This document shows, in pieces, positions 1 through 64,000 of a DNA stretch of 64,000 nt (position 1 is its first letter; every line of letters begins with the position of its first letter). The stretch comes from an uncultured Bacteriovoracaceae bacterium (lineage in GTDB: Bacteria; Bdellovibrionota; Bacteriovoracia; Bacteriovoracales; Bacteriovoracaceae): positions 71,098 through 135,097 of the forward strand of contig CATLOT010000004.1 of assembly GCA_950054155.1 (NCBI GenBank), written 5' to 3'. Position numbers and translations under genes: made by a program. The notes beneath the pieces were generated by a model. It searched no databases. It was not told the origin of the DNA and saw nothing but the letters and a program-made list of their open reading frames with translations.

Positions 1-2412
1 GAGTCTCTAGAGAATATAGAAGATGTTCCGATAAAGACCCTTGGTAATCTTGAAGTCATTAGTGTCTCTGATGTGGCCAAGGTTAAGCTTGGAAAAGAGT
101 TAAGAACGGGGGCTGCTCTTTATAATGGTGATGAAGCTGTAGTTGGAAGTGTCCTCATGCTCCTTGGCGAAAATAGCCGTGAAGTTTCTTTAAGGGTTGA
201 TAAGCAGATTGAAAAAATTCGTGAAAATCTCCCTGAAGGGTATAAGATTGTCACCTTATACAATCGCTCTGACTTGGTTAATGCAACACTGGATACGGTT
301 AAGCATAATTTAGTGCTCGGAGCTACTCTTGTTATTTTTATTCTCTTCTTACTCATTGGGAATTTAAGAGCAGCGTTGATCACAGCAATTGTGATTCCCA
401 CGAGTCTTCTCATGACTTTTATTCTAATGAAAAAATATGGTATCAGCGGAAATCTCGTGAGCCTAGGTGCTCTTGATTTTGGCATTATCATCGATGGTGC
501 CGTTATTGTTCTTGATAATTGTGTCAGGCAAATACAAAAAGCTTCTAAAAGGCTTGGTCGCTCCCTTACGAGTCATGAACTTAAGGAGACTATTTATGAA
601 GCAACAATGGAAATTCGAAAGTCTGCTGGATTTGGTGAACTCGTTATTGTCGTGGTCTTTCTTCCTGTTTTCGCCTTTGTTGGAATAGAGGGAAAGATGT
701 TTATCCCAATGGCATCGACTTTTATCTTCGCTCTTCTTAGCGCCTTACTCCTGAGCTTTACCTTTGTACCGGCGCTTGCAAGTTTAATATTGACTGGGAA
801 GGTTTCCGATAAAGAGCCTCTGGTGATGCGTTTTTTAGAGCGTCTCTATAAACCTCTTCTCAAATCAGCTTTACGTTTTAAGGCCTTTTCAGTGCTTATT
901 ATAGCTATAGGATTCCTCAGTGTATTTGCACTTTTTTCTCGACTTGGGGGAGAGTTTCTCCCTACTTTGAATGAGGGGAGTATTGCCGTTCAGCTCATTA
1001 GGCCAATAAGTGTAGGCATCAATCACTCGACGGCCCTTGAGGAGCGTTCCCAAAGGTTAATTCTAGGTATTCCAGAGGTCAGTCATGTCTTTAGTCGAAT
1101 AGGTACAGCGGAGATTTCAATGGATCCGATGGGACCAAATATTTCTGATAGTTATGTCATGCTGAAACCGAGAGAGAAGTGGCCGCTTGTAAATGGTCGC
1201 AAAAGAAGTAAAGAGGAGATCGTCGAGCATATTGTTAAAGAATTAGAAGAGAAGACCCCTGGTCAAAGGATTCTCGTGAGTCAGCCTATTCAATTGAGGT
1301 TTAATGAACTCATGGAAGGAACCAGGAGTGATGTCTCCTTAAAAGTCTTTGGTGAAGATCAGGATATGATCACCCAGCAAGCGCAAAATATCGTAGACGT
1401 GTTAAGAACCATTGAAGGCGCGGGAGATGTTGAGCTTGAAGCTAAAGGAAAGAGTTCTGTTTTAGAGGTTATTCCTAAAAGAAAAGTTCTTAAGAAACTA
1501 GGAATTAGCTCTCAAGAAGTCTTAGAGACTATCGGTATTGCAGTGGGTGGCCATGAGGTAGGAATCTTCTATGATGGAATGAAGAGGTTTCCAATTATAA
1601 TTCGGCTAGGAGAAGCGATAAGAAATAGTATTGATGAACTTGAAAATCTTCCTGTTGGTCTCAGTGGTGGCTCAACAATTGCGCTTAAAGAAGTGGCGAC
1701 CATAAAGTTTAAATCAAGTTATAGTTCTTTTAGTCGTGAAGAAACCAAGAGAAGAATTGCTGTTTTAATAAACCCTCGAGGCAAAGATACAGAATCATTC
1801 ATCAATGAAGCGAAGAAGGTTATTAAAGATAAAATTAAACTCCCTCCCGGATATTATATCGAGTGGGGAGGCAATTTTAAAAATCTTAATGAGGCCAAGA
1901 GTCGTCTACTCATTTTAGGACCACTAGCCCTCTTACTCGTGCTTCTTATGATTTATGCAGCCTTTAAAAATATTATCGAAACATTTTTGATTTTTCTGTG
2001 TGTCCCTTTTGCTCTGATTGGAGGAATCATTGCTCTCTTTGTGACGGGAATGCCCTTTAGTGTCCCCGCAGGTGTCGGCTTTATTGCTCTTAGTGGTATT
2101 GCCGTTCTTAATGGAGTGGTTCTGGTTAATAGTTTTAATCGTCTTAGAGAGGAAGGAAAGGAAAGAGTGTCTGTTGTTGAAGAAGGGGCTTTAATGAGGT
2201 TAAGACCTGTTATGATGACCGCTCTTACTGATATTTTAGGTTTCCTCCCTATGGCGCTTGCTGTAGGTCTTGGAGCAGAAGTACAGCGGCCTTTAGCAAC
2301 CGTGATCATTGGTGGTATGGTCAGCTCCACCATCTTAACTCTACTTCTCTTACCAGTACTTTATTCTTTATTGGAACCGTTCATCTTAAAATTCTCTAAG
2401 GAGGAAATATGA
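1..2412 (+). CDS. Heavy-metal efflux RND permease, CusA/CzcA family (5' partial, continues off the window start)
   Basis: The reading frame is open from base 1, upstream of the listed Met at 73. About 800 aa with the RND pattern, including 'GALDFGIIIDGAVIVLDN' and C-terminal 'LTDILGFLPMALAVGLGAEVQRPLATVIIGGMVSSTILTLLLLPVLY', blocks typical of CzcA/CusA pumps. Confidence 0.85.
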   Translation, partial: ESLENIEDVPIKTLGNLEVISVSDVAKVKLGKELRTGAALYNGDEAVVGSVLMLLGENSREVSLRVDKQIEKIRENLPEGYKIVTLYNRSDLVNATLDTVKHNLVLGATLVIFILFLLIGNLRAALITAIVIPTSLLMTFILMKKYGISGNLVSLGALDFGIIIDGAVIVLDNCVRQIQKASKRLGRSLTSHELKETIYEATMEIRKSAGFGELVIVVVFLPVFAFVGIEGKMFIPMASTFIFALLSALLLSFTFVPALASLILTGKVSDKEPLVMRFLERLYKPLLKSALRFKAFSVLIIAIGFLSVFALFSRLGGEFLPTLNEGSIAVQLIRPISVGINHSTALEERSQRLILGIPEVSHVFSRIGTAEISMDPMGPNISDSYVMLKPREKWPLVNGRKRSKEEIVEHIVKELEEKTPGQRILVSQPIQLRFNELMEGTRSDVSLKVFGEDQDMITQQAQNIVDVLRTIEGAGDVELEAKGKSSVLEVIPKRKVLKKLGISSQEVLETIGIAVGGHEVGIFYDGMKRFPIIIRLGEAIRNSIDELENLPVGLSGGSTIALKEVATIKFKSSYSSFSREETKRRIAVLINPRGKDTESFINEAKKVIKDKIKLPPGYYIEWGGNFKNLNEAKSRLLILGPLALLLVLLMIYAAFKNIIETFLIFLCVPFALIGGIIALFVTGMPFSVPAGVGFIALSGIAVLNGVVLVNSFNRLREEGKERVSVVEEGALMRLRPVMMTALTDILGFLPMALAVGLGAEVQRPLATVIIGGMVSSTILTLLLLPVLYSLLEPFILKFSKEEI

Positions 2413-2618
2413 AATACCTATTAGCATTCTTACTGATTACTTCATTTTCAGGAGAGTTTGCCTTTGCAGATAACCCCCTTGAAGAGGTTATAAAAACGGA
2501 AGAGGTAAAAAGCTCAAAAAAAAGAAGAAGGAAGAAAGTTGAAATGTGCGCCGAGTGCGGGAAGCCAGAGACTGAATGTCAGTGTGAAGGGCACAACGAT
2601 AATCCTAATGACCATTAA
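2409..2618 (+). CDS. Small secreted Cys/His-rich protein (69 aa), possible periplasmic metal-binding partner of the RND pump
   Basis: Its ATG overlaps the czcA-like stop (ATATGA). It has an N-terminal signal peptide (MKYLLAFLLITSFSGEFAFA|D), a basic KKRRRKK stretch, then 'CAECGKPETECQCEGH'. Confidence 0.55.
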   Translation: MKYLLAFLLITSFSGEFAFADNPLEEVIKTEEVKSSKKRRRKKVEMCAECGKPETECQCEGHNDNPNDH

Positions 2619-3936
2619 GAGGAAAGCGTAGGGCGACCTGAGAATTGAAACGGTCACGTTTGATGACGAGGTCGCCATTATGAGCCTTCATAATACCTTC
2701 TACAACACTAAGGCCAAGACCCGCTCCCTCTCCGACAGGCTTGGTGGTGAAAAAAGGTGAAGTCACCTTGTGTTCGATATCTCGAGAAATTCCTGGGCCA
2801 TTATCGATAATACTTAGTATTTGATGAGTTTGTGTTCTTTCACAGAGGAATATTATTTCTTTTTCCTCGAGCTCGGAGATACTATCGATGGCATTGTTGA
2901 TCAGATGGCATAGAGCCTGAAAGATTTGGGCATGCTTGCAGTAAATCTTATCGTTTTCTGGCCCTTCGTTATGAAAGAGAATGATGATTTCATCCTTAAT
3001 AATGGTATCGGCATAATACTCTTTTATTTCTTCATACAGATAAGCTGGGGATACGGCTTGGAAGCTCCCTTCATCAATTCTTTGACTGAAGTGAAGAAGA
3101 GATTAGATAATGAGTTGAATACGATTACTCTGAGCTTCTATCTTTTGCAGGTTTCGGGTAAGGCGACTCATCTCTGGGAATTCTTGCCTGGTTTCTCTTA
3201 ACCCTTGTTGAATATTTCCTTGAATGATAGCCAGAGGATTATTGATTTCATGGGCAACTCCGCCACTGATTTGACCGAGCTCTGCCATTCTCGAATTTTC
3301 AAAAATAGTTTCTTGCTGACGAAGAACAAGCTCTTGGGGTTTTAACAGGTTTTGCTCAGCCCTTTCCTTGCTATAGAAGAAGTAGGAGAGAATCATTAGG
3401 TTAAATCCAAGTGAGAAAGTCTGGTCAATGAGTATATTGATAAGCCAACTGTTTTCACTCCAATAGCGCGGAACTCCTGCACCATTATCAAAGTAGAAAA
3501 GATAGGAATAGACTATAGAAGAGAAGAAGAGAAAACCTATGAAGAGGGCCCATCTTAAATTGACCAGGAATACGGCCATAATAAGAGAGCTTGAAAACCA
3601 GAGAGGGGTGCCACTAAAAGTAACTTCGTGTTGGATAACAAAAGTACAAAGGGCAAGAGCGATGGCAAGCGTTTGAAAGCGCGCTTGATTAATGAAGCTT
3701 ATTTTTAAAAGGTCTGAAAAGCGTATCATTCCTAAGCTAATTGCTGACACGATAATGATGTAATTGAATGTTGGGAGGAAGACTTCGGGGAGAATTCCTA
3801 TAAAAAAGAAGGTCAAACAAGTCAAAATCGCTAAGAGATCATAGAAAATGATCAGACTTGTTTTCTGGTAGTCAAATGGAGCGACTCCCGAATTGAGACT
3901 ATGAGGGAGAAAGGGTTCGATAAGCTTATTTATCAT
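2605..3936 (-). pseudogene. Membrane sensor histidine kinase interrupted by a single in-frame TAA (3103..3105)
   Basis: The listed ORF 3103..3936 carries about 6 TM helices and the H-box 'GGVAHEINNPLAII', ending '...SNRIQLII*'. My translation of the same frame downstream (2605..3102) continues 'SLLHFSQRIDEG...LINNAIDS...IIDNGPGI...FFTTKPVGEGAGLGLSVVEGIMKAHNGDL...', a complete HATPase_c domain with N, G1 and G2 boxes. Confidence 0.8.
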
Positions 3937-4029
3937 GAGCTTATTTTTGAAAAAATAGTGGTTTGTGTAAATAATTTTCTTAGAAGAGCTTCAGCCCCTC
4001 TCAAAAGAGGAAGGGCTGAAAACTTAAAA

Positions 4030-4974
4030 TTAGAGAGCAATATATTGAGTGCCGAGGTTTTCTTTAACAATTCCAGTAACCTGTCCTCTTGAGTTTTTAA
4101 CTGGAGTTGAACGAAACCAAGTTCCGAGTTGATCATAACCCTTCTTCTTAGCTTCAGAGCTACTTTCGGCCCATACACCTGGAGCACTTTTCCAGTAGTG
4201 AGCACCACTATAAATCTTTTGGCGCGCTTGCGCGTTTGCCGTCGATTGAAAAATAGGAGAGTTTTGGCCAGTTGCAACTACTGTTTGGCAACCAGAAACC
4301 TGTGAGAAGGTTGAAGCAAAGTCCGCCCCTACATTACAAGCATAGAATTGAACGACACAGGCAGAGCAAAACTCAATTTTTCCTTGATCGATCTTTTGCT
4401 TTAAGTGTTTTTGAAGTGTTCTCGTTCCAAATCGCGCTATGAAAGTAGGTGTATCTTGGTTTGAACTGTATATACCATTCACCCCTTTATTTCCTGAAAG
4501 GCCATTACCTTCACCCGGGCGTTCGTCGGAGCGCCAACCGTGGGAGACAGATGTAATTTTAGGAATACAGCCATTCTCTTTAGTGTAATCTTCTAGGGCT
4601 TCAAGAAACTGAGGACCATTTCTCCACTTCTTAAGACTGCGATAGTCTTTTTGGGCAAGAACAGTTTGAAAGGCTGCTTCGTCAGTATTGCCTTTCTTAA
4701 TGAGAGCAAGGCCAATTTTATTGTTGCTATACTGAGTGAGCCCAAGGCTATCGACAGTAGAGTAGATTCCCATGCGGTCTTTAAAGTCTTCTCGATATTC
4801 GATTGCTTCGCGACGTTGTCCTACGCGCTTAGGAAGTCCTTCACCATGAAATTTTGAATAAGAGTCTTCTTCAAAACCTCTGATAAGCACATCGAGCCAA
4901 GAGGCCTGAGCTGCAGTTGTTGTAACGAGGGCAGTGAGAGCTAACCCTATGATTTTAGTGTGTGTGGGGTTCAT
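4030..4974 (-). CDS. Secreted hypothetical protein with a possible clan-CD-like His/Cys dyad (SHG ... ACNVG)
   Basis: Signal peptide 'MNPTHTKIIGLALTALVTTTAAQA|S'. Contains 'ITSVSHGW' and, about 68 aa later, 'VQFYACNVGADF...VVATG', a pattern reminiscent of DUF4347/CHAT/caspase-type folds. No confident family call. Confidence 0.6.
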   Translation of the reverse strand: MNPTHTKIIGLALTALVTTTAAQASWLDVLIRGFEEDSYSKFHGEGLPKRVGQRREAIEYREDFKDRMGIYSTVDSLGLTQYSNNKIGLALIKKGNTDEAAFQTVLAQKDYRSLKKWRNGPQFLEALEDYTKENGCIPKITSVSHGWRSDERPGEGNGLSGNKGVNGIYSSNQDTPTFIARFGTRTLQKHLKQKIDQGKIEFCSACVVQFYACNVGADFASTFSQVSGCQTVVATGQNSPIFQSTANAQARQKIYSGAHYWKSAPGVWAESSSEAKKKGYDQLGTWFRSTPVKNSRGQVTGIVKENLGTQYIAL

Positions 4975-5149
4975 AAGTAGTCCTTTTTGGTTAGGTTTGT
5001 GCTCTTATAGCTTCGCTTTGCGTTGCGATAAAGACTCTTGAAATTCTTATAGGGCATATCCTAGAGGGGCTCTCGGACAAAACTGCACGCCTTTTTTCTC
5101 TTTGGAGTCGTGGTAATCTATTTAGGGTGTTTATAACGGACCAAGGAAG

Positions 5150-7339
5150 GTGAAAGTGAAAAACAAAAAAGGATTAATTTTTCTTCTGCTTCTCGCAGGA
5201 GTTTCTTGCACGACAAATAAAAAAGAGGACCCTTATCGTAGTCTTTCCTCAAAATCTGATCGCTCAGAGGAGGAAGCTGAAGAATCTTATTGGAAGAATA
5301 GAGGTAAGGGTTGGTCTAAGTTCGGCTACGATGGCTATTCAGGCAAAAAAAATAAGTTAAAATTTGTGGGTGCTGTTGCTTCTAAGAAGAATAGAGACTT
5401 CTCTTTTGAAGCGAGTGCTCGTCGTCAGCAATTACTAGATGAAAACCTCTTTGATACAGGAGTTAGTCCTCATGCAAAAGTAGACTGCTCTCAGGCAATG
5501 AAGAGGGTTCACCGTACCGCCTATGGTGAGTGTTATTTTTATAATAATGAAGACCACCTTACGGATAGAGATAAGAAACTTGCTAACCAATTAAGAATTG
5601 GGGCTGTTAACGAGAGATTTGGTCGCAATATTGGAGCGGATAAAACTAATGAAGCTTCAAAGCAAGACCTTATGAAGCCGAGCCCACTGGAGGTGAGTCA
5701 AAAGCTACTTGCCCGTAAAAATGGTAAGCAGGTCGATGCTCCCGTAATTAACGTTCTCGCTACAGCTTGGCTTCAGGCGATGAACCACGACTGGTTTACT
5801 CATGGTAAGAATTCAAAAAAGAAGTCTTATAATCTTTCCTCGCACAAATCTCATCCTCACTTTAAAGATGGCATGACAGTTCCGGCAACTATTGAGGAGT
5901 CTGAAAAAGAGGCTTCTCTTGAAAATCATGGCTACGATAAGACTTTTAGAAATAAAGTGACACACTGGTGGGATGCTTCACAGATTTATGGCTCCGATCC
6001 AGAGACTATTAGAAAGGTGAGAAGTGTTTGGCGTGATGGTAAGAATACAGGACGCCTGATTCCTAGTGGAAAGATCGCTGTCGATGAAGCCAACAGAAAG
6101 CTTCGCTATGACAGCGAAGGATTACCTGTTACAGGTTTTCATGACAATTGGTGGGTAGGACTAGAACTTATCCACACCCTCTTTCACCTTGAGCACAACA
6201 GAATTGTCGATAATGTTCTTAAGCCTCTCATTGGTAAAGAGATTTGTGTTGAAAAAGGAAGACGAACTTCAAAAGAAGATTGTGATGAAGAGCTCTTTGA
6301 GAAAGCTCGTATGATTAACTCTGCCCTAATAGCCAAAATCCATACTGCAGAATGGACGCCAGCTCTCCTTGATAATGAGATGCTTCACATTGGGATGAGA
6401 AGTAACTGGTATGGAATGAGGGAAGTAACAGGCCTTAGTATTCCAGCCTTAAGAGCAAAGGTTGATGGTGGTGTTAAGCACCTTATCTCTGGTCTTGTTG
6501 GTAAAAAGACACTTGATCTCTATTCCGTTCCTTTTACTCTGACCGAAGAATTTGTTGCTGTTTATAGAATGCACCCTCTTGTCCCTGATTTTGTAACGGT
6601 TAGAGATGCTAAGACGAATAAAGAGGCGGGGAAAGTTTCAACAAAAGAGATGATTTTCCGCTCAGCTAAGTCAACGATGGACAAGCATGGTTCAGCGACT
6701 TGGCTTAATTCATTTGGAACGAGTTTTCCTGGTGCGATGACGCTTCATAATTACCCCACGTGGATGAGTAATTTTGTGGCAGAAAGAAATACAGGTAAGA
6801 AGCATGGCGATTCCGTTCGTATGGATATGGGGGCTATTGATGTCTTTAGAGATCGTGAACGCGGAATTCCAAAGTATAATGACTTTAGACGGGCGATTCA
6901 CCTTCCAGCTATTAAGTCATTTGAAGAGCTAACTCCTAATGAGGAAGATCAAAAAGTCTTAAGCGAAGTTTATGACGGTGACATTGAAAACGTCGATCTG
7001 ATCGTTGGTACTCTTGCTGAGGCTGACCGTTATCCCGGTTATGCTTTTGGTAACACACCTTTTTATATTTTCGCTCTCATGGCCTCAAGACGCCTTATGG
7101 CCGACCCTTTCTTTTCCGATTACTTTACCAAAGACTACTATACGAAAGATGGTATCGATCACGTTCAAAAGACGACAATGTCTGATGTGATTATCCGTCA
7201 CTTCCCAGAGTTTAAGAATCGCTTTTACCAAAAGCGTAAGACCTTTGGTCACAAAGAAGTGGTTAAAAATGCTTTTCGCCCTTGGCTTCCCGTTTACACT
7301 GGAGTTAAAGAAGCAATTAAAGACATGGATAACCTCTAG
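5150..7339 (+). CDS. Haem peroxidase of the peroxidase-cyclooxygenase superfamily, fatty-acid alpha-dioxygenase/COX-like; predicted lipoprotein
   Basis: Lipobox 'LLLLAGVSC'. Motifs: 'ATAWLQAMNHDWFTHG' (distal His), 'THWWDASQIYGS', 'IHTLFHLEHNRIVD', 'TEEFVAVYRMHPLVPD' (Tyr-x-x-His as in alpha-DOX YRMH and COX YHWH; Tyr codon 6563..6565) and 'RDRERGIPKYNDFRR'. GTG start at 5150 or 5156. Confidence 0.8.
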   Translation: MKVKNKKGLIFLLLLAGVSCTTNKKEDPYRSLSSKSDRSEEEAEESYWKNRGKGWSKFGYDGYSGKKNKLKFVGAVASKKNRDFSFEASARRQQLLDENLFDTGVSPHAKVDCSQAMKRVHRTAYGECYFYNNEDHLTDRDKKLANQLRIGAVNERFGRNIGADKTNEASKQDLMKPSPLEVSQKLLARKNGKQVDAPVINVLATAWLQAMNHDWFTHGKNSKKKSYNLSSHKSHPHFKDGMTVPATIEESEKEASLENHGYDKTFRNKVTHWWDASQIYGSDPETIRKVRSVWRDGKNTGRLIPSGKIAVDEANRKLRYDSEGLPVTGFHDNWWVGLELIHTLFHLEHNRIVDNVLKPLIGKEICVEKGRRTSKEDCDEELFEKARMINSALIAKIHTAEWTPALLDNEMLHIGMRSNWYGMREVTGLSIPALRAKVDGGVKHLISGLVGKKTLDLYSVPFTLTEEFVAVYRMHPLVPDFVTVRDAKTNKEAGKVSTKEMIFRSAKSTMDKHGSATWLNSFGTSFPGAMTLHNYPTWMSNFVAERNTGKKHGDSVRMDMGAIDVFRDRERGIPKYNDFRRAIHLPAIKSFEELTPNEEDQKVLSEVYDGDIENVDLIVGTLAEADRYPGYAFGNTPFYIFALMASRRLMADPFFSDYFTKDYYTKDGIDHVQKTTMSDVIIRHFPEFKNRFYQKRKTFGHKEVVKNAFRPWLPVYTGVKEAIKDMDNL

Positions 7340-7408
7340 TAAAAACAGATACTTAGCACTGTTGAAAAGCTAACAGGGCGAGTAAATCTTCCAGTATAAG
7401 TCCGTGAG

Positions 7409-7445
7409 CTCCCCTTGATCCTTTAAGATTGAGGGGAGTTTTTAC
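7409..7445 (+). terminator. Probable rho-independent terminator after the peroxidase gene
   Basis: Imperfect hairpin 'CTCCCCTTGATC-CTTTAA-GATTGAGGGGAG' followed by TTTTT. Confidence 0.5.
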
Positions 7446-7463
7446 ATTTTAGAAGGAAGATTT

Positions 7464-8936
7464 ATGAAAAAGGCATCTCTTGCTACTGCGGCGATTCTAT
7501 TCTCTCTCAATGTCCTCTCTGCGGACTTCGTTACCGGATACCTCATTGATAATGGGGGAGGAGATTTTCAGATCCAAGGTCCTAAAGGAACCTTTCAAGT
7601 CGAAACAAGTGAAACGATCAAAAAGAGTTTACCTTCTTTGGCCAATCCTACTTTTGTAAAACAATCTGATGGTAATCCCTACAGCTATGAATTTAAAGGA
7701 CAGATAAAAGGAGAGTCCTTTGTCCTCGAACAAACCCCAACGAATATTCCTGGTGCCGAAAGACTTGAAGGTGTTCTTCACTATGATGAGGCCCTCGATC
7801 AATTTAAAATTGGAGAGCAAGTTGTAGAGTTTGGTTATACAAAGGTTCTCAACGGCTATGAATTTGATGAGATTTCAAAGAAGTCCTTTGTCGGAAAGAA
7901 AATTATTGCCGAAGGGGACCGCGTTGGAGATGTCTTTAAAATGCAGGCACTCACGCCTAGTGGTCTCTTTAGTGCAGCTCCCGCACAGAAGGGAGCGTAT
8001 GAGGGACTCATTTCTGCAGACCCTTACAAATTTATTGAAAAAACAGTTTATAAGAATGAGATTTCGAAATCTCAAAACTCTTTTAGGAAAACAGTCTTTC
8101 AACAAAAAGGCTATAAGGTAAAACCAGGAGAGTCCGTTTTCCTTGTGACCTTGTCTGGGAGACAGGGTGATAGCTTTGGCTCTGTAAATGGTCACTTTGT
8201 GGCCGGACTTGGTGAAGTTAAAGAGGACCTCTCTTTAAGAGCTGAAGTTTCAAATGCCTATGTCGTCAATGGTAAGGACATTCTCTCTGGGAATACCAGC
8301 CTAACCAATTACTTTTCTAACCTCGTTCAAGGGCAGAATAATTATCGTCCGACTTATACCTTTCTCGTTTATGGTATGGATAAAGAAAAGCTTAAGAAGT
8401 TTCGCGACTTCCTTGAGCCTTCTCATGTGGAATTTAGAACAAAAGATCTAGAAATCACTCTTGAATTCAATTGTACGACGGAGACGGCCAAGGCCCTAAG
8501 CCTTGCTGGAGTAGTGGGCAATCATAAGAGGACTCTTGCAAGACGCGTCTTTGACCTCAATCATCTCGCTTTTCCTTTGAGGGCTGCCCGTCTTTTTGGC
8601 GAGGCCGGCGAAGCATTGGCCACGACTGCCAATGGCGATAAAGAAGATTTCCAACCGCGCCCTGCTTTTCAGAGCTATATTGACTCGTTAAAGAATAAGA
8701 AGGTCATCAAAGAGCTTGGGATTAAGAGAATGGACTACGTCTTTTATGCGCAGATTCCTTCCGAGCGTCCTGTTGGCGGTGCACCATCAAATTACACTTT
8801 CAACCTTGGAGTAAAGTACGACTCGCTCTTTTATAAGAAGCTCTACGATAAGTACGAGAATAACTCGAATAAGGATGACAATTTAAGCCCTGAAGAGCTC
8901 CGAAAGGTCCTTCCCATCCTTGATAAGGTCCAATAG
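7464..8936 (+). CDS. Secreted hypothetical protein (490 aa)
   Basis: Shine-Dalgarno AAGGAAG upstream and signal peptide 'MKKASLATAAILFSLNVLSA|D'. Long uninterrupted ORF with no recognisable motifs. Confidence 0.6.
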   Translation: MKKASLATAAILFSLNVLSADFVTGYLIDNGGGDFQIQGPKGTFQVETSETIKKSLPSLANPTFVKQSDGNPYSYEFKGQIKGESFVLEQTPTNIPGAERLEGVLHYDEALDQFKIGEQVVEFGYTKVLNGYEFDEISKKSFVGKKIIAEGDRVGDVFKMQALTPSGLFSAAPAQKGAYEGLISADPYKFIEKTVYKNEISKSQNSFRKTVFQQKGYKVKPGESVFLVTLSGRQGDSFGSVNGHFVAGLGEVKEDLSLRAEVSNAYVVNGKDILSGNTSLTNYFSNLVQGQNNYRPTYTFLVYGMDKEKLKKFRDFLEPSHVEFRTKDLEITLEFNCTTETAKALSLAGVVGNHKRTLARRVFDLNHLAFPLRAARLFGEAGEALATTANGDKEDFQPRPAFQSYIDSLKNKKVIKELGIKRMDYVFYAQIPSERPVGGAPSNYTFNLGVKYDSLFYKKLYDKYENNSNKDDNLSPEELRKVLPILDKVQ

Positions 8937-9020
8937 TGTAATTTTGCTAGTCGTCATATTTGATGAGTTTAGTAAGACTATGCTAAAAGAGTCTGATAAC
9001 AATTATTTGCAGGGGCCTAG

Positions 9021-10700
9021 ATGGATCTACTTAACGTTAATGATCTCCGAGTTGAATTTAAAACAGATCACGGATGGAATGAAGTTGTTAAAGGAATCTC
9101 CTTTAATATTAAAGAAGGTGAGACAGTTGGTCTCGTTGGTGAGTCGGGCTCAGGTAAGTCAGTAACATCTATGGCCATCATGGGCCTTATTCCAAGTCCT
9201 CCCGGTAGAATTACAAATGGTGAAATCCTTCTTGAAGGAAGGAACCTTCTCGATATGCCTAAGAGTGGTTACTCGGATATTCGTGGAAATAAAGTTTCTA
9301 TGATCTTCCAAGAACCAATGACTTCACTTAACCCTGTATTCACAGTTGGTGATCAGGTTAGAGAAGCGATTCTTCTCCATCAAAATGTTGGTAAGAAAGA
9401 AGCGACAGAAAAAACAATCGCTCTCTTTGATGAGGTTGGTATTCCCAAGCCAAGTGAGCGTTATCATTATTACCCCCACGAACTCTCTGGTGGGCAAAAG
9501 CAAAGGGTTATGATCGCTATGGCGATTGCCTGCGAGCCTCGTCTTCTTATTTGTGATGAGCCTACGACAGCCCTTGATGTCACAATTCAAAAGCAGGTTT
9601 TAGAGTTGCTTCTTGATATTCAACAAAAGCGTAAAATGGGGATGCTCTTCATTACTCACGACCTAGGTGTTATTGGCGACATCGCTGATGATGTCTTGGT
9701 TATGTTTAGAGGGGACCTTGTTGAAAGTGGGACAAAGGAAGATATCTTTCACCGTGCTCAACATCCTTACACCAAAGGGCTTCTCGCTTGTCGACCAAAG
9801 CTTGAGAAAAATCCAAAACGTCTTTATACCGTTTCTGATTTCCTTGAAAATAAAGTTGAAGAAGATAAGACTAAAGAAATTGAATACAAAGAGCCTGATA
9901 AGTCTGAGAAGCCAGCGCTTCTTAAGGTTGAGGGTCTAAAGAAATACTTTCCGATAAAGGGAGGAATCTTCTCTAAGACTGTTGATCACTTTAAGGCTGT
10001 TGATGACGTTAGTTTTGAAATTAAAAAAGGTAAGGTCTTTGGACTCGTGGGTGAGTCTGGTTGTGGGAAGACGACTCTTGGCCGCTCCGTTCTTCGCCTG
10101 ATTGATCCAACCGCCGGAAAGATCATTATGAATGGTCAGGATATTGGAGCCATGAATCCAAAGGATCTTCGTGCCTTTCGCCAAAATGCCCAGATTATCT
10201 TTCAGGATCCCTATTCATCTCTTAATCCGAGAATGACGATTGGGAATATTCTTATTGAACCTCTAGAGATTCACGGACTAGGTGGTACTCGTAAAGATCG
10301 TTTAGAGAAAGCCGCAAACTATCTTGAAAAAGTTGGTCTTGCTGGTGATCACCTCATTCGTTACCCTCATGAGTTTAGTGGTGGTCAACGTCAAAGAATT
10401 TGTATCGCCCGTGCACTCATGCTTGAGCCGGAACTCATCATTTGTGATGAATCAGTTTCAGCTCTCGATGTTTCTGTTCAGGCCCAGGTTCTAAACCTTC
10501 TGCTTGATCTTAAAGATGAATTTGATCTCTCTTACCTTTTCATCTCTCACGACTTGAGTGTTGTGAAGTATATCTCTGATGAGGTTGCGGTGATGAGAGG
10601 CGGTAAGATTGTTGAGTACAACTACGCCGACGAAATTTATAAGAACCCTCAGCAAGAGTATACGAGAAACCTTCTCGATGCTATTCCTAAGGGTCTCTAA
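9021..10700 (+). CDS. ABC transporter ATP-binding protein with two fused ATPase domains (Dpp/Opp D-F fusion, YejF-like)
   Basis: Two Walker A motifs ([16 protein letters not shown]), two signatures ([16 protein letters not shown]), two Walker B motifs ([24 protein letters not shown]) and the oligopeptide-type C-terminal block 'HPYTKGLL'. No permease or binding-protein gene lies adjacent. Confidence 0.85.
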
Positions 10701-10706
10701 GGATTA

Positions 10707-13544
10707 CTAGTAATAATCTTTAATGATATCACTTGGTAGGGAACTCATGACTTCGCCTTCTTGGTTAAGGACGAAGACCTCATGGGTTTCCTTATTTTTA
10801 TAGACACTGTATTTTTGCTCATGGCTGGCAACAACCGCTAATTCAAGGTCTTCGATGAGCATACCTTTTTGGTTGAGGACTTCATCAAGGAAAACACTTT
10901 GAGAGGGGTCTACTTTAAAAAAGTCTAGTCCTTCTCCTTCAAGGGCCGTTAAAAGAAGAGCCATTACTTCCATCCTTTCCACTCGCTCTTTATTGGCTTC
11001 TCTTCTTTGCTCCATTATTTTGAAGTCTTCCTCTGAGAGAATATCTTCGGAGGTTTCGTCTTTATCAACAACTGCTGCATCTTCTTGAGATTCCTCTTTC
11101 TTCTTTTCCGTCGTGGCGAGTTCTTCTTGATTAACGGTCGGTACAAAATAGTCATCAACAGCAGCTTGAGCAAGATCTTGATCTGGTGTTACGGAAGGGC
11201 CAGATTGGCCAAAGGCACCAGTTGAAGCAATTGCTCTCGTGGGAAGAGGTGTCGGACCACCAAGGACTCGCGCCTGTTGGGGAGTAGGGGATGGAGTAGC
11301 CCGCTTGGCTCTTTCTTCTGGAGTAGGTATTGCTTCTGGTAATTCTTCAACGGGAAGGTCTGTGACTTCTTCTTCCTGTATACTCTCACTCGCTACTTCT
11401 TCATTCATCGCTTGAATTTTTGAGCGCATAGAGGAGAGTCTATTCTTTAAACGTTTTGCTTCAGGGGTATCTTGAAATTCCTGGCGTGCTTTAGAATAGA
11501 AATCCTTCTGATTGTCATAAACTTTTTGAGCATCATATTCAGAGATGCCGTAAGTTTCTTTAAGTCGGTCTGTCACCTGACGACGCTGAGTTGGATCATT
11601 ATATTGTTCTGCTCTTTGTTCAACAACGTCTTTAACGCTTTTGCCGTCCTGTGGCACAACACCACGTGCCTCTAAGTTTTCAGTGACACTTTTACTTTCA
11701 TCATAAGAGGACTCATCGCTGAGTGCTTGAGATACCTCTTCTTCGGTGGCAAGTCCCGATTCGTAGCTACTAGTCGCTGCATTATAGCCCTTATTTAAAA
11801 GGTCTCCAGCAAGAAGTCCTTTGGTGAGGTCAGGAATGATACTTCCTCCATCTCGCTTATCCTCTTCTTCTTGTCTTCTTCTCTCTTTCTCATCTCGTCT
11901 TCTTCGATCATCATCAGCTTGTCTTTGCTCAAATTCTCGTCGGCGAGTTTCTTCATCTCTTCTGAGTCGGCTATCGCTCTGCTCTGGACCAGGGCTGGTG
12001 CGTGTGCCACCTTTGCCACCTTGTGAATCGTGATGGCCCGAAGCGCCAGGGTTAGTTCCTGTTGTGCTTCCGGAGCTTGTATGGCCAGCGGTTCCGGCAA
12101 CATCACTACCCGCGACAGGTGTTCCTCTGTGGCGAGGTCTGTTACGATTACCCAGTCTTACCACACGAGCTCCCATAACAGTTCTTCTGGCACCACTTGA
12201 GAGATTTTCTGCAGTACCGCGAATCGCTCTTAAGTCCTCTCTCGCTGTTTGTCTAAGGGCCGTGGCTAGACGAGAATTTCCTTTTGTCTTCGCAGCTCTA
12301 ACTAAGATAACTCGCATCGTTCTCTCTGTGACCTTGTCAACCATTCGACTCGGTCCCATAGCAAGATGAGCAGCTTTTTGTGCCATCTGACCAGCTCTAC
12401 TTTTCGCTAACTTTTCTGCAAATTGAGAGACTGCTTCTTTTGCTCTTCCTAGATTTTGGCTCGTCTTAGAGAGAAGGCTTGCTGAGGTTGGGCTTACTTT
12501 ATTTCTATTGGTCGCTCTAGCTAGTACTGGAACTTTTGTTGCAATTAGTTGGGCGGTTTCACCTAAGATTTTAGCACTCACTCTCGTGCCAATTCCAATA
12601 CCTGTCGCAACACCTGCTGTGGCAATATTGAGGACACCTTCTGAGAGTATAAAGCCAGCACCAGCACAAAAGGCATTGAGACCATCATTACAATCAAGGC
12701 AACTGTATTGCTCAAGAGGCTCCGTACATTTACTTTCTCTACGATAGGGTTCACCTTCCCATTGTTGGCAAAAGAGGTTGTTTTTCATCCAACCATCAAC
12801 ACCATTTTTAAAAGAGATAAATTTATCGTAGATGTATTTTCCTGGATCTTGAATGAAGAGACTTGCTTCACTCTGAGTGGTGTCGGCTGCACTATGAAGG
12901 TCATCGCTTTTTTTAGAGAGGTAACGCTTTATACTCCAAAAGGCTCCAGTGAAAACCTTTCCAATATCTTTTAGACTGTTAAAGGTCGCAAGTAGCGTTC
13001 CAACAAAACTGTGATAGATCTGGGACAAACAATCTGGTTGTTCGGTATTAAGACACTGCTCGGGTTGTCCACTTCCCATCATCTTTTGAATTCCGCCCTC
13101 AACCTTCCGAGCAATGAATGCTGGAGCTATCGACTTAGTCGTCGTTATTAAAGATCGGGCAAGGTTGCACTTGAGGTGAGGGGCGCATTGCTTTTGAACA
13201 TGTTTTTGATCCTCATCTTTACAGCTTAGTTGTCCTGCTGCCTCACTAACGGTATCTTTTAAGCTTGTAAGACTAGTGAGAAGGGCACTACTTTCTTCTT
13301 CAGAACAAGTCGTCTGTATCTCTTCGGTTTCCATCCTATGAATAGCGCTATTTAATCTTTCATATTCTTCAATACAATATTCACTAGGTGTTGCTGCTTC
13401 ATCTAGGCAACGCTCTTCAAACTCTTTTACCTCAGACTCTAAAATTTGAAGCTGAACTTCTTCACTGAAAGTGAGTTGTGAAAAAAGAAAGGCGCCAATA
13501 AGAAGCGAAATAAATCTTAAAGGTTTTTTGTTAACGGATATCAA
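10707..13544 (-). CDS. Large secreted protein (945 aa) with Cys-rich N-domain, Gly/Ala hydrophobic segment and long Arg/Glu/Asp-rich disordered region
   Basis: Signal peptide 'LLIGAFLFSQLTFS'. About 15 Cys in the first roughly 300 aa, then 'LNIATAGVATGIGIGT', 'GTAGHTSSGSTTGTNPGASGHHDSQGGKGG' and 'RRDEETRRREFEQRQADDDRRRRDEKERRRQEEEDKRD'. No family recognised. Confidence 0.65.
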   Translation of the reverse strand: MISVNKKPLRFISLLIGAFLFSQLTFSEEVQLQILESEVKEFEERCLDEAATPSEYCIEEYERLNSAIHRMETEEIQTTCSEEESSALLTSLTSLKDTVSEAAGQLSCKDEDQKHVQKQCAPHLKCNLARSLITTTKSIAPAFIARKVEGGIQKMMGSGQPEQCLNTEQPDCLSQIYHSFVGTLLATFNSLKDIGKVFTGAFWSIKRYLSKKSDDLHSAADTTQSEASLFIQDPGKYIYDKFISFKNGVDGWMKNNLFCQQWEGEPYRRESKCTEPLEQYSCLDCNDGLNAFCAGAGFILSEGVLNIATAGVATGIGIGTRVSAKILGETAQLIATKVPVLARATNRNKVSPTSASLLSKTSQNLGRAKEAVSQFAEKLAKSRAGQMAQKAAHLAMGPSRMVDKVTERTMRVILVRAAKTKGNSRLATALRQTAREDLRAIRGTAENLSSGARRTVMGARVVRLGNRNRPRHRGTPVAGSDVAGTAGHTSSGSTTGTNPGASGHHDSQGGKGGTRTSPGPEQSDSRLRRDEETRRREFEQRQADDDRRRRDEKERRRQEEEDKRDGGSIIPDLTKGLLAGDLLNKGYNAATSSYESGLATEEEVSQALSDESSYDESKSVTENLEARGVVPQDGKSVKDVVEQRAEQYNDPTQRRQVTDRLKETYGISEYDAQKVYDNQKDFYSKARQEFQDTPEAKRLKNRLSSMRSKIQAMNEEVASESIQEEEVTDLPVEELPEAIPTPEERAKRATPSPTPQQARVLGGPTPLPTRAIASTGAFGQSGPSVTPDQDLAQAAVDDYFVPTVNQEELATTEKKKEESQEDAAVVDKDETSEDILSEEDFKIMEQRREANKERVERMEVMALLLTALEGEGLDFFKVDPSQSVFLDEVLNQKGMLIEDLELAVVASHEQKYSVYKNKETHEVFVLNQEGEVMSSLPSDIIKDYY

Positions 13545-13565
13545 TCTTCCTCTCGTTGTTTCTGC

Positions 13566-13584
13566 ATCATAAAAAGTTTATGAT
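13566..13584. repeat. Perfect 8-bp inverted repeat (ATCATAAA-AAG-TTTATGAT) in a divergent promoter region
   Basis: Read directly; lies between the starts of the 945-aa gene (-) and the 13626 gene (+). Confidence 0.4.
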
Positions 13585-13625
13585 TAAAATGCTTAAGAAT
13601 TAATTCGTCACTTTAGGGCGCAGAT

Positions 13626-14177
13626 ATGAGGATTTTTTCAAAAAAAATGAAGCAAATAAAATGTATCTTCTTCTTTCTAAATCTATTTTATTCTTTGATT
13701 TTAAGTGCAAATGAGCAAACCTTTAAAATTAAAGGGCACACACTTGATTTAAATAAAATCACTGGATACCAACTCATGAGAGGTTATTTAGGAAGAGATA
13801 TTGTTTTATTGGGTCCTGATCGTGCAGAGAAAAGAAATACTATTTTCCTTGAGGTCGCAGAATCAAAGAGAGTTAATTTAAATGAGGAAAAAGAAAGTCT
13901 TGCTGATTTTGAAAATCTTAAAAAAGAATGGATAAATGAGAGGGGGGCGAAACTTCAAAAACTCAAATTAAACTCTCGAGATCTTAAAATAGAAAAGGAT
14001 TATCTCTACAATTATTTAAGCTATAGTCTCGATAAAAAGAACTTCTTTGAGGGTGACATTTTTCTTAAATGTTCATCAAAAACATCGCTTAATCTCTCTT
14101 TTCTTGTCTTAAAGAAAAACTTTGATAAGTTTAAGCCTCTGTTAGAAGATTTTATTAAGGGCATTTCCTGTCCTTAG
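13626..14177 (+). CDS. Secreted hypothetical protein (183 aa)
   Basis: N-terminal hydrophobic signal 'IFFFLNLFYSLILSA|NE'. No motifs recognised. Confidence 0.5.
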   Translation: MRIFSKKMKQIKCIFFFLNLFYSLILSANEQTFKIKGHTLDLNKITGYQLMRGYLGRDIVLLGPDRAEKRNTIFLEVAESKRVNLNEEKESLADFENLKKEWINERGAKLQKLKLNSRDLKIEKDYLYNYLSYSLDKKNFFEGDIFLKCSSKTSLNLSFLVLKKNFDKFKPLLEDFIKGISCP

Positions 14178-14198
14178 TTCAACGACTTGGGAGTAGCA

Positions 14199-14531
14199 GT
14201 GAAAGTATTAGATTATCATGCCCACCTCTATTATGAATTCTCAGATATTGAAGAAGCTAAAGAAGTCCTCGAAAAGGTGAAATCTCAGTTTGACTTTAGT
14301 GTCGGTCGTGTATGGGATCGGCCTGTAGGTCCCCATCCTATTGGTTCTTGCCAAATTACAGTCCCAGTCGATGCATTGAATGAATTTATTCCTTGGATGA
14401 TGAAAGAGAGGGGGCGTTTTGATGTCTTCTTTCATGCTAACACTGGAGACGATCTCTTTGATCATACCCAATGCGTGGTCTGGATGGGAAAAGAGCATAC
14501 CCTGAAGATTGATATGTTTAAGAAGGATTAA
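14199..14531 (+). CDS. DOPA 4,5-dioxygenase-like family protein (DODA type)
   Basis: 'LDYHAHLYY...GRVWDRPVGPHPIGSCQI...FFHANTGDDLFDHTQCVVWMG' matches the short bacterial DOPA-dioxygenase family pattern. I prefer GTG 14199 (GGGAG 5 nt upstream) over the listed TTG 14187. Confidence 0.6.
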   Translation: MKVLDYHAHLYYEFSDIEEAKEVLEKVKSQFDFSVGRVWDRPVGPHPIGSCQITVPVDALNEFIPWMMKERGRFDVFFHANTGDDLFDHTQCVVWMGKEHTLKIDMFKKD

Positions 14532-14537
14532 GAGGTT

Positions 14538-14807
14538 ATGGACTGGAGTATTTTTACTACGACATTTCTGACTATTTTCATTGCTGAAATTGGTGATAAA
14601 ACTCAGTTTGCAGCCCTTGCTGCTGCTTCTCAAACCAAGTCTGTTTCTTCTGTGCTCTTGGCAACGATCTTAGCTCTTAGTCTAGCAGGAGGCATCGGAG
14701 TGCTTGCTGGGAGCCTATTAGGTAAGGTGATTGACCCTGAGAAGATGCGCGCTGTCTCAGGAGTCGCTTTCATTCTTATGGGCTGCTGGATTCTCTTCAA
14801 AAAGTGA
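14538..14807 (+). CDS. UPF0016 (GDT1/TMEM165) family membrane protein, single-repeat form
   Basis: Three TM helices and the signature 'AEIGDKTQ' (E-x-G-D-K-T) in TM1. Confidence 0.7.
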   Translation: MDWSIFTTTFLTIFIAEIGDKTQFAALAAASQTKSVSSVLLATILALSLAGGIGVLAGSLLGKVIDPEKMRAVSGVAFILMGCWILFKK

Positions 14808-14861
14808 GACAGGCAAGAATGTTGTTTGTTATACCAAACAATAGTTTGCTATCTTCGGATC

Positions 14862-15515
14862 ATGACATATAAGAAAGCAAAAATTAGCGAAATTAAGGAG
14901 CTTCCAGGCTTCAGAAGAATTGTACTCTCTTACAGCGCAGAAGAAATGCCTCTGGGCGGCTATGTAAAGGTCATTACCGATACAGAAGGGCCGATAGCAA
15001 GAACCATTAGCATTTCACAGAGCTCTAAAGAAAGCTTTAGCTTAGACTTTGCTACTCACGAAAGTCATGGTCCTGTGGCCACTTGGCAAAGAAAGGCGAC
15101 GGTGGGGGATGAGTTAGTCTTTAAGGGACCAGGACCCCAGTCTGCTCTAGGATATAACGCTCAAAAATTTCTTTTCTTTGGAGATCTCACAGCATTTCCT
15201 GCCATAAGATCCCACTTAGTAAAAATTCAAGAAAGCTCTGTTAAAGAAATCGCTATCTATGTGGGAGAATTTTTAGAAGAGGCTAAAGCCTACTTTAGTG
15301 GAGATGTGAAGTTTCTCACTTCCCTTGATGAGGCTTTAGAGCTTCTTAGAGAAGGGGATAATGCCCTTTGGGCTGCAGGTGAGCGCACTTTGGTTAAGAG
15401 CGTGAGAGACTTCGTTAAAAATGAGAATTTAAGTCCTAAGAGTTGTTACATGAGTTCCTATTGGCAGCAAGGACATAGGGATGAAGAGCATAAAAAGAGT
15501 AAAATAAAAGGGTAA
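14862..15515 (+). CDS. Siderophore-interacting protein (SIP/ViuB-like FAD-binding reductase)
   Basis: Beta-barrel then NAD-binding-like layout. C-terminal 'LWAAGERTLVKSVRDFVKNE...YMSSYWQQG' is typical of the SIP family. Start moved to ATG 14862 (MTYKK) from the listed TTG 14826. Confidence 0.55.
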   Translation: MTYKKAKISEIKELPGFRRIVLSYSAEEMPLGGYVKVITDTEGPIARTISISQSSKESFSLDFATHESHGPVATWQRKATVGDELVFKGPGPQSALGYNAQKFLFFGDLTAFPAIRSHLVKIQESSVKEIAIYVGEFLEEAKAYFSGDVKFLTSLDEALELLREGDNALWAAGERTLVKSVRDFVKNENLSPKSCYMSSYWQQGHRDEEHKKSKIKG

Positions 15516-15546
15516 ATAATAACTCTTAAGTTACCGAAAAGATGGC

Positions 15547-16362
15547 ATGCTCAAAGTCATGCTTTCTCTTATTCTTCTTTTCTTGGTTTCTTGTGGTCAG
15601 GAAAAGAGTCACACCGAAATAATCCTTCTAAGCGGACAGAGTGAAAGCAACCTCTCTCTTTATTTTGATAAAATGCAAAGCTTTGAAAGTAAGGTCTTCT
15701 ATGAAAGAGGACATGAGCCTTACGTCGGAACCAGAATAAATGGTAAGGCTTATTGGGACTTTTTTGGGCGCAATATCTCTACTCTTTTGAGGTTAGAAGA
15801 GAGGTCGATTTCTTTTTCCTACCCGAAGACTCTAAGTGAAATGACAGAACTACGAGCGATAAATAAAGACTCGTGGACTACGCAAGAACTCATCTCAAAG
15901 TTCTCCGAACTGCCTGTCATCAAGAACACAGAGGCATTAGGAGCTGTTAATATTCTCTTTGTTGGCGGTCTTTTCAAAAATAATGATGGAGAATTGCAAA
16001 ATGGTGTGCTTGGAATTTATATCTCTGACACCAATAATATCGTTATCTTTAAAGACGTCGTAAAAGAAATTGAAGAAAATCAAGGAATAAGGGTAGCCCG
16101 CTTTTCCGAACAATCACTTCTTGTTCACGAGGTTGGCCATGCGATGGGTTTAGTTGAAAATGGAGTGCCAGCCCAAAGTGATCATCATGATAAAGAGCAT
16201 GGTTCTCATTGCACCAATCAAGATTGTGTTATGCACTGGCTTAATGAAGGTGCGACAGATATGTCCAACTATGTAAGAAGATTAATACTAACGGGTGATG
16301 AAAATCTCTTTGGTCAGCATTGTTTAGAAGATGCTGCTCAAAAAATACGAAGCTATCAATAA
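15547..16362 (+). CDS. Zinc metalloprotease-like lipoprotein (archaemetzincin-like HExxHxxG + CxxxxCxM)
   Basis: Lipobox 'LFLVSCGQ'. Contains 'LVHEVGHAMGL...HGSHCTNQDCVMHW', which resembles the M54 archaemetzincin motif. Confidence 0.45.
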   Translation: MLKVMLSLILLFLVSCGQEKSHTEIILLSGQSESNLSLYFDKMQSFESKVFYERGHEPYVGTRINGKAYWDFFGRNISTLLRLEERSISFSYPKTLSEMTELRAINKDSWTTQELISKFSELPVIKNTEALGAVNILFVGGLFKNNDGELQNGVLGIYISDTNNIVIFKDVVKEIEENQGIRVARFSEQSLLVHEVGHAMGLVENGVPAQSDHHDKEHGSHCTNQDCVMHWLNEGATDMSNYVRRLILTGDENLFGQHCLEDAAQKIRSYQ

Positions 16363-16373
16363 GAGGAATAACA

Positions 16374-17501
16374 ATGGAAAATGGTTTTAATGAAGAGGAC
16401 TATGCGACGTTTAAAGGAAGCGGAGGAGAACTCTTTTCTATTTGGATTGTTAATATTCTCTTAACCATTGTCACTTTTGGCATTTACTCAGCTTGGGCTA
16501 AGGTAAGAATCCGTAAGTATCTCCTTGTGATGACAGAATATAGAGATGAGCGTTTTGATTATCATGCTCGTCCATGGCCTATCCTAAAGGGGAGAATCGT
16601 CGTTCTTATTCTTTTTAGTGTTTATGCGGGATGTGCCGCTTTTTCACCCTATACCGGAGTGATTGGTATTATTCTTATTGCATTAGCTTTTCCCTATCTC
16701 CTCTTAAAGTCTTTTCAGTTTAATGTTCACTATACAAGTTATCGAAATGTTCGCTTTCGCTTAGAGGTTGATTATAAACAAGAGATTAGGGCCTACTTTT
16801 TAAGAGCTCTTCCTATAATAATTTCGGTTGGAGTGAGTCTCTTTATTGCACCTGTTGAGCGAATGAAGGGACAAGAGCTAGGAGTGAACGATTATATTGC
16901 CCTTGGATTATTTGCTGTGAACGCGCTTTATACCGCTCTTTATTTTGGTCCTTTCTTTCTAAATTGGCTCTATTCAAATCTCTACGGAAATCTTTATTAT
17001 GGAAATATCAAGTTCAGCTTTGATTCTAGTGTTAAAGAGGTGTGGAAGAAGATTGTATTACCCTACAGTGGATTAGTCGTGGGTATGCTCACCCTGCTCT
17101 TTGGAGGCGCTTTCTTTGGTGCCTTTTTAAATAATTTTCTCATTACAGGGATTGGGATGGTGCTCTTTTACCTCTCTCTTATTGCCGCTTCACTCTATTT
17201 TCCTTTTCTCGTCCAACATTATATTTGGAATAGGATTGCTTGTGGTGCCGGAAGAGCAAGCTTCTCTTTAACTTTTGGTCGTTATTTTAGAGTCAATTTT
17301 ATTAATTTTATTTTAATGGGATTAACCCTTGGTCTTTACTTTCCCTTTGCAAAGGTAAGAGTATTAAAGCTTCTCTATCAGCACAGGGCCCTCTCCTTAA
17401 CAAGTCTAGATGATGTTGTCCAAGTTGAGGCTTCCTCTCAGAGCGCTGTTGCCGATGAAGTGAGTGATGCATTTGATATTGATTTTGAGATAGGGATTTA
17501 A
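16374..17501 (+). CDS. DUF898 (YjgN) family multi-pass membrane protein
   Basis: 'FKGSGGELFSIWIVNILLTIVTFGIYSAWAKVRIRKY' and a repeat-like C-terminal 'GLTLGLYFPFAKVRVLK'. Start at ATG 16374 behind AAGAGGA. Confidence 0.7.
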   Translation: MENGFNEEDYATFKGSGGELFSIWIVNILLTIVTFGIYSAWAKVRIRKYLLVMTEYRDERFDYHARPWPILKGRIVVLILFSVYAGCAAFSPYTGVIGIILIALAFPYLLLKSFQFNVHYTSYRNVRFRLEVDYKQEIRAYFLRALPIIISVGVSLFIAPVERMKGQELGVNDYIALGLFAVNALYTALYFGPFFLNWLYSNLYGNLYYGNIKFSFDSSVKEVWKKIVLPYSGLVVGMLTLLFGGAFFGAFLNNFLITGIGMVLFYLSLIAASLYFPFLVQHYIWNRIACGAGRASFSLTFGRYFRVNFINFILMGLTLGLYFPFAKVRVLKLLYQHRALSLTSLDDVVQVEASSQSAVADEVSDAFDIDFEIGI

Positions 17502-18562
17502 TGATTAGAGGTCGTTTTTCAACGGGAAAGAGTAGTAACTTTGTTGAAGTGAGTATTGAAGTGAAAGGGCTTGTGATCTTCTTCTTTAGTGAAGATAAGA
17601 ACTGGCAATGGGACCTTGAGGCCTGCTCTGTAGAAACTCCCTTTAGAGAGGCTCCTTTGATGATTAGGCATCAAAGTGGTGCGCTTCTTGAAATTGCGAA
17701 TTACGACCAAGATTTTCTAAAAAAGACTCTAAAGAGAAGTTCTCGACTCGTTCACGTACTTGAAAATAAGAAATCCTATTTTCTTGGAGCATTTCTACTC
17801 AGTGGGCTTATACTCTATGGTATTTTTGGTCATGGTCTGCCTTTTCTTTCTCAAAGGATTTCACAGATTTTTCCGTTTGAATACGGCGTAAAGGTTGATG
17901 AGCACTTAATCTCAAGTCTTAAAGATCAGGGCTTCACTTCAAGTGAACTTAGTGAAGACTTTAAAAGCGAGGTGAGGGAATATCTTTTGGAAAAGAGTCC
18001 TTCAGAGTTTAAGAATGTTCAAATTGGCTTTCGGAAAATGAATCCCAAGATGGCCAATGCCTTTGCCCTTAGTACAAATCATTTATTCTTTACTGATGAA
18101 ATCTTCAAGGAATTGGACAGCAAGGAAGAAGTCCTTGCCATTTATTATCATGAGCTTGGTCATCTCAAGAAGAAACATCTGCTCTCAAAAATCATTAATG
18201 GTTTAAGCTTTGGGGTGCTATCGATGCTTATTGTTGGTGACCTTACAGGGGGGACCGAATCACTTGCAACCATAGGCATTTCTTTAATTGGCCTTGGTTA
18301 TGATAGAGATCTTGAGCGTGAAGCGGATGAGGTCGCCCTAAGCCTACTCCAAAACGCAGAAATATCTCCTCGTTGCTTTAGTGATGCTCTTGGAAAAATA
18401 ACAAAACGAAGTGAAGAGCTTGGCGTTCTTAAGTATCTTTCGACTCATCCCATGCCAAAAGAGCGAAGAGACTTATTTGAAGAGCATTCCTCAAAAGAAG
18501 ATTGTCCCCAAAGCTCTTGGTCGTCTCGACCTTTCTTAGCGAAAGACAAGACCAAGGGCTAA
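17501..18562 (+). CDS. M48 family zinc metallopeptidase
   Basis: Start overlaps the DUF898 stop (TAATG). Contains 'IYYHELGHLKKKH' (HExxH), a downstream 'EREADE' third ligand region and 'STHPMPKER'. Confidence 0.75.
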   Translation: MIRGRFSTGKSSNFVEVSIEVKGLVIFFFSEDKNWQWDLEACSVETPFREAPLMIRHQSGALLEIANYDQDFLKKTLKRSSRLVHVLENKKSYFLGAFLLSGLILYGIFGHGLPFLSQRISQIFPFEYGVKVDEHLISSLKDQGFTSSELSEDFKSEVREYLLEKSPSEFKNVQIGFRKMNPKMANAFALSTNHLFFTDEIFKELDSKEEVLAIYYHELGHLKKKHLLSKIINGLSFGVLSMLIVGDLTGGTESLATIGISLIGLGYDRDLEREADEVALSLLQNAEISPRCFSDALGKITKRSEELGVLKYLSTHPMPKERRDLFEEHSSKEDCPQSSWSSRPFLAKDKTKG

Positions 18563-19312
18563 ACCAAGAGTGTAATCATCTAGGGGCTCTAGTCCTCCCC
18601 ATTCACTTCTATTGTGCCCACCTTCAAAGAGAAAGTAAGAGTCTTGGGAATTGAGTTGGATACCTAATTGCGTAGAAAAGACTTTTGCCTTATTTCTTAA
18701 ATTGACATCAGTAAAAACGGCAGAGCTCAGAAGTCCCTTAGCATCGCTGGAGCGAAAGTTGTAAGCGAGGTAAGGAAGAAACCAATGATTGACACGATAA
18801 CCGATAACACCTCCAACTTCGAATGACTCTACATCAAGTTTCGTTGTATAGGTTCTTGTCGTACCACTGCCATTCGTTGCAGTGATGGTGTCGTTATCAG
18901 TTGTTGAATTGCCATATCCAGCGAGTAAGCTGAGTTTAAGACCTTCTTTTTTCTCGCCTTGGTCCCGGCCAACAAGTTGAAATTTGACTCCAAAGAGGTC
19001 TGGGCTATCGGAGTATGACCTGTAGGTAAATTCCATAAAGTCTTTGAGACCAATACCAATATTTCCGTTGAGGACATTATCTTTAGTTGTCCCTTTTTCA
19101 GTTGAAATAGTGGCACTCGAAGAAAAGATATTGTCTCTTTCTAGGCTTGCAAGCTCAAAACGAGTGGAGTTAGTGTAAGTTACTTGAGTTCTTATATCTA
19201 GAGTGTCGCCAACGACCTCAGGAGTCGAGAAGTTTTGGGTGGGGACATGAAAATCGAGAGTTGAAGAGCAGGAAAAAATAAAAAGAGGGAAGAAGATAAG
19301 CCAATATTTCAT
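18536..19312 (-). CDS. Predicted outer-membrane beta-barrel lipoprotein
   Basis: Lipobox 'LFIFSCSS' and alternating amphipathic strands to the C-terminus ('...YTLGLALGLVFR'). Confidence 0.5.
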   Translation of the reverse strand: MKYWLIFFPLFIFSCSSTLDFHVPTQNFSTPEVVGDTLDIRTQVTYTNSTRFELASLERDNIFSSSATISTEKGTTKDNVLNGNIGIGLKDFMEFTYRSYSDSPDLFGVKFQLVGRDQGEKKEGLKLSLLAGYGNSTTDNDTITATNGSGTTRTYTTKLDVESFEVGGVIGYRVNHWFLPYLAYNFRSSDAKGLLSSAVFTDVNLRNKAKVFSTQLGIQLNSQDSYFLFEGGHNRSEWGGLEPLDDYTLGLALGLVFR

Positions 19313-19354
19313 TGTATAGCCTTTTCGATTTATAATGGTTCTAAACGAGGTCTT

Positions 19355-20116
19355 TTGAAATTATACGCTATTAAAGGTTACATTCAATCAATGTATTTAG
19401 TCGAGTCCGAGGCAGGCCTTATGCTCTTTGATAGTGGGACAAGGGCGGATGTTTCGGTTGTTTTTGACTACATAGAAAATATTCTTAAGCGGCCAAGAGT
19501 TGATTTAAAACTCGTTCTTGTGAGTCACGCTCATCCTGATCACTCGGGCGGAGCTTCTTACTTTCAAAAGGCAGGAATACCTGTCGCGGGGAGTGAGAAA
19601 ATGAATGAGTGGTATAAAGGGCTAAGTGGATTTGCGACTTACTTAGTCGATATTTTCTTGAGTTATCTTGTATGGTTTAGAAAGAGAGAGAAGGGTGACA
19701 AGCTTAGAAACCTCTTTTTTCCGAGGAAGATAAAGTTTGATTTCCTCCTTGAGGGAGAAGGAAGTGTTCCCTTATTTCCAGACTGGCGCTATTTAAAGAC
19801 ACCTGGGCATACCTTAACGGACTTAAGCTTCTATCATGAAAAGAGTGGAAAGCTCTATGTTGCTGACAATCTTATTGGTGCTCGGAAAAAGTGCTTTGCT
19901 CCTTATCCTATTTTTTCACCGGATGACTATCGCAAGAGTTTAGAGTCCTATCTTAAGATATCGCCAAAATCTCTCCTCCTCGCTCACTATAGCGAAAGAG
20001 AATTTGTCGCTTCTGAAGTTGAAGCCATTCTTGAAAACTTTCCAGGAAAACAAAGGCGTCATCTCAATACTTTACCTAGTATTCTCTTCGGCTTTTTGAA
20101 GAGGCTCTTTCGCTAG
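19355..20116 (+). CDS. MBL-fold metallo-hydrolase
   Basis: 'LVSHAHPDHSGGA' (HxHxDH) with downstream 'TPGHT'. TTG start. Confidence 0.75.
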   Translation: MKLYAIKGYIQSMYLVESEAGLMLFDSGTRADVSVVFDYIENILKRPRVDLKLVLVSHAHPDHSGGASYFQKAGIPVAGSEKMNEWYKGLSGFATYLVDIFLSYLVWFRKREKGDKLRNLFFPRKIKFDFLLEGEGSVPLFPDWRYLKTPGHTLTDLSFYHEKSGKLYVADNLIGARKKCFAPYPIFSPDDYRKSLESYLKISPKSLLLAHYSEREFVASEVEAILENFPGKQRRHLNTLPSILFGFLKRLFR

Positions 20117-20235
20117 CTCAAAACTGTTTAGTTTTTAGACACACTTTCTTTATTTCCGATTATTTAGAGTATTCCTCTCAATAAAGCCCGTTTTTGATAT
20201 CTTCACTATGAACAAAGAAAGAACGGAGAATTCAC

Positions 20236-20991
20236 ATGAGTTTATTAAAGACCTCTGCAATTGGATTATTGCTCATCTCTAGTCCGCTAATGGCAGACAA
20301 CCTCACTCTTACGCTTGAATTAAACGGGTCGGATTATTTCACAAAAGACAAGAAGGTGCTCAAAGGGAGCCAAAGTGTTTTTGATGGCAAAGTTTCACTC
20401 GTGGGAAACTTATCAGGAGAATCTCTTAACTTCTCTCAGGATATACCCTCACAAAAAGATAAAAATAAAACAGACTTGATTCTTAAATCTAAGAATAGTG
20501 TTCAAATCGTAAGTAAGGAACATTCCATTGATGGTGAGGCTCAAGCTGAAGTCGACACGAGTGTCTTTGGTAAATTAAAGGGATTGAAAATTAAGGAACG
20601 AGATTACCTGGCCGTTATGCAGCCTATTTTAGAGGAGTCTGGCTACAATCAACTTAAAGCTCTTGAGTTAACAACAGACGAATTAAACTTTTCCACCCGC
20701 ATAACAAGTAGTGATTACTCTTGTATTGCCTTAAGCCGAAGTGAAGTTAAGTGTGATAGTAATGTTGTGATTGAAATTAGCATTTCAACTCAACCACAAT
20801 TGTCGGTTAGAAATTGCTTCTTTTCTAGCTCGAGTGCAGCCCAATACTATACGCGAGCAATGGCCGGAAATACCTCAGTTATTTCTTATCTTTCTGAGCA
20901 GGATTTGAACCAAGATCCGTCTTGCTCTGCATCTATTGCTCAGGCACTCGAAGATGGTCACTCTGTCGCCGATATTGTTAATGCCCTCTAA
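20236..20991 (+). CDS. Secreted hypothetical protein (251 aa)
   Basis: GGAGA Shine-Dalgarno and signal peptide 'AIGLLLISSPLMA|D'. Confidence 0.5.
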   Translation: MSLLKTSAIGLLLISSPLMADNLTLTLELNGSDYFTKDKKVLKGSQSVFDGKVSLVGNLSGESLNFSQDIPSQKDKNKTDLILKSKNSVQIVSKEHSIDGEAQAEVDTSVFGKLKGLKIKERDYLAVMQPILEESGYNQLKALELTTDELNFSTRITSSDYSCIALSRSEVKCDSNVVIEISISTQPQLSVRNCFFSSSSAAQYYTRAMAGNTSVISYLSEQDLNQDPSCSASIAQALEDGHSVADIVNAL

Positions 20992-21037
20992 TTCTTCGAT
21001 CTAGTCTTTAAATTTAAATTATGCTTAAATGGGATCT

Positions 21038-21523
21038 ATGAAAACGATCCCATTTTTTATTCTCTTTGCACTCCTTTTAACTTCCTCATTTGCAGCTGAG
21101 CGCAAGCCCCTGCCAAAGGATACGAAAACAAAAGTGGTAAAAGCCTTAGACCTCAATGATGATCTTCATATGGCCTTCTTTAATTACGATGGCAAAAAGA
21201 TAGAATCACTGGCCCAAACACTTAAAGAACAGCTCAAAAAAGTTAAGAATGAAGAAATAAAAAAAGTCTTTAAAGAGGCGATGGCGACACTGACTCAGTT
21301 GAGTGCCAAGGCGACTCGGGAAGAAAACAATGAGAACTTCTTCAAGGTAAGTCGTGCCTTTGTTTATATCGTCAATCGTTATGATGTGGGTGAAGGATAT
21401 AATGAGTACACCTGTCCTATGGTTAAGAAGAAGTGGGTCCAAAACTCTAAAAAACGAGCAAGAGTTCACAATCCCTACGCTCCAGAAATGCCCCACTGTG
21501 GTGGTCAAGTGACGGAATATTAG
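21038..21523 (+). CDS. Secreted DUF3347-like protein (family often linked to heavy-metal loci)
   Basis: Signal peptide, and a C-terminal 'EYTCPMVKKKWVQN...VHNPYAPEMPHCGGQV' that resembles the DUF3347 terminal CPM...NPY...M..CG block. Confidence 0.45.
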   Translation: MKTIPFFILFALLLTSSFAAERKPLPKDTKTKVVKALDLNDDLHMAFFNYDGKKIESLAQTLKEQLKKVKNEEIKKVFKEAMATLTQLSAKATREENNENFFKVSRAFVYIVNRYDVGEGYNEYTCPMVKKKWVQNSKKRARVHNPYAPEMPHCGGQVTEY

Positions 21524-21570
21524 CCTAACTACTTAAAATAATTATATTTTTTCATTTTAGGAAAAAAGTT

Positions 21571-21599
21571 TTGAACCTTTTGACCCATTCTTGCGTCTA
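21571..21599 (+). promoter_or_regulatory. ECF-sigma-type promoter candidate (TGAAC-N17-CGTCT)
   Basis: 'TTGAAC' at 21571..21576, a 17-nt spacer, then 'CGTCTAA' from 21594. It sits about 60 nt upstream of the LTXXQ/ECF-sigma operon. Confidence 0.45.
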
Positions 21600-21655
21600 A
21601 TTATCAAGAACACCGCAAGAGTGGTGTATCCTTAATAACGAAATTAACCTAAGGA

Positions 21656-22096
21656 TTGAAAATGAAAATGATAGTACCCCTTATTGTAGCCCTTCTCTTC
21701 TCTAGCGTAAGCGCTGAAGATTCTAACCGCTCTGAAAAGCGTGGACGAAAGGGAAGAGGCTTTTTTAAAGAGCTTAATCTGAGTAAAGAGCAAATTGAAA
21801 AGTTAAAGGCCCATCGAAAAGAAAATAAAGGCCAGTTGAAAGGAAAGATGAAGGAAATGAAGTCATTACGAGAAGAGCTTGATAGCGCTTTTCTTAAAGG
21901 GGCTAGTGACAGTGATCTTACGGGAATCAGTAAGAAGATGTCCGCATTGAAAGCAGAGATGGAAAACTCAAAGCTTCAAAAAATGATCTTTATGAAGAAT
22001 CTTTTAACAGAAGAGCAGAGAAAAGCTTTCATTGAGAAGAAGAAGAGCCGCAAAGGAAAGCGAGGGGCTCGCTTTAAAAAACGTAACCAGGATTAA
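21656..22096 (+). CDS. Periplasmic Spy/CpxP-family (LTXXQ motif) stress protein
   Basis: Signal peptide, helical Lys-rich sequence, and two LTXXQ-type motifs ('LNLSKEQIEKL', 'LLTEEQRKAF'). The start may be ATG 21662. Confidence 0.6.
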   Translation: MKMKMIVPLIVALLFSSVSAEDSNRSEKRGRKGRGFFKELNLSKEQIEKLKAHRKENKGQLKGKMKEMKSLREELDSAFLKGASDSDLTGISKKMSALKAEMENSKLQKMIFMKNLLTEEQRKAFIEKKKSRKGKRGARFKKRNQD

Positions 22097-22102
22097 TTAG
22101 TT

Positions 22103-22621
22103 TTGAGTTTTTTTAAGCGTTGGAAGAAAGAGAGAGATTTTCAACGCCTTTATCAAGAACAAAACGAGTTCATCAGGGCTGCCCTATATTGGGTCGGCCC
22201 TTATGAAATAAAAGATGAGCTCGTTCAAGATACTTTTTTAAAGGCATGGAACTCCTGGGATCGCTTTCAAGGAGATTCGAGCATGAAAACGTGGTTGTAT
22301 CGAATTGCTATGAACTGTGCAAAAGATGCTCTGAGAAAAAAGAACTTTCACGAGTCTTTCGATGAAGAGAAAGGCGAAGGCAGTACGGCAGTTCTCCCTG
22401 AAAATGCTGATTTAGAGAATCGAGAGGAATTTCTCTTCCTTCTTAACAAACTGAGTTTTGAGCATCGGGAAGTTCTTGTTTTGACCTATTACTTAGGGCA
22501 TACCATCAAGGAAATAGCTGACTTGACCAAGAGACCAGAGGGGACGATTAAGTCGCAGCTGCACTATGCAAAGAAGTTTTTTGAAGAAGAGATGAAAAAT
22601 AATGAGGAGGTTGCAATATGA
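22103..22621 (+). CDS. ECF-type RNA polymerase sigma factor (sigma-70 family)
   Basis: Region 2 'DTFLKAWNSWDRFQGDSSMKTWLYRIAMNCAKDALRKK' and region 4 'REVLVLTYYLGHTIKEIADLTKRPEGTIKSQLHYAKK'. TTG start. Confidence 0.8.
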   Translation: MSFFKRWKKERDFQRLYQEQNEFIRAALYWVGPYEIKDELVQDTFLKAWNSWDRFQGDSSMKTWLYRIAMNCAKDALRKKNFHESFDEEKGEGSTAVLPENADLENREEFLFLLNKLSFEHREVLVLTYYLGHTIKEIADLTKRPEGTIKSQLHYAKKFFEEEMKNNEEVAI

Positions 22622-22914
22622 AAGATTCAAAGCTTAAAAGCCTCTTTGAAAAACATTCAGAAGAGTTGGTTACTCCTAAGAGTGAGTGGAAAGAGATAAA
22701 GGAGAAGACTCGTTTGGTTCCTCTTCCACAGCGCCTAGGTGTAAGAATGGGAATCGCCTTTACCTTGGTTTGCTTATTTACTTATACACTAAGTCCCTCG
22801 TTTACAGGAAATAGCGTAAATGAAAATGAGTTGGTCGAATATATGCTGGAGGATAGTATTCCCCATGAGGATGAATTTCAGCCCTTGCTTGAGACGAGCT
22901 TAAGCAGCCTTTAA
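22618..22914 (+). CDS. Putative anti-sigma factor (single-pass membrane protein)
   Basis: ATGA overlap with the sigma gene and one TM helix ('GIAFTLVCLFTYTL'). Call is by position. Confidence 0.45.
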   Translation: MKDSKLKSLFEKHSEELVTPKSEWKEIKEKTRLVPLPQRLGVRMGIAFTLVCLFTYTLSPSFTGNSVNENELVEYMLEDSIPHEDEFQPLLETSLSSL

Positions 22915-24207
22915 CTTTCTCGACTCATCGGCAAGAGGAAGTCTTATCGTAAAGCAAGTCCCTTCAGCGTTTGAATTGTATTCTAGTGAACCGTTACAGC
23001 GGCTTATTATCTCAGAGGTCACGGAAAGCCCAAGGCCAGTTCCTTTTCCCAAGGGCTTCGTTGTAAAGAAAGGTTTTAAAATCTGATCCTTAACTTCATC
23101 TGAGATGCCTTCACCATTATCATAAACGCTGATCACAACATTCTCATTGTCACGATTGAGACTTAATTTAATAAGCTTCTCTGAGCAATTTTCAAGAGCA
23201 TCTAAGGAATTTGATATGAGTGAGAGAAGGGCTTGCTCGATTTCTCCTTCATAAATATTACAGTAGGTTGTGGGATAGGGGATTTCTAAGTCATGCTCTA
23301 TTCCTAGACGGTTGAACTTGTAGGAGCAGAGTTCATAGACTTTAGTGACTGTTTCAGAGATATTCTTTGTTGAGGCGGTACTCTTGTTGAAACTTTTAGA
23401 AACAATCCCAAGGCCATTAATAATTTTCACGATGCGATCAACTTGGTTGGTGATCCTGAGCAATTCCTTTCGCTGGCGCTCAAGGGTTAGGCTTGGATCG
23501 CCCACTCTTTTATGAAAGTAGGATGCAGAAGTTTTGATGACGGCGAGGGGGTTATTGACCTCATGGGCAATACCAGCCGTCATCCTGCCAATATCACTGA
23601 TACGTTCGTTATTCTTTTTTTCGTAGTGTTCTTTAATAAGGATATCAATATCTTCATTGTAGAATTTCTTCGCTAAGTACATCCCAACAGAGAAGATGAG
23701 AGCACTCGTGACCATGACGATGGCCTTATAAAAGATACGATAGGAATGACTAAAGAAGTGGCTATCAAGGTTAAAGAGGTAGGTCGCAAAAGCAGAAAAG
23801 CCGATAAGAAGAGTCATTCCAAAATAGCTTCTCTTTGCCTCATTCGGAAGAAGGAGATTTGGTAAGGGGAGAAAGGCTAAAATGAGTAAATGAAGATCGT
23901 ATTTTCGCTCAAGAGAAACATTAAAGGCAAAAGTAAGAAGGATCAAAGAGCTAATAAAGAGATTGGGAGCAAAGGTCTTGAATCCCTTGGTGTTGAGGAA
24001 GTAGCTCAGAAAAGACAAGGGCATCATCGCAAGAAATAAAATGGCGCTATCAAGAAGACCTTGCATGATAAAGAGGATATTGAGAGCAAGGCAAATCATT
24101 CCAGAAAAAAGACAGAGTCCATTAAAGAGAACCAACCTCTTCATGTCCTGATGGGAAGATGTTTGTTCTGTTCCTGAATAGAGAAGGGCACTTAAGGTAC
24201 TTTTCAT
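22900..24207 (-). CDS. Membrane sensor histidine kinase
   Basis: About 6 TM helices, H-box 'AGIAHEVNNPLAVI', N-box 'LISNSLDAL', 'VYDNGEGI' and 'FFTTKPLGKGTGLGLSV'. Confidence 0.85.
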   Translation of the reverse strand: MKSTLSALLYSGTEQTSSHQDMKRLVLFNGLCLFSGMICLALNILFIMQGLLDSAILFLAMMPLSFLSYFLNTKGFKTFAPNLFISSLILLTFAFNVSLERKYDLHLLILAFLPLPNLLLPNEAKRSYFGMTLLIGFSAFATYLFNLDSHFFSHSYRIFYKAIVMVTSALIFSVGMYLAKKFYNEDIDILIKEHYEKKNNERISDIGRMTAGIAHEVNNPLAVIKTSASYFHKRVGDPSLTLERQRKELLRITNQVDRIVKIINGLGIVSKSFNKSTASTKNISETVTKVYELCSYKFNRLGIEHDLEIPYPTTYCNIYEGEIEQALLSLISNSLDALENCSEKLIKLSLNRDNENVVISVYDNGEGISDEVKDQILKPFFTTKPLGKGTGLGLSVTSEIISRCNGSLEYNSNAEGTCFTIRLPLADESRKLKAA

Positions 24208-24244
24208 GACCTTAGGCTTATCGGAAATCTTGAAGGGGGCATAA

Positions 24245-24259
24245 ATGAAATTTTTTTGA
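24245..24259 (+). promoter_or_regulatory. Candidate 4-codon leader mini-ORF (MKFF-stop) upstream of the ABC-F gene
   Basis: AAGGGGG (24233..24239), 5 nt, then ATG AAA TTT TTT TGA. Speculative. Confidence 0.2.
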
Positions 24260-24415
24260 TAAGTCTCTCTAACTCCTTAATTTTATGCAGAGCCTCTGCC
24301 TTTATAGTTGTTAATGAATCTTTACTCATTTCGATGACTTGTCCCTTGAAATCTGGTCAGAAGGCCATTATTGCGTTAATGTGCGCTAAATTCATATTAA
24401 ATATTTGGAGAAGAC

Positions 24416-26002
24416 ATGATCAGTACTGAAAACGTCAGTTTAAGCTTTGGTGGTAGGAAATTATTTGATGAAGTGAATATTAAATTTTCACCAGGTAATT
24501 GCTACGGCCTCATTGGAGCAAACGGAGCTGGTAAGTCGACTTTCATTAAGATTCTCTCAGGAGAAATTGAGCCACAAACAGGTAATGTCAGTATGGGGCC
24601 AGGGGAAAGGCTCTCAATTCTTAAGCAGGATCACTTTGCCTATAATGACTATACTGTTCTTGAGACAGTGATTATGGGTAATCATGAACTCTATAAGGTG
24701 ATGCAAGCGAAGGATGCCATCTATGCTAAGGAAGACTTCTCGGATGAAGACGGAATTCGCGCAAGTGAGTTAGAGGCTGAGTTTGCCGAAATGAATGGCT
24801 GGGAAGCAGAGTCTGATGCGGGAATACTTCTTGCCGGTCTCGGCGTGGGCCCCGAGTTCTACGACAAAATGATGAAAGACCTCACGGGATCGGAGAAAGT
24901 GAAGGTTCTTCTCGCGCAAGCACTCTTTGGTCAACCTGATGTACTTCTTCTTGATGAGCCTACCAACCACCTTGATATCAAGGCCATCCGTTGGCTAGAA
25001 GACTTTCTCATGGATTTTAAAAATACTGTGATTGTTGTTTCTCACGACCGTCACTTTCTCAATAAAGTGTGCACTCATATTGCAGACCTTGATTTTAAGA
25101 AGATTTCTATTTACGCCGGAAACTATGACTTCTGGAAAACTTCTAGTGAGCTTGCCCAGAGGTTACGCTCTGATGAGAATAAGAAGGCTGAACAAAAAGC
25201 CGCAGAACTTAAGGCCTTTATCCAGCGCTTTTCGGCTAATGCTTCAAAGTCAAAGCAAGCAACCTCACGTCAAAAGCAACTTGAGAAACTTAATGTAAAT
25301 GATCTCCCACGAACTTCTCGAAAATATCCCTTCGTTCATTTTCAACCTAAACGTGAAGCTGGTAAGGAATTGCTTCGTGTTGAGGGGCTCACCAAAGAGA
25401 TCGATGGGGTTAAAATTCTTGATAATGTCCGCTTCTCTTTGAATAAGGGTGATAAAGTTATTTTCTTGGGGGATAACTCCCTTGCTGTGACGACCCTCTT
25501 TGAGATTCTCGCTGGGGAAATTGAACCTGATAGCGGTACTTATGAATGGGGCGTGACAACCTCTCAGGCTTACTTTCCTTCTGATAATCAGCGCTACTTT
25601 GATACTAAGGATACGTTGGTTGATTGGTTGCGTCAGTATTCGGAAGATAAGGATGAAAGCTTTGTGCGTGGATTTCTTGGGAAGATGCTCTTTAGTGGAG
25701 AAGAAGCAAAGAAGAGTGCCAATGTCCTCTCTGGGGGCGAGAAGGTGCGTTGTATGCTCGCTAAAATGATGCTCTCAGGCTCTAATGTTCTGATGCTTGA
25801 CGGGCCAACTGACCACCTTGACCTAGAAAGTATTACGGCAGTGAATGACGGTCTCATTCGTTTTGAGGGAACAATCCTTTTTACGACTCATGACCATGAG
25901 TTTATTCAGACGGTAGCTAATCGGGTGATCACTCTTGATGGGGGTGTTACTTATGATAAGCAGACGACCTATGATGAGTACCTCCAGGAAACTGTTTTTT
26001 AA
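24416..26002 (+). CDS. ABC-F family ATPase, YbiT-like, with degenerate second nucleotide-binding site
   Basis: Collinear with E. coli YbiT as I recall it ('YGLIGANGAGKSTF', 'LLLDEPTNHLD', 'FIQRFSANASKSKQATSRQKQL', 'LSGGEKVR'). NBD2 carries 'GDNSLAVTT' in place of Walker A and 'LMLDGPTDHLD' in place of D-E. Confidence 0.85.
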   Translation: MISTENVSLSFGGRKLFDEVNIKFSPGNCYGLIGANGAGKSTFIKILSGEIEPQTGNVSMGPGERLSILKQDHFAYNDYTVLETVIMGNHELYKVMQAKDAIYAKEDFSDEDGIRASELEAEFAEMNGWEAESDAGILLAGLGVGPEFYDKMMKDLTGSEKVKVLLAQALFGQPDVLLLDEPTNHLDIKAIRWLEDFLMDFKNTVIVVSHDRHFLNKVCTHIADLDFKKISIYAGNYDFWKTSSELAQRLRSDENKKAEQKAAELKAFIQRFSANASKSKQATSRQKQLEKLNVNDLPRTSRKYPFVHFQPKREAGKELLRVEGLTKEIDGVKILDNVRFSLNKGDKVIFLGDNSLAVTTLFEILAGEIEPDSGTYEWGVTTSQAYFPSDNQRYFDTKDTLVDWLRQYSEDKDESFVRGFLGKMLFSGEEAKKSANVLSGGEKVRCMLAKMMLSGSNVLMLDGPTDHLDLESITAVNDGLIRFEGTILFTTHDHEFIQTVANRVITLDGGVTYDKQTTYDEYLQETVF

Positions 26003-26059
26003 TCAGAGGACTTCTAGACAAAGCTGTTCGATATATCAAACTTTGGTTAGAATCTGAGG

Positions 26060-29000
26060 ATGAAAAATATCCTCTCGTACTTTGTTGACCGCCATCTCCT
26101 CACGAATGTTCTGTTTTTTGGACTTATTGTTTTTGCCATATGGAGCTGGACCAAAGTCGGTAAAGAGGAGATGCCCGAATTTGAGAGTAACTGGATTCGA
26201 GTCACCACCGTTTATCCAGGAGCTCCAGCGGAAGATGTCGAGCTCTTTGTCACTAAGCCTCTTGAAGATGAGATTAAAGGGGTTGTTGGGATTGAAGAAA
26301 TCACAGCAACATCGAGTGTGGGCACAAGTTCACTTTCCATTGTCATTGATGACGACTATCCAGATAAGGACGAGGTCGTTCAAGATATAAAAGATGCTGT
26401 TCTTCGCACTAATCTTCCCAGTGAGGTCAGAGACCTTCCTAATATCAGGCAATTTAAGAACTCAGAGAAGGCCATCCTTGATATCGGGATCTATCATAAA
26501 GAACATCAATTTCTCGATCAGAAAGCACGGGAAGAGGTTCAAAAATATATTATTAGTTTTGAAAATCAGCTGATCTCCCTGCCTGAAATTAGCTCTGTAG
26601 AAAGAAGTCACTATCGAAAACCAGAGCTCCAAATTAAGGTCCGACCAGAGGACCTCCTAAAACAACAAATCACCCTCGCATCTATCCGTGATCAAATCGT
26701 TAGCAATAATGTTCGCGCCCCCATTGGATCTCTAAAAGACAAAGGGGAGAGTAAGGTTACTGCTCTGAATGAACTTGAGGATGTCGATAGTCTTAAAAAA
26801 GTTATTTTAAGAGGAAACGACACAGGGGCTTCTCTCAGTCTAAATGATGTAGGAAGTGTTTTTAAGGGTTTTGAGGAGTCGACCTCCATCTTTAAAATGA
26901 ATGGCCATGAAGGTGTTTTTCTCAACGTAAAGAAAAATGTGGCCACAGATATCCTTACCGCCCAAGAAAAGGTCATGAAGTTTATTGAAACTTTTAAAAA
27001 GAATAACAAAGATATTCCAATTGAAATCGTCTTCATGGATGATGAGTCTTATGCCGTAACCAATCGACTCGATATTGTGAGTACAAATGGTATTCTCGGC
27101 TTCATTCTTATTGTTATTGTTCTTCTGATTTTTCTTGATGCTAAAGTCGGTTTTTGGGTGGGAATGGGCATACCTTTTAGTTTTGCCTTCACTCTTATCA
27201 TTGCCCAGGTTGCGGGTTATACCGTAAATAATATGACCCTTGCGGGTATCATTATTGTTCTTGGTATTGTTGTCGATGACGCAATTATTATTGCTGAAAA
27301 TATTTCTCGTCATAGAGAGGAAGGGAAACCTTTAAGAACTGCGGCCATAGAGGGAACCCTTGAGGTCATTAAGCCCATTACAGCGAGTATTATCACTACT
27401 TGTGTGGCCTTCTTACCTCTACTTTATTTTGAAGGATTCTTTGGTAAGCTCGTCGCTTATATTCCCTTGATTGTTATTCTTATGCTCATTGGTTCTCTCA
27501 TTGAGTCCCTATTTATTCTTCCCTCCCACCTTGCAGGAAAAACCCACTTTCTTGATCGTTTCGCTAAGAAAGAAGGACAAGCAAGTTGGTTTGATAAAGT
27601 TGAAAAAAAATATGCAGGTTTTCTTGAAACTATTTTTAAAATACGCTGGCCTATCCTTCTCATCTTTATCTGCTTCTTAGGTGGTGGTGCTTTTCTCTTT
27701 CAAACGAAAATGAAATTTGTGATGTTTCCGCGAGAGGAGAGTAAAGAAGTCTTTATTAAGATTAAGACTCCTCATGGTTTCACACGAATGCAAACCGCTA
27801 AGGCAATCGGGCCTCTTGAGGATATTATTAGCAAAGACCTTGAAAATGTTGTGGCCGTACGTTCTAGTATTGGTCTCTCTCGCCGAGGGGGAGAAGTTAA
27901 AGAAAATGAAGCCTCCATTCTTGTCGAGCTCTATCCTGCTGATGATCGGGAAACTCCTCTTAACACCTTACTTGAACGTTGGGAGAAGATCGCTGCAGAG
28001 ATGAGTGAAATTAAGAATGCACGCTTTCTTAGAGGGCGCTGGGGGAATGGCGATGGGAATTCGATTTCTCTTAATATTTTACAAAATGATGATGCTTTAA
28101 GAGGGAAAATTGCCAAAAGAATTTCTCAAGCACTTGAAGAAATGAATGATGTCACTGATGTTGAAATTGAAGTTCCTATTCTTAAAAATGAGTATGTTTT
28201 TAAAATTAAGCAAGACAAATTAGTAAAGTACTCTGTTTCACCAAGCCAGCTGACTTCTACTCTTCGCTCCTTTGTCGAGGGCTCGATTCTCTATAGTATT
28301 AATAAGGGAGAAGAAGAAGTTGATGTGCGCCTCACTGTATCAGATGAAGACAAACGTGGACTTGAAGTGCTGATGAATCAAAGGGTTCCCAACAATTCTG
28401 GAAACCTTATCTTTTTAAAGAATATGGTTGAAGTCGAAGAACACACAAAACCCCTTAATATCAAGCGCACCAATTTCAAGCGTGTAACGAGTGTTTTTGC
28501 TAACCCAAAAGAGGGAAGTAAGACGACACCACTACAGATTGCTGAAAGACTTGAGGAAGAACTCTTTCCTAAGATTATTAATGAAGCGCCGAGAACCGTC
28601 CTCGAGTGGTCAGGAGAGATTAAAGATTCTCGAGAAAGCCAAGGGGAGTTTTTAAACTCTGTGATCATGGTGATTTTTCTCATTTACCTCATCCTCATTG
28701 TGATGTTTGACTCCCTTACTAAGCCCTTTCTCGTGCTCTCGGTTGTGCCCTTTGGCCTTGCTGGGGTTGCCTATACTCTGGTGGCCCACGGAATGAGTGT
28801 TTATGGCTTCTTCGCGGCTATCGGTGCCCTAGGGATGATTGGTGTGGTGATAAACGATGCTATCGTTATGATTGATAAGCTCGATAATATGGCGACCATG
28901 GATCACAAACCCTCGTTTAAAGAGGTCGCCCTTATCGCTGCGACTAGGCTAAGGCCCGTGATTGTGACGACTGTGACGACTGTTGTGGGGGTTCTCCCAA

Positions 29001-29140
29001 CTGCTTACGGAATAGGTGGCTATGATTCACTCCTTGCCGAGATGATGCTCACTATGGGCTGGGGCCTTGCCATTGGAACTTTTATAACTCTTCTTTTAAT
29101 TCCGGTACTTTACAGCTTTACGGCCCAAAATGAATCCTAA
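26060..29140 (+). CDS. RND efflux permease, AcrB/AcrD/AcrF (HAE1-like) family
   Basis: 1026 aa with a 12-TM, two-large-loop layout; 'GIVVDDAIIIAENI' and 'GVVINDAIVMIDK'. Confidence 0.85.
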   Translation: MKNILSYFVDRHLLTNVLFFGLIVFAIWSWTKVGKEEMPEFESNWIRVTTVYPGAPAEDVELFVTKPLEDEIKGVVGIEEITATSSVGTSSLSIVIDDDYPDKDEVVQDIKDAVLRTNLPSEVRDLPNIRQFKNSEKAILDIGIYHKEHQFLDQKAREEVQKYIISFENQLISLPEISSVERSHYRKPELQIKVRPEDLLKQQITLASIRDQIVSNNVRAPIGSLKDKGESKVTALNELEDVDSLKKVILRGNDTGASLSLNDVGSVFKGFEESTSIFKMNGHEGVFLNVKKNVATDILTAQEKVMKFIETFKKNNKDIPIEIVFMDDESYAVTNRLDIVSTNGILGFILIVIVLLIFLDAKVGFWVGMGIPFSFAFTLIIAQVAGYTVNNMTLAGIIIVLGIVVDDAIIIAENISRHREEGKPLRTAAIEGTLEVIKPITASIITTCVAFLPLLYFEGFFGKLVAYIPLIVILMLIGSLIESLFILPSHLAGKTHFLDRFAKKEGQASWFDKVEKKYAGFLETIFKIRWPILLIFICFLGGGAFLFQTKMKFVMFPREESKEVFIKIKTPHGFTRMQTAKAIGPLEDIISKDLENVVAVRSSIGLSRRGGEVKENEASILVELYPADDRETPLNTLLERWEKIAAEMSEIKNARFLRGRWGNGDGNSISLNILQNDDALRGKIAKRISQALEEMNDVTDVEIEVPILKNEYVFKIKQDKLVKYSVSPSQLTSTLRSFVEGSILYSINKGEEEVDVRLTVSDEDKRGLEVLMNQRVPNNSGNLIFLKNMVEVEEHTKPLNIKRTNFKRVTSVFANPKEGSKTTPLQIAERLEEELFPKIINEAPRTVLEWSGEIKDSRESQGEFLNSVIMVIFLIYLILIVMFDSLTKPFLVLSVVPFGLAGVAYTLVAHGMSVYGFFAAIGALGMIGVVINDAIVMIDKLDNMATMDHKPSFKEVALIAATRLRPVIVTTVTTVVGVLPTAYGIGGYDSLLAEMMLTMGWGLAIGTFITLLLIPVLYSFTAQNES

Positions 29141-29274
29141 TGTTAGGATTGTGTTAGATTTACTGTCAGAAGACCATTTTAGGCCTGTAAGTCTTATCTT
29201 CACCCTATAAAGTTGTGTAGATTTGCTCTATTCTTAGGCAATACCCAAATACCTTTATTGAGGCGAGGAACTTC

Positions 29275-30954
29275 ATGGAAGTTTTTAAAATTATCTACAC
29301 CGTTCTCGGTGGTCTCGGCGTTTTCTTTTACGGCATGAAATCGATGTCTGAAGCCCTTCAGTCTGTGGCAGGAGATGTCATTAAAAATATTATTCACACT
29401 CTTACCAAGAATAGGGTTTCTGCTCTCTTAGTTGGTATTGTGGTGACCATGCTGGTGCAGTCCTCTTCTGTGACGACGGTTATGGTAGTTGGGTTTGTGA
29501 ATGCTGGTCTCATGAGTTTGGTTCAGGCCATTGGTATTGTCTTTGGGGCTAATATTGGTACAACGATCACGGGCTGGATTATTTCCATTAAAATTGGAAA
29601 ATACGGTCTTCTCTTTATTGGTCTAGGCATTTTCCCAATGCTCTTTGGAAAGAGTAATAAGCTTCGCCAAATCGGTCGCATCATGTTTGGAATTGGCATG
29701 ATTTTCTTTGGTCTTGAGCTCATGAGCGGAGCATTTAAACCACTGAGAACAATGCCGGAGTTTATCGATGCTGTCGCTTACTTCTCACAGCCAAACTACT
29801 TTAGCTACTTTGCCTGTGTTGTGGTGGGTTGTATTCTTACCGTGATTGTTCAGTCCTCATCGGCGATGCTTGGGATTACGATGGCCTTGGCAACGAGTGG
29901 GGCGATTGAATTTCAAACAGCTGCAGCTCTCGTCCTGGGTGAAAATATTGGAACGACTATCACAGCGCTTCTTGCCTCGGTTGGCGGTAATATCGAAGCA
30001 AAGCGGACAGCAAGGGCCCATGCGATTTTTAATGTTTTAGGTGTCGCCATCATTTTTGTGATTTTTCCTTTTTATGTAAATTTCATTGATTATATTGTGC
30101 CTGGAGATCCTGCCTTCAGAAATGAAGCAGGTGAGTTTACAAAGATAGCCGTTCACATTGCAACTGGCCATACCATCTTTAACGTCACTGCAGCCCTATG
30201 TTTTCTTCCCTTTTTGAAGTCTCTCGCAGCACTCGTGACTCGCATAACACCTGACCTTCAAAAGAAAGAACAGCATCAGCTCAAGTTTCTTGGTGATCCC
30301 TCTAATATCGTGCCGGCAACCGCTCTTGCTCAGGCCCTCGAAGAGTCTTATAAAATGAAAGATATCGTTCACAGAGCATTCACACTCACTGAGAAGTTGA
30401 TGAAGGGTGAGCTTAAGAAGGAAGAGGCGAATGAGGCCATCGCTAAGATTCAGCACTATGAGCAAGCTTGTGATAATATCCAAAAAGAAATTACTGTTTT
30501 CATGCTTAAGTTATCGGAGCGTCCTTTGACGACCAAAGAAAGTGCGGATGCTCATGCGATTACCCACATTGCAGATGAGTTTGAGTCCATTAGTGACTAT
30601 CTTCGTAATTTAGCAAATTTTAGTCGTCGTATGCCTCTTGAGGTTCTTCTTGATGAAGAAGCAGGCGCTGACTTCTTTTCATTCTTTCATGCAGTAAAGG
30701 ATTACTTTGACCAAATAACCAATGCTTTCATTGATTCCCAGCCAATTGATATTAACGAGTGCTATGCAACGTCTCAGAAGTTGAAGAAAGAGGCCAATAT
30801 CATTCGTGGACGCCACTTAGAGAGGGTAGGAGAAGGGCGTTATGAGCCTATGACGGCCTTGACTTACTCTGACCTTATCGTGTCATTAAGAAAGATTCGA
30901 AGTCATACCGAGAACTTAGGAGAGGATTACAACCGAATTCTCACGGTAAAGTAG
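29275..30954 (+). CDS. Na+/phosphate cotransporter family protein (NptA/YjbB type) with PhoU-like C-terminal domain
   Basis: 'GGLGVFFYGMKSMSEALQ', duplicated 'QSSSVTT.../QSSSAML...' repeats and 'GANIGTTITGW'. The helical C-terminal half is PhoU-like. Confidence 0.8.
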   Translation: MEVFKIIYTVLGGLGVFFYGMKSMSEALQSVAGDVIKNIIHTLTKNRVSALLVGIVVTMLVQSSSVTTVMVVGFVNAGLMSLVQAIGIVFGANIGTTITGWIISIKIGKYGLLFIGLGIFPMLFGKSNKLRQIGRIMFGIGMIFFGLELMSGAFKPLRTMPEFIDAVAYFSQPNYFSYFACVVVGCILTVIVQSSSAMLGITMALATSGAIEFQTAAALVLGENIGTTITALLASVGGNIEAKRTARAHAIFNVLGVAIIFVIFPFYVNFIDYIVPGDPAFRNEAGEFTKIAVHIATGHTIFNVTAALCFLPFLKSLAALVTRITPDLQKKEQHQLKFLGDPSNIVPATALAQALEESYKMKDIVHRAFTLTEKLMKGELKKEEANEAIAKIQHYEQACDNIQKEITVFMLKLSERPLTTKESADAHAITHIADEFESISDYLRNLANFSRRMPLEVLLDEEAGADFFSFFHAVKDYFDQITNAFIDSQPIDINECYATSQKLKKEANIIRGRHLERVGEGRYEPMTALTYSDLIVSLRKIRSHTENLGEDYNRILTVK

Positions 30955-30965
30955 GTAATACCGAA

Positions 30966-31000
30966 TCAGAGAGGAGAGTCCTACGGTTATCCTCTCTCTT
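30966..31000 (+). terminator. Weak hairpin/terminator candidate after the Na/Pi gene
   Basis: 'GAGAGGA' (30969..30975) pairs with 'TCCTCTC' (30990..30996), followed by a T-rich 'TCTTT'. The loop is long (14 nt). Confidence 0.35.
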
Positions 31001-31178
31001 TGGCTATCATAGTCAAATGACAAAAAACACAACCAAACTAAAGAAGTCCAACACCACCTCTAAGAACTCCCTCAAAAAGGATGCAAAGACGAAGAAGCAA
31101 GCATACGCTGACTATCGTCCGCTTAAGCACCTTCGTAAGTCCCTCGACAGAGACTACACCCTAAGTAAACTCTAGTTC

Positions 31179-32360
31179 TTAAGAGAACTTTTTAATCACT
31201 ACATTTATTCCATAAGCAATAAAGAAGAGAAATGAACTCCACAGCGTAATCTTGTGGAATACTTTATTTCTAAAGGGCTCTACGATCTCCTTCTTTCTAA
31301 AAAGAAAGATCAAACTTAGTGCACATAGGGGTATTGCAAGTGCTCCTGTCACGGCGTAGAGCAGCTGAATGGATTGAAACTTTAGCCCTATCGTTGTTAA
31401 TGAGGCCAAGCTTATGAAGGCCAAAAACTGACGATAGGGTTTTGACGTTTTTAAATCCTGTTGGCCGTGATCATCAATAAGTCTAATATCGGCAAAGAGG
31501 TAGGGAACGGACTGCCACACTCCAAGCAGACTTGAAAAAACCCCACAGAAGAAACCAACCTTAAAGAACTGAGCGGCAAAAGGTCCGATCTGACTCGCAA
31601 AGAGAGAAGCAATTTGTTCGATGAAAACATCTCCACTCTTACTGACCTCAGGTAGACGACTGCCAATAACCATCATGGCACAACTAAAGAGTCCTGTTAA
31701 AAGATAGCTCACTTTAAGATCAAGGCGACTGACTCTTAATCCTTCTTCACCACTTCTTTGGTTCTCAATGAGCCAATATCCATAGCAGACGATAGTGAGA
31801 GTTCCCCCAACACCACCGATAAGTCCGAGAAACCAGGGAGAGCTAAATTGAAAGCGACTAAAGTTCATAAGGGCTGCAGGACTTTCAATAAGGAAGAAGG
31901 ATGTTCCGATAACGGCGATAAACATGACGCCAATAAGGACGGCCATTAATTTTTCGAATATTTCAAAGCGGGCTGACCATACGAGGCAAAAAGCGAGTCC
32001 ACTGAAGAAGAAGCTAAGGGCTGTCTTAGAGAGGGGGACAAAGAGCATCGCTGCGCTACTTGTTGCATTGAGAAGAGCTCCTCCAACAGTATAGGCCCAG
32101 ATGAAGAGATAGAAGTAGAACACGTATTTAAAGGGAGCACCGAGCTCTTTCATCCAGCCGTGAATGAGGGGTTTCCCTGTCGCAAACTGATAGCGTGCGA
32201 TACCCTCTGTAAGGATATACTTTAAGAAGGCTCCAATAAGAGGAAGAATGATAAGGGGGCCTAAGTTGTTACCGGCAAGAGCACCCGTAATAAGGTCTCC
32301 AGCACCAACACCTGTCGCAGCAACGAGAAGACCAGGGAGGATAATTGTCAAATTTCTCAT
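31179..32360 (-). CDS. NRAMP-related divalent metal cation transporter
   Basis: About 11 TM helices and N-terminal 'LPGLLVAATGVGAGDLITGALAG', typical of the bacterial NRAMP-related (COG1914) subgroup. Confidence 0.55.
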   Translation of the reverse strand: MRNLTIILPGLLVAATGVGAGDLITGALAGNNLGPLIILPLIGAFLKYILTEGIARYQFATGKPLIHGWMKELGAPFKYVFYFYLFIWAYTVGGALLNATSSAAMLFVPLSKTALSFFFSGLAFCLVWSARFEIFEKLMAVLIGVMFIAVIGTSFFLIESPAALMNFSRFQFSSPWFLGLIGGVGGTLTIVCYGYWLIENQRSGEEGLRVSRLDLKVSYLLTGLFSCAMMVIGSRLPEVSKSGDVFIEQIASLFASQIGPFAAQFFKVGFFCGVFSSLLGVWQSVPYLFADIRLIDDHGQQDLKTSKPYRQFLAFISLASLTTIGLKFQSIQLLYAVTGALAIPLCALSLIFLFRKKEIVEPFRNKVFHKITLWSSFLFFIAYGINVVIKKFS

Positions 32361-32397
32361 GATACTATCCTATGTAAATTCATGGTAAATTAGAAGA

Positions 32398-32790
32398 ATG
32401 AAAAATTACGATGTGATTTATTTTGATGGTCTTTGTAACCTCTGCGACGGTTTTATCTCCTTTATCATCGGGCTTAATCCCCCTAAGAATATGAAAGTCA
32501 CAAGTTTACAAGGAGAGTATGCAGCAGGTCATCTTGAGGAGTCACACCGCCTTAATCTTTCAAGTGTTATTTATCAGCGTAAGGGGCAGATCTTAAGAGA
32601 GTCGACAGCGGTTCTTTGGGTTCTCTCTGATCTTAAATGGTACTTTAAACCTCTCCTTATTTTCCTTATTCTTCCTCGCTTTTTCAGGGATGGTATTTAT
32701 AAGGGAATTGCTAATAATCGCTATCGGCTTTTTGGTAAAAAGGATACTTGTCGTCTTCCCACTCCTGAAGAAAGAGAGACCTTTCTGTGA
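32398..32790 (+). CDS. Thiol-disulfide oxidoreductase DCC family protein (DUF393)
   Basis: 'VIYFDGLCNLCDGFISFI' (the DCC CxxC motif) and a C-terminal 'YKGIANNRYRLFGK'. Confidence 0.7.
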   Translation: MKNYDVIYFDGLCNLCDGFISFIIGLNPPKNMKVTSLQGEYAAGHLEESHRLNLSSVIYQRKGQILRESTAVLWVLSDLKWYFKPLLIFLILPRFFRDGIYKGIANNRYRLFGKKDTCRLPTPEERETFL

Positions 32791-34217
32791 TTGATCTCGC
32801 CATCGTTTTTCTCTACCTTCTTGTCATCTTCCTTGTTGCCTTCTTATCGCGAAGAAGTGAAGTCGAAGGCCACCAAAGTGATGAGGATATTGTGAATGAA
32901 CAGTACCTTGCTGGTCGTAGCTTGAGTTTGATTGAAAGTATGGGGAGTATTATTGCGACAGAGGTTTCTGCCTTAACATTCATTGGCATACCGGCATTTG
33001 CTTTTACAAAAGACTTCTCCTTTCTTCACTTCTATATAGGAGCGATCTTTGGTCGTCTGTTGATTGCAAAGTACATCATCCCTAAAATTTACGGAAAGGG
33101 ACTGACTCTTTATGCCATCATGGGGAGCCGCGACTCTAGTGAAAATGGCATGCGCTTTAGTGCACTAATCTATAGTGTGAGTAAGCTTCTTGCTGTAGGG
33201 GTCCGTTTGTATGCGGGCTCAATCCTTGTCGCAGAGTACTTTAATGTATCAATTTATTTTGCCCTGATTCTTATTACCGCTTTGACTTTCGCTTATACTC
33301 TCATCGGCGGACTCAAAGCTGTGGTGAGGACTGACCTTTTACAAACTCTGCTCTTTGTGGGGGGAGGGCTCATTGCTCATTTCTTGATTCCGGATATCTC
33401 AGGTCACCCTTGGACGGAACTCTATAGTATTGCAAAGAATGATGGCCACACATGGATCCTTTCATGGGATAAAATTAGTCTCTTCCTCATTGGTGTGAGT
33501 GGTGGAGTTCTCTTTGATATGTGCACTCATGGAGTAGATCAAGACTTTACCCAACGTCTTATGGGAGCGAAGAGTGAGAGAGTTGCAAAATTCTCTATTT
33601 TCTTTTCAAGCTTTTTCTCAATTGGTGTAGGATTTCTCTTTCTTTCTATTGGTGCTCTTTTATATGGGCATTATCAGCTCCATCCGCTTCCCATCGGTGC
33701 TGAGGGCGATAAGGTCTTTGCTCACTTTATAACTAATTACTTTCCCTCTCCTTTAAAAGGTTTAATGCTAGCAGGAGTTCTTGCGGCAACCATGAGTACT
33801 CTAGATTCCACGATAAATGCCCTTTCAAGTGTTCTTTGGAGTGAGATTTGGCCTCATCGCGATGTTCACAAAATTAAAACCTATCTTAAAATTGATACTC
33901 TGATCATTTCTTTAGCCCTCTTAGCGATTGCCTTTCTCGCAAGTACTTCTGAAGGAGTTCTTGTCTTGGGGTTAAAAGTAGCGAGTTGGTCTGGGGGAGC
34001 TTTAGCCGCTCTCTTCTTTAGTCAGCTGATTTGGCCGAATATGATGAAGGTCCGACTCGATGGGACAAGTGTTATCGTCGCTTATCTTGGAAATCTAGCC
34101 CTTCTCGTCGTCAATACTTACGTCATTGAAGGGCCTTGGCAGTGGAATGTCTATTGGGGTATGATTGGCGCGAGTTTAGCTCTCTTTATTAGAAAAGCTT
34201 TTTTAAAAACTTCTTAG
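32787..34217 (+). CDS. Sodium:solute symporter (SSS) family transporter
   Basis: GTGA overlap with the DCC gene, 13-14 TM helices, and 'YLAGRSLS' near the N-terminus, typical of the SSS family. Confidence 0.7.
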   Translation: MIDLAIVFLYLLVIFLVAFLSRRSEVEGHQSDEDIVNEQYLAGRSLSLIESMGSIIATEVSALTFIGIPAFAFTKDFSFLHFYIGAIFGRLLIAKYIIPKIYGKGLTLYAIMGSRDSSENGMRFSALIYSVSKLLAVGVRLYAGSILVAEYFNVSIYFALILITALTFAYTLIGGLKAVVRTDLLQTLLFVGGGLIAHFLIPDISGHPWTELYSIAKNDGHTWILSWDKISLFLIGVSGGVLFDMCTHGVDQDFTQRLMGAKSERVAKFSIFFSSFFSIGVGFLFLSIGALLYGHYQLHPLPIGAEGDKVFAHFITNYFPSPLKGLMLAGVLAATMSTLDSTINALSSVLWSEIWPHRDVHKIKTYLKIDTLIISLALLAIAFLASTSEGVLVLGLKVASWSGGALAALFFSQLIWPNMMKVRLDGTSVIVAYLGNLALLVVNTYVIEGPWQWNVYWGMIGASLALFIRKAFLKTS

Positions 34218-36075
34218 CCTTATTCTTAATTTTATCAGTATTCTTTTTGACCGAGTCTTTTTGCTGACCCTTGATTTTATTTAAGGCCTCTTTTGACTCT
34301 CTCTTAATTTTCTCTTCTTCGGCCTTGAGCTGACTCTTTAATTTATTTTTAAGCTTATCAACCTGACCTTTGTATTTTTCTTTTAAAGGCCCTATTTTGG
34401 CTTGAAGTTTATTCTTAAGATCTTGCTCCGCTTTTTTGAGTTGGTTACTCATTTCCTTCTTCAGTCCAGAGGCAAGTTCTTTTGCAAGGTTTGAGCGAAA
34501 CTTCCATTTGAGTTCTTCCCATTTTCCTTGGGCTGAGGCAGACATGGTCACTTCTCTCATGGAGCTAAGGCTATTGGTGACAATCTCTTTGACAAGTTTC
34601 TTTGGCGAATCAACAGAGAAACTGGGGTCTTTAAGTGAGCTTGAAAGAGTGACCTGGATGAGATCATCTTTCTTTTTGCCTTGTAAGTTTAGAGAACCTG
34701 GTTGCTCAAGAAGCTTTAGGGTAAGGTCTTTAGATTTACTTAATTTTTTCTCAGGAAAGGGGAAGCTTCCAACAGCGAGTTGAAAGTCTTGTGATGCTTC
34801 TTTCTTATGGTGGTTAAGGTTTCCATTGAGATCAAGAGCAAAGAGCTTTTGATTTGGAAAATCTCCTTTAAGAGAGAAACTAATGGGTTTACCGGTAATT
34901 CTTGGGGAGTTTGTGATATCTGTAATGACACCTTCAAGATCTCCAGAGTACTTTGATTGATTGGCTTGAGAGCTCACGAGGATCTTTTTTATCCATAGCT
35001 TTGGATTTTCACCTACCTTTTCAAAAGTAATCGTTTCTCCTTCCCCTCTTTTTCTGGGAACAAGAGTCTCTTGGGGTCTTTCCGACTTTGGCGGTGGCAT
35101 ATACTCTTTCGCTATTTCAGAGTATTTCCTGAGGGTTGTAACATTTGCCCCAAAGGCTTTACCGAAGAGAGAAAGAGCGATCTTCTCAGGATCAAGTGAG
35201 GGGACTCCGGCCATTTGCTGAAGGTTATTCATATCCTCTTCAATCCATTGATCAATATTTTTGACCTCTTTATCAAGATTCTTAATGTCATCTCTTAGCC
35301 TGCGAATTTCTCTTTCATAGGTTTTGTAGGTTGAACTCGTTTTTTGGATGAGTTTATTAGCTTTACTTAAGCTGCCAATAGGGTCGCGTTTATTCCACTT
35401 ATATGACTTAATCTCGTTATTAAGTTCTTTGAGATTCGCTGTTTTCTTGAGCTCTTTGAGTTTATTATCGTAATAGGTCTCTTTATTTTTAAGATCAGCT
35501 TCGAGCTCTTTAATCTTCTTTTCTGTTTTGAGTTCACTCTTTATATCTTTGAGTTCTGTTTTAATGTCATTACCTGCAAGAACATTGGCCACATTTCCGA
35601 GAGCATTGCCTTCAAGATTTTCTTGGGCGACTTCAAGAGCAGTATTCTCTATGGCCTTAAGGCGAGGATTTTGGCTTTGATCTTTGGGATATACCTTTCC
35701 CGGGCGTTTTCTTTGACTATGCCATTGAATATTTTTAATTTCACCGGTGTCGACAATAAACTTGGCCTTAAGAAGTTCAGCGACATCGAGCTTAAAGGTA
35801 ATGTCACCAAGGCTTACGAGATTGCGCTCTGGTTTATCTTTATCTGTAATCTGTATTCCCGTGATACGCAGTTTTCCGTTTAAGAAAGAGGAATTAACAC
35901 TGCTTATGTTGATCTCTGCACCGTAGAAGTATTCTCCGGTCCAAATCATCGTTTGACGGAGATGACCATCTAGCCAGAAGTGAGCATAGAGTGAGATAAG
36001 CCCACAAAAGAGGAGCGCTGGAATAACTGCTCCCCAGCGAATAGGGCCTTTTTTCTTATCCGTAGAGGCTGTCAT
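34189..36075 (-). CDS. AsmA-like / TIGR03545-like membrane-anchored protein with long Lys-rich coiled coils
   Basis: I chose the start at internal ATG 36075 (MTASTDKKKGPIRWGAVIPALLF...), a 20-bp overlap with the upstream gene rather than the 185 bp implied by the listed ORF. N-terminal TM anchor followed by a beta-rich then coiled-coil region. Confidence 0.55.
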   Translation of the reverse strand: MTASTDKKKGPIRWGAVIPALLFCGLISLYAHFWLDGHLRQTMIWTGEYFYGAEINISSVNSSFLNGKLRITGIQITDKDKPERNLVSLGDITFKLDVAELLKAKFIVDTGEIKNIQWHSQRKRPGKVYPKDQSQNPRLKAIENTALEVAQENLEGNALGNVANVLAGNDIKTELKDIKSELKTEKKIKELEADLKNKETYYDNKLKELKKTANLKELNNEIKSYKWNKRDPIGSLSKANKLIQKTSSTYKTYEREIRRLRDDIKNLDKEVKNIDQWIEEDMNNLQQMAGVPSLDPEKIALSLFGKAFGANVTTLRKYSEIAKEYMPPPKSERPQETLVPRKRGEGETITFEKVGENPKLWIKKILVSSQANQSKYSGDLEGVITDITNSPRITGKPISFSLKGDFPNQKLFALDLNGNLNHHKKEASQDFQLAVGSFPFPEKKLSKSKDLTLKLLEQPGSLNLQGKKKDDLIQVTLSSSLKDPSFSVDSPKKLVKEIVTNSLSSMREVTMSASAQGKWEELKWKFRSNLAKELASGLKKEMSNQLKKAEQDLKNKLQAKIGPLKEKYKGQVDKLKNKLKSQLKAEEEKIKRESKEALNKIKGQQKDSVKKNTDKIKNKAKKFLKKLF

Positions 36076-36580
36076 ACTTATAATACCATTTGTAGAGGGA
36101 AGTCGCTTTAATAAATTTCCAAACCTTAGTGTCCTTAAAACGGGCCACAACGGTGTCGCGGTACTTTTGGATAAGGATACGGCTAAGAATAAAAACAAAG
36201 GGGCTAAGGATAAGAGAGACAAGTCCTGCACCCATGACAATTGAATTATTAAAAAGAGTCAGAGGAATGAGAGGCATATTAAAAAGCTTCGTCCAAAGAG
36301 GAACAAGGGATTCATTTTGAAGAAGACTCAACCCGACACTATGAAAGAGGGGATCAAAAACAAAGGCTATAAAAGCAAAGAAGAACGAACTCACAAACAT
36401 CGCCCCTAATTGAACACGAAAAAAGAAGGCGATTAAGATAATGAGGATGCCCTGAAGGCTGAGAAGGGGCGACATGCCGAGGATAAAACCCAGGGAAATT
36501 CCTGCACTCAGTGAGGTCAGGCCCGTGTCTGAATTGAGAAGTTTGAGCAAATTAAAGATCTGCTTAAGTATTAAGGTCAT
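36056..36580 (-). CDS. DUF2062 / TIGR03546-like small membrane protein
   Basis: 'SLSAGISLGFILGMSPLLSLQGILIILIAFFFRVQLGA' is the DUF2062 pattern. Paired with the downstream AsmA-like gene. Confidence 0.55.
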   Translation of the reverse strand: MTLILKQIFNLLKLLNSDTGLTSLSAGISLGFILGMSPLLSLQGILIILIAFFFRVQLGAMFVSSFFFAFIAFVFDPLFHSVGLSLLQNESLVPLWTKLFNMPLIPLTLFNNSIVMGAGLVSLILSPFVFILSRILIQKYRDTVVARFKDTKVWKFIKATSLYKWYYKYDSLYG

Positions 36581-36585
36581 AAAAA

Positions 36586-36612
36586 AAGGCCTCCTGGAGG
36601 CCTTATTTTAGA
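36586..36612 (-). terminator. Strong rho-independent terminator for the PAS-wHTH gene; its 3' arm contains the AGGAGG preceding the next gene
   Basis: The minus strand reads 'AAGGCCTCCAGGAGGCCTTTTTTTATG': a 7-bp GC-rich stem, a 5-nt loop and a T7 run that abuts the ATG at 36580. Confidence 0.7.
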
Positions 36613-36633
36613 AGATGTCATCTAGAGTTGCAA

Positions 36634-37320
36634 TTATCCTAAGAGTTCGAATTTGTTGAGGATTTTCCAACGTCCTTTACCAGCTGTTTTAAGAGTGTAA
36701 GCTGAGCCCTTAATTTTCTTTCTGAGATTTGAAATATGGACATTAATAGTCTGATCCTGAACGACAATATTGCCGTAAAGATGCGAGTAGAGCTCTGCTT
36801 TTGTCACACATTCCCCCTCGCGTGAGAGGAGGAATGAAAAGATTTGAAGTTCCGTTTCCGTAAAGTCCTCAATGAGCTGGTCTTTTGTTTTAAGACCACC
36901 TTGCGGATTTGCTTTTTCCATTAATTCAGTAATGTTTTGACCTACAGAAAAAATGAGTCCTTGGGGTGAGATTCTACTAGACCATTGAATCCAGACCGTA
37001 CGATTGCTCTTTGTAATATAGCGGTTAGTATAATTAACTGAGCGCTTGGCACCCTCAACACGGGCTGTGAGACCGAGTGTAATGGCCATAGAGTCTTTGA
37101 GATCGTCTGGATGGATAAGATTGAAGTAGGACAGGCTTGAGAGTTCTTCGTAAGAATAGCCTAAGAGATCGGCCCAATTACGGCTAAACTTGTAGAGCTG
37201 GTCTGAGCCATTTGTAATAACGAAGAAGCTTCCTGGCATCATAAAGAATTGTTCTTTCTCATCGTTATTAAATTTGAGTAGGCTTAGCGGAGAGTCGAAT
37301 TCCTGCTTTGTTGTAATCAT
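36634..37320 (-). CDS. PAS domain + OmpR/PhoB-type winged-helix DNA-binding regulator (no receiver domain)
   Basis: PAS-like 'FSRNWADLLGYSYEELSSLSYFNLIHPDDL' and C-terminal 'VTKAELYSHLYGN...TINVHISNLRKKI...TLKTAGKGRWKI'. Confidence 0.65.
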   Translation of the reverse strand: MITTKQEFDSPLSLLKFNNDEKEQFFMMPGSFFVITNGSDQLYKFSRNWADLLGYSYEELSSLSYFNLIHPDDLKDSMAITLGLTARVEGAKRSVNYTNRYITKSNRTVWIQWSSRISPQGLIFSVGQNITELMEKANPQGGLKTKDQLIEDFTETELQIFSFLLSREGECVTKAELYSHLYGNIVVQDQTINVHISNLRKKIKGSAYTLKTAGKGRWKILNKFELLG

Positions 37321-37467
37321 CTTTTCATCCTGGTCATTCTTACTTTATTTGGTCATCACATCTTTAAAATAATTTTGTTTGAAAAGTTATATCACGAATT
37401 TTAAACGTGAAAACGGTAGGTTAGGGTAAAGTTTTTATGACTTTTCTAAACATTAGGTGTCCCTCTC

Positions 37468-37508
37468 CTTAAGAATCACTTATTATTAAAGAGTTAGACA
37501 TTCTTAAG
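37468..37508. repeat. 9-bp perfect inverted repeat CTTAAGAAT-N23-ATTCTTAAG in the 312-bp divergent intergenic region
   Basis: Read directly (37468..37476 and 37500..37508). Confidence 0.4.
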
Positions 37509-37632
37509 ATAAGTAAAAGACGTCGGTTTTATTATTCTTATAGAGAATATTTCCGGTTTAAAATCGTATTTTGGAAGAAAACTTTATAACTGTAAGAACA
37601 GGAAAATTTGAGTGCATTAAAGGAGAAATAGG

Positions 37633-38148
37633 TTGAAATCATTGGGCTTTTTCCCCTTTATTGTATTCCTCTGCTGGCTCATCCTTGTTTTGATTCGCAT
37701 AGTTAAAAGGAGAAGGCGAAAGCGAAGGGTATTGGAGCAACTTTTTCAAAAGGACCTTAAAGAAGGACTTTCTCTAGTGAGCTCTGATTACATCATTGAT
37801 AAGAGAGGGAGGGAGCGAAGTAATCCGATAGAGAGACGGTTTCGTCGCCGCTACCTTTTTGACCTTCTCGAAGTCTTTGAGAATCGCTGTGCTGCTTGCA
37901 AGAAAGAGGCAATAAAGTTTGATTTGGACCATTTCTTTATTCCAAAGAGTCGTGGAGGAAATCTCATGATGAGGCATAAGAAAGGATATTGGGTTTGTAA
38001 TGCCCTTACTCTTTGTCATCCTTGTAACCAAAAGAAGAAAGATCTTGCGGCTCAGGAATTTTTTGAACCGCAAGAGCTTGAAGTGTTACGCGAGAAGATC
38101 GGTTTGGTTTCCCTAAGAATTAACGATTTTCACCAAGTTGACGAATAA
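37633..38148 (+). CDS. HNH endonuclease-domain protein with N-terminal transmembrane anchor
   Basis: TM helix 'FFPFIVFLCWLILVLIRIV' followed by RRRRKRR. HNH core 'CAACKKEAIKFDLDHFFIPKSRGGN...NALTLCHPCNQKK'. TTG start behind AAGGAGA. Confidence 0.65.
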   Translation: MKSLGFFPFIVFLCWLILVLIRIVKRRRRKRRVLEQLFQKDLKEGLSLVSSDYIIDKRGRERSNPIERRFRRRYLFDLLEVFENRCAACKKEAIKFDLDHFFIPKSRGGNLMMRHKKGYWVCNALTLCHPCNQKKKDLAAQEFFEPQELEVLREKIGLVSLRINDFHQVDE

Positions 38149-38482
38149 AGCGCTCAACGTATTCAAGTCTTGAGCGATCAACACTTGGTCCTCCAAGAGG
38201 CATAGAACCATCTTCCATTCTTAAATAGAAGGGGCTGCTAAAGGGTTCACCGGGAGTAACTCTTGAGAGTAATCCCTCTTCATTATTCGCCCACCTACTA
38301 TGACAATTGATACAGCCAAATGGCTCTAAAATATTCGCTCTTATATCTGCGTACGTTATGATTTCATCGGGGCTACCGGGTTCAATAGTAGGGGCTTCTT
38401 GAAAGATGAGGTCTTCTCTTGTTCCTGTTTCTACACATGAAGTTAATGAAGTGAGTAATAAAAGAGCGATAAAAGTTTTCAT
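38120..38482 (-). CDS. Lipoprotein with c-type cytochrome-like (PSCyt1-like) CxxCH domain
   Basis: ATGA overlap with the upstream stop, lipobox 'LLTSLTSCV', and 'ILEPFGCINCHSRW...VTPGEPFSSPFYLRMEDGSMPLGG'. Confidence 0.55.
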   Translation of the reverse strand: MKTFIALLLLTSLTSCVETGTREDLIFQEAPTIEPGSPDEIITYADIRANILEPFGCINCHSRWANNEEGLLSRVTPGEPFSSPFYLRMEDGSMPLGGPSVDRSRLEYVERFIRQLGENR

Positions 38483-39549
38483 AGGAACCATCCATTAAAG
38501 TAGATTTGAAAGATTGACTGGAATTTAGAGCCTGTGTGGGTATTTCTTTTGGCATCATATTCAAGGCTTAAGTTGGACAAGGGCTTTAAACGAAGACCAT
38601 GACCATAGCGAGTTGCTTTGGTGAGGAAGGGGTCTTCAACATCAATATTTTCCCAATTGAAGTAGACTTCAAGACTTTCTAAGGGAAAGAGGCGAGAGCT
38701 TAAAAGAGCGGTTCTTTGATTAAAGCTCTTGTCATCAGATCTGATTTCTCTATGAGTGAGACCATATTGTCCAAGGAGCACAAGATGTTTCCATGCTTTC
38801 TTAAAACTAATATTCACTTCGCGCCGTTTGAGGGTATCGGTTTGTCCTCCTAATGCAGAGAGGGCGAGAACCCATTTCTGTTCTGGCATAAAGCGCTCTA
38901 CCTTTAGGGCAAGACCCTTCTCTTGGTTTTCTGAGAACTCTTGAAAGCTTGGCATAAAGAGGGTTGGAATCACTTTCCAGTTTTTCTTTAACGTGTGGGA
39001 GGAGCGAAGAATGGTAAAGAAATCAGTGACGCCTCTTTTATTATTCCTTCTCACAAATAAGGTGTGATCGATGAGATTAAGGCCGCTATCAATATAGTCC
39101 CTTCCCAGTTGAATGATATTTTCTTTATCAAGCTCATAGCTGACAAGGGCTTTGCGAACGTAGATTTCCTCCGCGAAGCTCGACTCCTCTTCATTGCTTT
39201 CATCTTTTGGGGCTTTTGCAAGAGTTCCTTCTATGGTGAATTTGTCTCTTTGAAAGGCAGCGAGATAATCAAATTGCATCGGGAAGTTTCGTGTTTGCCC
39301 ATTGCTTCTGTAATGGGCGAGTCGTGTTTGGAGCCCCTGTGAGAAATTTGATTTCTTTGGCATTTCCATTTTTGAAAACGCAGAGAATTGTTGCGCTATC
39401 ACCTTGCCATAGGAATTGAGTAGGCCGGCACCCGTTTGAGAGAGATGACAGGTGACACAGCTGGCATAACCATGGCGAATCATCGATTCGTAAGCATGAG
39501 CCTTGAATGGAAGGGTAAGACTACTTAAGAGTAGCAGTAACTTTAACAT
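38479..39549 (-). CDS. Predicted outer-membrane beta-barrel protein carrying an N-terminal CxxCH motif
   Basis: Start moved to ATG 39549 (signal peptide MLKLLLLLSSLTLPFKAHA|Y). Contains 'HGYASCVTCHLSQTGAGLLNSYGK', then about 300 aa of alternating beta-strand-like sequence ending '...FQIYFNGWFL'. Confidence 0.5.
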   Translation of the reverse strand: MLKLLLLLSSLTLPFKAHAYESMIRHGYASCVTCHLSQTGAGLLNSYGKVIAQQFSAFSKMEMPKKSNFSQGLQTRLAHYRSNGQTRNFPMQFDYLAAFQRDKFTIEGTLAKAPKDESNEEESSFAEEIYVRKALVSYELDKENIIQLGRDYIDSGLNLIDHTLFVRRNNKRGVTDFFTILRSSHTLKKNWKVIPTLFMPSFQEFSENQEKGLALKVERFMPEQKWVLALSALGGQTDTLKRREVNISFKKAWKHLVLLGQYGLTHREIRSDDKSFNQRTALLSSRLFPLESLEVYFNWENIDVEDPFLTKATRYGHGLRLKPLSNLSLEYDAKRNTHTGSKFQSIFQIYFNGWFL

Positions 39550-39994
39550 TATCTTTAACCTTGACCCCCATAAATTCGGGTTTCGTAATACCAAAAGCAT
39601 TGAGGCTAATGGTGTGAGTAAGTTTAAAGAGATCATCCCCCTCCTGAGTTAAAGGGATTTCCACTTCTTTTGTTGTTTGAGAGATGGTTAACTTTCCTTT
39701 GAGAATGCACTTCTGGGTGCAGTCCTTCTTGCCTTCAAAAATGATGGGCTTATTTTTAAAAATCTGCTCACGCATGTGCTCATCTCTCAGAGACATCTCT
39801 GTTGTGAGGTCTTGTGGATTAATTTGAAGCTTTTTAGTGTTGCCCTGATCGATTGATTTTTTCTCAGAGAGTTTTCCGACAAAGGAAAATCCGGCCATAT
39901 TGGTTTTGACTGAAAAGTTTAAGTCAATAACTTGCCTGAGTTGACTTGCTTGAATAGAGCTCACTGCTAGAAGAGTAACAAGTATGAATTTCAT
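39521..39994 (-). CDS. YceI-like periplasmic (polyisoprenoid-binding fold) protein
   Basis: Signal peptide and 'INPQDLTTEMSLRDEHMREQIFKNKPIIFEG', which matches the YceI 'Tg...RD.H$' block. Confidence 0.55.
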   Translation of the reverse strand: MKFILVTLLAVSSIQASQLRQVIDLNFSVKTNMAGFSFVGKLSEKKSIDQGNTKKLQINPQDLTTEMSLRDEHMREQIFKNKPIIFEGKKDCTQKCILKGKLTISQTTKEVEIPLTQEGDDLFKLTHTISLNAFGITKPEFMGVKVKDNVKVTATLK

Positions 39995-40043
39995 GGTTCC
40001 TCCAAAGTTAGAGAGGGGGCTATTCCCCCCTCAAAAAGTAGAC

Positions 40044-40415
40044 TTAAAGTTCGATGATGTGCCAGACACCCTGAAGGCCATCTCCTAGAATATCGCCTTC
40101 AGCTTGATCACTGATAAAGAAGTAGAGAGGTTGATCATTGAGCATGAGCTGAAGTGAGCCATCTGGACGCTCATGGGTGGCAAAAGGAGCTTCCACAAGA
40201 GCATCAGTAGAAACCGTCATCGCTGGCCATACTGTGAGGCACCCTCCAAAGCAATTGGATTGACCAGGACTGTCGACATCAAAAGTGTAGAGAGTGAGAC
40301 CATTGTCAGCAGCAAGAATGGTGCGACCATCGTTAAGAGTCACTTCTCTTACTCCTTCAAAGGCAAGAGTGCTCGCTGTCATTAAAATGAGAAGTAGGCT
40401 TAGGATCTTTTTCAT
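40044..40415 (-). CDS. COG4315-type secreted protein with Yx(FWY)xxD repeats
   Basis: Signal peptide. 'LTLYTFDVDSPGQSNCFGGCLTVWPA' and a second repeat 'PLYFFISDQAEGD'. Confidence 0.65.
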   Translation of the reverse strand: MKKILSLLLILMTASTLAFEGVREVTLNDGRTILAADNGLTLYTFDVDSPGQSNCFGGCLTVWPAMTVSTDALVEAPFATHERPDGSLQLMLNDQPLYFFISDQAEGDILGDGLQGVWHIIEL

Positions 40416-40509
40416 CGTTTTCTCCGTTACAAAAAAGGGACTGGTTTATTCCAGTTGGGCTCATTATGGAGAGGAGAGAGGGAAATTGTTATCTACTTGT
40501 ATTGACAAA

Positions 40510-42222
40510 ATGGTGCAATATGGTGAAATGGAGATGATGAAAAAAAATGAAAAGACCCTCTTTGAAGCTGGTAAGTACCTAGAAGTACTAAAGGTTTTTG
40601 AAGCTAAAGAGAAGAAGCCTAATAAGTACAAAATAGGCGCTCTTGTCTTTCTCGGAAGAGAAACTGAGGCCCGTGTTCTCTCGGAGGCACTTCTAGAGGG
40701 TGTTAATGAAGCCGTTGAGATTCACTTTCTTCTCCTTCTCTCCTCAGTGAGGCGTCAGGACTTTGAGAGAATGAAGAGAGATCTTCGCTCACTTTACGCC
40801 TCTTTTCAAAAGAGTAGAGGAAAGAGGGAGCGCTTCTTTGTTCATCAAGGACTAGGAATTATCTCTTTTTATCGCGGTGAATTTCTGAGGTGTTGTGAAC
40901 ATAGTCAAAAGGCCTTTAAGATTGCTCTTCATCTTGATGATCCTTATCTTTGTATGCTTTCCAATGATCTCCTTGGCCATGCTTACTGTATGCGAGAGCA
41001 GTACTCCTTGGGCTTGCGCCATTTTGAGGATTCCTCAAGGTTTTCTCAAAAAATCTCTAATGACTCCAACCATCAAGTTATTGCTCTCGCTAAAATTGCT
41101 TATCGAATTGAGGCAGGATGGGAGTTAAAGGACACCACCACTGAGCTTAAGAACTGGATGGAAACAATCAGTCCTCAAGACTTTTTTTCAAGGACAAGGG
41201 CGATGCTCATGCGCTCAAAGCTATTACAACTTAAGGGAGACTTTAAAAGAGCAGAAGACTCTTTACTTGAGGTTAGTCGCCATGTTTATGAGTTTAACCA
41301 TGCCCGACAAATACTCGATTATAACCTCTTAATGAGTCAATTTAGTCTTCTTATTAATCAGCCAGAAAGAGCTTTAGCACTGGTGCGAACGTCTTTGCAT
41401 CTTTGTCAAAAGGGGAGAGACTTCTATAGCTCACTTCGTTTTAAAGAGCTGGAAAACACGATTCAAAAAGACACCCAGGTTGAGCTGAGTTTAGCTCATC
41501 TCGCTGAGAAGACGGGAATCAATCCTCGAATGAAGTTTCCTTTAGGGATTATTCCAGAACAGGATATTGAAAAATTATTAGGGAGAGTAAAAATAAAAAA
41601 AGGACTTCCAAGTGACGTGGTCTACCATCTTGAAAAAGAAGAAAAGCTTGGACTCCTTTTGCTTTCAAAGTTCTATCCTTATCAAAACTTTATCGATGAC
41701 AGATTGCCCGAAAGAGATATGCTTCTCTTCTTTCAGGGGCAGATTAAGGTTCTTCGTCATCTTAGTGCCCTTCAATACGAGCTTTTAAAACTCCTTTTAA
41801 CAAGAAAGCTCTGGAGCCGTAAGGATCTCGTGGAAACCTTTTGGCAAACACCCTATGATTCTTTTATTCACGATAATAAGCTCTATGTGACCCTTCAGCG
41901 CTTGAAAAAGCGTCTTGGAGTCCCTCTTTTTCACTTTGAAATGGGGAGTTTGCATGTGGCCTCGGTAAAGATCTATACAGATCAAAGAGAGTACTTTAGT
42001 GAAAAAATGGATACTGAGCTTTGGGATGACTCTGAACTTAATATCAGACAGCGCCAATTTCTAAAGAGTGTGCCAAAGGGATCCCTTATAAGGCCCACTG
42101 ACTATAAAGATAAATTTAAGGTGTCCCGCAATACCTGTAGCCGTGATCTCAGCGCTCTTGTAAAGAGTAATTTTTTAATAAAAAGGGGGAAGGGAGCTGG
42201 GACATATTATCAAGTCATTTGA
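40510..42222 (+). CDS. Large transcriptional regulator: TPR-like helical N-region + OmpR-type wHTH + extra C-terminal wHTH
   Basis: The listed ORF start (40294) lies inside the opposite-strand gene. The first plausible starts are ATG 40510..40537. Contains 'LSALQYELLKLLLTRKLWSRKDLVETFWQ...NKLYVTLQRLKKRLG' and C-terminal 'FKVSRNTCSRDLSALVKSNFLIKRGKGAGTYYQV'. Confidence 0.55.
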   Translation: MVQYGEMEMMKKNEKTLFEAGKYLEVLKVFEAKEKKPNKYKIGALVFLGRETEARVLSEALLEGVNEAVEIHFLLLLSSVRRQDFERMKRDLRSLYASFQKSRGKRERFFVHQGLGIISFYRGEFLRCCEHSQKAFKIALHLDDPYLCMLSNDLLGHAYCMREQYSLGLRHFEDSSRFSQKISNDSNHQVIALAKIAYRIEAGWELKDTTTELKNWMETISPQDFFSRTRAMLMRSKLLQLKGDFKRAEDSLLEVSRHVYEFNHARQILDYNLLMSQFSLLINQPERALALVRTSLHLCQKGRDFYSSLRFKELENTIQKDTQVELSLAHLAEKTGINPRMKFPLGIIPEQDIEKLLGRVKIKKGLPSDVVYHLEKEEKLGLLLLSKFYPYQNFIDDRLPERDMLLFFQGQIKVLRHLSALQYELLKLLLTRKLWSRKDLVETFWQTPYDSFIHDNKLYVTLQRLKKRLGVPLFHFEMGSLHVASVKIYTDQREYFSEKMDTELWDDSELNIRQRQFLKSVPKGSLIRPTDYKDKFKVSRNTCSRDLSALVKSNFLIKRGKGAGTYYQVI

Positions 42223-42286
42223 CTATAATTGATGAATTAGCATATCCTCAACCTTATCTCATATCGTCATTCTTAGGACCAAAATC

Positions 42287-43906
42287 ATGCTCAATATAAG
42301 TCAAGTTTCAAAGCTCCAAGGAGGAGAAGTCCTCTATAGTAATGTTAATTTTCAGATCTATCCTGGAGAAAAAGTCGGTCTTGTTGGCCCTAACGGTACC
42401 GGGAAAACGACACTCTTTAGGATGATCATTGGCGAGGATAAATCCTTTGAGGGACAAGTGAGTTTTCCCGAAAAACTACGGCTCGCTTATTTTTCTCAAA
42501 ATGTTGGAGAAATGAAAGGAGCAACTGCTCTAGAGGTTGTTCTCAGTGGTGATGAAAAAGTTCAAAAACTACAGGATGAATTAAAAGGGTATGAAGAAAA
42601 GCTCTGTGATCCCGATCTTGATCCTGATGAAATGAATAAAATTCTTGAGCGCATGGGTGATGCTCAAACGGAGTTTGAAAAACGTGGCGGTTATGATCTC
42701 GAGTCACGGGCAGAAGAAGTATTAACGGGGCTTGGTATTATGCCTGAAGATCATCGTAAGGATGTTTCTGAGTTTAGTGGGGGCTGGAAAATGCGAATTG
42801 CCCTTGCAAGAGTTCTCGTTATTAAGCCCGATCTTATTATTATGGATGAGCCTACAAACTATTTGGACCTAGAGACTATTCTATGGCTTGAAGAGTGGTT
42901 GCAAAACTTTGAGGGTGCTATTTTCATGACTACCCACGATCGTGATTTCATGAATAGCATCTGTAATAAAATTGTCGAAGTTGCACATCGGAGAGTGACG
43001 GTTTATTCAGGAAATTATGACTTCTATGAAAAGGAGCGTGAAGTTCGTCGAGCCCAGCTCGTTAGTGAGGCTAAGAAACAGCAGGAAAGTATTGCTAAGG
43101 ATGAGGAATTTATTGCTCGCTTCAAAGCGCGAGCTTCTCACGCTGCTCAAGTTCAGTCTCGTGTAAAGAAACTTGAAAAAATCGATCGAGTGGAAGTCCC
43201 GGCTGAAGAAGAGAGTATTAATTTTGAATTCCCAACTCCGCCACGGGGTGGTGATGATGTCATTGTTATTAAGGAACTTGCTAAAACGTGGCCAAAGCCA
43301 GATGGAAGTGAGCTTCAAGTCTTTAATGGACTGGACACTCTTATTAAGAGGCAAGATAAAGTCGCTGTTGTTGGAGTTAATGGCGCAGGAAAGTCGACCC
43401 TTCTCAAAACCATATGTGGCCATACTGAGCCTACCGCCGGTACTGTTCAAATAGGTCCTTCAATTAAGCTAGGCTACTTCAGTCAATTCTCTTTTGATGT
43501 TCTCAATCCCGAAAGTACAGTTCTTGAAGAAGCTCAGGGGGCATTACCAGAGGCAAGTGATGGTTATTTAAGAAACCTCCTCGCGGCCTTTCTCTTTCGC
43601 GGAGATGATGTGAAAAAGAAGGTTCGCCACCTCTCTGGTGGTGAAAAAAGTAGGCTTCTCCTCGCTGTCCTTCTTTCACAAAATAATAACCTCCTTATTT
43701 TAGATGAGCCCACTAACCATCTTGATATCCAGTCACGTGAAGTTCTCCTAACTGCTCTAAAGAAATTTGAAGGAACGATTGTCTTTGTCAGTCACGATCG
43801 TCACTTTCTAAGAGAGCTCACTGAGAAGGTTTATGAAGTGGGGCAGCAAAAGGTGACCATTTACCCCGGCAATTATGATTATTATTTGCAAAAAACAGCA
43901 CCTTAA
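42287..43906 (+). CDS. ABC-F family ATPase (both sites canonical)
   Basis: 'GPNGTGKTT' and 'GVNGAGKST'; 'FSGGWKMR' and 'LSGGEKSR'; 'IIMDEPTNYLD' and 'LILDEPTNHLD'; charged inter-domain linker. Confidence 0.85.
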   Translation: MLNISQVSKLQGGEVLYSNVNFQIYPGEKVGLVGPNGTGKTTLFRMIIGEDKSFEGQVSFPEKLRLAYFSQNVGEMKGATALEVVLSGDEKVQKLQDELKGYEEKLCDPDLDPDEMNKILERMGDAQTEFEKRGGYDLESRAEEVLTGLGIMPEDHRKDVSEFSGGWKMRIALARVLVIKPDLIIMDEPTNYLDLETILWLEEWLQNFEGAIFMTTHDRDFMNSICNKIVEVAHRRVTVYSGNYDFYEKEREVRRAQLVSEAKKQQESIAKDEEFIARFKARASHAAQVQSRVKKLEKIDRVEVPAEEESINFEFPTPPRGGDDVIVIKELAKTWPKPDGSELQVFNGLDTLIKRQDKVAVVGVNGAGKSTLLKTICGHTEPTAGTVQIGPSIKLGYFSQFSFDVLNPESTVLEEAQGALPEASDGYLRNLLAAFLFRGDDVKKKVRHLSGGEKSRLLLAVLLSQNNNLLILDEPTNHLDIQSREVLLTALKKFEGTIVFVSHDRHFLRELTEKVYEVGQQKVTIYPGNYDYYLQKTAP

Positions 43907-44002
43907 TACGATAGACAAAAGTTATCAAAGGTTGGAATTCTCATTGTAAAATGTGACAATACGAAAAGTTATGAATGTCACTTTATCTTAAGGAGAATGA
44001 GC

Positions 44003-44482
44003 ATGAGTACAACCGTATTAAATACTGGAATTAATGAAGACAAGAGAAATGAAATTGCGAATGGACTAAAGAAAGTTCTCGCTGAAACTTATACTCTTTA
44101 TTTAAAGACGCATAAATACCACTGGAATGTAACAGGACCAATGTTCCAATCTCTTCACCTTATGTTTGAAGAACATTACATGGCGCTTGCTACTGCTGTT
44201 GATGAAATTGCAGAACGTGTTCGTGTCCTGGGTGAACTTGCCCCAGGTAGTTACGCAGAGTTCACAGAGCTCTCTTCTGTAAAAGAAGATCCATCAATGG
44301 GGGCTGCAGCTCAAGATATGATTAAAACTCTACTTTCTGATCATGAGCAAATCACAAGAACTGTAAAAGATGTCCTACCTCTTCTTGAAGATGCAAATGA
44401 TGAAGGGACAAATAGTCTTCTTGGCGCAAGAATTGAGTTCCATGAGAAGACGGCTTGGATGCTTAAGTCACTTCTTCACTAG
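44003..44482 (+). CDS. dps: Dps family DNA-protection/ferritin-like protein
   Basis: 'LAETYTLYLKTHKYHWNVTGPMFQSLHLMFEEHY' and 'DEIAERVRVLG'. ATG 44003 is preferred (6 nt after AGGAGA) over 43997. Confidence 0.85.
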   Translation: MSTTVLNTGINEDKRNEIANGLKKVLAETYTLYLKTHKYHWNVTGPMFQSLHLMFEEHYMALATAVDEIAERVRVLGELAPGSYAEFTELSSVKEDPSMGAAAQDMIKTLLSDHEQITRTVKDVLPLLEDANDEGTNSLLGARIEFHEKTAWMLKSLLH

Positions 44483-44498
44483 GATAGAGGAAAGAGAG

Positions 44499-45449
44499 AT
44501 GGCGAGTATCACTCAACTTGAATACCTCCTTGCGGTTGAAGAGGAAAAGCACTTTGGGCGAGCAGCCCAAAAGTGCCATGTGGCGCAGCCCTCACTTTCT
44601 ATTCAAATTCAAAAGCTAGAGGAAGAATTAGAGACAGTCATTTTTGATCGTTCTCGAAAGCCTATCCGGATAAGTGAAGAGGGTAGAGCGATCGTTGAAC
44701 AGGCGAGGGTTATATTAAAAGAGCATAAGAAGCTTTTTACACTCGCTGAGGAGGGAGCAAGTGAAGCGCGAGGTGAATTTCATCTTGCAGTGATTCCTAC
44801 ACTTTCTCCCTACCTCATTCCTCTCTTTTTAGGGAAGTTCTCTCAAATGTTTCCTAAAGTTGAACTTAAAATAAGAGAAGCTCAAACAGAGGATATTATT
44901 CGTCTTCTTAAAAGTGATCAAATTGATGGTGGTCTTCTCGTGACCCCCCTTCAAGATGAGCAAATCATTGAAAGACACCTGTTCTTTGAGCCGTTCTATG
45001 CCTACTTTTCAAAGCATCATTCTCTTCTGAAGAAAAGTCGCCTTAAAGACAGTGACCTCAATGGTGAGGACCTGTGGCTCCTTGAAGAAGGGCATTGTTT
45101 TCGAAATCAAATGCTCAATGTCTGCTCTATTGGGCGAGACAATCGGGTGATGGCCAATGTCGAATTTTCAAGTGGGAGTTTAGAAACGCTAGTTCAGCTT
45201 GTGAAGAAGAATGATGGCTTCACTCTACTGCCAGAGTTGGCGGTGACTTCACTTTCCGCTGCCGAAAAAAAGCAGTTAAGAGGCTTTTCTAAACCAGTAC
45301 CAACCCGTGAGGTGAGTTTGGTGCATAGCCGCTCTTTCTTAAAGGAGAAAATTCTTCAATCCTTGGAGACCTGTATTTTGGATAGTATCCCCAAGGAAGT
45401 GAAGTCTTTAAAGAAGGGCAATATCAACGTAGTTGATATTAAGAACTAA
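44499..45449 (+). CDS. oxyR: LysR-family peroxide-sensing regulator OxyR
   Basis: 'ITQLEYLLAVEEEKHFGRAAQKCHVAQPSLSIQIQKLEEEL' and the redox pair context 'LLEEGHCFRNQMLNVCS'. Lies adjacent to dps. Start moved from the listed 44370 to ATG 44499. Confidence 0.8.
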   Translation: MASITQLEYLLAVEEEKHFGRAAQKCHVAQPSLSIQIQKLEEELETVIFDRSRKPIRISEEGRAIVEQARVILKEHKKLFTLAEEGASEARGEFHLAVIPTLSPYLIPLFLGKFSQMFPKVELKIREAQTEDIIRLLKSDQIDGGLLVTPLQDEQIIERHLFFEPFYAYFSKHHSLLKKSRLKDSDLNGEDLWLLEEGHCFRNQMLNVCSIGRDNRVMANVEFSSGSLETLVQLVKKNDGFTLLPELAVTSLSAAEKKQLRGFSKPVPTREVSLVHSRSFLKEKILQSLETCILDSIPKEVKSLKKGNINVVDIKN

Positions 45450-45703
45450 TTATCAATACTGCCCATAACTCTCTTCATAAAATTATTGAGAGCATCTTTT
45501 TGGGCTGTTCCTGTTTTAATATCCTTAGCAACCTCAACTGAGCCGTACATATTCGAGAGGAGCTCGCCAATTGTGTTGAGCTCTTCGTCCTTGAGGCCTT
45601 TGGCCAAAGAGACATGTTCGAGAACCTCAATGGCCTCAAGAATATAGTCCTCATCGTTGGTTTGGATAAATTCAACAAGGTTTTTAATGACAGGAAGTTT
45701 CAT
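45446..45703 (-). CDS. Small helical hypothetical protein (85 aa) downstream of thioredoxin
   Basis: ORF with a 12-bp gap to the thioredoxin gene. No motif recognised. Confidence 0.45.
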   Translation of the reverse strand: MKLPVIKNLVEFIQTNDEDYILEAIEVLEHVSLAKGLKDEELNTIGELLSNMYGSVEVAKDIKTGTAQKDALNNFMKRVMGSIDN

Positions 45704-45715
45704 GAGGTCCCTCTC

Positions 45716-46024
45716 TTATGAGTTAAGCTTATCCACAAGTTCCTGAACAATTTCAATTTTATTGCCTTGAGTTTGCTCGACGAGTTCGCCTCCACTAAAG
45801 GCCGCAAAGGTGGGAAGGTTGCTCACCGTCGCAAGTTGACGACTATTGGGAAGCTTTTCGGCATCAACATAAACGAAGGCGATGCTTTCATTTTCAGAAG
45901 CAAGATTTTTTACTTTTGGCTTGATCATTCGGCAATTTCCACACCATCCGGCACCATATTGAACGAGGACTTTTGTATGTGTTTGGACAAATTCATCGAG
46001 AGTGTCAGTTTCTAAATCGATCAT
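45716..46024 (-). CDS. Thioredoxin-family protein (CGNC active site)
   Basis: 'VLVQYGAGWCGNCRMIKPK' and 'VSNLPTFAAFSGGE' (cis-Pro region). Confidence 0.75.
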   Translation of the reverse strand: MIDLETDTLDEFVQTHTKVLVQYGAGWCGNCRMIKPKVKNLASENESIAFVYVDAEKLPNSRQLATVSNLPTFAAFSGGELVEQTQGNKIEIVQELVDKLNS

Positions 46025-46079
46025 ATAATCTCCTAGGATTAAGAAGGTGAATTGCGCCTATTTTACTAGAGCTTCGTGT

Positions 46080-46889
46080 CTACGTCACTGCTCTTAAGAC
46101 TTCGTATAAGGTTATTGCGCCACAAACGGCGACGTTGAGGGAGTTCTTTCTTCCTCTGAGGGGAATAGAGAGGAGGTGGTCAGCACGCCTTAAAACGGGG
46201 TCAGCAAGACCATAGCGCTCATTTCCAAGGATGATAGCTGCAGGATGTTCAATGGGAGTCTCTTCAAGGGGCTTGGCTTCTTTTGCTGTTTCTAAAGCGT
46301 AGAGGGTATAGCCGCGCTCCTTAAGTTGATCTAGGCATTTAAGTGTATTGTCCCAATGGGTGTAGGTGACCCACTCTTGAGTCCCGAGGGCGGCCTTAGC
46401 CGTTTTTGAGTTTTCAGGAGTTGCCGTATAACCACAAAGGTGAATTTCTCTAACACCAAAAGCTTCTGCGCTTCGAAAGAGGGAACCTACATTAAAAGCG
46501 CTTCTCAGGTTATCGAGAACCAAAACAGGTGGCCTTCCTAAAAGTCCCTTTGCACCACCTTTTGGTTTTTCCGTATCTTGAGTTGAGATGAGAAACTGAT
46601 CCTCACGGAGGTCTTTTTCTTGAAAGCGTTCAAGGAGAATCAAGGAGTGCTCAAGGTGGCGAGGTTCTTGGAAGTTTATTTTAAGGAGTTCATTAGAGAG
46701 AGAAGCCAGTGACTTAGTCTCGTGCTTACTGAGAACATTGAGGTATTGAAAATAGGCCTTATGGTTTTCAGTCCATCCCGGGCTTTTCCATCTTTGTTCT
46801 TCCATTTGTCGCAGAAGACGCCAAAGGGAGTCAGAAGCTTGCTTCTTACTGAAGGAGAGAAAGGCTTGAGGTGGTATTTGAAAGGCCAT
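46080..46889 (-). CDS. TrmH/SpoU-family RNA 2'-O-methyltransferase
   Basis: 'LDNLRSAFNVGSLFRSAEAFG', 'IILGNERYGL' and 'LSIPLRGRKNSLNVAVCGAITLYE'. Confidence 0.8.
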   Translation of the reverse strand: MAFQIPPQAFLSFSKKQASDSLWRLLRQMEEQRWKSPGWTENHKAYFQYLNVLSKHETKSLASLSNELLKINFQEPRHLEHSLILLERFQEKDLREDQFLISTQDTEKPKGGAKGLLGRPPVLVLDNLRSAFNVGSLFRSAEAFGVREIHLCGYTATPENSKTAKAALGTQEWVTYTHWDNTLKCLDQLKERGYTLYALETAKEAKPLEETPIEHPAAIILGNERYGLADPVLRRADHLLSIPLRGRKNSLNVAVCGAITLYEVLRAVT

Positions 46890-46961
46890 CTATTGGAATT
46901 TGTAGCAAAATTCGAGGTCTTTTGCTACAACATTGGGAAGCTAATTATTGGAGTTTTTGCT

Positions 46962-48659
46962 ATGCAAGGTAAACGTTTTCTCATCACGTCAGCACTTCCT
47001 TACGCCAATGGGCCAATTCATTTTGGGCACTTGGTAGGAGCTTACCTCTCAGCTGATGTCTATAACCGCCACAAGAAACTTCAAGGGGAGAAATCACTCT
47101 TTATTTGTGGCAGTGATGAGCATGGTGTGGCCATTATGCTTAATGCCAAGAAAGCGGGAATTGGCTATCAAGAATACGTTGATAAGTGGCACAAGGAGCA
47201 TGGAGAGGTTTTCAATAAGTATGGCGTTGAATTTGATTTCTTTGGGCAGACATCGGCTCCCTATCACGCAGAGGAAACAGTAAAATGGTTTCATGAGCTC
47301 AATGAGAGAGGATTTATTGGACCTCAGGACAGTCAGCAGCTCTATTGTAATGACTGTCATAATCATCTCCCTGATCGCTTCGTTGAAGGGACTTGCTACG
47401 TTTGTGATTACGATAGTGCGCGCGGGGATGAGTGTCCTAATTGTGGTGAGTTCATTGACCCAGTTCGCCTTAAAGAGCCAGTTTGTAAAATTTGTGGCTC
47501 CCAAAATATAAAAGAAGTAACGGTTACCCAGTATTACCTCCTTCTTTCAAAGTACCATAAAGAATTTAGAGAGTGGTTTGAAAGTAAGAAGGGAGATTGG
47601 CGTAAAACCGTATGGCCATATGTGGATAGTCTCACCAAAGAAGAGCTTAAAGACCGTGCGATCACTCGTGACCTTGATTGGGGAATCGATGTTCCACTAG
47701 AAGGGACAGAGGGCAAGAAACTCTATGTATGGTTTGATGCACCCATTGGATATGTTTCTAATACCAAAGAAGCGTTAAAAGGGAGTGATGAAGACTATCT
47801 TAAAGACTGGTGGCAAAATCCTGATACTGAGCTGACCCATTTTATTGGAAAAGATAATATTATTTTTCACACCATTATCTTCCCAACGATGAGTATGGCT
47901 TCAGGAAAAGCAAAACCAGCGGATCATGTTCCGGCCAATCAGTTCCTTAACCTTGAAGGCAGACAATTTAGTAAGTCTACTGGTCATTATGTCGATGCTC
48001 TTGATGCTGTCGATGAATTTGGTCAGACCGCTCTTCGCTATTATCTTTTGAGTATTCTTCCTGAGAGTACTGACTCAAGTTTTAGTTGGGATCAGTTTCA
48101 GGCTAAGGTTAATAATGAACTGGCTAATAATATTGGTAACTTTCTTAACCGCTGCCTAAAGTTCACGCAAAAGCATTGGGCTGAGGGCATGCCAGCTGAC
48201 TACTACCAGGCCTTTCTCTCTACGGAGAACTGTCAGGAAATTGGTCGTGATCTCGAAGAATTGAATGGGCTTCTTGATCAGCAGAGCTTTAAGAAGGGAA
48301 TCGAAAAAGTGATGGCGATGGGGAACAAGGCCAATAACTATTTTTCTGATCAAGCTCCGTGGGCCCTTATTAAAGAAAACAAAGACGAAGCCGGTAAGGT
48401 CTTAGCCGCCTCGTCGATTTATGCTCTTTGCTTAGGGGTTGCAATGGCGCCCTTTCTTCCTGAACTGAGTTCAAATATTCTTAAGCATTTTGATAATATT
48501 CTTGAAGAAAAGAGTGTGAGTGAAATCTATAGTGGGAAGCTTGATATTCTCTCGTCACTCTTTGCTGATGGTCATCATCTTAAAGAAGCAGTAAATGCTC
48601 TGGTGCCTAAAATCTCAGACGAAATTATTTCCGCACGAAAAGAAAATTTACTGAATTAA
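46962..48659 (+). CDS. metG: Methionine--tRNA ligase
   Basis: 'ITSALPYANGPIHFGHL' (HIGH), zinc knuckles 'CYVCDY...CPNCG' and 'CKICG', and 'GRQFSKSTGH' (KMSKS). Start moved to ATG 46962. Confidence 0.9.
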   Translation: MQGKRFLITSALPYANGPIHFGHLVGAYLSADVYNRHKKLQGEKSLFICGSDEHGVAIMLNAKKAGIGYQEYVDKWHKEHGEVFNKYGVEFDFFGQTSAPYHAEETVKWFHELNERGFIGPQDSQQLYCNDCHNHLPDRFVEGTCYVCDYDSARGDECPNCGEFIDPVRLKEPVCKICGSQNIKEVTVTQYYLLLSKYHKEFREWFESKKGDWRKTVWPYVDSLTKEELKDRAITRDLDWGIDVPLEGTEGKKLYVWFDAPIGYVSNTKEALKGSDEDYLKDWWQNPDTELTHFIGKDNIIFHTIIFPTMSMASGKAKPADHVPANQFLNLEGRQFSKSTGHYVDALDAVDEFGQTALRYYLLSILPESTDSSFSWDQFQAKVNNELANNIGNFLNRCLKFTQKHWAEGMPADYYQAFLSTENCQEIGRDLEELNGLLDQQSFKKGIEKVMAMGNKANNYFSDQAPWALIKENKDEAGKVLAASSIYALCLGVAMAPFLPELSSNILKHFDNILEEKSVSEIYSGKLDILSSLFADGHHLKEAVNALVPKISDEIISARKENLLN

Positions 48660-48760
48660 ACAATCTTAAGTTGTTGAAACTATTGATGTTTAGTAGTTTT
48701 CCAGGCTATCTTACTGAAATTTCAGGAATTCTCTATCATAAAGAGTTGTAAACTTCTCTT

Positions 48761-50005
48761 ATGGTAATTTTAGTTGTCGATGATAATGAAGATATTCGTG
48801 AGCTTGTAAGCTATGCTTTGAAGGATGAGATTCCTGAGTGCACCGTTTTAGAAGCAAGTGGGGGAGACCTCGCTGTCGAATTACTCACAAAGTTTGGTTT
48901 TCGTATTGAAGGAATTGTTTGTGACTTTTTTATGCCTGGTGGAAATGGTCTGGTCGTCTTTAAAGAGTGGGTGAGAAAGTTTTCTCATATTCCCTTCATT
49001 CTCTTTAGCTCCGAAGTTGAAGCAGCGAAGGCTGAGTTTATTAAAAGTGGTTTCGCACCAAAGGAGTGGTCTCACTTTTCCTTTATTAATAAACAAGAAG
49101 GAGTTGAGCCCTTAACTCAAGCGGTTCAAAAATTTCCCGAACTCAGTTATGTAAAAATACCGATTCATGAAGTGAAAGAAAGTGTACCCCTTCGCTATCC
49201 TCTGTATATTGCCCTCAATGAAACGAAGCTTGTGAAGTATCTTCATCAAAATGACACTCTCGCGGAGGATCGACTAGCTCAATTAAAAGAAAAGGGTGTA
49301 ACTCATTTTTTTATACCCTCAAGAAATATTCGCACGAGTGGTATCGTTGGTCCTTGGGTCAATATCGTTGAGGAAGAACTTAGCTTAAAAGACCAGTTTT
49401 TCCGGTTTAAAGCTGCTCATGAGGAACTTCTGCTCGGTGTTCTGACAAGTAAAGAAAAACTTGATTCTGGATTTAAGTGGTTTGAATCAACGCTTGATCA
49501 AATCGAAAACATGGATGAAATTGAAAGAATTCTCAAAAAGAATAATATTTGTGATGACTATATTATTCATCATAGTTACCTCATTTACCTCATAAGTCTT
49601 ATGACTCTGAAAGAACTTAATATTAATTCACAAAGAAATCGCCAGATTCTCTTCTTTGGAATCCTCTTTCATGACCTCTTAAAAAATGATGATGAGGCCC
49701 TTGCTTATGATTTTGGGAGAACTCATAAAGAAATGGCCCAGTTGATGACTGAAGTGCGAGCTCTTGAAAGATCTTTAACTAAAATGGCCATAGATGATGA
49801 CTTCGTTCTAGTGATTGAGGCAATGACTCTGGGTCTTCATGATTCATCTTATACGCCAAGGCTTGGTCATAAACTAGCAGCAATTGCACTCAGTTCTCAT
49901 CGTCTTTGCAATGAACTTTATAGGGGAAAATTCCTCTTTCTCAATAAAGACCAAAGTACTAACAAATCGGTTCAAGGTGCCATTGATGGCCTCTTCTCTA
50001 ATTAA
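48761..50005 (+). CDS. Response regulator: receiver domain + HD-type C-terminal domain
   Basis: 'VILVVDDNEDIRELV', 'VCDFFMPGGNG' and 'PFILFSS'. The C-terminal has 'IIHHS...' and 'FFGILFHDLLKND'. Confidence 0.6.
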   Translation: MVILVVDDNEDIRELVSYALKDEIPECTVLEASGGDLAVELLTKFGFRIEGIVCDFFMPGGNGLVVFKEWVRKFSHIPFILFSSEVEAAKAEFIKSGFAPKEWSHFSFINKQEGVEPLTQAVQKFPELSYVKIPIHEVKESVPLRYPLYIALNETKLVKYLHQNDTLAEDRLAQLKEKGVTHFFIPSRNIRTSGIVGPWVNIVEEELSLKDQFFRFKAAHEELLLGVLTSKEKLDSGFKWFESTLDQIENMDEIERILKKNNICDDYIIHHSYLIYLISLMTLKELNINSQRNRQILFFGILFHDLLKNDDEALAYDFGRTHKEMAQLMTEVRALERSLTKMAIDDDFVLVIEAMTLGLHDSSYTPRLGHKLAAIALSSHRLCNELYRGKFLFLNKDQSTNKSVQGAIDGLFSN

Positions 50006-50006
50006 A

Positions 50007-51962
50007 CTATAGGTTAGATTCTTCTTGAAGTGAGATAGGGGTTTCATTGTCTCCCTGATTGAGTGCTTCAAGAACAGGAAGCTTTATAACCTGGCCGATC
50101 GTCAGTTTATCTGAGAGCTTATTCTCTTCTTGTTGGCGGCGAACAAGCCAAAAAGGGTACTCAAACTTCTTTAGAATTTCATCAAGAGTGTCGCCTTTTT
50201 CAACGATGTACTTTTTAGTGTCCACAACACGATAATTTTCAAAGAAGTCCTCTTGGATAGAAAGGTGATAGGCATTTCTCTCTTGTTCAAATTGGAGAAC
50301 TTGTTCCTTTGAAAGGTAGAGATTTAATTTCTGACCAATGTAGATGACTCGACCAAAGGCGAGACCATTCCATTGGCGAATTTTCTGAGTAGGAATTTTA
50401 AGCCAGTCAGCAAAGTGACCGAGTGTCTCATCTGTTTCTACTTCAATGCGATAGCGTGACCCCTTTATTTTCGTAACACTAAGGTTATAGCCTTCAAGCC
50501 CCGAGCTTGAAAGGGGAGGGAGAGGTCCATAGACTGGTTTAACTGGGATCTTTTTGGGAGGGACACTTGGTGCTTGCGCCGTAAGAGTTTTCTCTGTCTT
50601 TACAGGTTCCTTTACTTTAATAACATCAGCAACCTTTTGCTTTTCCTCTATTTTATTAATGTCAGTGTCTTTTCCTGGAATCTTAAGTCTCATTCCAGCA
50701 TAGATACGAGAAGGATCTGAGAGCTGATTATAAACAATCACATCACGCATCTTAGCCTTATAGGCTTGAGAGATTTGAATAAGTGTTTCACCTCGGGAGA
50801 CGATATGAAGGCGCTCACCATCAAGACTTGGGGTGAGGTCTTTTTGCTTTTCAAGGGAGGCAAGGGCCTGAGAGAGGCTCTCATCATTGAGCTTCGGAAT
50901 ATAAACCTTATGCCCCTTAGGAAGAGGGAGCCCCATCTTATAAGCACTTCTTCTTATGGACGGGTTGAGCTCTTTAAAAGTATTCGTATTAACGTTTAGA
51001 GTTTTAATCACCTGTTGAGTGGTGAGGGGGCCCGGTAGCGCAAGAGCTGAAACAGCAATGGCCTTAGGTTTTTGAAAGTGAGGAAAATAAACCTGGGGGT
51101 ATTGGGAGATTTTCACCGTCGCCATGAAGGTTGCATAGAAATTCTTTGAAGCGAAGCCAAAGCGGCGATTGCGGTATTGATCAATAATAGTATGGATGTC
51201 ACGTGTTCCTAATTTTCGAATCGCCCTTTGCATGCTTCGGGCTCCATGATTATAGGCCGTCAGTGCGAGAGGCCAGGACTTGAGGAGTCGGTAATTATCT
51301 TTAAGAAGGCGGAGAGCACCAATTGTTGCTTTGTAAGGGTCTCGGCGCTCATCGATAGTGTAACCGATTTTTAGTTTGTAGAGTCTCGCGGTCATTCTCA
51401 TAAACTGCCACATTCCCGCGGCTCCCACTTTAGAGTAAGCGTGAGGATTGAAAGAAGACTCCACGTGAGGAAGAAAACGAATCTCTTCAGGTAGGCCTTC
51501 TTTTTTGAGAAGCTCTTTAATGTAATCCATATACTGATAACTTCTCATGAGGCCTTTAAAATAGCGGTCACTAAGACCGTATTGGAAGCGTAGGTTACGC
51601 GAAAGGGCGTAGTATTCTTTCTTGGGTCTTTCTCCTACAATTTTGAGAATTTCTTTGTGAGCAGCGCTAGGTTTATTAAAGTTCTTATTACTAAGGTCAC
51701 GAAGAAGTTTTCGATAGTGGGCCCTTTCTTTTCTTAGGAAGTTTCTTCTTCTGCGTGAATGACGAGGTAATTTAACTTTTTTATAGATAATTCTTAAGTC
51801 TTCAGAGTCATGAAGGAATGCTTCTTGGGTGCTAATTTCGGTGTATACCTTGATCCAAAAATCGACGCGATTCTTTACATTTCCTTTAATGGGAAAAGCT
51901 TCGCTTTGGGCATTGAGTGTGAGGGAGAAGAGGAAGAGGGTGAGGACAATAAAATTTCGGAT
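50007..51962 (-). CDS. MltD-like lytic transglycosylase with LysM repeats; apparent non-canonical (ATC) start
   Basis: SLT core 'LPHVESSFNPHAYSKVGAAGMWQFM' and three LysM-like blocks ('HIVSRGETLIQISQAY', 'YRIEV...ETLGHFADWL', 'YIVEKGDTLDEILKKF'). The frame stays open upstream of the listed ATG 51548 and encodes a signal peptide 'IRNFIVLTLFLFSLTLNA|QS' and 'VDFWIKVYTE'. See the finding for this gene. Confidence 0.7.
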   Translation of the reverse strand: MRNFIVLTLFLFSLTLNAQSEAFPIKGNVKNRVDFWIKVYTEISTQEAFLHDSEDLRIIYKKVKLPRHSRRRRNFLRKERAHYRKLLRDLSNKNFNKPSAAHKEILKIVGERPKKEYYALSRNLRFQYGLSDRYFKGLMRSYQYMDYIKELLKKEGLPEEIRFLPHVESSFNPHAYSKVGAAGMWQFMRMTARLYKLKIGYTIDERRDPYKATIGALRLLKDNYRLLKSWPLALTAYNHGARSMQRAIRKLGTRDIHTIIDQYRNRRFGFASKNFYATFMATVKISQYPQVYFPHFQKPKAIAVSALALPGPLTTQQVIKTLNVNTNTFKELNPSIRRSAYKMGLPLPKGHKVYIPKLNDESLSQALASLEKQKDLTPSLDGERLHIVSRGETLIQISQAYKAKMRDVIVYNQLSDPSRIYAGMRLKIPGKDTDINKIEEKQKVADVIKVKEPVKTEKTLTAQAPSVPPKKIPVKPVYGPLPPLSSSGLEGYNLSVTKIKGSRYRIEVETDETLGHFADWLKIPTQKIRQWNGLAFGRVIYIGQKLNLYLSKEQVLQFEQERNAYHLSIQEDFFENYRVVDTKKYIVEKGDTLDEILKKFEYPFWLVRRQQEENKLSDKLTIGQVIKLPVLEALNQGDNETPISLQEESNL

Positions 51963-51973
51963 AAAGTATGCTC

Positions 51974-52753
51974 CTAGTTTCTAAGTAAAGGGGTAAAATA
52001 AGAGTCCCCTAGGCTTTTTTTATAGAGCTTAGCGTGCTTTTTTTCAATCCTATCTAGTGTTCCATTTTTTGCGAGTTTTTCATAGCATTCGTTAAAACGG
52101 TCGCGGATTTCTTTCTTTTTAAAGCTGGCCTTAAAGGTCGTAGGCTTGAATACTTTAAAGAACTTAACTTCAGGAAATTCAGTGTCACTAGTTTCTTGAA
52201 CAAAACGATTGTGATAGTTCATGAAAATAAGGCCATCACTTATAACAGCATCAACTCGTTTTTTGAGAAGCATCTTTACGTGGTTTTTCTGATCACTTGT
52301 TTCATCGTAACTCGCAAATAGGTCTATATTTTCTTCTAGGCCAGATATTAACTTTCTTCCTTCAACAAAGGTGGCAACATGGCGCCCTTTTAGGTCTTTA
52401 AGAGTTGAGAGACCTTTGGGAAAGTCGTCCTTTCTCGCAAGGACACCGTTATGATATTTGATATAAGATAGGGTAGGAAAGTAGCTGCTCTTAAAGCTTT
52501 GTGGCACACACAAAATTCCATCATAGCCACCAGACTGATCAGATGATTCAAAGGTTTTGATATGACGAAAATAAGGCTGGAGGTCGTATTGCACTTTGAG
52601 TTTGGCACAAGTAAAAATGCTTTCTACGATTTCATATTCTCGACCCGAAACTCCTTTGCCTTCGTAGTTCCCCGGAAGATAGGGAGCTAGGACTATTAGG
52701 TCTGCTGCGGCAGAAAATTGAATTAGAATAAAGAAAAGAGTCTGCTTTAGCAT
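51974..52753 (-). CDS. Periplasmic substrate-binding-protein-like (type 2 PBP, SBP_bac_3-like) protein
   Basis: Signal peptide, 'LKDLKGRHVATFVEG' and 'LLKKRVDAVISD', typical of family-3 binding proteins. No transporter partner lies nearby. Confidence 0.45.
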   Translation of the reverse strand: MLKQTLFFILIQFSAAADLIVLAPYLPGNYEGKGVSGREYEIVESIFTCAKLKVQYDLQPYFRHIKTFESSDQSGGYDGILCVPQSFKSSYFPTLSYIKYHNGVLARKDDFPKGLSTLKDLKGRHVATFVEGRKLISGLEENIDLFASYDETSDQKNHVKMLLKKRVDAVISDGLIFMNYHNRFVQETSDTEFPEVKFFKVFKPTTFKASFKKKEIRDRFNECYEKLAKNGTLDRIEKKHAKLYKKSLGDSYFTPLLRN

Positions 52754-52792
52754 GACCTTATTTTAAAAGAACTCGATTTATTTTGAAACGAA

Positions 52793-53455
52793 ATGGCACA
52801 AAATATTAAGATAAAAAGTTGGTCAAAGAAGAAAAGGTTGCAAAAGGCACTTAGCCTCCTCAAAAGTGGTGATCAGTGGGTCTATGACCTCTATTGTGAC
52901 CACGGAGACCTAGGAAAAGCATGTCTAAATGAGGGAAAGAATGTCCTCTTTAATGACATTAGTCCTCGTCTTGTCCAAGGCATTCGTGAAGACCTCGGTG
53001 TTCAAATGACTGGAAAGGCACCTTTAGTAGAGTATTGGGATAGACCTGCACAGGAGTTAAAGTTTAAGGAGAGCTCTCTTATCTTTATGCTTGGTGTCGG
53101 TGGGCTCTTAATGATCGACTGTTTAAAGGCGTGGGAATTTAATGAGACGCAGCGTTTTGTGGCCATTCCGGCCTACTATTCTGTTGAACTTTATGAGTAT
53201 CTTGCGAGTTTGGAGGGATTTGAGCTTTCTTTGGACTTTGTTAAAGAAGGAAGGAGAGGTTATGAGGTCTTTATTTTTAAAAAGGTCTCTCACTGTCAGC
53301 CAAATTTCCAGGATTATTTTGAGGCGGACTCCTGGAAGGAGCGGGGAATTGACTATATTCGGAGGCGATTCCATTCATTGCGAAATAAGAGGCAGAGAAC
53401 GCAAAGGGAGGAGTTTTTGGTTAACGAATTGCGCAAAATTATTGAAAAATATTAA
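52793..53455 (+). CDS. SAM-dependent methyltransferase, TrmK (tRNA m1A22)-like
   Basis: 'VYDLYCDHGDLGKACL' resembles the TrmK 'DIGxDHAYL' motif. Size about 220 aa. Confidence 0.4.
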   Translation: MAQNIKIKSWSKKKRLQKALSLLKSGDQWVYDLYCDHGDLGKACLNEGKNVLFNDISPRLVQGIREDLGVQMTGKAPLVEYWDRPAQELKFKESSLIFMLGVGGLLMIDCLKAWEFNETQRFVAIPAYYSVELYEYLASLEGFELSLDFVKEGRRGYEVFIFKKVSHCQPNFQDYFEADSWKERGIDYIRRRFHSLRNKRQRTQREEFLVNELRKIIEKY

Positions 53456-53568
53456 AAATTTCTTTCACCTCCCCAATTTTACTTTGCTCCGGGACCAATT
53501 CATCATAAGCTGAAGTCAACAGATTAACTTGGGAAAAACCTTTCTTTTTCCCCATTAAGGATTTTTTT

Positions 53569-53763
53569 ATGCAGACAGGTACAGTTAAATTTTTCGACGA
53601 AACTAAAGGTTTTGGTTTTATCACTCCAGACGATGGTGGGAAAGACATCTTCGTTCATATCACAGGTATTCCGGGTGGAAGTCTTGCTGATGGTGACAAG
53701 GTAGAATACGAAATGGGTGAAGGCCGCAAAGGTCCTTGCGCGATTAACGTACAAAAGAAATAA
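53569..53763 (+). CDS. Cold-shock protein (CspA family)
   Basis: '[27 protein letters not shown]' (RNP1/RNP2). Confidence 0.9.
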
Positions 53764-53787
53764 TTTTTCGCCAAAAGACATTCATAT

Positions 53788-53823
53788 AAAAAAAGAAAGG
53801 AGGTCATAAGACCTCCTTTTTTT
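53788..53823. terminator. Bidirectional rho-independent terminator between csp (+) and the helicase gene (-)
   Basis: An A-run, a 10-bp stem 'AAAGGAGGTC-ATAA-GACCTCCTTT', then a T-run. Confidence 0.8.
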
Positions 53824-53858
53824 ATGAGTAAATTTGAGTTTACAGTAGAGTCGAAAAA

Positions 53859-55955
53859 TTAACGAAGTGAAACTTCAATTTTCTTAAGGCGTCCATCCCC
53901 AAGAGAAGTGGTTTTGACGACACTATCTTCACCAAGATGCTGGTGAACAATGCGACGGTCACGAGGATCAAGGGGCTTTAAAGTGAAAGGCTCTTTTGAG
54001 TTAAGAACTTTTTCTTTGGCCTCTTCAGCAAGAGCGATAATCTTTTCTTCTCTTTCTTTATTATTGCGATCAGGGCCACCGTTTCTGCCACGGCCTCGGG
54101 TGTTTGGCCTCCCATCACGACGGTTGCCACCTTTGTCATTTCTTTTGTCACCTCGGCGTGTATCTGTCTTCGCCCCATGGACACGGACATTCCACTTGAG
54201 TTTTGAGGGGAGAGTGATTTTATTAGCAAGGTAGAGGCGCATAATCTGCTCAAGGCCTTGAAGCATTTCACCTCTATTTCTTAGAAGGAGTCCTTCATCT
54301 GGACCATTGAAGCTAATATCAAGACTATCGCCTTTAAAGCTTACCTTCACTTTCACATCAAGATGAGAGAGGGTAAGGATTTCAATAATAAAGGGAAGAA
54401 GAAGCTTCTTATAATGAGCATCTAAGCTGTATTTGTAGGTGATCTTTTGCGGACCAAAGAAGAAATAGCGCTTTCTTCCTTTGGCAATAACCTCTTTCTT
54501 AAGAAGAGACTCATCTGTAATCATGTAGTAACCAAGAGCTGCTCTGTTGGCATCCTCTTCATTCTCATGAGTTGTGACGAAGAAGCGGCGATCGCGCTTC
54601 TCATCTTCACTGGCCACAAATTTCTTAAGGGGAGTGGGTAATGCTCTTTCAAGGGGGGCATCGTACTTTTCTGTCTTCATGCTCTTCTTCTCTCTCTTTG
54701 GGTTGCGATCTTTCTTTTGAGAAGAGCGGTTTCTGTCCACTGGCTTAAGTGTTTTCCCGTCAATATAAGGCTTTGGTGCAATTTCAGCAGTCACATCCTC
54801 ATTTGAGAGGTCAAGCTTTTCGATTTTGCTGTCAATATAAGCGTAGATGTCATCGAGGTATTCACAGTCTTCGTGGGCGCAAAAAGAAATGGCACGCCCT
54901 GACTTACCAGCTCGACCCGTTCGTCCAATACGGTGAACATAGTTTGCCGCTTCTTGGGGAAGATCGTAGTTAATAACAAGGTTGACGTCTTTGATATCAA
55001 GACCTCTAGCTGCAACGTCAGTACAGACAAGGATCGTTACTTCTTTGCTACGAAACTCTTCCATAAGACGTGTTCTCTTATTCTGAGGAAGACGTCCTGA
55101 AATAGGCTTCGCTTTAAAATCCATCAAACGCAGCCACTCAGCAACTAAGTGGGTTTGCATTTGCGTATTACAGAAAATAATGGCGTAAATATCTTCGTCT
55201 CTATTTTCACGCAGGATATTGACAAGATAGGGCATTTTTTCTTGTTTCGTGATCATCGCCAATGAGTGGTTGATGTGATCCACAAGAATAGAGTCTTCAT
55301 TAAGCTTAAGTTCCATGGGGTGGGACTTAAACTTATAAGCTGTTTTAAGTACTTCCATATTAGAAGTTGCACTCACCATGATAAGCTGACGATCGTCATT
55401 TACCTTAGAGAGGATAAATTCAATATCCTTTTGAAAGCCCATATCAAAGAGACGATCAGCTTCATCAAAAACCACGGCCTTCACTTGATCAAGTTTCACT
55501 GCCTTTTGCTTGATGAGATCAACTAAGCGACCTGGAGTCGCCACGAGGACACGGGTCCCTTTGCTGAGAGCAGACTTTTGCTTATCGATTGATTCACCAC
55601 CGATAAGACAGGCGGCATGGATACCGAGGTGCTTGCCAATTTGATCAAAGACTTTGTGTGTTTGTTGGGCAAGTTCTCTGGTCGGGCTTAGAGTCACATA
55701 CTCTACAAGCTTTTCGGTGTCAGCGCCTTCTTCGCTCTTATCTTCTGCGCGAAGGATTTGCTCAACAATAGGGATAGCAAAGGAGCCGGTTTTCCCACTG
55801 CCTGTTTCTGCTTGGGCAAAAATATCTTTGCCCTCTAAAATATGGGCAAGGGTCATTTCCTGGATAGGGGAGGCTTTTTCAAAGCCCATTTGCTGTAGAG
55901 AGTCTAAAAGGGGGGCGCTGAGGCCAAATTCATTAAAAGATGTCGTTGTTTCCAT
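53859..55955 (-). CDS. DEAD-box RNA helicase fused to a Jag/KhpB-like KH + R3H C-terminal module
   Basis: Q-motif 'FEKASPIQ', 'AQAETGSGKT', 'VFDEADRLFD', 'SAT' and 'HRIGRTGRAG'. C-terminal 'DVKVKVSFKGDSLDISFNGPDEGLLLRNRGEMLQGLEQI' (KH-like), an RG-rich linker, and 'LKPLDPRDRRIVHQHLGEDSVVKTTSLGDGRLKKIEV' (R3H). Confidence 0.85.
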   Translation of the reverse strand: METTTSFNEFGLSAPLLDSLQQMGFEKASPIQEMTLAHILEGKDIFAQAETGSGKTGSFAIPIVEQILRAEDKSEEGADTEKLVEYVTLSPTRELAQQTHKVFDQIGKHLGIHAACLIGGESIDKQKSALSKGTRVLVATPGRLVDLIKQKAVKLDQVKAVVFDEADRLFDMGFQKDIEFILSKVNDDRQLIMVSATSNMEVLKTAYKFKSHPMELKLNEDSILVDHINHSLAMITKQEKMPYLVNILRENRDEDIYAIIFCNTQMQTHLVAEWLRLMDFKAKPISGRLPQNKRTRLMEEFRSKEVTILVCTDVAARGLDIKDVNLVINYDLPQEAANYVHRIGRTGRAGKSGRAISFCAHEDCEYLDDIYAYIDSKIEKLDLSNEDVTAEIAPKPYIDGKTLKPVDRNRSSQKKDRNPKREKKSMKTEKYDAPLERALPTPLKKFVASEDEKRDRRFFVTTHENEEDANRAALGYYMITDESLLKKEVIAKGRKRYFFFGPQKITYKYSLDAHYKKLLLPFIIEILTLSHLDVKVKVSFKGDSLDISFNGPDEGLLLRNRGEMLQGLEQIMRLYLANKITLPSKLKWNVRVHGAKTDTRRGDKRNDKGGNRRDGRPNTRGRGRNGGPDRNNKEREEKIIALAEEAKEKVLNSKEPFTLKPLDPRDRRIVHQHLGEDSVVKTTSLGDGRLKKIEVSLR

Positions 55956-56026
55956 AGCCTAACGTTATACACGAGGGAAAGGGAATAGGATAGAAATTAT
56001 CAACTATAGAGAGGGAGTTAGCTGAT

Positions 56027-56719
56027 TTAAATTTTTGTGTCGCGTCTATTGGGGACAACTCTTTCTAGGCGCAGGGTGAGATCCTCAACGACTCTGCGAT
56101 GAAAGCCCGGCTCTTCATGACGGAGTTTTTCTTTATATTCAGCGATAGATACTCTTTCATAGGTCATCTCAAGAGTTTTAAAGAGCCTAAGTTTCCTCTC
56201 TCCCGGACTTTGAACATGGTGCAGGCCACCAGAGTAGCCAAGCAGGAGGTAGCCAGAATCGGTTTTAAGAAGAATATCTGCAATGCCACTTTTGATGGTC
56301 ATGGGATTTCCATGCTTATCAAGACCGTTGGGGCGCATCATTCTTCCCTCTGGTGCGATCACTATGAGGCTGCCTTTTTTTACCTTATCCATAAAGTCAT
56401 TCCATGAGCTGTCCCTCTTTCGCGTGATGCTGATGATCTGGGGGAAAACGACTTTATAGATCTTACCGACAATGGGGCGTTCCAGGGTGATATCAGCCCC
56501 CGGTAAAACGGCGCGGTGGATATTGTTAAAGTAGAAATGATTGGGAAGCGAAGAAAAGAGGAGTGGCTCAAAGAGGCTCGTGTGATTGAGAAAAGCGAAG
56601 ACATTAATATTTTCCCAAAAATCGGGGGTTGGATTGAGGATTTTTAATTCAAGTTGGTAAAACAGCTTTGAAAAAACTTTTACGGCCAAGGCTATCGTTA
56701 AGCTAAAGAGGTATTTCAT
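56027..56719 (-). CDS. Lysophospholipid/glycerol-phosphate acyltransferase (PlsC-like) family protein
   Basis: 'FAFLNHTSLFEP' (an HX4D-type box with E) and 'VIAPEGRM'. N-terminal TM helix. Confidence 0.5.
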   Translation of the reverse strand: MKYLFSLTIALAVKVFSKLFYQLELKILNPTPDFWENINVFAFLNHTSLFEPLLFSSLPNHFYFNNIHRAVLPGADITLERPIVGKIYKVVFPQIISITRKRDSSWNDFMDKVKKGSLIVIAPEGRMMRPNGLDKHGNPMTIKSGIADILLKTDSGYLLLGYSGGLHHVQSPGERKLRLFKTLEMTYERVSIAEYKEKLRHEEPGFHRRVVEDLTLRLERVVPNRRDTKI

Positions 56720-57453
56720 TATTTGTAGCCTCTAACATAATAGAGAATTTTAAGTCTTTCCTCTCGTTTCGGAAGGTAAGGGTGAGGGGAGGTTTCAAAT
56801 TTATGGTATTCCATTTTACGGGGCATGAACTCTGTACCGAGAATATCTTGTGCCGTTTTAAAAGCACTGTCTTCGTAAGAGTTTTCAATAGTAATGATAT
56901 TGACCCCATTATAATTCTTTTTGAGGTATTGGAATTTGCCAAGTTCCGCCTGATCAAGGGGTGCATCTAAAACATTTGTTTCACTCTTTTGATAGGAATT
57001 GGAGTAGTAATAACTAATCTCTCTAAGATAGGGATGCTTGGGAGTAAATATTAAATTGGTGACCCCTGGCAGAGTTTTAGCCACCTTAGTTTTCTCTCTT
57101 ATATAGTATAAAAAAGAGTCACTTTTAAATGAATTAAAGTAATTTATTAGACCGAGCAGACCAAAGAGTGCAAAGAGGCCTTGGCGTAGCAAGGGGGACG
57201 TTTTTAAGTCCACCATGGCACAGTATATTCCTAGAAAACCAAAAGGGAGGACAAAGGTATAGTGCTCCCAGGTTCCTAGTCTAATTCCCTTGAGAGAGAG
57301 AGTCATGAGAACTCCCATGGGGATGAGATAGGAGAGAGAGAGGAAAAAGAAGAGAGGCTGCTTTTTAGCTATTGCTTTAAAAAGAAGGTAAAAGGCGGCA
57401 AGAAAGCTCAAAGAAATAAAAAGAATAAGAAAGAGATTGAGGGCTGTGTTCAT
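56719..57453 (-). CDS. Membrane protein (4-5 TM + soluble C-terminal domain), possibly the distal half of a split GT-C-like transferase
   Basis: ATGA overlap with the upstream gene. Hydrophobic N-half and a soluble roughly 110-aa tail. Confidence 0.4.
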   Translation of the reverse strand: MNTALNLFLILFISLSFLAAFYLLFKAIAKKQPLFFFLSLSYLIPMGVLMTLSLKGIRLGTWEHYTFVLPFGFLGIYCAMVDLKTSPLLRQGLFALFGLLGLINYFNSFKSDSFLYYIREKTKVAKTLPGVTNLIFTPKHPYLREISYYYSNSYQKSETNVLDAPLDQAELGKFQYLKKNYNGVNIITIENSYEDSAFKTAQDILGTEFMPRKMEYHKFETSPHPYLPKREERLKILYYVRGYK

Positions 57454-58280
57454 CTCGAACTTCCTCTTGGCTTTTCAATTTCTCTTTCTCTTACAGCTCC
57501 TAGTAAAAGATACTCATAGAGAAAGAGCGGGTCCTTGTGGTCAACCTTTTCCCAGTGTTGGGCCAAGGGATTTGAAAAGCGTGGGTTTGCGACCCAGTAA
57601 AGAAGACCAGAGCATGAGAAGAGAAGAATAAGATTAGCAAGAAAGAAGGTCTTTATATTCTTTAAGTTTTTAAGAGGAATGAGTGAGCCTAATTGCAAAA
57701 GAGTAATCAGAATAAAGTAGTAACTGACACTCAATCCACAAAAGTTAACAAGAATAAGTGCCTTACTCATCCTTTTCTTTTTTAAGGAACTGAAAAATAA
57801 GCAGATACTCAAGAAGGCGAAGAGTAAGGTGAAGGAAGTTGGGGCGATAATACTTCCCATTCCATACCACCAGGTTCCAAGAGAGGTGAAGAGAGTCATA
57901 AGGGCCGCTTCACTTGAATGGGTTAAGCTCTTAAAGAAGGAGAAAACCTGCCAGAGGCAGAGAATATTGAGGATGAGAAGGGGAAGTCTCATTAAAATTT
58001 CATTTTCTTGAGTAATGAGGGACCAACCTCGATAAAAATAGAGCAACCCAGCAGGTTGAATCCGGAGGTATTCTCGCCAGAGGTTATCCCAACGACTTCC
58101 TTCCATCGTGTCTTGAGTAAAAATACTCACTTTAGAGGGAGGAGGGGTGTGGAAATAGCGAGTTACTTTTATCTCTTCAAAATGAAAAGGCCTATTAAGG
58201 GTAGGGATATAAAGGAGAAGAAATATACAACCCGTGATAAGAAGAGGAATAAGGGTATCTAAATTTCTTCGCTTTACCAT
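57450..58280 (-). CDS. Polytopic membrane protein, GT-C (ArnT/PMT-like) N-terminal-half-like
   Basis: About 7 TM helices with an early periplasmic loop 'RPFHFEEIKV'. Weak resemblance only. Confidence 0.35.
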   Translation of the reverse strand: MVKRRNLDTLIPLLITGCIFLLLYIPTLNRPFHFEEIKVTRYFHTPPPSKVSIFTQDTMEGSRWDNLWREYLRIQPAGLLYFYRGWSLITQENEILMRLPLLILNILCLWQVFSFFKSLTHSSEAALMTLFTSLGTWWYGMGSIIAPTSFTLLFAFLSICLFFSSLKKKRMSKALILVNFCGLSVSYYFILITLLQLGSLIPLKNLKNIKTFFLANLILLFSCSGLLYWVANPRFSNPLAQHWEKVDHKDPLFLYEYLLLGAVREREIEKPRGSSR

Positions 58281-58289
58281 ACTATGATT

Positions 58290-59294
58290 TTACCAGAGAT
58301 CATCATCGAGCAGAACTCCTGTCGCGAGATTGACCTTTTGAGGGAGCACTCCCTTCATATTGAGTGCGTCATAAAATGCTTTGACGAGGATGAGATTAGA
58401 AATTTCTGTCTCTTTATAGTTTCCTTGAAACTTGTGGTCTTTCCAATTCGCCCTTTGGTTTATGGTCTTTTTCAAATCAAAAGAAGAGTAGGGGCTATTA
58501 ATTGGTTTTTGAAGTTGTTCCCTAATTGAAAAATAATGGACTCCACCAATCCCTATCACTTCTTTATGAGAAATAGCGTCTCGAATTTCCTCTGGGACAT
58601 CAACGCTTGCTATTTTCTTTGCTAGGTTTTCAGCCCACTTTGCAGTGTGATGACCAATAGGATTAGGACTACCACGTTGTCTCCCTTGATAATGGATAAT
58701 ACGATTCTTAAAGCTTACAGAGGCAAGTTTTCCTAAGTAAGTGTGAGGAGTATTTCCTATGAGGGTCGTAATTTGCATGCTCCCTCCACCAATATCCCAA
58801 ACAACAATGTCGTCTTTTGGCTTTTGAGTAAGGCCTACGGCACCCCAAAAACCTAATGTTGCTTCTTTCTTTTGATCAATAATGGTAATGGGAAAGTTGA
58901 CTCTCTTTGATAAGGACTGAACAAAAGCACCTCCATTAGAAGCCTGTCTAAAAACTTCAGTGGCAACTGCAGATATTTGAGTTCCCGACTTTCTAAAGGG
59001 AGAAAGGAAAAGATTTAATTCTTCACTGACTGAATTAAGCATTGTTTCAGGGATAGTATTCTTATGAAGGTGAAGGGATTCTTTGTATTTGAAAGGGAAG
59101 TTTTTTTCCTTGATGACGGACAGAATTTCTTTCTTGCAGCGGTCCACCTTAGCGATAATTACTTTAGTGCTTCCCGATCCCATATCAAGAGCGGCTCTTT
59201 CTTCATGGCAGTGGAAAGGGGTCTTATTGTGAGGAAGTTGGCTACATGAGAGAAAGAAAAAGAATGAAAAAATGATAAAAACTTGAGTATTCAA
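58290..59294 (-). CDS. ASKHA-fold phosphatase of the Ppx/GppA - CD39 NTPDase type, predicted lipoprotein
   Basis: Lipobox 'FFFFLSCSQ'. 'ALDMGSGSTKVIIA', 'AVATEVFRQASNG', 'QKKEATLGFWG' and 'VWDIGGGSMQIT'. Confidence 0.55.
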   Translation of the reverse strand: MNTQVFIIFSFFFFLSCSQLPHNKTPFHCHEERAALDMGSGSTKVIIAKVDRCKKEILSVIKEKNFPFKYKESLHLHKNTIPETMLNSVSEELNLFLSPFRKSGTQISAVATEVFRQASNGGAFVQSLSKRVNFPITIIDQKKEATLGFWGAVGLTQKPKDDIVVWDIGGGSMQITTLIGNTPHTYLGKLASVSFKNRIIHYQGRQRGSPNPIGHHTAKWAENLAKKIASVDVPEEIRDAISHKEVIGIGGVHYFSIREQLQKPINSPYSSFDLKKTINQRANWKDHKFQGNYKETEISNLILVKAFYDALNMKGVLPQKVNLATGVLLDDDLW

Positions 59295-60445
59295 TTGGCC
59301 CTCGCTTCGTACTCCTTCTTATATCGTTTCATTGTATCTAGCGCGTAAACTTTGTCTATGGCAGGTAACGAATGAATGAGGGGGCTTAGTACTCGATGGG
59401 ATAAACAAAGTTCGTCCCAAGTGTAGGTGCTAAGCATATGGCCGATTATTTCACTTCTCTTTTCTTGAGAAAGAGTGAGAAGGGAGTGCTCAGAGGGACG
59501 GTAGCAAAAGGTAATAAAGGGATGAATGTTGCGGCTTAAACAATAGTGAAGAGCATTGGGAATTTCACGCCAATTATCTTTTTGAACCAAGAAGTTAAGG
59601 TTCATATGTAATGGAGTTAATTGGTTCTTAATTCTCTTTTCTTCATACTCTCTAAAGTGATCAATTGTTTTGAGAACTTTGGAAAGAATTCCTGGTTTTC
59701 TAATTTTGTGGTAGGTCTCTGGATCAAAACTATCAACCGAAAGAATAATATTTTTTATTTTAATTTTTTCAAGGGCACTTTCAACTCTCGTATTCCAGTT
59801 CCAATGAGCATTTGTTGTAATCGACCAGAGACAATTCGGATTCACAAGGGAGACTTCATCAATGAGCTTATAAGTGTCTTGCTGTAAGAAGGGCTCACCC
59901 GAGAGCATGTCAATTTCTCTTAGGTGAGGAAAGAGCTCTTTTCTCGCTGGATTCCAAAAATTTTCATCCGTATAGAATCCATTTGGTAATTCCCATACGT
60001 CACACATCTGGCATTGGAGATTGCAAAAGCCATTGAAGTTTGCCGTTAGCCGTAAAGGGCTTGAAGTTTTAGCTTTCAGAGTTTTGGGATCGTCAGGGAA
60101 CATTTTCCCTAGCTGGGGACAGAGATTACAGCCCTGATCATCAATCTCAGTTCGGCAAGTTCTAGCTCTCCCTTCGAGGAACTCTTGGCGCCACTGTTGT
60201 GCCTTCGTTCCATTCCAAATCTCTTGCCAGGTTTGCTCTTTAAGATTTCCAAGAGAATGTTCTGTACCCTTGTGGCGGCAGAGACCAACGGAACCATTTG
60301 GTTCGAGGATAATATTAACAAAGGGCATGAGACAAAATTGCTGGGGAGAAAATCCCCCAGCAATGATTTGATTGATATTTACTTGAACTTCTTCAAGTCT
60401 GTTTTGAATTAAGGGATGATTGAGATAAGCGCTCTTTTTACTCAC
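59291..60445 (-). CDS. Radical SAM enzyme with an N-terminal Twitch/SPASM-like cysteine motif
   Basis: CX3CX2C 'FCNLQCQMC' at residues 141-148. N-terminal 'C38-x12-G-x4-C56 ... LGNL...W.EIW ... C97-x8-C106-x2-C109'. 4-bp and 8-bp overlaps with its neighbours. Confidence 0.7.
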   Translation of the reverse strand: MSKKSAYLNHPLIQNRLEEVQVNINQIIAGGFSPQQFCLMPFVNIILEPNGSVGLCRHKGTEHSLGNLKEQTWQEIWNGTKAQQWRQEFLEGRARTCRTEIDDQGCNLCPQLGKMFPDDPKTLKAKTSSPLRLTANFNGFCNLQCQMCDVWELPNGFYTDENFWNPARKELFPHLREIDMLSGEPFLQQDTYKLIDEVSLVNPNCLWSITTNAHWNWNTRVESALEKIKIKNIILSVDSFDPETYHKIRKPGILSKVLKTIDHFREYEEKRIKNQLTPLHMNLNFLVQKDNWREIPNALHYCLSRNIHPFITFCYRPSEHSLLTLSQEKRSEIIGHMLSTYTWDELCLSHRVLSPLIHSLPAIDKVYALDTMKRYKKEYEARAN

Positions 60446-60893
60446 TCTTAAGTTTTGACTCTAGCTCCTCAATCTTTGTCGCCTGTTCATCAACTTTGGC
60501 GCTGAGTTCTTTAACGGCTTCAATCAGCATAGGAGCGAGGTGAGCATAGTTAACGTATTTGTAACCTGTTGCATCTGTTTTCACAGCGAGCGGAACGACT
60601 TTTTCTAGCTCTTGGGCCATTACCCCTGTTTGTTCCTCTTGAGAAAAGTTCTTCTCTGGGAACTCGCTAGTTTTATAGTGGTATTTGAACGCTTGAATTT
60701 TATTAATATTTTCGAGGCTATTTTCTAAAGGATAAACATCTTCTTTAAAACGAATGTCACTTCCAGCAAAGACATCGAGATAGACACTGTCATTGAGGAC
60801 TTCATTCTCAATTTCTTCTAGGTTGAAGTCATTGATTCCACCAAATTGATAGGGTTTCTTACCGTCTTTTTTATCATCAGTTGAATGTGCCAT
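60438..60893 (-). CDS. Miniature Peptidase_S74 (intramolecular chaperone auto-processing) domain protein, 151 aa
   Basis: 'AG-S45-DIRF-K50-EDVYPL', 'IQAFKYHYK', 'GVMAQELEKVVP', 'KYVNYAHLAPMLIEAVKEL' and a terminal coiled coil 'KVDEQATKIEELESKLK'. Only 44 aa precede the catalytic Ser. Confidence 0.7.
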   Translation of the reverse strand: MAHSTDDKKDGKKPYQFGGINDFNLEEIENEVLNDSVYLDVFAGSDIRFKEDVYPLENSLENINKIQAFKYHYKTSEFPEKNFSQEEQTGVMAQELEKVVPLAVKTDATGYKYVNYAHLAPMLIEAVKELSAKVDEQATKIEELESKLKSE

Positions 60894-60943
60894 TGATTCC
60901 TCGCGTCTTAAATGATGTTTATTCAGATACCTAATATCATTAC

Positions 60944-60949
60944 ATTATA
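60944..60949 (-). promoter_or_regulatory. Perfect TATAAT -10 hexamer about 50 nt upstream of the S74 gene
   Basis: The minus strand reads 'AAAAGGTTATAATG'. The -35 region is weak. Confidence 0.3.
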
Positions 60950-61034
60950 ACCTTTTCTGCTTTAAGAGAAAAACTTTTGAAAGAAACAATGTAAGTTATT
61001 GATTTTACTTTTATCTTGTCAAGGTATGCCTGCC

Positions 61035-61832
61035 TTATGAGCCAGTTTTATAGGCTCCTCGATGGAGATTCTTGTAAAGGGCGAGGGCTTTTTTAACATT
61101 GCCCCCTTGGAAGGCAAGTTTGCGTTCGTGAATAACCAGGGCCTTATTACAAATTTGAGAGAGGAGCTCTGCATTATGGGAGATGAAGAGGACTGCGCCC
61201 GACTCATAAATGACCTTGTGCATTCGCTCTTTCATTTTATCTTGGAAGAACTCATCGGCTCCATCATAGACCTCATCAAGGATGAGCAATTCTGTCGGCC
61301 TTGCTGTGACAACGGAGAGGAAAAGTCGTGCTTGCATACCTTTTGAGTAGGTGTAAAAAGGAGCTTCTTGAAATTTTCCAAGATCTGAAAAGACGAGGGC
61401 TTCTTCAATAACGTCACGAAGCTCACGCTTAGAGAGAGAAGGAAAGAGAAGTTCTCCAAGAAGATAGGCGTTTTCTTTGCCAGTTAGGCTAAAGTGAATG
61501 GCACTTGCCGTAGAAAATACAGCCTGAATATTGTCTGGCTTATTTATGATTCCCTGCTGGGCCATAATCATTCCAGCAATACAGCGGCACAAACTCGTTT
61601 TACCCGAGCCATTTTCACCAATGACGGCCATGATATCGCCCTTTTCCATGGAAAAACTTATATCCTCTAAGACCGGATGAACATTCTTGCGTTCAAGCAA
61701 AGTTTTAACTGGAGCCCGTAAAAGCTGAACGAAAGCATCTCTTACAGTGTGACCTTTTTGGAGGTCGAGATCAAAAGAGAGGTGTAAGTTCTTTACCTCT
61801 AGTAATGGCTTAGATGTAGTAGTAGAGGTCAT
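61035..61832 (-). CDS. ABC exporter ATP-binding protein, Wzt/TagH/KpsT (polysaccharide/polyol-phosphate export) type
   Basis: 'GENGSGKTS', 'LTGKENAYLLGELL', 'YSKGMQARLFLS' (the YSxGM signature variant of this class) and 'LLILDEVYDGADEFF'. Confidence 0.8.
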   Translation of the reverse strand: MTSTTTSKPLLEVKNLHLSFDLDLQKGHTVRDAFVQLLRAPVKTLLERKNVHPVLEDISFSMEKGDIMAVIGENGSGKTSLCRCIAGMIMAQQGIINKPDNIQAVFSTASAIHFSLTGKENAYLLGELLFPSLSKRELRDVIEEALVFSDLGKFQEAPFYTYSKGMQARLFLSVVTARPTELLILDEVYDGADEFFQDKMKERMHKVIYESGAVLFISHNAELLSQICNKALVIHERKLAFQGGNVKKALALYKNLHRGAYKTGS

Positions 61833-62571
61833 TTTTTCTTTTCTTCCAGTAGAGAAATGAGATTAAGGCAAAGAATAAACTTATGAGAAAAGCCTTAATA
61901 AGAGACATCCAAAAGTAACTTGGTTCAAAGTTATAAACAGCACTTCTAAAGGCTTCAACGAGATAAAAGAGAGGATTCATGTCTATGATCCAACGATACT
62001 CGGTTGGAACAAACTCTACAGGATAGAAAATGGGAGTGATGAAATACATGATATTGAGAATAAATGTGAGAACAAATTTAGTGTCTCTGTAAAAGACATT
62101 CATGAGGGAGGCAAGAGAGCTAATACTTGCTATTGAAATTAGTAATACAAGGATGGGAAGGGGGAGATAATAAAACGCGGATTGTTGATTCTCCGTAAGT
62201 ATCATCATGGGAATTAAGATGATAACGAAGGCAATGAGAAAGTTGAGAAAATTATCAAGGACCTGACAGAGAATGAGGAGAAAGGGATTTATTCTAAATC
62301 CTCTCAAAAGATTATGAGAATTGTAGAGGTAGGGAATACTCATCTCCAAAGTGCTTGTAATGAAGATCCAAGGGAGTAGGCCACCCAGTAAGAAGAGGCT
62401 ATAGTCAGGTAATTCAATTTTTAAAATCTTTCTAAAGACAACACTTTGAACCGAATAAAGGATTATGGGATTGAGGATCACCCAAAGAAATCCTGCAAAG
62501 GTTTTACGGTATCGGGCTTTCATATTAGCAAGCGTCAACGATACTAATTGTCGTGAAAAGATTTGAATCAT
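61810..62571 (-). CDS. ABC-2 type exporter permease (Wzm/TagG-like)
   Basis: Six TM helices and N-terminal 'ANMKARYRKTFAGFLWVILNP', typical of ABC-2 permeases. 23-bp overlap with the ATPase gene. Confidence 0.75.
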   Translation of the reverse strand: MIQIFSRQLVSLTLANMKARYRKTFAGFLWVILNPIILYSVQSVVFRKILKIELPDYSLFLLGGLLPWIFITSTLEMSIPYLYNSHNLLRGFRINPFLLILCQVLDNFLNFLIAFVIILIPMMILTENQQSAFYYLPLPILVLLISIASISSLASLMNVFYRDTKFVLTFILNIMYFITPIFYPVEFVPTEYRWIIDMNPLFYLVEAFRSAVYNFEPSYFWMSLIKAFLISLFFALISFLYWKKRKNDLYYYI

Positions 62572-62575
62572 TATT

Positions 62576-63073
62576 TTACTTTACCAGAAGAACTTTCATT
62601 TTTTGCCATAAGCTTAAGTTTTTATTTTTTACTAAGCCTATTATTTGATCGGGTTTAAGGGGGTAGTCATTTTCACCACGAAACTTGAGGCACTGAGTTA
62701 TATATTGTTGATGGGTGTGGTCTATTTTGGTGAGGAAATGGACATTTAATCTGCCAGCTTGGTCAAAGACGATGATATCAAAATGCTTGAGCTCTTTAAG
62801 ATCCGCGATCTTTTGAACCTCAATGAGGTCTCCAATCTTGATGAGAGGAACCATAGAGTCACTGACGACTTTAAGTTTAACCACACTCTCATTAACAAGC
62901 TGTTTTTTTAGTATTTGTAGGTCAAATGTTCTCTGATCCTCTTTGGCTACCATAATCGCCATGATATCATAGGAGAGTGAAATTAGCGGTAGTAAAAAAA
63001 CAAAATCAATCTTCCTGGCGAAGTTGCCAGAGTATAACGAGTAATCTTGAACTCGCCTACGAGGAGTTTTCAA
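62576..63073 (-). CDS. S24/S26-family (signal-peptidase-I/SipW-like) serine peptidase; start uncertain
   Basis: 'VVSDSMVPLIKIGDLIEV' (SM...GD box) and 'FDIIVFDQAGRLNVHFLTKI'. TTG 63073 gives an N-terminal TM helix. The alternative starts ATG 62962/62953 would avoid overlap with the divergent GT gene. Confidence 0.55.
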   Translation of the reverse strand: MKTPRRRVQDYSLYSGNFARKIDFVFLLPLISLSYDIMAIMVAKEDQRTFDLQILKKQLVNESVVKLKVVSDSMVPLIKIGDLIEVQKIADLKELKHFDIIVFDQAGRLNVHFLTKIDHTHQQYITQCLKFRGENDYPLKPDQIIGLVKNKNLSLWQKMKVLLVK

Positions 63074-64000
63074 AGGCTCTTACTTTTTCTATATCCGATG
63101 AGGCCACGATCCCTGAGCTGGATAGGTTAGCGAAAGAAATCTTTGAGAATAAAGTTACTCATCTTGCGTGGGTCGATCATTATCCTCATCCTGGTGCATT
63201 TTTAGAATATCTGAAGAATAATTTTTCCGATGAATTGCAAGAGAATCCTTTGAAAGTGGTCATTCACATTTTTGGAGACTTTATTCTTCATAGTCCTCAG
63301 TGGTTTAAGCACTTTTCAAAATGGAATGGAGAGAGTTTAAAAATTCAGTTAGTGGCCGCTTCCCATAGACAGGGGAGGCTTGTCGATCAATTCCTGAAAG
63401 AAAGTGGATGTGAGATCATTCCCTTTCCCGTTAATAAAAGTGAATTTTCTTTTGATCAGAAGTTGAGAATAAGTAAGCGAAAGTCACTCAACGTAGAGGA
63501 AGAGGAGCACCTCTTTTTTTACAGCGGTCGACTAAGCTATCAAAAAAATATTTTTGATATTATAAATGGCTTCTGCCAATTCTATAAAATGACGAATTCC
63601 CACTGTCGCTTATTAATAGCCGGTCCAATGGATGACCTCGGAATTCCCTATATTGGAAAAGAAGCTCTTGAAGGGACATTCTATTTTCATTGGGAAGAAT
63701 GCATGAATTCCTTACCCGAAGGTATCCGAAATAAAATTACCTATCTTGGAAACGTTACTCCTTTGGAGTTAAAAGAATACTATTGTGCCGCTGACACCTA
63801 TCTGAGTATGAGCTGTCATAATGATGAGGATTATGGAATGGCCCCGGCAGAAGCTCTGATGTGTGGACTTCCCTGCATTCTCAGTGATTGGGGAGGATTT
63901 TCTTCCTTTAAGCACTATTTACCAAATGTTGTTACAACGGTTCCGATTAACCTTAGCCAACACCGCCAAGCTCCAGATAATTTGAAGGTGACAAAGGCTA
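62977..64000 (+). CDS. Glycosyltransferase family 4 (GT-B), 3' partial (runs off window end); start uncertain
   Basis: My translation of frame 1 is open from 62965 to 64000. It contains 'LFFYSGRLSYQKN', 'LLIAGP' and the EX7E box 'EDYGMAPAEALMCGLPCILSDWGGF' (first Glu at 63826, about residue 284 from GTG 62977). This ORF is not in the supplied track because no stop lies in the window. Confidence 0.7.
   Translation, partial: MKLAVVKKQNQSSWRSCQSITSNLELAYEEFSKALTFSISDEATIPELDRLAKEIFENKVTHLAWVDHYPHPGAFLEYLKNNFSDELQENPLKVVIHIFGDFILHSPQWFKHFSKWNGESLKIQLVAASHRQGRLVDQFLKESGCEIIPFPVNKSEFSFDQKLRISKRKSLNVEEEEHLFFYSGRLSYQKNIFDIINGFCQFYKMTNSHCRLLIAGPMDDLGIPYIGKEALEGTFYFHWEECMNSLPEGIRNKITYLGNVTPLELKEYYCAADTYLSMSCHNDEDYGMAPAEALMCGLPCILSDWGGFSSFKHYLPNVVTTVPINLSQHRQAPDNLKVTKA

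Follow-up and report, generated by a model that had tools for sequence, protein, structure and literature searches.

The systems closest to the locus described here are those in which RRE/PqqD-dependent radical-SAM (rSAM) enzymes mature a peptide, i.e., PQQ, mycofactocin, sactipeptides and other rSAM-SPASM RiPPs. To our knowledge, PqqD is a peptide-binding domain wherever it has been characterized, and the gene logic of mycofactocin brings together PqqD, a SPASM-type rSAM enzyme, a peptidase and a glycosyltransferase. Fused precursors have a precedent in the borosins (OphMA-type), in which a RiPP core is covalently joined to a folded, autocatalytic domain. S74/ICA domains are familiar from phage endosialidases, tail fibres and eukaryotic MYRF, where they form the C-terminal end of proteins hundreds to thousands of residues long, and cleavage sets free either a transcription factor or a trimeric fibre; all those we know of act in cis only. 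An earlier note on this DNA could name no described system with the gene set reported here, and our search of the literature found none.

The window, i.e., the whole stretch of 64,000 nucleotides that was analysed, comes from an uncultured Bacteriovoracaceae bacterium. Its ORF listing has nine minus-strand genes between 63073 and 56027, followed by the start of a plus-strand arm:

56027 to 56719, minus strand: PlsC-type acyltransferase, 230 aa (PF01553, 27.5 bits; GA 23)
56719 to 57453, minus strand: polytopic membrane protein, 244 aa, paired with the upstream 276-aa protein
57450 to 58280, minus strand: PMT_2-like (GT-C-like) membrane protein, 276 aa, a borderline family call
58290 to 59294, minus strand: Ppx/GppA-like ASKHA protein, 334 aa (PF02541, 70.8 bits)
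59291 to 60445, minus strand: rSAM enzyme, 384 aa, with a SPASM/twitch domain N-terminal to its CX3CX2C core
60438 to 60893, minus strand: S74 mini-protein, 151 aa (PF13884, 54 bits, residues 45-104)
61035 to 61832, minus strand: ABC-2 exporter ATPase, Wzt/TagH-like, 265 aa (PF00005, 67.6 bits)
61810 to 62571, minus strand: ABC-2 exporter permease, Wzm/KpsM-like, 253 aa (PF01061, 54.5 bits)
62576 to 63073, minus strand: small S24/S26-type Ser/His peptidase (SDSM Ser73 and His112)
62977 to 64000, plus strand: divergent GT4 glycosyltransferase, 432 aa (PF00534, ~60.7 bits), first gene of the plus-strand arm, ending 275 bp past the window

As the earlier note had read it, the nine genes share one strand and the sole real gap among them is the 141 nt at 60894-61034, before the S74 gene; all other neighbours overlap by 1-23 nt or lie 4-9 nt apart. 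That note also expected the locus to continue past base 64000, and it does: these genes lie at one end of a ~16.5 kb gene cluster, of which the window holds the minus-strand arm and ~8.4 kb lies beyond the window end. The decisive parts are found there, namely a PqqD peptide chaperone (PF05402, 49.9 bits), two further N-terminal-twitch rSAM enzymes (one a true NF033640 match at 307 bits, the other a paralogue 45% identical to the window's rSAM), a carbamoyltransferase and a second GT4. They are accompanied by two unknown genes and a degenerate S24-like paralogue that has lost both Ser and His. On sequence grounds, we read the whole as a RiPP-like glycopeptide pathway whose precursor would carry a built-in, self-cleaving S74 release domain, a reading to which we give roughly an even chance.

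The cluster was found only in predatory Bdellovibrionota, and was compared across 52 loci of that phylum, from at least 50 species, each centred on a single-copy S74 mini-protein. Five same-genus genomes have contigs that span the cluster, and in all of them gene order is collinear all the way from the far rSAM to the Ppx-like gene; shorter same-genus contigs keep the same order over the part they cover. This bears out the claim that the two halves of the locus belong together. Across the 52 loci the order is shuffled and the same families recur: N-twitch rSAM enzymes, the family of the window's rSAM, in 47, PqqD in 41, GT4 in 37, DegT (25), carbamoyltransferase and ABC-2 genes in about 24 each, GT2 in 10 and GT-C-like genes in seven. 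The direct neighbour of the mini-gene is a PqqD or rSAM gene in 39 loci, and one or the other lies within three genes of it in 45; in Halobacteriovorax marinus SJ, the N_Twi rSAM, PqqD and S74 genes follow one another in that order on one strand. Furthermore, of 41 relatives, 10 have the mini-protein, PqqD and the orthologue of the 384-aa rSAM together, and the other 31 have none of the three. ABC-2 exporter genes lie within 10 kb of the mini-gene in 22-24 of the 52 loci across the phylum, so the refutation that the earlier note had envisaged, halves that are never syntenic elsewhere, is not what the genomes present. Gene content, conservation, adjacency and co-occurrence are all direct observations here, and they identify the conserved core as the S74 mini-protein, PqqD and several unusual rSAM enzymes. 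That the genes are unrelated operons brought side by side by chance, with no common function, is hardly credible: a promoter-like box of its own precedes the S74 gene and the tail genes are confined to one lineage, but the collinearity within the genus, the recurrence of the same families in 52 rearranged loci and the perfect co-occurrence in 41 genomes already contradict it.

The downstream genes have a narrower history. The earlier note had treated S74, rSAM, phosphatase, membrane and acyltransferase genes as an operon, and as a conserved unit this fails, since only S74 and rSAM extend through the phylum. Among the 52 loci, no homologue of the Ppx-like, PMT_2-like, 244-aa or acyltransferase proteins was found in any locus outside the window's genus, and all four are additions peculiar to that genus. 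The Ppx-like protein begins with a lipobox (lipoprotein signal FFFFLSC), its PF02541 match covers only the N-terminal half of the profile, and its gene follows the rSAM gene in all eight genus loci and is absent elsewhere. Of the two membrane proteins that had been called GT-C-like, the 276-aa one, present in four same-genus genomes only, is borderline (PF13231, 25.5 bits vs GA 26.1, E 1.8e-5), and the 244-aa one has no Pfam or NCBIfam match, even at E<1. The 244-aa gene is kept as its own ORF beside the 276-aa gene in four genomes (28-34% identity), so the split is natural; an origin by frameshift was rejected. In the acyltransferase an HX4E box (HTSLFE) replaces HX4D, as had been noticed at the outset, with the PEGR block present, and HTSL[FC]E and APEGRM are kept in six orthologues. 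Its gene, found in six of the 52 loci, every one in the same genus, is sometimes split from the operon by other genes, and is a genus-restricted accessory or neighbour gene.

The S74 mini-protein consists of an N-terminal peptide (residues 1-44) and an S74/ICA domain (residues 45-151) predicted to be self-cleaving. By sequence it matches PDB entries 6F45, 7DC3 and 8JOV, whose Ser and Lys line up with Ser45 and Lys50, and its AF2 model (pLDDT >90 at residues 45-150) finds the MyRF ICA domain 7DC3 as its best Foldseek match (E 1.5e-6, TM 0.63-0.69). The fold matches MyRF ICA and the phage chaperones; like the gene content, it is a result of the analysis and not part of the proposed scheme, as are the catalytic dyad and the conservation profile given below. 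AF2 confidence is low at residues 1-40, so a leader/core split is neither supported nor refuted by structure. The part just upstream of the Ser45/Lys50 dyad is the following:

60762 to 60851, minus strand: conserved peptide, codons 15-44, YQFGGINDFNLEEIENEVLNDSVYLDVFAG, ending at the predicted cleavage site between G44 and S45

This peptide is the best-conserved part of the protein: among 65 family members, mean pairwise identity is 0.76 over residues 15-44 vs 0.42 over residues 45-150. The invariant residues (F17, G18, L25, I28, L33, Y38, D40, V41, F42, A43, G44, S45 and K50) cluster at positions 38-45. In large fibre proteins of 400-3700 aa, homology to the mini-protein begins only at residue 43-45, and residues 15-44 are therefore specific to the mini family. 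We propose from this sequence pattern that the peptide is the substrate or product region. It contains no Cys, Trp or other residue indicating a known rSAM crosslink, and none of the 52 loci has a second conserved small ORF as a possible peptide substrate. An identity of 76% over 30 residues is unusual for a RiPP core, and the stretch may serve structure or binding instead.

The window's genome has no other S74 protein, which rules out the mini-protein as a servant of large S74 fibres. It could still act in trans on another partner, as a trimerisation chaperone or cap rather than a substrate, and a candidate exists: a pilin-like protein of 750-820 aa, with tail-fibre-like repeats and no S74 domain of its own (in H. 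marinus it has an N_methyl motif), lies beside the cluster in each of the nine same-genus genomes. S74 domains in general, to judge from the PDB matches, are indeed folding and trimerisation chaperones. Action in trans would nevertheless depart from the cis action of known S74 domains, the pilin-like gene is in just seven of the 52 loci besides the genus, and neither the PqqD/rSAM adjacency nor a non-chaperone N-terminus that is the best-conserved part would be explained. We judge this role very improbable.

The rSAM enzyme whose start overlaps the S74 stop codon is atypical, as the earlier note had observed: its SPASM domain (residues 38-98, E 6.9e-11) lies ahead of the Radical_SAM domain (residues 137-268; motif CNLQCQMC). 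It scores 92.9 bits against NF033640, under the 170-bit cut-off, and we know of no characterized N_Twi rSAM enzyme. Five other N_Twi copies in the same genome are solitary and without PqqD, so the family is not intrinsically peptide-directed. Distant loci add B12-rSAM, Cupin_8/JmjC and further SPASM rSAM proteins, enzymes typical of heavily tailored peptides. A small molecule or cofactor derived from the peptide, in the style of PQQ or mycofactocin and later glycosylated, is another candidate product. The rSAM/PqqD machinery would crosslink a few invariant residues near the cleavage site (e.g., Y38-L-D-V-F-A-G44), excision would be aided by S74 self-cleavage exposing Gly44 and by the S24-like peptidase, and the rest of the mini-protein would be scaffold. 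A single-copy gene for a highly conserved precursor recalls PqqA and MftA, the combination of PqqD, SPASM-type rSAM, peptidase and glycosyltransferase parallels mycofactocin, and the invariant residues are concentrated at 38-45. Yet the entire 30-residue stretch is conserved and not just a short motif, no redox-enzyme partners were seen in the locus of the window's genome, and the export pump and many sugar genes favour an extracellular product; a cofactor of this kind seems to us distinctly unlikely.

Two further features bear on how the genes are expressed:

60894 to 61034, minus strand: 141-bp gap, promoter-like region, with a -10-like GGTTATAAT at 60944-60949
60337 to 60364, minus strand: hairpin with an 11-bp stem followed by TTTTGT, a terminator-like hit (MFE -19 kcal/mol)

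Also in the gap are an RBS (GAGGAA, 60897-60902) and, at 60992-61004, a conserved box resembling GTAAnnTCAAnnACTTA. TATAAT is invariant in six same-genus loci, the rest of the spacer being 53% identical. With a conserved promoter-like box of this kind in front of the S74 gene, each half of the cluster is probably transcribed as a unit of its own. The hairpin falls within the 5' end of the rSAM gene, ~75 nt past the S74 stop, and is a possible attenuator; one other genus member has a hairpin and T-run of different sequence at the same place, and in the remaining ones hairpins are weaker or elsewhere.

Upstream of the gap, the detection of ABC_tran, ABC2_membrane and GT4 domains upholds the earlier reading of an ABC-2 export set with a divergent GT4, whose best NCBIfam match, TIGR04157 (glyco_rSAM_CFB), reaches 52.8 bits, far under the 400-bit cut-off. 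The ATPase gene (22 of 52 loci) encodes a protein without a C-terminal glycan-binding extension; its best NCBIfam match is galactan Wzt (130.7 bits, cut-off 400), followed by TagH (118 and 98), with the next family at 78. The permease (24 of 52 loci) matches Wzm/RfbD (49 bits) and KpsM (39 bits), each under its cut-off. Genes for the S24-like peptidase (22 of 52 loci), Wzm and Wzt recur across loci as a triad in that order. The 'S26-like' label given to the peptidase is weaker than the earlier note had it: the Pfam scores (S24 20.4 bits, S26 19.7 bits) and the best NCBIfam match (TIGR02228, 39 vs a cut-off of 51.85) are below threshold, and the SDSM Ser73 and His112 are nearly invariant across 20 family members. 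Its start is uncertain: ATG 62962 and ATG 62953 are likelier than TTG 63073 and would give ~125-128 aa with no membrane anchor; the orthologues are mostly ~105-150 aa, without a hydrophobic N-terminal extension.

An exporter of this type invites the view that the cluster makes a surface glycan or glycosylates a fibre. In such a scheme, the GT4s and carbamoyltransferase (with DegT and GT2 elsewhere) would build a lipid-linked glycan for export by Wzm/Wzt, GT-C-like enzymes would move it to a surface protein, e.g., the adjacent pilin-like fibre, the rSAMs would act on sugars, and the S74 mini-protein would be merely structural or an adaptor. The best matches of the pump are consistent with this, as are the DegT, GT2 and GT-C-like genes counted above (25, 10 and seven loci), an epimerase/dehydratase in the H. 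marinus locus, and the pilin-like protein in nine same-genus genomes and seven other loci. A short rSAM-SPASM enzyme beside DegT also resembles the BtrN/BtrS logic of a sugar dehydrogenase with an aminotransferase. Against it, the gene found most often right beside the mini-gene is that of the peptide-binding PqqD (22 of 52 loci), the pump genes have a peptidase gene linked to them, and among the ORFs of the locus in the window's genome none matched an initiating phosphoglycosyl transferase or a ligase family. Pilin-like and GT-C genes are in a minority of loci, and the extreme conservation of residues 15-44 is left unexplained. We regard a glycan cluster as fairly unlikely.

Our preferred reading, a glycopeptide pathway, arrives where the earlier note did, at a peptide or fibre that is modified, perhaps with sugars, and exported; that the product is an exported, modified, probably glycosylated peptide with the S74 mini-protein as its precursor strikes us, from the genes, as an evenly balanced call. 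What each step does chemically, in which order the steps come and what species is exported are all inferred. A promoter of its own, in the 141-bp gap, would drive the precursor gene, and the stand-alone PqqD would bind residues 15-44. These would be modified by the N-terminal-twitch rSAM enzymes, one translationally coupled to the precursor gene and two beyond the window. GT4 enzymes would attach a sugar, tailored by the carbamoyltransferase in the window's genome, with DegT aminotransferases, short rSAM-SPASM enzymes and amidohydrolases taking part as well in relatives. The S74/ICA domain would trimerise, and its Ser45/Lys50 dyad would cut the G44-S45 bond, so that no separate follower protease would be needed to free the N-terminal peptide; the small soluble peptidase would then trim the product for export by the Wzt/Wzm-like pump. 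Two observations sit less easily with a glycopeptide: the exporters most like the pump are those of Wzt/TagH type, which carry lipid-linked glycans, and the DegT, GT2 and GT-C genes of relatives suggest ordinary sugar chemistry.

Set beside the known systems, the cluster shares with the PqqD/rSAM RiPPs a stand-alone PqqD adjoining SPASM/twitch rSAMs and a small conserved protein, along with a peptidase and an ABC exporter, and with mycofactocin its glycosyltransferases. It differs in that the candidate precursor is 151 aa with a folded C-terminal S74 domain predicted to cleave itself, the auxiliary-cluster domain of the rSAMs is N-terminal instead of C-terminal, the conserved peptide is free of Cys and Trp, and the exporter is of Wzt/Wzm type. 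The pump has the domain pair and the best families of Wzm/Wzt and TagGH, but scores far under the equivalog cut-offs, lacks the carbohydrate-binding extension on Wzt and an initiating transferase in the locus, and has its genes in a triad with that of a small peptidase. That peptidase has the SxSM Ser motif, conserved His and small size of soluble S26-type proteases (SodX of Ni-SOD) and of ER/archaeal-type signal peptidases (SipW), and differs in scoring under all curated cut-offs, in orthologues without a membrane anchor and in a second paralogue in the cluster without Ser and His. The mini-protein agrees with known S74/ICA domains in HMM, fold, Ser-Lys dyad and C-terminal coiled-coil helix, but has only 44 residues before the cleavage site, more conserved than the domain itself, and its gene is chromosomal, single-copy and inside a biosynthetic cluster. 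Borosin precursors are fused to the methyltransferase that modifies them and have a C-terminal core, whereas the domain fused here would be a release protease and trimeriser, with the peptide at the N-terminus.

An ORF map of the window, with families assigned by Pfam and NCBIfam scans, resolved nine genes between 63073 and 56027, all on the minus strand as the earlier note had stated, and placed the divergent GT4 it had noticed as a plus-strand gene starting at 62977. Neighbouring genes of the run overlapped by 1-23 nt or lay 4-9 nt apart, the exception being a 141-nt spacer at 60894-61034, i.e., the one sizeable gap that had been read before the S74 gene. In order of transcription, the run comprised:

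Minus strand, first of the run: small S24/S26-like peptidase, under all curated cut-offs
Minus strand: ABC-2 permease and ATPase, best NCBIfam matches Wzm/KpsM and Wzt/TagH, under the cut-offs
60438-60893, minus strand: mini-protein, 151 aa, nearly nothing but a Peptidase_S74 domain (54 bits)
59291-60445, minus strand: radical-SAM enzyme, 384 aa (rSAM384), SPASM/twitch domain at residues 38-98, then CX3CX2C core at residues 141-148
Minus strand: Ppx/GppA-like protein with a lipobox
Minus strand: PMT_2-like membrane protein, 276 aa (PF13231, 25.5 bits against a GA of 26.1)
Minus strand: membrane protein, 244 aa, no family match
Minus strand, last of the run: PlsC-type acyltransferase with HTSLFE, an HX4E variant

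The acyltransferase scored over the gathering score of PF01553 (27.5 bits) and has the PEGR block, and the reading of HTSLFE at its HX4D box held up, the first block being HX4E, not HX4D, in all six orthologues. The label of GT-C-like given to the membrane proteins was harder to sustain, as the PMT_2-like protein fell just under GA and the 244-aa protein matched no family at all. Directly 3' of the acyltransferase lies a gene (53859-55955, minus strand) that is kept beside the locus in several genus members; it encodes a DEAD-box helicase of 698 aa, whose C-terminal extension is long and basic.

That the locus goes on past the window end was borne out when the next 11 kb, to the contig end, was fetched (the window being G000:C4:71098-135097, where G000 is its own genome; a coordinate in L002, the fetched stretch that reaches past the window end, is the window coordinate minus 53902). 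The genes found there were:

Plus arm, remainder beyond 64000: GT4, 432 aa in full
Plus arm, beyond the window: two family-less conserved proteins, about 330 and 337 aa
Plus arm, beyond the window: NodU/CmcH-type carbamoyltransferase
Plus arm, beyond the window: second GT4
L002 15243-15533: PqqD, 96 aa (PF05402, 49.9 bits against a GA of 23.4)
L002 about 15628-16923: NF033640 N_Twi_rSAM, a true member (307 bits, cut-off 170)
L002 16909-17304: S24-like paralogue, 131 aa, with HDRM replacing SDSM and the conserved His gone
Beyond the window: third radical-SAM enzyme, 45% identical to rSAM384
G000:C4:144554-145925 (L002 19552-20000 and L003, another fetched stretch): large pilin-like or tail-fibre-like protein, flanking the cluster

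The second S24-like paralogue is probably non-catalytic. Neither the 337-aa nor the about 330-aa protein had a sequence match in the PDB, profiles included. The AF2 model of the former was confident (pLDDT 91.6), and its Foldseek neighbours were all non-significant (E >= 0.36) and mostly nucleotidyltransferases of the Pol-beta type (ANT(4''), MNT, AAD(9)); taken with the invariant S61-D62-x-D64 and E93, these weak structural neighbours hint at a nucleotidyltransferase likeness.

The synteny check that had been proposed was run, and the whole arrangement, 16.5 kb from the far radical-SAM gene to the Ppx-like gene, was collinear in all five same-genus genomes whose contigs were of sufficient length, with shorter same-genus contigs showing the identical order over the stretch they covered. 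Among 41 relatives, eight further same-genus genomes and another genus of the family had full-length orthologues of the mini-protein (59-75% identity), and within those relatives the mini-protein shared an identical set of ten genomes with PqqD and the orthologue of rSAM384. A DegT/DnrJ/EryC1 aminotransferase gene of ~1.2 kb lies between PqqD and GT4 in G007, G009 and G005 (loci L016, L017 and L018, respectively) and is missing from that position in G000, G001 and G002. The S74/rSAM/phosphatase/membrane/acyltransferase operon of the earlier note did not hold up as a conserved unit: the Ppx-like gene is always 3' of the radical-SAM gene in the genus, the position of the acyltransferase varies there, either adjacent or parted from the cluster by other genes, and no homologue of any of the four tail genes (Ppx-like, PMT_2-like, 244-aa and acyltransferase) could be detected at loci beyond the genus. 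The PMT_2-like/244-aa pair was present in four genomes and as two ORFs every time, and is therefore a natural split; phmmer did not connect this pair with the GT-C-like proteins of 586 aa that other loci encode.

Beyond the genus, a length-restricted search for the mini-protein gave 128 clusters, and the best 120 of these were of 138-205 aa, mostly 140-170, with PF13884 in all, and included BMS_3130 of Halobacteriovorax marinus SJ. A pattern scan with one genome per species found 50 loci, the labels of which were all Bdellovibrionota or unclassified MAGs (Halobacteriovoraceae, Bacteriovoracaceae, some Bdellovibrio and Pseudobdellovibrio, and Oligoflexia). Across 401 evenly sampled Bdellovibrionota genomes, the mini-protein was present in 35, one copy each and in two families only. 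When all ORFs of 52 Bdellovibrionota loci around the mini-gene were clustered into families, the counts were as follows:

Families in the 52 loci (number of loci holding each family)
N-terminal-twitch radical-SAM: 47 (97 genes)
PqqD: 41
GT4: 37
DegT aminotransferase: 25
Carbamoyltransferase: 24
337-aa unknown: 24
Wzm: 24
Wzt: 22
S24-like peptidase: 22
About 330-aa unknown: 19
Short rSAM-SPASM: 17
Amidohydrolase: 12
GT2: 10
GT-C-like: 7
Pilin-like: 7
B12-rSAM: 6

Gene order was strongly shuffled among these loci. The mini-gene was directly beside a PqqD or radical-SAM gene in 39 of the 52 and within three genes of one in 45; H. marinus SJ has N_Twi rSAM, PqqD and mini-protein, in this order, on a single strand. 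Such comparative data ruled out a chance juxtaposition of unrelated operons. A prophage origin was also rejected on the grounds of the even GC content across the region (0.36-0.47), the conserved chromosomal position, and the lack of any phage-family match besides S74 in the scanned genes. A distant cluster member from a metagenome (L026/L027) has three Cupin_8/JmjC proteins, a B12-binding radical-SAM enzyme and four SPASM radical-SAM enzymes around the mini-gene, a gene content that points to far more extensive tailoring in part of the lineages.

The mini-protein itself, for which NCBIfam has no model, matched PF13884 over residues 45-104 (54 bits against a GA of 22), and S45 and K50, the S-D-x-R-x-K dyad at the predicted cleavage site G44|S45, were invariant in 65 sequences and aligned with the 6F45 Ser and Lys as well as with the corresponding 7DC3 positions. 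Its AF2 model had pLDDT >90 at residues 45-150 and low confidence at residues 1-40, and the best Foldseek match was 7DC3 (MyRF ICA; E 1.5e-6, TM 0.63-0.69), followed by the phage chaperones 3GUD and 3GW6. That the mini-protein serves as a chaperone acting in trans is, in our judgement, very improbable. The best conserved segment in alignments of 20 and 65 members was not the S74 domain, it was residues 15-44, with the consensus YxFGGIxEFNLEEIExEVLNDSVYLDVFAG and a mean pairwise identity of 0.76 vs 0.42 for residues 45-150; the invariant residues were F17, G18, L25, I28, L33, Y38, D40-G44, S45 and K50. No hydrophobic signal sequence could be read in the mini-protein. It is the only S74 domain of G000, which has no large S74-terminated fibre, and relatives have up to eleven. 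The possibility that the conserved N-terminus is a generic S74 neck was discarded, as the alignment with fibre proteins sets in only at residue 43-45. In the 401 genomes, the S74 matches other than the mini-protein lay in ORFs of 193-3700 aa (nearly all >350) and had their query start between residues 39 and 45, in nearly every case at 43-45. The N-terminal peptide is thus peculiar to the mini family, with S74 homology beginning at the cleavage site.

The radical-SAM enzyme of the window, which had been called atypical, has its SPASM/twitch domain N-terminal to the radical-SAM core, and the auxiliary domain is so placed in each of the three such enzymes in the G000 cluster. Its score against NF033640 was 92.9 bits, under the curated cut-off of 170 bits, and it thus belongs to a related subfamily and is not an NF033640 member. 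Six NF033640 members over the cut-off were found in G000 and none in 14 control genomes. Five of the genes lie outside the cluster (C9:84769-85923, C5:18116-19423, C3:149296-150459, C33:31451-32488 and C5:130203-131351), and four N-terminal-twitch paralogues elsewhere in G000, three of them over the cut-off (those on C9, C3 and at C5:130203-131351), were solitary, with no PqqD or sugar genes. PqqD-family proteins are, to our knowledge, peptide-binding chaperones in every characterised pathway. A route to a small molecule of the PQQ or mycofactocin kind seems to us a distinctly unlikely explanation of the cluster.

The permease and ATPase domains of a Wzm/Wzt exporter are both there (PF01061, 54.5 bits, and PF00005, 67.6 bits), but the matches did not reach equivalog level, with Wzt at 130.7 bits vs a cut-off of 400 and Wzm at 49.3 vs 380. 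The supposed S26-like peptidase keeps Ser73, in SDSM, and His112, which are retained in the S24-like family, but it scored under the curated HMM cut-offs (S26, 19.7 bits vs 22.9; TIGR02228, 39 vs 51.85) and its orthologues have no membrane anchor. Most of them measure about 105-150 aa, with no hydrophobic N-terminal extension, and the G000 gene therefore probably starts at ATG 62962 or 62953, not at TTG 63073, and with such a start it would no longer overlap the GT4 gene. No initiating phosphoglycosyl transferase was matched by Pfam among the ORFs of the G000 cluster, and one may be encoded elsewhere in that genome.

The pump, with its likeness to Wzt/TagH, speaks for the main rival reading, namely that the cluster serves a glycan or the glycosylation of a fibre and that its radical-SAM enzymes act on sugars. 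The DegT, GT2 and GT-C genes are in keeping with such a role, and so is the linked pilin-like protein, which is truncated by the contig end in G000 (457 aa visible; orthologues 703-823 aa), is encoded by a single-copy gene adjoining the cluster in the same-genus genomes whose contigs allow the check, and has a counterpart of 804 aa inside the H. marinus SJ cluster, where it carries an N_methyl prepilin motif. However, the presence of PqqD, the linkage of a peptidase to the pump and the conservation profile of the mini-protein all speak against it, and we consider it unlikely.

The alternative that we favor is a RiPP-like pathway with the mini-protein as its precursor, a reading we hold with about even confidence. 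It draws on the binding of peptides by PqqD elsewhere and on the mini-protein being the only conserved linked small protein, there being no other conserved small ORF in the 52 loci to serve as an alternative precursor. It also draws on the most constrained part of the mini-protein being a 30-residue peptide that ends at the predicted self-cleavage site. The data directly show the gene content and its linkage, the fold with its catalytic dyad, and the conservation, and we infer every chemical step beyond these. PqqD and the radical-SAM enzymes would modify the N-terminal peptide of the mini-protein, GT4 and the tailoring enzymes would attach sugar to it, the S74 domain would trimerise and free the peptide by self-cleavage, and it would then be processed by the S24-like peptidase and exported by the ABC-2 pump.

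The region around the mini-gene also offered hints of its regulation. The spacer before it is poorly conserved overall, with a G-TATAAT box (60944-60949, minus strand) that is invariant in six same-genus genomes and an upstream GTAAnnTCAAnnACTTA-like box (60992-61004, minus strand) that is mostly conserved in them, and from these two boxes the mini-gene probably has its own, possibly regulated, promoter. Some 75 nt past its stop, and within the first 110 nt of the radical-SAM ORF, is an 11-bp GC-rich hairpin followed by TTTTGT (60337-60364, minus strand), a candidate attenuator that could shift the balance from enzyme towards precursor; at the equivalent place, a single genus member shows a hairpin of other sequence and a T-run, and the remaining members do not clearly have one.

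The single-copy cluster and the 76% identity of the peptide suggest that its role in the biology of these marine predators is conserved, e.g., as an adhesin, weapon, signal or cofactor, and since the cultured H. marinus SJ carries the cluster (BMS_3130), the hypothesis is directly testable. If true, it would provide a new RiPP precursor architecture, in which a follower domain taken over from phage fibres is folded, trimerises and cleaves itself, and the first functional context for an uncharacterised family of N-terminal-twitch radical-SAM enzymes. More specifically, and with rather less than even confidence, we propose that these predators make a ribosomal natural product of a new class: an N-terminal peptide of 30-44 residues, modified by PqqD-guided N-terminal-twitch radical-SAM enzymes and decorated with tailored sugars, released by an S74 module of the phage-tail-fibre type that is built into the precursor, trimerises and cleaves itself, and exported by a Wzt/Wzm-like pump with a small peptidase. 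Our literature search found no paper tying the S74/ICA domain to radical-SAM or PqqD systems, only general BGC surveys, and nothing specific on the S74 mini-protein in Bdellovibrio or Halobacteriovorax, or on BMS_3130. As a kind of system, a radical-SAM/RRE peptide pathway with export is already known; what is new is the precursor architecture, the N-terminal-twitch enzymes, the set of sugar-tailoring genes and the restriction to predatory bacteria. Unlike the known S74/ICA domains, that of the mini-protein does not terminate a long trimeric fibre or other large protein, and has only 44 residues before its cleavage site.

Follow-up and report, generated by a model that had tools for sequence, protein, structure and literature searches.

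Genes and features at the locus

The window analysed here is a 64,000-nucleotide stretch of a contig from an uncultured Bacteriovoracaceae bacterium. Near its end lies a gene for a 151-aa protein, flanked by genes for a radical-SAM enzyme, an ABC-2 exporter, a small peptidase and a glycosyltransferase (Table 1). The original prediction, made from the sequence alone, had described this protein as almost nothing but a self-cleaving S74 chaperone domain. The open reading frame starts with ATG, and a ribosome binding site (GAGGA) is located 6 nt upstream. The Pfam HMM scan found Peptidase_S74 (PF13884) at residues 45–104 (E = 2e-14, 54 bits against a cut-off of 22). When the family profile was compared with PDB sequences, residues 40/45–148 aligned with the S74 chaperones of the S16 long tail fibre (6f45), the MyRF ICA (7dc3), 8jov and phi29 gp12 (3gud). 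In the AlphaFold single-chain model the pLDDT was above 90 over residues 45–151, and the best Foldseek matches of this monomer model were 7dc3 (TM 0.61–0.67), 3gud and 3gw6.

Table 1. Features of the S74 locus in window coordinates; locus counts refer to the neighbourhood set described in the text
Feature	Position	Strand	Basis
Candidate precursor gene, 151-aa short S74 protein	60438..60893	-	ORF call, PF13884 match, 128 homologues
Highly conserved pre-cleavage segment, codons 15–44	60762..60851	-	Column entropy; same segment in fusions
Complete S74 intramolecular-chaperone domain, residues 45–151	60441..60761	-	Pfam, family profile, AlphaFold, Foldseek
Ser45 codon AGT, predicted nucleophile	60759..60761	-	Invariant in alignments
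Lys50 codon AAA, predicted general base of the S-D-x-x-x-K dyad	60744..60746	-	Invariant in alignments
Radical-SAM enzyme, N-terminal SPASM/twitch, group NtwA	59291..60445	-	Pfam Radical_SAM, and SPASM at residues 38–98
Stable hairpin, then UUUUGU, inside 5' end of radical-SAM gene	60337..60364	-	Folding energy
ABC transporter ATPase, Wzt/TagH-like	61035..61832	-	19/31 full-flank loci
ABC-2 type permease	61810..62571	-	20/31 full-flank loci
Small S24/S26-like peptidase, 128 aa, candidate trimming peptidase	62576..62962	-	18/31 full-flank loci
GT4 glycosyltransferase, first 341 aa, gene runs past window end	62977..64000	+	Similarity to GT4 of locus L006
Ppx/GppA-fold predicted lipoprotein	58290..59294	-	9/61 loci

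The S74 motif is intact and its Ser codon lies where the original prediction had placed it. The later conserved blocks (IAQE and VNY) are all there, and the expected C-terminal part appears in the model as a long helix at residues 116–150. Upstream of Ser45 there are just 44 residues, which read as previously quoted. This part has no signal peptide and no Cys, and the N-terminus is hydrophilic and rich in Lys and Asp. Neither the sequence nor the model of these residues contained beta-helix repeats or a large fibre or enzyme passenger. No NCBIfam model matched the S74 protein, and an Rfam scan of the entire window gave zero matches.

A promoter in front of the S74 gene had also been suggested. 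The TATAAT hexamer exists (60949..60944), but no usable -35 hexamer accompanies it, a consensus promoter scan upstream of the gene called no promoter, and promoter-like sites in the region were not enriched (7 found, 8.3 expected from shuffles). Therefore, the promoter argument carries no weight. The proposed 8-bp overlap with the radical-SAM gene fared better: this gene starts with GTG at 60445 on the same strand, and the called genes of a relative at 90% identity overlap in the same way. The radical-SAM protein matched NF033640 partially (92.9 bits, under the cut-off of 170). The hairpin at its 5' end has a folding energy of -16.9 kcal/mol, compared with -3.9 +/- 2.8 kcal/mol for other 40-nt segments in that gene. 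Five other loci (L012, L006, L055, L049 and L014) have a hairpin at the equivalent position, each with a different sequence, and at about 10 others the hairpin was weak or missing. It is possibly an attenuator that would raise the ratio of precursor to enzyme mRNA.

On the other side of the S74 gene, the two ABC genes encode a Wzm/Wzt-like exporter. The 128-aa peptidase has an invariant Ser in S-M-x-P and an invariant His, and it carries no N-terminal membrane segment. The divergent GT4 gene begins at 62977, and for this reason we placed the peptidase start at ATG 62962. The GT4 protein is 69% identical, from residue 1, to a 430-aa GT4 at locus L006. At that locus the cluster goes on beyond the GT4 gene with two unknown genes, a carbamoyltransferase, a second GT4, a PqqD and a second N-twitch radical-SAM gene. 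The window extends 3.1 kb upstream from the S74 gene and contains no PqqD gene; for this lineage we infer PqqD from L006, where the S74 protein shares 90% identity. The two conserved unknown genes (~326 and ~336 aa) gave nothing significant when their profiles were compared with PDB sequences, and had no Pfam match even at E<=1. The one clue to their identity is a GLSDLDL motif, together with a weak match to a nucleotidyltransferase (E = 0.053). Since the Ppx/GppA lipoprotein gene is downstream of the radical-SAM gene in the closest relatives only, it is doubtful that it belongs to the system.

The S74 protein family and its conserved segment

The S74 protein belongs to a family of more than 200 homologue clusters, and all the named ones are from Bdellovibrionota, including BMS_3130 from the cultured strain Halobacteriovorax marinus SJ. 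The homologues are of stable length (138–205 aa, n = 128). Since a conserved, full-length family exists, the S74 protein is not a fragment, and the homologues are not the pieces of prophage tail-fibre genes that would have spoken against the original prediction. NCBI labels family members as "tail fiber domain-containing protein". Matches in phage databases were weak (<=79 bits) and covered the domain only. Other lineages also have short S74 proteins, and those carry beta-helix stubs.

Ser45 and Lys50 are invariant in the alignments, both in the split family sequences (87/87) and in those fused to PqqD (82/82). The structure of Bd3182, a Bdellovibrio S74 fibre, stops at A781, and S782 is the catalytic residue (PMC10769870). 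By analogy, the bond between Gly44 and Ser45 is the predicted cut site of the S74 protein.

The best-conserved part of the protein is residues 15–44, not the chaperone domain. The mean column entropy was 0.64 bits at residues 15–44 and 1.88 bits at residues 51–151. The 30 residues ahead of Ser45 are under the strongest selection, and a remnant that had lost its passenger would show the opposite pattern. The segment reads Y-x-FGG-I-x-x-FNLEEIE-x-EVLNDSVYLDVFAG. A profile search of the residues before Ser45 found no PDB homologue. With no Cys in the segment, the common thioether chemistries are ruled out. We propose that residues 15–44 are the part of the precursor that is recognised and modified. 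Their strong conservation suggests that the product is itself conserved, for example a cofactor-like or structural glycopeptide, rather than a variable antibiotic.

The segment was found in two architectures only, either in proteins that lack PqqD or following a PqqD domain. In some long S74 proteins the match reached a little way upstream of the Ser, but these proved to have ordinary fibre N-termini. The fusions form about 85 protein clusters of 217–296 aa, in which PqqD is followed by a linker, this conserved segment and S74. They belong to a sister clade, Bdellovibrionia, and a free PqqD gene is absent from the loci that bear them. Their N-terminal domain adopts the RRE fold, with Foldseek matches to the RRE-containing RiPP enzymes TigE (8vpo), MadB (9g04), TruD (4bs9), SuiB (5v1q) and ThcOx (8pz5), and NCBI names some of the fusions "PqqD family peptide modification chaperone". 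In the stand-alone protein the conserved segment was modelled at low confidence (pLDDT 39–49), whereas in the AlphaFold model of a PqqD fusion its first half formed a beta-strand and a helix at pLDDT 85–94. This gain, taken from the confidence values alone, fits the segment docking onto the RRE.

PqqD-family domains are peptide-binding chaperones that serve radical-SAM maturases. In NCBIfam the free PqqD proteins resemble the peptide chaperones of lasso peptides, ScmD, PqqD and GeoRSP. The match to TIGR03859 (27.6 bits) did not reach the cut-off of 46, and no system-specific NCBIfam model matched the PqqD or radical-SAM genes of the cluster.

Gene neighbourhoods in Bdellovibrionota

We compared 61 non-redundant loci, of which 31 had at least 7.5 kb on each side of the S74 gene (full-flank loci). 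The co-occurrence of a short S74 protein with a radical-SAM enzyme, which the original prediction had named as a point to check, was complete in the full-flank set (31/31). Up to six radical-SAM genes were present per cluster. PqqD/RRE, free or fused, was found in 26 of the full-flank loci, radical-SAM genes of the NtwA group in 23 and of the NtwB group in 22. NtwA was the next gene downstream from S74 in 21 of the 61 loci. PqqD adjoined the S74 gene in 17 and was fused to it in 10, and among the 37 free PqqD genes 17 touched the S74 gene and 13 touched NtwB. Glycosyltransferases, a carbamoyltransferase, a sugar aminotransferase, the ABC-2 exporter and the small Ser/His peptidase were also frequent, and an amidohydrolase occurred in 10/31 full-flank loci. 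Many of the cluster genes are of sugar type (GT4, GT2, DegT, carbamoyltransferase and the Wzm/Wzt-like exporter), and thus the radical-SAM enzymes could act on a sugar and not on the peptide.

The gene set is conserved, while its order is shuffled from genome to genome, which favours functional coupling over inherited synteny. We looked for an alternative precursor among 554 intergenic ORFs of 18–69 aa, and none was common to three or more loci. No phage genes were seen in the neighbourhoods of the S74 gene. As the phage database matches are also weak and confined to the domain, an origin as a phage remnant or prophage gene was rejected.

Possible roles of the S74 protein

The gene neighbours and the natural gene fusions suggest that the S74 protein is the substrate of a peptide-modifying pathway. 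The 151-aa protein would be a RiPP-like precursor whose segment is presented by PqqD to the N-twitch radical-SAM enzymes and released between Gly44 and Ser45 by a trimerising S74 follower; in our judgement this reading has an even chance of being right. It would make the protein a ribosomal substrate of an RRE- and radical-SAM-dependent maturation that is conserved in Bdellovibrionota. The protein would be synthesised in the cytoplasm, where the PqqD chaperone, encoded by a separate gene here and present in cis in Bdellovibrionia, would bind approximately residues 15–44. PqqD would then hand the segment to the radical-SAM enzymes with an N-terminal twitch, one of which is encoded by the gene overlapping the precursor gene by 8 bp. 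The GT4 glycosyltransferases, the DegT aminotransferase and the NodU/CmcH carbamoyltransferase would probably decorate the segment. The C-terminal 107 residues, the S74 domain, would gather three chains and cut themselves off between Gly44 and Ser45 through Ser45 and Lys50. N-terminal trimming could be the task of the S26-like Ser/His peptidase, and export that of the ABC-2 exporter. The linkage to radical-SAM and PqqD genes, the conserved full-length family and the best-conserved segment before the Ser considerably strengthen the idea of a modified peptide with an S74 follower, but a free 44-mer would not be general: S74 cleavage in the fused relatives would release an N-terminal product of about 150 aa.

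The S74 protein could also be a permanent scaffold or adaptor. With PqqD bound or fused, it would then form a trimeric hub that organises the radical-SAM and sugar enzymes. These enzymes would make a glycan or a small molecule for export through the ABC-2 transporter, and the conserved segment would be an unmodified protein-protein docking motif. The abundant sugar-type genes interleaved with the S74 gene and the Wzm/Wzt-like exporter would suit such a role. Very high conservation is typical of interaction motifs, and a PqqD fusion proves association only, not catalysis. However, it is not evident why a permanent scaffold would keep an invariant self-cleavage dyad of Ser and Lys, PqqD-family domains are known to bind peptides for radical-SAM maturases, and a radical-SAM gene, a PqqD gene and a small gene are the classical precursor layout. 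We consider an adaptor rather unlikely. It is improbable, too, that the system makes a cofactor in the manner of PQQ or mycofactocin, with a few residues of the segment cross-linked and excised, for example around Tyr38 or at the new C-terminus Val-Phe-Ala-Gly left by S74 cleavage, the rest including S74 discarded, and the product glycosylated by the sugar genes as in glycosylated mycofactocins. Matches to PqqD/PqqE and MftB/MftC were all under the cut-offs, the precursor has neither a PqqA-like E-x3-Y nor a C-terminal Val-Tyr, an exporter would be unusual for an intracellular cofactor, and the entire 30-residue segment is conserved and not just two residues. In favour of such a cofactor, the precursor is conserved throughout the phylum like PqqA and MftA and is not hypervariable like antibiotic precursors, and the clusters do contain PqqD, radical-SAM enzymes with an auxiliary-cluster domain, a peptidase and glycosyltransferases, with an amidohydrolase in 10/31 full-flank loci.

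S74 domains of Bdellovibrio are normally found at the end of fibres of about 1000 aa (PMC10769870), and this, the NCBI name of the family and the short S74 proteins with beta-helix stubs in other lineages would be in line with a minimal surface-fibre stub, or with a phage or MAT-type tail-fibre remnant of which the chaperone alone is left. Besides a signal peptide, the S74 subgroup of the MAT (mosaic adhesive trimer) fibres has a conserved beta-rich domain at the N-terminus, about 130 aa long, and the fibre, of about 1000 aa, ends in S74 (PMC10769870). The 151-aa protein has neither the signal peptide nor the MAT domain, and membership in this group was rejected. There are no phage genes close by, the phage database matches are weak (<=79 bits) and limited to the domain, conservation is higher in the N-terminus than in the S74 domain, and the length is steady at 138–205 aa over 128 homologues. 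The stub or remnant reading is close to refuted, and we regard it as highly improbable. The original prediction had linked a surface fibre to glycan-export genes, and a glycoconjugate version of it may be accommodated by the many sugar genes.

If the S74 protein is such a precursor, it may define a new class of ribosomal peptide or cofactor: a trimeric, radical-SAM-modified peptide, probably glycosylated and carbamoylated, with an S74 follower that removes itself, an RRE in cis in one clade, and trimming and export, in which self-cleavage serves as a maturation checkpoint. This wider proposal is tentative, and we hold it somewhat more likely to be wrong than right. In agreement with the original prediction, which was not aware of a description of this logic for peptide natural products, our literature search found no paper joining S74 or another intramolecular chaperone with radical SAM, PqqD or RiPPs, nor did it find a self-cleaving trimerisation chaperone or an RRE described as a cis domain of a RiPP precursor. 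If true, the proposal would join the self-cleaving trimerisation chaperones of phage tailspikes and MyRF with RRE-guided radical-SAM peptide maturation, two fields that have been apart so far. The protein would be the first precursor to remove its own follower and to be presented as a trimer, and the PqqD-S74 proteins would be the first natural RRE-substrate fusions. It would also imply an unknown phylum-wide product in Bdellovibrio-like predators, and a portable, protease-free release module might become available for peptide engineering. Since H. marinus SJ is cultured and carries BMS_3130, the system is directly testable.

The S74 domain is the same, by HMM, profile and predicted fold, as that of the K1F endosialidase (3gw6), phi29 gp12 (3gud), the T5 and S16 tail fibres (4uw8 and 6f45), the MyRF ICA (7dc3) and the Bdellovibrio MAT fibre Bd3182. 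The 151-aa protein shares with these chaperones the S-D-x-x-x-K dyad, the C-terminal helix and the IAQE and VNY blocks, and by analogy it should first form a trimer and then cleave itself directly in front of the Ser. What sets it apart is the passenger, a tail of 44 residues that lacks any beta-helix, fibre or enzyme and is more conserved than the chaperone. From its sequence the protein would be cytoplasmic, with no signal peptide or virion context, and its setting is a cluster of radical-SAM, PqqD and glycosyltransferase genes, sometimes with PqqD fused to it.

PqqA/PqqD/PqqE and MftA/MftB/MftC with the glycosyltransferase MftF also have a small and strongly conserved ribosomal precursor. 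As in these systems, a PqqD-family chaperone adjoins a radical-SAM enzyme with an auxiliary Fe-S (SPASM/twitch) domain, and a peptidase and glycosyltransferases are within the cluster. In contrast to them, the precursor bears a 107-aa domain predicted to trimerise and to cleave itself, and the radical-SAM enzymes have their twitch domain N-terminally (NF033640). A cluster can hold as many as six radical-SAM genes along with many sugar genes, and in one clade it is the precursor, not the enzyme, that has the RRE fused to it. NCBIfam gave no equivalog-level Pqq or Mft matches, with the radical-SAM genes far under the PqqE and MftC cut-offs, and both precursor motifs (E-x3-Y and C-terminal Val-Tyr) are missing from the S74 protein. 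RiPP precursors with large non-core domains include those with NHLP/Nif11 leaders, the bottromycin precursor with its follower, and the borosins, in which the core of OphMA is fused to its own methyltransferase. The S74 protein would resemble them in being far larger than its processed part and in having a folded cis domain that aids its own maturation, while differing in that the cis domains are a phage-type S74 chaperone and, in one clade, a recognition element.

The short S74 protein and its family

The S74 gene of the window encodes a protein in which Pfam places Peptidase_S74 (PF13884) at residues 45-104 (54 bits; cut-off, 22 bits). The family profile aligned residues 40/45-148 with the solved intramolecular chaperones 6f45 (phage S16 long tail fibre), 7dc3 (MyRF), 8jov, and 3gud (phi29 gp12). 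An AlphaFold model resting on 87 homologues had pLDDT >90 for residues 45-151, helix 116-150 included, and its top Foldseek matches were 7dc3, 3gud, and 3gw6. Ser45 and Lys50 are invariant across the family alignments, and their codons lie where the original prediction had placed them. The domain match, the intact dyad, and the predicted chaperone fold confirm the observation of a short S74 protein. Sequence, catalytic dyad, and predicted fold place its C-terminal two thirds in the S74 intramolecular-chaperone family, but the usual large trimeric passenger is missing. The S74 gene does overlap the downstream radical-SAM ORF by 8 bp, as it also does in the gene calls of a relative. The suggestion that the gene has its own promoter carries no weight, since the TATAAT has no matching -35, the promoter scan called no promoter there, and promoter-like sites were not enriched near the gene.

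Coordinates of features in and around the S74 gene
Feature	Position	Strand	Remarks
S74 gene	60438..60893	-	151 residues; ATG start, GAGGA ribosome-binding site 6 nt before the ATG
TATAAT	60949..60944
Radical-SAM gene (NtwA)	59291..60445	-
Hairpin	60337..60364	-	just inside the radical-SAM gene; 11-bp perfect stem, 6-nt loop
Three genes downstream of the radical-SAM gene	56719..59294	-
PlsC-type acyltransferase	56027..56719		after the second membrane protein
Small peptidase, mechanical ORF	62576..63073	-	165 aa, TTG start
Small peptidase, real start	62962	-	ATG, 128 aa
GT4 glycosyltransferase	62977..64000	+	divergent

With the protein as query, 128 homologues of 138-205 aa were found. The named ones, BMS_3130 of Halobacteriovorax marinus SJ among them, belong to Halobacteriovoraceae, Bacteriovoracaceae, and related Bdellovibrionota. 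A genome scan found 56 loci, and all those with a named lineage belong to Bdellovibrionota (three records read simply "bacterium", and one reads "Deltaproteobacteria bacterium"). The stretch before Ser45 is the best-conserved part of the protein, with a mean column entropy of 0.64 bits (residues 15-44) compared with 1.88 bits for residues 51-151. Its consensus is Y-x-F-G-G-I-x-E-F-N-L-E-E-I-E-x-E-V-L-N-D-S-V-Y-L-D-V-F-A-G. This segment has low confidence in the AlphaFold monomer, and a profile search found no homologue of it among solved structures. Residues 1-14 are variable, hydrophilic, and Lys-rich.

The protein is a member of a family and not a fragment. The long S74 proteins examined have ordinary fibre-like N-termini. 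That the short protein is a fibre stub or a phage remnant is very improbable. MAT fibre identity was rejected because the protein, which also contains no Cys, has neither a signal peptide nor the MAT N-terminal domain.

Gene neighbourhood and PqqD fusions

The ORFs of 61 non-redundant loci were clustered regardless of annotation. Across these loci the S74 gene sits in a gene set with conserved content and heavily shuffled order. Family counts were drawn from the 31 loci having at least 7.5 kb on each side. All 31 contain a radical-SAM gene, and 26 contain PqqD, a peptide-binding chaperone with the RiPP recognition element (RRE) fold, as a free or fused gene. A GT4 glycosyltransferase (group a) is also found in 26/31. 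The radical-SAM enzymes with an N-terminal twitch domain form two groups, NtwA (~373 aa, the group of the window's gene; 23/31) and NtwB (~442 aa; 22/31), the latter being full members of the twitch domain-containing radical SAM family NF033640 (255 bits). The other recurrent genes encode a NodU/CmcH carbamoyltransferase (23/31), a DegT aminotransferase (20/31), an ABC-2 permease (20/31), an S24/S26-like peptidase (18/31), and proteins of ~326 aa (20/31) and ~336 aa (19/31) without assigned function.

NtwA is an immediate neighbour of the S74 gene in 21 of the 61 loci and PqqD in 17. Among 37 free PqqD genes, 17 adjoin the S74 gene and 13 adjoin NtwB, and several genomes, H. marinus SJ included, have the order NtwB, PqqD, S74. 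The window holds the peptidase, ABC-2 permease, ATPase, S74, and NtwA genes and the start of the divergent GT4, where the cluster breaks off at 64000. In the relative with a 90%-identical S74 protein, it goes on with two genes of unknown function, a carbamoyltransferase, a second GT4, PqqD, and NtwB. No other small ORF (18-69 aa) was conserved in at least three loci, and thus there is no rival precursor candidate.

The ~326-aa and ~336-aa genes are almost always paired beside a GT4 gene (e.g. L006:4651-5652(-) and L006:5656-6651(-), in the relative just described) and match no Pfam or NCBIfam family. In the first, an invariant G-L-S-D-L-D-L motif resembles nucleotidyltransferase-fold enzymes (weak match to 1ylq, E=0.053). 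[quoted passage not shown]

An exhaustive profile search yielded 162,850 S74 proteins, and the conserved pre-Ser segment was matched by only 33 representatives. Eighteen are short like the window's; the other 15 (241-293 aa) consist of a PqqD domain, a linker, the conserved segment, and the S74 domain. A second search found ~85 such fusions in Pseudobdellovibrio, Bdellovibrio spp., and other Bdellovibrionia, some of them named by NCBI 'PqqD family peptide modification chaperone'. A free PqqD gene is absent from the loci that carry a fusion, and NtwA directly follows the fused gene in 5 of 10 such loci. In the one fusion modelled (mean pLDDT 87.6), the N-terminal domain resembles the RRE domains of the RiPP enzymes TigE (8vpo), MadB, TruD, SuiB, and ThcOx, and the C-terminal part resembles MyRF ICA. 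A strand and a helix are modelled with confidence (pLDDT 85-94) over the linker and the first half of the conserved segment, whereas the same segment residues have pLDDT 39-49 in the stand-alone protein. Such a gain would be expected if the segment docked onto the RRE, a docking that we infer from the confidence values.

The textbook S74 architecture has one C-terminal copy. Other lineages have two or three tandem S74 domains (P0169, P0142, P0151, P0149; P0169 combines three repeats with a signal peptide), and P0207, P0236, and P0243 are short S74 proteins with ordinary beta-helix stubs. Thus, the domain is found in more architectures than the textbook one.

A putative maturation pathway

The simplest reading that fits all the evidence, namely the observed S74 domain, dyad, conservation pattern, gene association, and fusions, is a RiPP-like pathway with the S74 protein as precursor, a reading we regard as evenly poised. 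The PqqD-type RRE would bind the conserved 30-residue segment, the N-terminal-twitch radical-SAM enzymes would act on it, and sugar enzymes would probably decorate it further. The S74 domain would gather three chains and then remove itself at Gly44|Ser45. This cut is predicted by analogy with Bd3182, which cleaves itself at the catalytic S782 and is traced as far as A781 in its crystal structure (PMC10769870). Trimming and export could fall to the Ser/His peptidase and the ABC-2 exporter. Comparative evidence much strengthens the original prediction of an S74 follower domain releasing a radical-SAM-modified peptide; it is partly supported, with the precursor role still putative.

The proposed pathway would work like the RRE-dependent radical-SAM maturation of PQQ and mycofactocin. 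The S74-gene cluster reaches none of their equivalog thresholds and has none of their precursor motifs, and the precursor has no NCBIfam model. A PQQ- or mycofactocin-like cofactor precursor, of which only a few residues survive, would really be a sub-case of the RiPP-like pathway and seems improbable. Against the RiPP-like pathway, PqqD is absent from the window itself, which is cut at 64000; the conserved segment offers neither Cys nor a nameable target residue; and the piece released in fused relatives would be ~150 aa. With sugar genes so abundant, the substrate of the radical-SAM enzymes might instead be a sugar. Another reading, in which the protein forms a trimeric scaffold for a glycan or small-molecule pathway and stays unmodified itself, is unlikely, if slightly less so than the cofactor precursor. 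We rate the RiPP-like pathway as RRE/radical-SAM peptide maturation with a precursor design without precedent. Full-text open-access literature gave no link of S74 or intramolecular chaperones with radical SAM, PqqD, or RiPPs, an absence that is not proof.

Peptidase, hairpin, and downstream genes

In the small peptidase (~128 aa), the serine of an S-M-x-P motif and a histidine are invariant, a pattern resembling archaeal/SipW-type signal peptidases; the protein has no N-terminal membrane segment. Its mechanical ORF runs into the start of the divergent GT4. The real start, from comparison with relatives, puts the two start codons only 14 bp apart.

The hairpin within the radical-SAM gene has a dG of -16.9 kcal/mol, compared with -3.9 +/- 2.8 for other windows of that gene, and the UUUUGU directly after it comprises the conserved Phe-Cys codons. 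Five other loci (L012, L006, L055, L049, L014) have hairpins of different sequence in this position, and L018-L020 have terminator-like hairpins immediately after the S74 stop codon; ~10 other loci have no comparable hairpin. The hairpin may be a partial terminator and could set the precursor:enzyme transcript ratio, as many RiPP operons do, but it is not universal among the loci.

The genes downstream of the radical-SAM gene encode a Ppx/GppA-fold protein, a PMT_2/ArnT-like membrane protein, and another membrane protein, followed by the acyltransferase. The N-terminus of the Ppx/GppA-fold protein, MNTQVFIIFSFFFFLSCSQ, reads as a putative lipoprotein signal ending in Cys. These four genes look like an envelope-modification module, and they are conserved only in the closest relatives (9/61 loci).
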